DNA from: Nitrospirota bacterium
GTDB lineage: Bacteria > Nitrospirota > Thermodesulfovibrionia > Thermodesulfovibrionales > Dissulfurispiraceae
Assembly (NCBI GenBank): GCA_040754455.1
Contig: JBFMCP010000057.1
Span: 1-13,322, forward strand
Direction: 5' to 3'
DNA length: 13,322 nucleotides
Shown here: positions 1 to 13,322 of the stretch, one piece after another
Numbering within the stretch: the first letter of the stretch is position 1
Layout: every line of letters begins with the position of its first letter
Notes under the pieces: model-generated
Database searches by the model: none
What the model was told of the DNA's origin: nothing
The model's input: only the letters and a program-made list of their open reading frames with translations
Translations under genes and position numbers: made by a program

Positions 1-1
1 T

Positions 2-94
2 TACAATCATGAGCGGCCCCACAGCTCCTTGGGCGATCTGACGCCATCTGAATTTATCAGGCTTGAAGAGGAAAAAACGGTTGCGGTACTCTAG
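2..94 (+). mobile_element. C-terminal fragment of IS3-family (IS407-like) transposase OrfB, 5' truncated by window edge
   Basis: Frame 2 reads YNHERPHSSLGDLTPSEFIRLEEEKTVAVL* (TAG 92-94). YNxxRPHSSLGxLTPxEF is the characteristic C-terminal motif of IS3-family integrase cores. Too short for the ORF track. Confidence 0.9.
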
Positions 95-100
95 TTACGA

Positions 101-126
101 TTGGCACAAAGGATGGGGGTAGGTCC
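101..126 (+). repeat. Probable right terminal inverted repeat of the IS3-family element
   Basis: TTGGCACAAAGGATGGGGGTAGGTCC just after the transposase stop resembles IS407-group right ends (...GGGGGCAGGTCA). Composition turns AT-rich shortly after. The left IR is outside the window, so it cannot be paired. Confidence 0.65.
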
Positions 127-160
127 GAGGCACGAAAGAAGCTAAAAAATGGTTAGATTA

Positions 161-190
161 TTACAAAATTATGACAGTCTATGTTATAAT
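161..190 (+). promoter_or_regulatory. sigma70-type promoter for tRNA-Gly (extended -10)
   Basis: TGnTATAAT (TG 182-183, TATAAT 185-190) lies 20 nt upstream of the mature tRNA; weak -35-like TTACAA at 161-166. Confidence 0.7.
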
Positions 191-210
191 GCTACATAAG
201 TCATTGATTT

Positions 211-285
<75 letters not shown>

Positions 286-345
286 CATCTCTCATCATCT
301 CACTTTTCCCACTCCCTGCAACAGTATAAAAATGCTGGCCTTCTC

Positions 346-354
346 TGGTAAGAT
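346..354 (+). promoter_or_regulatory. Possible extended -10 promoter for the galE operon
   Basis: TG-G-TAAGAT 28 nt upstream of the galE ATG; no clear -35. Confidence 0.3.
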
Positions 355-379
355 ATTTATCAAACATTCTACTGAGTGA

Positions 380-1363
<984 letters not shown>

Positions 1364-1366
1364 GCA

Positions 1367-2779
1367 GTGATAAAGGAAGGCATATTCAGAGAGTATGATA
1401 TCAGAGGGATCGTCGGCAAGGAGATTACCGCGGAAACCGCTGTTGTTCTCGGCAGGGCCTTCGGTGCTTTCGTTAAAAAGAGAAATCCGCTTGCAACGCG
1501 TGTAAGCATAGGGAGGGACGTGCGGCTCGGTTCCGAATCGCTTGCGCGGGGGCTCGCAGAGGGGATAACAGCAACAGGCCTTGATGTTATCGATCTCGGC
1601 ACCTGCCCTACGCCGCTGCAGTATTTCTCTCTCTTCCATCTGGACCTCGACGGCGGCATCATGGTGACCGGCAGCCACAATCCACCTGAATACAACGGCT
1701 TCAAAATAAGCATCGGGAAAGAGACGATTTACGGGCAGGATATACAGCAGCTGAAGCGTATCATACAGAATCAGGAGTGGTGTCTTTCGGAACAAAGCGG
1801 TTCCATTGAACAATATGACATTATACAAGACTATCGTGAGTATATGCTGAACGAGTTCTCTTATCTCGGCAGCCCGGCGTCCATGAAATTGAAAGTGGTC
1901 ATTGATGCAGGCAACGGCACCGCCGGCCTCGTGCTCCCTGAAATTCTTGAGCAGCTCGGATGCGAGGTGATTCCGATCTATTGCGAGCCTGACGGGACAT
2001 TTCCCCATCACCACCCCGATCCGACTGTCGTTGAAAACATTCAAGACCTTATTGCTACAACGCACACGCAGCATGCCGATATCGGCATAGGGTACGACGG
2101 TGATGCCGACCGGATTGGTGTCGTCGACCGTAACGGCACTATCATATGGGGTGATCAGCTGATGATCGTGCTGAGTCGTGAACTGCTCAAACGTACGCCC
2201 GGCGCAAAGATCATCGGCGATGTGAAGTGCTCGCAGGTACTCTTCGATGATATACGAAAGCACAAAGGCGTTCCCATCATGTGGAAGACCGGCCATTCTC
2301 TGGTGAAGAGCAAGATGCGGGAGGAGGGTGCGTTAATCGCCGGAGAGTTCAGTGGTCATATTTTTATCGGGGACCGGTATTTCGGGTTTGATGATGCACT
2401 CTACACGACCTTGCGGCTTGTCGAGATCATGAAGACAAGCGGGCAGGATATACAGTCCTTGCTGTCGGATGTGCCGAGGATGTACGGTACTCCCGAGATA
2501 CGCATTGACTGCACTGAGGAGCGGAAAAAAGAGATCGTCGAAAAAGTCGCAGCGCGGTTTATTGAATACCAAAAAAACGATGCAAGTCCCTACAGCATCA
2601 CGGGGGTTGTCACAATCGACGGCATACGAGTGATGTTCGACAAGGGGTGGGGACTGGTGAGGTCGAGCAATACCCAGCCCGTTGTGGTCATGAGAATAGA
2701 AGCTGAAGACCGGGAACACCTCGAAGGGTACCGTGCGCTTTTGGAAAGAGAGTTCAAAGCTCTGCTGGAGGATCGATGA
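1367..2779 (+). CDS. Phosphomannomutase/phosphoglucomutase (AlgC/ManB-like)
   Basis: IFREYDIRG N-terminus, TGSHNP phosphoserine loop, DGDADR metal loop, GEFSGH sugar loop, GWGLVRSSNTQP. GTG start 3 nt after the galE stop. Confidence 0.95.
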   Translation: MIKEGIFREYDIRGIVGKEITAETAVVLGRAFGAFVKKRNPLATRVSIGRDVRLGSESLARGLAEGITATGLDVIDLGTCPTPLQYFSLFHLDLDGGIMVTGSHNPPEYNGFKISIGKETIYGQDIQQLKRIIQNQEWCLSEQSGSIEQYDIIQDYREYMLNEFSYLGSPASMKLKVVIDAGNGTAGLVLPEILEQLGCEVIPIYCEPDGTFPHHHPDPTVVENIQDLIATTHTQHADIGIGYDGDADRIGVVDRNGTIIWGDQLMIVLSRELLKRTPGAKIIGDVKCSQVLFDDIRKHKGVPIMWKTGHSLVKSKMREEGALIAGEFSGHIFIGDRYFGFDDALYTTLRLVEIMKTSGQDIQSLLSDVPRMYGTPEIRIDCTEERKKEIVEKVAARFIEYQKNDASPYSITGVVTIDGIRVMFDKGWGLVRSSNTQPVVVMRIEAEDREHLEGYRALLEREFKALLEDR

Positions 2780-4197
2780 AGGTATTCATTCTCGCGGGAG
2801 GGAGCGGGACACGACTCTGGCCGTTGTCGCGGAAGCGTTATCCCAAGCAGTTTCTGAGACTCAACGGTGATGCGTCGCTTCTGCAGCAGACCGTCAGGAG
2901 GGTGTCTGGTGCAGTGCGGCCGGAGGATATTGTCGTTATTACGAATAGTGACTATAAATTCCATGTCGCCTCCGACATGGGAACACTCTTTCCCGCACAC
3001 CCCGGGCACAATGTCCACATCCTGCTCGAACCTGCGGGCAGAAATACCGCACCGGCGATAGCATTTGGCATAAGGTTCTGCAAGGAAAGGCTCGGCAGCA
3101 AGGACGGTGAGGTGATCTTTATCTCCCCTTCCGATCATATCATAAAGCCTGCGGAACGCTTCCCTGAATACATGAAACGGGCAGAGGAGGTCGCACAAGA
3201 AGGATATATTGTAACCTTCGGCGTCAAGCCCTACCGCCCCGAAACGGGATACGGGTATATAAAGGCAGGTAAGGGCAGAGGCAAAGGTACAGGTACAGAA
3301 GTCTATAGCGTAGAGGAGTTCACTGAAAAGCCGGAACTCGAGACCGCACAACGATATATCAACGAGGGGGGCTATTTCTGGAATTCGGGTATGTTCGCCT
3401 TCCGTATCGATACCATGCTCGAAGAGCTGGGTGCCTATGCCCCGCAGATCAGAGAAATGTGCAACAAGCCCTTTGACGAGATGGCAGCATCTTTTACGCA
3501 GATGCCCGATATATCCATTGATTATGCCGTTGCTGAGAAATCGAAGCGGGTCGTGACCCTGCCGCTCGACTGCTACTGGAACGATATCGGCTCATGGGAT
3601 GCGCTCTACGAGGTGCTTCCAAAAGATCCCGATGGCAACATCGCTCTCGGCAATATTCTTACCGTTGACACCAAAGACAGCCTGATCATCGGCAACAAGC
3701 GACTCATCTCGACAATCGGCCTCGAGGGCCATCTTATCATCGAGACGGATGATGCCATCCTGATCGCAAAGAAAGGCGAAGCGCAAAAGGTCAAGGATGT
3801 GGTGAAGGTGTTGCAAGAGACCGACAGAAAGGAAGCTGAGGAGCATGTGACCACCTATCGTCCCTGGGGGAGCTATACGATTCTGGAAGAGGGGCCGCGG
3901 TATAAAATAAAAAGGATCGTCGTAAACCCCGGAGCAAAGTTGAGTCTCCAGATGCACTACCACCGCTCTGAGCACTGGGTGGTGGTAACGGGCGCAGCGA
4001 AGGTCACCATCGGTGATAAGGAAATATTCGTCCATGAAAACGAGTCCGCCTATGTGCCCAAATCAACGCTCCACCGGCTCGAGAACCCCGGCAGAGTCCC
4101 GCTCGAAATCATCGAGGTGCAGAACGGCGAGTACGTCGGTGAGGACGATATACAGCGTATAGAAGATGTGTATGACCGAAAAAGCGACGGAGCGTAA
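2776..4197 (+). CDS. manC: Bifunctional mannose-1-phosphate guanylyltransferase / mannose-6-phosphate isomerase
   Basis: [59 protein letters not shown]-terminal cupin RPWGSY...[12 protein letters not shown]...[17 protein letters not shown] overlap with the upstream gene. Confidence 0.96.
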
Positions 4198-4199
4198 GT

Positions 4200-5327
4200 A
4201 TGAGAAAAAACAGTGACAAAAGGGTCAGCCGACGTTCAAAGGCGAAGACCGCCCTTATCACCGGCATTACCGGACAGGACGGCGCCTATCTCGCGGAATT
4301 TCTGCTCGACAAGGGGTATACGGTCCACGGCATCAAGAGGCGGGCATCGCTCTTCAATACCGACAGAATAGACCATCTGTACCACGATCCTCACGAGAAG
4401 GGACTGAATTTCACCCTCCACTACGGCGACCTGACCGACGCGACCAACCTGATCCGTATTATCCAGGAGGTCCAGCCGGATGAGATTTATAATCTCGCCG
4501 CCCAGTCGCATGTCCAGGTGTCCTTCGAGACGCCTGAATACACCGCCAATGCTGATGCGCTCGGCACGCTGCGGCTGCTGGAGGCAATACGGATTCTCAA
4601 CCTCGAGAACACAACGCGATTCTATCAAGCATCTACCTCGGAACTCTACGGCAAGGTGCAGGAGACGCCACAGAGTGAAACAACACCGTTTTATCCCCGC
4701 AGTCCCTACGCAGCGGCAAAGTTGTACTCCTATTGGATTACAATAAATTACCGCGAGGCTTATAACTTTTTTGCCTGCAACGGCATTCTCTTTAACCACG
4801 AATCTCCCATGAGGGGGGAAACCTTCGTCACCCGAAAAATTACACGCGCAGTAGCGCGCATCGCACTGGGTCTCCAGGAAAAACTCTATTTGGGCAATCT
4901 CAATGCGAAGAGGGACTGGGGGCATGCTGCCGATTACGTGGAGGCCATGTGGCTCATGCTGCAGCAGGATACCCCTGATGACTACGTTATCGCTACCGGC
5001 GAGACCCATTCGGTGCGGGAATTCGTCGAGCTCGCCTTCAGTAAGGTCGGAATCAAAATAGCATGGAAGGGAAAGGGCGTCAACGAAAAAGGCATTAACA
5101 CTTCAACAGGGAAGATCATCGTCGAGATCGACCCCCGCTATTTCAGGCCGACGGAGGTTGACCTCCTTCGGGGAGATCCTTCCAAGGCAAAGAGGCAGCT
5201 CGGCTGGGAGCCGAAGGTCACGTTCAAGGAACTGGTCGACATGATGGTGGCGTCGGACCTCGAAGAGGCCAGGAGGGATATGTTCTGCAGGCAAGAGGGA
5301 TTCAAGTCGTTCAATTACAATGAATAG
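4200..5327 (+). CDS. gmd: GDP-mannose 4,6-dehydratase
   Basis: [73 protein letters not shown] at 4189-4192. Confidence 0.97.
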
Positions 5328-6270
5328 GGACTCTAAGGTTTATGTAGCCGGCCATCGCGGACTCGTCGGCGCCGCCATCGTGAGAAAGCTCCGGGAAAAG
5401 CGGTTCACGCATCTCATCACGCGGACGAGCGGCGAGCTTGATCTGAGAAGGCAGGCCCGAGTCGAGCGGTTTTTCGAAGACGAGCGGCCGGAATATGTAT
5501 TCCTGGCTGCTGCCAGGGTCGGCGGCATTCTCGCCAACAGCACCTTTCCCGCCGATTTCATCTACGACAATCTCGCCATCCAGACCAATATCATCCATGC
5601 TGCGTACCGTTGCGGCGTGAAAAAACTGCTCTTTCTTGGCAGCTCCTGTATCTATCCCAAATTCGCCCCCCAGCCGATGAAAGAGGAGTATCTCCTGACC
5701 GGTGAGCTTGAACCCACCAACGAGCCGTACGCCATCGCGAAGATCGCCGGCATAAAATTATGTCAGGCCTTCAACCGACAGTACGGAACGAACTTCATAT
5801 CCGTTATGCCCACCAACCTCTATGGCCCCCACGACAATTTCGATCTCGAAACCGCGCATGTCCTTCCGGCGCTCATAAGAAAATTCCATGAGGCGAAGTG
5901 CCGGGCGGCTCAGGGCAGGAAAGAGCCCGTTGTGCTCTGGGGCACCGGCGCTCCCTATCGAGAGTTCCTCCATGTCGACGATCTCGCCGACGCCTGTGTG
6001 TTCCTTATGGAGCGCTACGACGGAGAAGATATCATCAACATCGGCGTCGGCAAGGACATCACCATCAGAGAGCTCTCTGAACTGGTAAGCAACGTGGTGG
6101 GCTATGGGGGGGAAGTGATCTGGGACTCCTCCAAACCCGACGGGACGCCCCGAAAGCTTCTGGACCTATCGCGACTGCAATCCCTTGGATGGGTGCCCCG
6201 AATAAGCCTGGAGGAAGGGATACGAAGCACCTACGAGTGGTATCTGAAAATGTATGAGAGCACGGCATAA
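5320..6270 (+). CDS. fcl: GDP-L-fucose synthase (GDP-4-keto-6-deoxymannose epimerase/reductase)
   Basis: [68 protein letters not shown]; 8-nt overlap with gmd. Confidence 0.96.
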
Positions 6271-6281
6271 TTTCTGAAAAA

Positions 6282-6312
6282 AGGCTCCATGCCGCCGTGA
6301 AAGCCTGTTTTT
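6282..6312 (+). terminator. Possible intrinsic terminator ending the sugar operon
   Basis: Interrupted hairpin AGGCT-C-CATG-CCGC-CGTG-AA-AGCCT followed by GTTTTT, with an A-tract before it; starts 11 nt after the fcl stop. Stem is imperfect. Confidence 0.4.
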
Positions 6313-6391
6313 CTATGGATAAAATCTCCTGTAATAGGTTACTTTATTAAAGCAGGTATATAGTACCTTTTAGTGCCCGGTTATTTTTTTC

Positions 6392-9346
6392 ATGGCATTG
6401 GACTACGTCGAAGAAAAGCTTACGGTTTCGGAAAGGGCTTCCCGGCTCTCCCAAGGCGCGCCATTCGTTGTCGGAGGCGTTGTCCTTGTCGGGCTCTACC
6501 TGAGCAGTCTTCATCATTTCCTTCTTTTTCATACCATTGCGGAGCTGTTCAGTATTGCGGTCGCTTTCGCCATCCTCATGCTTACCTGGAACTCGCGGCG
6601 GTATTTTGACAACAGCACGCTTCAATTTATCGGCATCGCCTATTTCTTTGTCGGCGTTTTAGATTTGTTGCACACCCTTGCCTATAAGGGCATGAATGTA
6701 TTCCCCCAGTATACGGCGAACCTCCCTACCCAGCTCTGGATCGCGGGCAGGTATGTCCAGAGTATTTCGCTTCTGATCGCACCGCTCTTTATCACCAGAA
6801 AGTTTCGTTACCATATTGTATTCACTGTGTATTCGTTGATTTCGGGTCTTTTGCTCTTTACTATCTTCTCAGGATACTTTCCTGTCTGCTTTATCGAGGG
6901 TTCCGGGTTGACTCCCTTCAAAAAGACCAGCGAATTCATCATATCGGCGATCGTAATAGGTGCAATAGGCCACCTCCTGTACCGGCGCGACTACTTTGCA
7001 GCCAATGTGCTTCGTCTTCTCGTCTGGTCAATGGCGATCACCGTAGGTTCTGAAATCATGTTCACGTTTTACATAAGCGTCTACGGCATCTCGAACCTGG
7101 TCGGCCACTATTTCAAAATCATAGCGTACTATCTCATCTACAAGGCGCTTGTGGTCAACGGTCTGGTGATGCCCTATGATCTGCTTTTCAGGGATCTGAA
7201 GCGGAGCGAGGAAAAACTGAAGCAGTACCGCGATCACCTCGAGGAAAAGGTGCAGGAGCGGACTACCGAGCTGAACGAAATCAATGAGGAGCTTGCCCGT
7301 GAGATCAATGAACGCATCAAGACGGAGCAGGCGCTGCGGGAGAGCAAGCAGTTTGCTAACCAGATTATCGACCTGTCTCCCAATATCCTCCATCTCTTCG
7401 ATCTCGTCGAACAGCGCACGGTCTATATCAATTCCCAGGTGCAGGAGATCCTCGGCTACCGCAGGGAGGATGTACTGCAACAGGGACCGGATTTTTTCAA
7501 AAAGACGCTGCATCCAGACGATATGCACATTTTCGAGAACCTCCGCGAACGGTTTGCCGGGGTCGCGGATAATGAGATCATCGAAACCGAATTCCGCATG
7601 AGAAAGGCGAACGGTGAATGGTGCTGGCTCTACCGCAGGGATGCGGTCTTTACACGGGATGCCTCTGGCGTCCCCAAGATCATCATCGGCAATGCGCAGG
7701 ACATTACGGAGCGGAAAAAAGCCGAGCAGCGTATCACGGCGCATCATGAGTTGCTCAGGCTTTTTACCAAGACCGTTTCACGAAAAGAGTACCTCGATGC
7801 CGTCGTGCAGTTGATCCGCAACTGGAGCGGCTGCCGCTGTGTGGGCATACGGATCGTCAGCGACAACGGCACGATCCCTTATGAATCGTATGTCGGATAC
7901 AGCCGGGAGTTCTGGGAATCGGAGAACCACCTTTCGCTGAAGCATGATCACTGCATATGCACGCGGGTGATGTCCGGAAGATGCGAGCCCCATGATCAAC
8001 GGACCATGACGCCCTTCGGGTCTTTTCAGCACGATAATATCACTGCTTTTGTCGGAGGGCTTGCGGAGCAGGAACGGACTCGCTATCGTGGTGTCTGCCT
8101 TATGCACGGTTTTTCCTCGCTGGCGATCATTCCCATTTACTATGGAGAGAGTATCATCGCAACCATCCATATGGCCGATGAGCGTGAGGGAAGGGTATCG
8201 CGGGAATTCGTTGAGTTTTTCGAAGATGTCACTCCCCTCATCGGCGAGGCGATCCATAAGCTCGACGCTGCTGCGGAGCGCAAACGCCTTGTTGCGGCAA
8301 TCGAGTCGGCTGCCGAGGCCATCGTGATCACTGATACGAAAGGCATGATCGAGTATGTCAATCCGGCATTCGGGCGCATTACCGGTTTCACCAGGGAAGA
8401 GGTGCTCGGCCGGGACCTCCACTTCATCGACAGCGGAAAGCATGGCGAGGAATTCTACAGCGAGATGCGCGCGACGCTCGGGAGCGGCAAGACCTGGAGC
8501 GGCCAACTCGTCAATAAAAAGAAAGATGGCTCTCTGTACCACGAAGAGTGTACCGTCTCCCCCATCAAGGGCCCTTCGGGAGAGACGGTCAACTATGTCT
8601 ATGTCAAGCGTGACGTGACCGAGAGGCTCAGGCTCGAATCCATTGCCGAGGCGGTCACTACCATGAACAATATAGGGTACATCTTTGCAGGGATCAGGCA
8701 CGAGATGGGCAATCCCATCAATTCCGTAAAAATGGCGTTAAGTGTCCTTAAATCCAACCTCGGCAGCTATGCCCGCTCGACCATCAGTGAATACATCGAC
8801 CGCTCGCTCGGTGAGCTGTCGCGGGTCGAGTACCTTCTCAAGAGTCTGAAGAGCTTTAATCTTTTCGAGAGCCCCGAGCTCCAGCTGGTGCAGCTGCGCC
8901 GTTTCATGGAGCAGATCCTTTCGCTGGTGCGTGATGATTTTTCAAAACGGGGAATTACCGTCTCACTCCTCATTGACCCTGAGGTCAAGACCTGTTATGC
9001 CGACCCGCGCGCACTGCAGCAGGTGCTGATCAACGTCCTCACCAATGCCTGCGATGCCTGTGAGGGAAGGGAGTGCCCCGCCATCGACATAACAATATCG
9101 AAAACATCAGGTATAATACTCATACGCGTAGCGGATACGGGATGGGGCATGACGGAACGGCAGCAGGAGGAACTCTTCAAGCCCTTCCGCACGACAAAGA
9201 CTCACGGCACCGGCCTCGGCCTCGTTCTGGCAAAAAGGATGCTGGCGACTATGAGCGGGACAATACGGGTCACGAGCCGCCATGGTGAAGGTACGGTCGT
9301 CGAAATTTCTCTACCGGAGCAGATGAGTGGGAGCGAGCAATCATAA
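6392..9346 (+). CDS. Membrane sensor histidine kinase: MASE3 - coiled coil - PAS - Cys-rich GAF-like - PAS - DHp - HATPase_c
   Basis: Multi-TM N-terminus with MASE3-type motifs (LLFHTIAELFS, DLLHTLAYKGM, TQLWIAGRY). Two PAS/PAC units ending DITERK and DVTER. H-box IRHEMGNP (H770), N-box NVLTNA, G1 DTGWG, F-box LFKPF, G2 GTGLGL. No clear SD at the start. Confidence 0.93.
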   Translation: MALDYVEEKLTVSERASRLSQGAPFVVGGVVLVGLYLSSLHHFLLFHTIAELFSIAVAFAILMLTWNSRRYFDNSTLQFIGIAYFFVGVLDLLHTLAYKGMNVFPQYTANLPTQLWIAGRYVQSISLLIAPLFITRKFRYHIVFTVYSLISGLLLFTIFSGYFPVCFIEGSGLTPFKKTSEFIISAIVIGAIGHLLYRRDYFAANVLRLLVWSMAITVGSEIMFTFYISVYGISNLVGHYFKIIAYYLIYKALVVNGLVMPYDLLFRDLKRSEEKLKQYRDHLEEKVQERTTELNEINEELAREINERIKTEQALRESKQFANQIIDLSPNILHLFDLVEQRTVYINSQVQEILGYRREDVLQQGPDFFKKTLHPDDMHIFENLRERFAGVADNEIIETEFRMRKANGEWCWLYRRDAVFTRDASGVPKIIIGNAQDITERKKAEQRITAHHELLRLFTKTVSRKEYLDAVVQLIRNWSGCRCVGIRIVSDNGTIPYESYVGYSREFWESENHLSLKHDHCICTRVMSGRCEPHDQRTMTPFGSFQHDNITAFVGGLAEQERTRYRGVCLMHGFSSLAIIPIYYGESIIATIHMADEREGRVSREFVEFFEDVTPLIGEAIHKLDAAAERKRLVAAIESAAEAIVITDTKGMIEYVNPAFGRITGFTREEVLGRDLHFIDSGKHGEEFYSEMRATLGSGKTWSGQLVNKKKDGSLYHEECTVSPIKGPSGETVNYVYVKRDVTERLRLESIAEAVTTMNNIGYIFAGIRHEMGNPINSVKMALSVLKSNLGSYARSTISEYIDRSLGELSRVEYLLKSLKSFNLFESPELQLVQLRRFMEQILSLVRDDFSKRGITVSLLIDPEVKTCYADPRALQQVLINVLTNACDACEGRECPAIDITISKTSGIILIRVADTGWGMTERQQEELFKPFRTTKTHGTGLGLVLAKRMLATMSGTIRVTSRHGEGTVVEISLPEQMSGSEQS

Positions 9347-10682
9347 AAAGACGCTGCTTATTATCGATGACGACCGGCTGTTGTGCGATGCGATACGGGA
9401 TCATTTCAGCCGCAACGGGCTGAATGTACTGGTTGCCAACACCGGCGGCGAAGGGCTCGATCTCTGCGGACAGAACAACATCGACCTTGTGCTCCTCGAC
9501 CAGAATCTCCCCGATGCCGAAGGCCACACGCTCTGTCCCGCCATACTCAAGCACAACGACCAGACGAAGATCATCTTCATTACGGCACATCCCAGCTTCG
9601 ACAACGCCGTCAATGCGATCAGGGTCGGCGCGCACAACTACCTCTCCAAGCCGTTTGAGCTCGAAGAATTGTCGCTCGCTATCGAGCAGGCGTTGAAGAC
9701 ACTGGATCTCGAGAAGGTGGTCCAGGTCGAGGATTACAAGACCAGACAGGCGAGCGAAGGCACGGTCATTGTCGGCAGCAGTCCTGAGTTCAGCGAGATC
9801 CTGCGGCTGGTCGACCTCGCCGCTTCCGCAGAAGCGCCGGTGCTCATTACCGGCGAGACCGGTACCGGCAAGAATATGGTGGCCAAGACGATCCATTACC
9901 GGAGCGCGGCACGTAAGGACGCCTTCATCAGCATCAATTGCGCCGCTTTGCCGGAAAACCTCATCGAGGCCGAGCTGTTCGGGTACGAGAAGGGCGCCTT
10001 TACCGGCGCTACGGCTTCAAAGCGCGGCATCTTCGAAATGGCGGAGGGCGGGACGCTCTTTCTGGACGAGATCGGCGAAATGCCCCTGCATCTGCAATCA
10101 AAGCTCCTCAGCGTACTCGAAGACAAGACCATAAAGCGTCTCGGCGGAGATTCCATGCGGCCGGTCAATGTCCGTATCATCGCCGCCACCAGTGCCGATC
10201 TCGAGAACGGGATGGGTAAGACGTTCCGGAGCGACCTCTACTACCGTCTCAGTGTTATCCGCATTCATATCCCGCCGCTCAGACTGCACCGGCAGGATAT
10301 CCCGGAATTGTGCGACTACCTCCTGCGGAAGATCGCCTGCAGCCGCGAGGTCGCACTCGCCGACGGCGAGTTGAAAAAACTTACGGACTACGACTGGCCC
10401 GGCAATATACGCGAGCTGAGAAATATCCTCGAACGGGCGGTTATCCTCCAGAAGGGGACTATCATCAGACCCTCCGAGCTGCTCGTGAAAAACGTCGCGA
10501 GCCGCCCTAGTCACAATGCAGTAAATGCCGGCGGTGAATTGATGACCCTGGCTGAAATGGAAAAGGAGCATATCCAGCGCGCCCTTGATCAGCTCTCCGG
10601 TAATTATACCCGGGCCGCCAAAGTGCTCGGCATCTCGCTCTCGACACTCAAGAGAAAGATCAAGGAATACGGCCTGAAATAG
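9327..10682 (+). CDS. sigma54-dependent response regulator (REC - AAA+ - Fis HTH; NtrC/AtoC/ZraR family)
   Basis: REC (IIDDD, LLDQNLP, FIT, KPF); Walker A GETGTGK; intact GAFTGA; Walker B LFLDEIGE; FRSDLYYRL; WPGNIREL; HTH GNYTRAAKVLGISLSTLKRK. GTG start with GGAG at 9316-9319; overlaps the kinase by 20 nt. Confidence 0.96.
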   Translation: MGASNHKKTLLIIDDDRLLCDAIRDHFSRNGLNVLVANTGGEGLDLCGQNNIDLVLLDQNLPDAEGHTLCPAILKHNDQTKIIFITAHPSFDNAVNAIRVGAHNYLSKPFELEELSLAIEQALKTLDLEKVVQVEDYKTRQASEGTVIVGSSPEFSEILRLVDLAASAEAPVLITGETGTGKNMVAKTIHYRSAARKDAFISINCAALPENLIEAELFGYEKGAFTGATASKRGIFEMAEGGTLFLDEIGEMPLHLQSKLLSVLEDKTIKRLGGDSMRPVNVRIIAATSADLENGMGKTFRSDLYYRLSVIRIHIPPLRLHRQDIPELCDYLLRKIACSREVALADGELKKLTDYDWPGNIRELRNILERAVILQKGTIIRPSELLVKNVASRPSHNAVNAGGELMTLAEMEKEHIQRALDQLSGNYTRAAKVLGISLSTLKRKIKEYGLK

Positions 10683-10780
10683 GTCATTTTAAGTGAGTCA
10701 TAATAATCCGGCTGACGTTCCCGGTTACTCTCCTTATCTCTAACCCTATGAAATGTTTATAATCTGCTGCCGTCATTTTT

Positions 10781-10797
10781 CTGGCATTACTCTTGCT
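10781..10797 (+). promoter_or_regulatory. sigma54 (-24/-12) promoter P1
   Basis: CTGGCATTACTCTTGCT; GG 10783-84 and GC 10795-96 are exactly 10 nt apart; intergenic, 41 nt before the next ATG. Confidence 0.85.
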
Positions 10798-10838
10798 AGT
10801 ATCTATAATGAGCAAATCTATGCCGTTATGAGGAGTCT

Positions 10839-11645
10839 ATGGGGGCCGGAGACAGCGGGGAGGAGTGGTGGATTGCAGCAGGAAACGAGTTCGGAGCCGG
10901 TGAGTCCGGCAGGGTCTCGCAACCGACGGCGAGCGGCCGGGAGCGGGAAGGAGGACGCCGCCACGCTGATACGCGTGCCGGAGATTGCCTGGAGGCCCTC
11001 TCCAGGGAGATACGACACGGGCTCGGGAATCCCATCAATTCGGTCAAGACCGTCCTGAATGTGCTCATCGCGAATCTGGAGCACTACGATGCCTCAGCCA
11101 TAAGAGAGTATCTCGAGCGTTCGCAGCAGGAACTCGGCAAGGCAGAGCGATTCCTGAAGGACCTGAGGGAACTTAACCGCTTCGAGCATCTCGATCTCAG
11201 GGGGATACCAGCGACATCGTTCATTGAGAAGCTGCTCGCTCCTCTGCGCCATGAAGTATCAAAGAAAGGCATTACGCTCACCACTTCCATTGGGCCGGGG
11301 CTGGGGGCATTCCATGCCGATCAGCAGGCACTGCGGCAGGTGCTCATGACGGTCCTCGCCAATGCCGTCGATGCATGTCGGGAAAGCAGATGCCCCGAAA
11401 TATCCCTTGCCGTCTCCCGTACACCGGAGGGAATGGCGCTGGTGCGGATAACGGACAACGGTAGAAGGACGAACGAGCAGCAGGACGTGCCCTTCACATC
11501 GCTCCCTGCCTCAGGCCCACAGAGCGGAGGGCTCGGGCTCCTCATCGCCCGCAGACTCTTGCAGAAAATGAAGGGAAGCATCGAGGTAAAGAACTTTGAA
11601 CGAGAGGGGACGACGGTCGATATCCTCATCCCCTCACAGCAGTAG
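10839..11645 (+). CDS. Sensorless histidine-kinase-like protein (DHp + degenerate HATPase_c); probable pseudokinase, paralog of 6392..9346
   Basis: SD GAGGAG at 10830-10835. H-box IRHGLGNPINSVK (H60). About 88/208 (~42%) identical to the upstream kinase core by hand alignment. ATP-binding boxes are altered, but the frame is intact. Confidence 0.85.
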   Translation: MGAGDSGEEWWIAAGNEFGAGESGRVSQPTASGREREGGRRHADTRAGDCLEALSREIRHGLGNPINSVKTVLNVLIANLEHYDASAIREYLERSQQELGKAERFLKDLRELNRFEHLDLRGIPATSFIEKLLAPLRHEVSKKGITLTTSIGPGLGAFHADQQALRQVLMTVLANAVDACRESRCPEISLAVSRTPEGMALVRITDNGRRTNEQQDVPFTSLPASGPQSGGLGLLIARRLLQKMKGSIEVKNFEREGTTVDILIPSQQ

Positions 11646-11795
11646 CGCTTTCCGGAACGCGCCCCGAAATCTCCCGCCTAAAATGAACAGTGCGATGCAA
11701 AATAGGCCGCTCGTTTTTTTCATCGAAAGGGCCGAAGTGCTGTGGCATTTACTGGTAACCTGCTGAAACTGCGAGCGACAACTCCGATGGAACAT

Positions 11796-11812
11796 CTGGC
11801 ACTGCTCTTGCT
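11796..11812 (+). promoter_or_regulatory. sigma54 (-24/-12) promoter P2
   Basis: CTGGCACTGCTCTTGCT; GG 11798-99, N10, GC 11810-11; 15/17 identical to P1. Confidence 0.85.
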
Positions 11813-11824
11813 TATTGGATGATC

Positions 11825-12265
11825 ATGAAAAACGTACTGATCGTCGATGATGAACGTCTGATCCGCACCTCGCTTGCCGAGTGGCTCCGGCTCTACGATA
11901 AAACGTGCAACGTGCTGACTGCAGGCAACGGAAGGGAGGCGGTGGATATTCTTGAGACGGCACTGGTGGACATAGTGATCACCGATCTCGATATGCCGGT
12001 TATGGACGGGCTCGAGCTCCTCGCCTACCGGCAGGAGCATTGCTCCGATGTGCCAGCGATTGTCATTACCTCCTTTGTCGACAGCGATATCCGCGAGCGG
12101 CTCTTCAGGCTCGGCGCCTGCACCTATATGCCCAAACCCTTCGGCTTCAAGGAACTGCACACGAAGATACTGCAGCTGCTTGAGGCCCGGATTCACCCAT
12201 ATGATATATGCAGGGGATCCCTTGGATACGCGAACGCTATGATTGAGGAGGATATGATATGTTGA
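11825..12265 (+). CDS. Stand-alone response regulator receiver protein (CheY-like) with ~25 aa C-terminal tail
   Basis: MKNVLIVDDE...VITDLDMPVMDGLELL...VITS...KPF; acidic pair, phospho-Asp (D54), Thr and Lys all present. Start is ATG 11825 or ATG 11819. Confidence 0.92.
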   Translation: MKNVLIVDDERLIRTSLAEWLRLYDKTCNVLTAGNGREAVDILETALVDIVITDLDMPVMDGLELLAYRQEHCSDVPAIVITSFVDSDIRERLFRLGACTYMPKPFGFKELHTKILQLLEARIHPYDICRGSLGYANAMIEEDMIC

Positions 12266-12597
12266 CACTGACAGAGATGATAGAAGAAAAAAATTCATTG
12301 GCATACTTTGAGCGGTCACTTTCAGGCAGTGCAGGAAGCGTCGTCGGGCAGATCCCCGATAGATCAGGGCACGTCGCACCCCAAGCGTCGAAAGAGCTTC
12401 GCAGGCGCCTCGCCGAGGCGATACTGCTTCAGTCGATAGCAGACCTCTGGGATCCTTCGCTCAAAGAGGAGAGCATCGGTTTCTTCACGGACGGCCGTTT
12501 CGCAGCCTGTGCCGAGGCAGCCGGAATGAGCTATCCGCAACAGCTTAAGCTGCTCGGCATCGTTGCCGGAGCGGGTGCCGGGAGATTTATGAAATAA
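12259..12597 (+). CDS. Hypothetical protein (112 aa), translationally coupled to the receiver gene
   Basis: Strong SD GAGGAGG 12245-12251, 7 nt before the ATG; 7-nt overlap with the upstream gene; helical-looking core RRRLAEAILLQSIADLWD...FF...F..CAEAAGM. Confidence 0.75.
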   Translation: MLTLTEMIEEKNSLAYFERSLSGSAGSVVGQIPDRSGHVAPQASKELRRRLAEAILLQSIADLWDPSLKEESIGFFTDGRFAACAEAAGMSYPQQLKLLGIVAGAGAGRFMK

Positions 12598-12935
12598 GAG
12601 TCGCTCATCTTTTCCTCCGATAAAGCCTCCTTCTGACCAGTGGGCATTGGTGTTCTCCCGCGCCGATGCCTCTTTCTTTTGTTCGCAGTGGTATACATGG
12701 TTGCCCATCGGTTTTCATAGTGCGTGCGCAGCAGTGGAATTCGTCGTTTCACTTGTTTCGAACGGAAAAGATGCGGAGATGGTGAATATCCCCCTCTCGT
12801 TAAAAGAACGTGCCTGTAAAAAGTGGCACGCCGATATGACGAATTGTGCAGAATGAACCATTCATAATGATCTGAATGCCGCCCATAAGCAACGCCTCGA
12901 AAAAGTAAGTTCCTGTCTTATTAAAAAGAATTGAT

Positions 12936-12952
12936 CTGGTATTGATCTTGCA
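12936..12952 (+). promoter_or_regulatory. sigma54 (-24/-12) promoter P3
   Basis: CTGGTATTGATCTTGCA; GG 12938-39, N10, GC 12950-51; AT-rich upstream; 37 nt before an SD-led ATG. Confidence 0.75.
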
Positions 12953-12989
12953 TTCTCAGATGAAAGGAAATTTTTATTCAGGAGGCTTT

Positions 12990-13220
12990 ATGGATACTGC
13001 TGCGGTTGTCTCATATAAGGATAGACAGGGGGAGATGGTGCAGACATTCATGAACCCTCATATACATACGCATATTGAAAGGAGGAGTAGGGTTATGCAG
13101 GAGACGGATATCGGTTGCGGACGGAGGATTCTTCTCGTCAGTCTTATTTTCCTAGCGCTGCTAGTGGGTAATCTTATCCAGTCGAGCGCGGAAGTGGAGG
13201 TACAATCAAAAAGTGTGTAA
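12990..13220 (+). CDS. Small protein with one hydrophobic segment (membrane or signal-peptide-like); 76 aa from ATG 12990, or 41 aa from ATG 13095
   Basis: AGGAGG at 12980-12985 before ATG 12990; AAGGAGGAG before in-frame ATG 13095; RRILLVSLIFLALLVGNLI is hydrophobic. Confidence 0.55.
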   Translation: MDTAAVVSYKDRQGEMVQTFMNPHIHTHIERRSRVMQETDIGCGRRILLVSLIFLALLVGNLIQSSAEVEVQSKSV

Positions 13221-13295
13221 ATAGACAAAAGGCGGTGTATCCTAAATCTTTAAATGTTGAGCTCGAAATCAACAAAAGAAAAGGAGACACCACCC

Positions 13296-13322
13296 ATGCG
13301 AAAGGGTATCACTGAGGCAGCA
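13296..13322 (+). CDS. 5' end of a gene truncated by the window edge (MRKGITEAA...)
   Basis: AAGGAG at 13281-13286 followed by ATG 13296; open to the window end. Confidence 0.5.

Follow-up and report, generated by a model that had tools for sequence, protein, structure and literature searches.

A putative sensor-less histidine pseudokinase encoded beside an NtrC-type two-component pair in a Nitrospirota bacterium

Genes and promoter-like elements of the locus

The window analysed (the whole stretch of 13,322 nt) carried, in this order, a sensor kinase gene, an NtrC-class regulator gene, the transmitter-only gene P0001 and the gene of a stand-alone receiver. The following features were located.

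6392..9346, + strand: P0002, full-length sensor histidine kinase, 984 aa (Pfam domains and sequence)
9327..10682, + strand: P0003, NtrC/AtoC-type response regulator (Pfam and GAFTGA motif)
10782..10797, + strand: sigma-54-type promoter-like element TGGCATTACTCTTGCT (1 mismatch to TGGCAC-N5-TTGCW)
10830..10835, + strand: Shine-Dalgarno sequence GAGGAG, 3 nt ahead of the ATG at 10839
10839..11645, + strand: P0001, putative pseudokinase gene, 268 aa (BLASTP, Pfam, family statistics, AlphaFold2)
10839..10961, + strand: N-terminal tail of P0001, residues 1-41, Gly/Arg/Glu/Ala-rich, no domain (AlphaFold2, unstructured, pLDDT <50)
10962..11177, + strand: DHp hairpin of P0001, helix 1 (42-78) and helix 2 (85-113) (AlphaFold2, pLDDT 90-96)
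11199..11639, + strand: CA (HATPase_c) domain of P0001 with degenerate nucleotide boxes (Pfam, family statistics)
11645..11662, no strand assigned: near-perfect palindrome GCGCTTTCCGGAACGCGC at the P0001 stop codon (12-nt arms, 92% complementary)
11797..11812, + strand: exact sigma-54 consensus TGGCACTGCTCTTGCT (0 mismatches)
11819..12265, + strand: stand-alone receiver, 148 aa (Pfam Response_reg 5.5e-26)
12259..12597, + strand: ORF of 112 aa overlapping the stop codon of the stand-alone receiver (no known family)
12642..12671, + strand: terminator-like hairpin of 12 pairs followed by a T-rich tail, closing the unit (terminator search)

P0002 showed the domain order MASE3 membrane domain, PAS, GAF-like, PAS, HisKA and HATPase_c in Pfam (MASE3 4e-84, HATPase_c 84.5 bits), and all of its catalytic boxes were intact. 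The P0003 gene overlapped the kinase gene by 20 nt and encoded a REC domain, a sigma-54 AAA+ domain with the GAFTGA motif and a Fis-type HTH (Pfam: Response_reg 4e-26, Sigma54_activat 1e-66, HTH_8). AtoC was its top NCBIfam match, under the model's cut-off, and none of the five locus proteins reached the cut-off of any NCBIfam model. The stand-alone receiver had an intact set of Asp-Asp, Asp56, Thr/Ser and Lys, ended in a 30-aa tail and was 31% identical to the P0003 receiver. The 112-aa ORF is probably co-transcribed with it. This ORF gave no Pfam or NCBIfam match, and an Atlas search returned unnamed clusters only, with scores attainable by shuffled proteins. A T-run terminator was not found between the P0001 gene and the next gene, and the Rfam search of the window detected one tRNA and nothing else.

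The sigma-54 promoter consensus is TGGCAC-N5-TTGCW. In TGGCATTACTCTTGCT the −24 GG was placed at 10783-4 and the −12 GC at 10795-6, about 42 nt upstream of the P0001 ATG, and TGGCACTGCTCTTGCT stood 7 nt ahead of the ATG at 11819 and 13 nt ahead of the ATG at 11825. Both elements were on the coding strand, inside the two intergenic gaps that flank the P0001 gene and adjoining the gene of the GAFTGA-bearing activator, and they were mutually identical at 16/18 nt (11795-11812 for the second). Sites with at most one mismatch numbered 2 in the window against 0.34 expected, a count reached by 9/200 shuffles. New here are these sigma-54-type elements before the P0001 and downstream receiver genes, beside an NtrC-type activator gene; sigma-54 control of both genes is predicted from them. 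A sigma-70-like site (CTGGCA-17-TATAAT, 10781-10809, 10/12 match) overlapped TGGCATTACTCTTGCT.

Transcription from TGGCACTGCTCTTGCT would start at or just past the ATG at 11819, giving a nearly leaderless receiver mRNA. A search for an upstream activator site common to both sigma-54 elements returned none, just the 18-nt palindrome before the second. The palindrome is centred about 145 nt upstream of that element and is, speculatively, a candidate activator-binding site. No sign of rpoN was seen within the window.

Sequence, family conservation and predicted structure of P0001

P0001 aligned with the DHp-CA core of P0002 at 90/212 identical positions (42%; BLASTP E 8e-51, residues 58-268 against 768-978), the level that the original prediction had estimated by hand, and the 14-nt identity AATCCCATCAATTC was indeed present at 8711-8724 and 11028-11041 (columns 19-32 of the alignment from 8693 and 11010). 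The phospho-accepting His was residue 60 (codon 11016-11018), inside the helix 1 stretch Arg59-His60-Gly61-Leu-Gly-Asn64-Pro. The H-box read IRH-G-LGNPINSVK in P0001 and IRH-E-MGNPINSVK in P0002, the N-box QVLMTVLANA against QVLINVLTNA, and the F-box/lid FTSLPASG against FKPFRTTK. G1 was DNGRR against DTGWG, with an additional in-frame deletion of one residue in P0001, and G2 was SGGLGL against GTGLGL. Every substitution listed beforehand (H+1, N-box, G1, F-box/lid, G2) was found, as were the retained phospho-His and H+4 Asn. The changes in the CA domain comprised R163Q, N171T, G210R (with the one-residue deletion), P221S, F222L, T224A, K226G, G229S and S252N; Asn175, Asp206, Gly208 and G231-L-G-L were kept.

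These positions were compared across 152 subfamily members, in which 31 core positions were near-invariant. P0001 and its ortholog P0005 deviated at 10 of the 31, namely the H+1 Glu, the first N-box Asn, the second G1 Gly, four F-box/lid residues, the first G2 Gly and two others. Among the 152 members 98 had no deviation and 41 had one (139/152 with at most one), and the maximum was seven; P0002 had none where P0001 deviates. H+1 was Glu in 151/152 relatives and Gly in none. The family residue was equally constant at Asn171 (149/152), Gly210 (152/152), Pro221 (152/152), Phe222 (151/152) and Lys226 (150/152), and the P0001 states at H+1, 171, 210, 221, 222 and 226 occurred in 0/152 relatives. 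His60 aligned with His in 151/152 relatives and Asn64 at H+4 with Asn in 150/152. Together with these two residues P0001 kept the Mg-binding Asn175, the G1 Asp206, Gly208, GLGL, the hydrophobic core, the DHp signature and the overall fold. Seven of the eight DHp positions that are at least 95% conserved were kept, the H+1 Glu alone being lost, and Asn67 (94.7% conserved) was kept as well. The selective change of autokinase residues proposed at the outset is thus backed by the family statistics and by P0005.

The helix-1 motif GNPINSVK was identical in P0001 and P0002, as the original prediction had noted. Across the 152 members Val69 was conserved at 20%, Ile66 at 52%, Ser68 at 75%, Lys70 at 82% and the other four positions at 95-99%, so that 6/8 positions were at least 75% conserved. 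By this comparison the motif is a signature of the subfamily and not a special likeness of the two proteins. H+11 and H+12, which we take to be determinants of partner specificity, were Thr-Val in P0001 and Met-Ala in P0002. The shared motif therefore stands, but the claim of the same helix-1 surface holds only in that part, and the further claim that both proteins serve the same regulator(s) is not supported.

Pfam recognised only HisKA (54-117) and HATPase_c (161-267) in P0001, and the absence of a sensor domain was as predicted. HisKA scored 24.3 bits against a cut-off of 26.9, as it also did for the intact P0002, and HATPase_c scored 56.9 bits (cut-off 26.4) against 84.5 for P0002. In the AlphaFold2 model both DHp and CA were confident and the lid (218-229) alone was low (pLDDT <50), whereas in a control model of the P0002 core, made with the same alignment, the lid blocks had pLDDT values of 92 and 86. 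The best Foldseek matches of the P0001 model were HK853 chains (E 1e-16), and ZraS (9jfj) matched by sequence (3e-13). A predicted complex of two P0001 chains (43-268) with the stand-alone receiver (1-125) gave scores of 0.00 and 0.01 (mark 0.32) in a run that had no controls, and it counts neither for nor against this pairing.

Homology to P0002 started only at Ile58, and the family's conserved pre-His segment of about 22 residues (RLESIAEAVNTMNNIGYxFSG) was absent from P0001. No relic of this segment, of a PAS domain or of a linker was present near P0001 in any frame. When the PAS-plus-linker regions of six relatives were searched by tblastn against 10500-11100 in all frames, only IRH..GNPINSV matched and the rest had E>0.04; a relic of a lost sensor upstream of the core was therefore rejected. 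Codons 1-57 showed a flat GC1/2/3 of 0.72/0.65/0.72, and the core showed 0.62/0.42/0.69, matching the pattern of the other genes. The ATG at 10839 was the sole in-frame ATG, GTG or TTG preceding the His60 codon.

Ortholog, maintenance and phylogeny

P0005 was the only close ortholog (93% identical), the next relatives being at most 43% identical among 1.84 billion representatives. It shared the length, the start site and all 10 changes of P0001, box substitutions included, and the frame was intact in both. Their cores differed at 12 positions, with 0 of these within the 64 sites of at least 80% family conservation (hypergeometric P=0.011), and tail residues 3-33 differed at 1/31 positions. The indels in P0001 were in frame, and the frame stayed open in 24/200,000 shuffles. 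Against the kinase core dN/dS was about 0.30 at a dS of about 1.7. The uninterrupted frame of the two orthologs, together with the avoidance of family-conserved sites by their 12 core differences, indicates that P0001 is not a decaying gene. The argument against decay made earlier from frame, Shine-Dalgarno sequence and promoter held, with the frame open in both orthologs, GAGGAG in place and the sigma-70-like 10/12 match. Syntenic orthologs were sought in genome contigs, where the scan found no ortholog and only three distant kinases, none above 31% identity.

P0001 was about equally distant from all 152 relatives (36-43% identical). A sister relation to P0002 was compatible with the data in the AU test (p=0.58). 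The earlier description of P0001 as a paralog of the neighbouring kinase is accordingly sound at the level of the subfamily, and a specific sister relation is no more than possible, given these near-equal distances. The stem branch of P0001/P0005 was long (1.9 substitutions per site; median of the end branches 0.87).

FastTree grouped P0001/P0005 with P0143, P0029 and P0160 at supports of 0.67 to 0.89. In a site-heterogeneous IQ-TREE analysis of 45/154 rows the grouping became a polytomy and the long branches were flagged, which dissolved this would-be clade of degenerate kinases; the grouping was probably long-branch attraction. Whatever the tree, 6/7 of the changed positions of P0143 were common to P0001 (P=0.0017). 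A search for a wider family through P0143 returned P0143 itself and one 30% match only.

Proposed function and comparison with known systems

Judged from its sequence, P0001 is best read as a phosphatase or phosphotransfer module without kinase activity, part of a four-component circuit that resembles RedCDEF. As its best explanation we propose, with a probability of about 0.45, a constitutive phosphatase-type pseudokinase in a sigma-54-induced four-component circuit. P0001 would be a histidine pseudokinase, a sensor-less transmitter of disordered tail, DHp and CA, originating from the AtoS/ZraS-like kinase subfamily that includes P0002. Its autophosphorylation would have been lost with the catalytic acid beside His60, now Gly, and with the damage to ATP lid, F-box, G1 and G2; the retained His60, H+4 Asn, receiver-docking helices and fold would let it dephosphorylate a phosphorylated receiver encoded next to it, constitutively and independently of a signal. 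The stand-alone receiver would be the likelier target, since the specificity positions differ from those of P0002, and the NtrC-type regulator the alternative one. Phosphorylated P0003 would induce the P0001 and receiver genes, since each carries a sigma-54-type promoter, and the outcome would be a circuit of four components whose reset or feedback arm is inducible.

As a HisKA transmitter P0001 has a DHp with its His and a Bergerat-fold CA, without the H+1 acid and without complete nucleotide boxes. CrdS E372A, E372D, E372G and E372Q are reported to have no kinase activity, with phosphatase activity fully kept in E372A, and an Asn or Thr at H+4 is given as required for phosphatase activity in HisKA kinases (PMC3510030). 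P0001 has the Asn/Thr at H+4 that belongs to the K-/P+ state (Asn64). We infer from these residues the loss of autokinase activity, and phosphatase activity and partner identity are likewise predicted. Some nucleotide binding may persist, as the G1 Asp, the Mg-binding Asn and GLGL are kept. Phosphotransfer would explain the retention of His60 no less well than a role as phosphatase only; in the cited account CrdS can almost do without its His as a phosphatase (PMC3510030).

It is possible, though clearly less probable, that P0001 is a kinase-fold histidine phosphotransferase of the ChpT, PhyK/LovK or RedE kind. His60 would then take a phosphoryl group from one receiver, such as the NtrC-type regulator, and hand it on to the stand-alone receiver, so that P0001 drains phosphate as a sink or reroutes it as a relay. 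Despite the lost autokinase residues, His60 and the residues around it are strictly conserved, and two different receivers are encoded, one on each side of P0001. Precedents are described for RedE, which takes phosphate from RedD on its His (PMC2755868), for PhyK and LovK, which are fed by a single-domain regulator, with LovK-LovR as a phosphate sink (PMC5964349), and for ChpT, a kinase-like dimeric phosphotransferase (PMC3433190). However, no sequence feature of P0001 separates transfer from hydrolysis, and the H+4 Asn, the hallmark of phosphatase chemistry, is retained. The phosphotransferase and phosphatase readings are compatible, as RedE does both.

More doubtful is the proposal that P0001, the stand-alone receiver and the 112-aa ORF form a sigma-54-induced reset cassette, a self-limiting phosphate drain via His60. 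The phosphorylated NtrC-type regulator would switch on P0001, and phosphoryl groups would flow back onto His60 and then to the sink receiver. The drain would have been built from a duplicated kinase core, and the partly conserved disordered tail would be a docking or degradation signal.

P0001 is unlikely to be a decoy or heterodimer inhibitor that would pair with the P0002 DHp, as RetS pairs with GacS, or titrate the regulator without chemistry. The two proteins belong to the same subfamily, their joint clade was not rejected in the AU test, and P0001 would be made solely upon induction if the promoter reading is right. However, P0001 is just 42% identical to the P0002 core and lacks the conserved pre-His coiled-coil segment, paralogous kinases usually evolve away from heterodimerising, and a pure decoy would not need the strict keeping of His60, Asn64 and the Mg-binding Asn. 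That P0001 is still an active kinase, constitutively soluble and with an atypical ATP site, is just as improbable. The retained G1 Asp206, Gly208, Asn175 and GLGL and the recognition of HATPase_c well above its cut-off would agree with it, but the H+1 Glu-to-Gly change is reported to have abolished CrdS kinase activity (PMC3510030), seven more near-invariant nucleotide-box residues are changed to states found in 0/152 relatives, and the P0001 lid was modelled at low confidence, unlike the P0002 control. Least probable of all is a functionless remnant heading for loss, to which the very narrow distribution (one ortholog at 93%, then none above 43%), the long stem branch and the atypical composition of the tail could point, but at a dS of about 1.7 from the nearest relatives a 268-codon frame has stayed open in two lineages with in-frame indels, the P0001-P0005 differences avoid conserved sites, the hydrophobic core and DHp signature are retained, and a ribosome-binding site and promoter-like elements precede the gene.

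Under the preferred phosphatase-type reading, P0001 would be a natural counterpart of laboratory K-/P+ mutants. It joins H+1 Glu-to-Gly, a lost ATP lid and a lost sensor with a kept His, H+4 Asn and docking helices, and it suits a clean test of what a transmitter can still do once ATP chemistry is gone. Should the sigma-54 wiring be real, an uncultured lineage would have a compact four-component circuit of RedCDEF-like design at this locus, with a transcriptionally induced feedback arm. The reset cassette, if true, would be a natural case of a two-component system whose transcriptional output includes the genes for its own reverse phosphotransfer. The broader importance is limited, as kinase-like pseudoenzymes are already established (RedE, ChpT, PhyK/PhyP, DivL, PsmA) and the P0001 kind is known from just two near-identical sequences, P0001 and P0005.

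In DivL a Tyr replaces the His and the PAS sensors are kept. P0001 is unlike this type, with His60 kept and no PAS domain. ChpT, PhyK/LovK and PhyP fall into different subfamilies (HWE/HisKA_2 or ChpT). They lack a sigma-54 context, and large clades have conserved them; P0001, by contrast, has one known ortholog. By the features of the ChpT/Spo0B type, the P0001 boxes are degenerate yet partly retained, and two receivers are encoded in the locus. DivL and PsmA are described as kinase homologs repurposed without kinase activity (PMC4211667, PMC12963549), and ChpT, PhyK/LovK and PhyP as DHp-plus-CA-like proteins of Alphaproteobacteria that have no autokinase activity and act between receivers (PMC3433190, PMC5964349). 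The engineered K-/P+ mutants CrdS E372A/G and HK853 E261A share the H+1 substitution class of P0001 with H+4 Asn/Thr kept, and such HisKA mutants are reported as kinase-deficient and phosphatase-competent (PMC3510030). Unlike P0001, which is natural and has lost the lid, the boxes and the whole sensor, these mutants were made in the laboratory by point mutation, and their ATP sites and sensors are intact.

The closest likeness in architecture is to RedE of the Myxococcus xanthus RedCDEF four-component system, a transmitter-only protein of 242 aa (268 aa in P0001) with a conserved His and no sensor, whose gene, like that of P0001, accompanies genes for an NtrB-type kinase and two receiver proteins (PMC2755868). 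The RedE-like gene set (transmitter-only protein, sensor kinase, NtrC-class receiver and stand-alone receiver) is all present here, as a likeness of architecture alone. RedE is reported to show no autophosphorylation in vitro, to dephosphorylate a stand-alone receiver and to receive phosphate from an NtrC-class receiver (PMC2755868). Its HisKA is described as poorly and its HATPase_c as well conserved (PMC2755868), whereas the HisKA signature of P0001 deviates at H+1 only and degeneration is seen in the ATP boxes. RedD, a dual receiver, lacks an output domain, whereas P0003 is a full sigma-54 activator, and sigma-54-type promoters before the pseudokinase and receiver genes are seen here only, with none noted in the cited passages on Red (PMC2755868).

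Substitution pattern of the pseudokinase

The core of the pseudokinase P0001 matched that of the neighbouring sensor kinase P0002 at 90/212 residues (42%; BLASTP, E 8e-51, residues 58–268 against 768–978), close to the ~42% of the original prediction, and the 14-nt identity between 8711–8724 and 11028–11041 was recovered. All of the proposed box substitutions were present: HE to HG, the first N-box Asn to Thr, FKPFRTTK to FTSLPASG, GTGLG to SGGLG, and DTGWG to DNGRR in G1, the last with an additional one-residue in-frame deletion. Pfam matched only HisKA (54–117) and HATPase_c (161–267), in line with a missing sensor; the HATPase_c score was 56.9 bits against 84.5 bits in P0002. GAGGAG at 10830–10835 was followed by ATG 10839, the sole canonical in-frame start upstream of the His codon.

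When 1.84 billion representatives were searched exhaustively with HMMER, 75,309 relatives were recovered at E<=1e-3. Among the best 150 of these, one close relative, P0005, was 93% identical and likewise 268 aa long; the remaining 149 were at most 43% identical to P0001, and a word-indexed search was concordant. These 149 matches, together with P0002 and two further members (P0006, P0007), formed the family of 152; 21 weaker matches from the word-indexed search (P0008–P0028) were aligned and excluded from the counts. Within the family, 31 of 211 core positions were near-invariant (>=95% conserved). P0001 and P0005 deviated at the identical 10 of these 31: E61G, R163Q, N171T, G210R, P221S, F222L, T224A, K226G, G229S, and S252N. 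No deviation was seen in 98 of the 152 members, one in 41, two in 6, and three in 3, while the most deviant showed four (2 members), six (one), and seven (one). Gly at H+1, Thr at 171, and Arg at 210 occurred in 0/152 members.

The other 21 near-invariant positions were kept. The DHp domain retained 7 of 8, including Arg59, His60, Gly63, Asn64 (H+4), and Pro65, and H+1 Glu was its sole loss; Asn67, slightly under the cut-off at 94.7% conservation, was also kept. The CA domain retained the Mg-binding Asn175 of the N box, Phe219, G231-L-G-L and, from the first half of G1, Asp206 and Gly208. By this division of kept and lost positions, the description "selective loss of autokinase residues" is quantitatively right, and the pattern is unusually easy to interpret.

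The helix-1 motif GNPINSVK was present in both P0001 and P0002, but most of it characterises the subfamily in general (20–99% conserved per position in the 152 members, >=75% at 6 of 8, with Val69 at 20% and Ile66 at 52%) and gave no special likeness to P0002. Positions H+11 and H+12, which we take to be partner-specificity determinants, were Met-Ala in P0002 and Thr-Val in P0001, and varied across the 152 members. Different or partly overlapping partners are therefore likelier than "the same regulators" first proposed.

Homology began at Ile58, and the pre-His segment that is strongly conserved in the family (for example Phe55 in 145/152 and Gly52 in 141/152 members) was replaced by unrelated sequence. 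No relic of this segment or of a PAS domain was detectable in any frame of 10500–11100. In the AlphaFold2 model of P0001 (43-row alignment, mean pLDDT 79.5), residues 1–41 were unstructured, helix 1 spanned 42–78 and helix 2 85–113, and the CA domain (121–267) was confident except for the lid/F-box 218–229 (pLDDT <50). As a control, the P0002 core was modelled with the same sequence set, and its lid blocks scored 92 and 86. The best Foldseek matches of the P0001 model were HK853 chains (E 1e-16), with ZraS, KinB, DivL, and RetS lower; by sequence, the nearest solved chains were ZraS (3e-13) and KinB.

Origin and maintenance of the gene

P0001 was about equidistant from all relatives in the family of 152 (best 43%, median 36%); P0002 itself had relatives at 63%, and its named relatives came from metagenome bins of Nitrospirota/Dissulfurispiraceae and Desulfobacterota. 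The AU test did not reject a clade of P0001 and P0005 with P0002 and P0039 (p = 0.58), and the constrained tree was 3.9 log-likelihood units better, so the data agree with, but do not prove, descent from a P0002-like kinase. The divergence is old.

FastTree clustered P0001/P0005 with three other deviant members of the same kinase subfamily: P0143 (a sensor-less protein of 232 aa with H-Q in its H-box), P0029 (PAS domains present, Gln replacing His), and P0160 (247 aa, sensor-less, HE intact). This grouping became a polytomy in a site-heterogeneous IQ-TREE analysis of 45 of the 154 rows, where the P0001/P0005 stem measured 1.9 substitutions per site. P0143 deviated at 7/31 near-invariant positions, six of them also changed in P0001 (P = 0.0017), but its residue differed at five of these six. 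The overlap suggests that these ATP-site positions have relaxed more than once and does not point to a new shared motif. A search with P0143 found no close relatives of it.

Simple decay, which the original prediction had argued against, does not fit the evidence. P0005 had the same length and all ten changes, and each of its 12 core differences from P0001 lay at a family-variable site, with 0/12 in the 64 sites >=80% conserved (hypergeometric P = 0.011). Both indels relative to the P0002 core were multiples of three, and the frame stayed open in only 24/200,000 shuffles of the gene. Between the P0001 and P0002 cores, dS was ~1.7 and dN/dS ~0.30. The genome scan gave no ortholog of P0001.

GC1/2/3 of the P0001 core (0.62/0.42/0.69) followed the pattern of other genes, whereas the first 57 codons (10839–11009) were flat and very high (0.72/0.65/0.72), unlike all other genes of the window. 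The orthologs differed at 8/57 residues in this tail (1–57) against 12/211 in the core (Fisher p = 0.045). Six of the eight fell within residues 34–52, and residues 3–33 were nearly unchanged (1/31) despite the flat, high-GC codons.

Gene layout and promoter-like elements

Features of the locus (every gene discussed is on the + strand; domains from Pfam)
211–285, tRNA-Gly, anticodon CCC
383–6270, +, five nucleotide-sugar genes: epimerase, phosphomannomutase, ManC (mannose-1-phosphate guanylyltransferase/isomerase), GDP-mannose 4,6-dehydratase, second epimerase
6392–9346, +, sensor kinase P0002, 984 aa: MASE3, PAS, GAF-like, PAS, HisKA, HATPase_c
9327–10682, +, NtrC/AtoC-type regulator P0003: receiver, sigma-54 AAA+ with GAFTGA, Fis-type HTH
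10782–10797, +, first sigma-54-like element, TGGCATTACTCTTGCT, in the gap upstream of the P0001 gene
10839–11645, +, pseudokinase P0001, 268 aa
11645–11662, near-perfect 18-nt palindrome, GCGCTTTCCGGAACGCGC, overlapping the P0001 stop codon
11797–11812, +, second sigma-54-like element, TGGCACTGCTCTTGCT, exact 16-nt consensus, in the gap downstream of the P0001 gene
11819–12265, +, stand-alone receiver, 148 aa
12259–12597, +, 112-aa ORF overlapping the receiver's stop codon
12642–12671, terminator-like hairpin 3' of the 112-aa ORF, the only good one of its kind

The nucleotide-sugar cluster, which follows the tRNA, sits immediately upstream of the kinase gene. The P0003 gene starts with a GTG inside the kinase gene, whose last 20 nt it shares (9327–9346), suggesting translational coupling. 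In contrast, the intergenic gaps on either side of the P0001 gene measure 156 and 173 nt, and both contain a promoter-like element.

Scanning with TGGCAC-N5-TTGCW (<=1 mismatch) gave exactly these two sigma-54-like sites in the window against 0.34 expected; two were attained in 9/200 shuffles. The elements are identical at 16/18 nt, and a sigma-54 activator, P0003, is encoded directly upstream of the P0001 gene. The first element also allows a sigma-70 reading, CTGGCA-17-TATAAT (10/12 matches). The second reaches to within 7 nt of ATG 11819 and 13 nt of ATG 11825 in the receiver gene; transcription is predicted to start at ~11823 and the receiver mRNA would be almost leaderless. Translation from 11825 would give a protein with the N-terminus MKNVLIVDDE. 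No intrinsic terminator was seen between the P0001 and receiver genes. The palindrome precedes the second element by ~145 nt and has no T-run after it; as an activator-binding site it is speculation. The 112-aa ORF had no Pfam or NCBIfam family and its Atlas look-alikes were all unnamed; it may represent the stand-alone receiver's output. From these elements we infer that P0003 probably induces the P0001 module via sigma-54, and such transcriptional wiring is plausible.

Proposed function and comparison with known systems

Replacing the H+1 Glu of CrdS (E372A, D, G, Q) is reported to abolish kinase activity; E372A fully kept phosphatase activity, HK853, HK1190, and HK4262 behaved likewise, and H+4 Asn/Thr was needed for phosphatase but not kinase activity (Willett and Kirby, PMC3510030). 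P0001 would be a natural version of this K-/P+ state, with a degraded ATP lid in addition. These systems, together with those below, led us to read P0001 as a kinase-dead module that may act on receivers, most likely by dephosphorylating them, at a probability of roughly 45%.

Action by phosphotransfer is the main rival. PhyK and LovK are described as phosphotransferases fed by a single-domain regulator, LovK-LovR serving as a sink (PMC5964349), and ChpT is a further precedent (PMC3433190); PhyP, with its degenerate CA domain, is a proposed phosphatase (PMC5964349). We consider phosphotransfer less likely for P0001 than phosphatase action, and the two are not mutually exclusive.

No published account of such a locus turned up in the open-access literature searched. 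Two-component signalling already has an established kind of kinase-like pseudoenzyme (RedE, ChpT, PhyK/PhyP, DivL, and PsmA). P0001 adds an independent member to this kind, one restricted to its lineage and with its origin in the AtoS/ZraS-like subfamily. The set of genes at the locus parallels the M. xanthus RedCDEF system, which is described as combining a kinase of NtrB type, a receiver protein of NtrC class, RedE (242 aa, transmitter only), and a stand-alone receiver; in that account RedE does not autophosphorylate, takes phosphate from RedD, and dephosphorylates RedF (PMC2755868).
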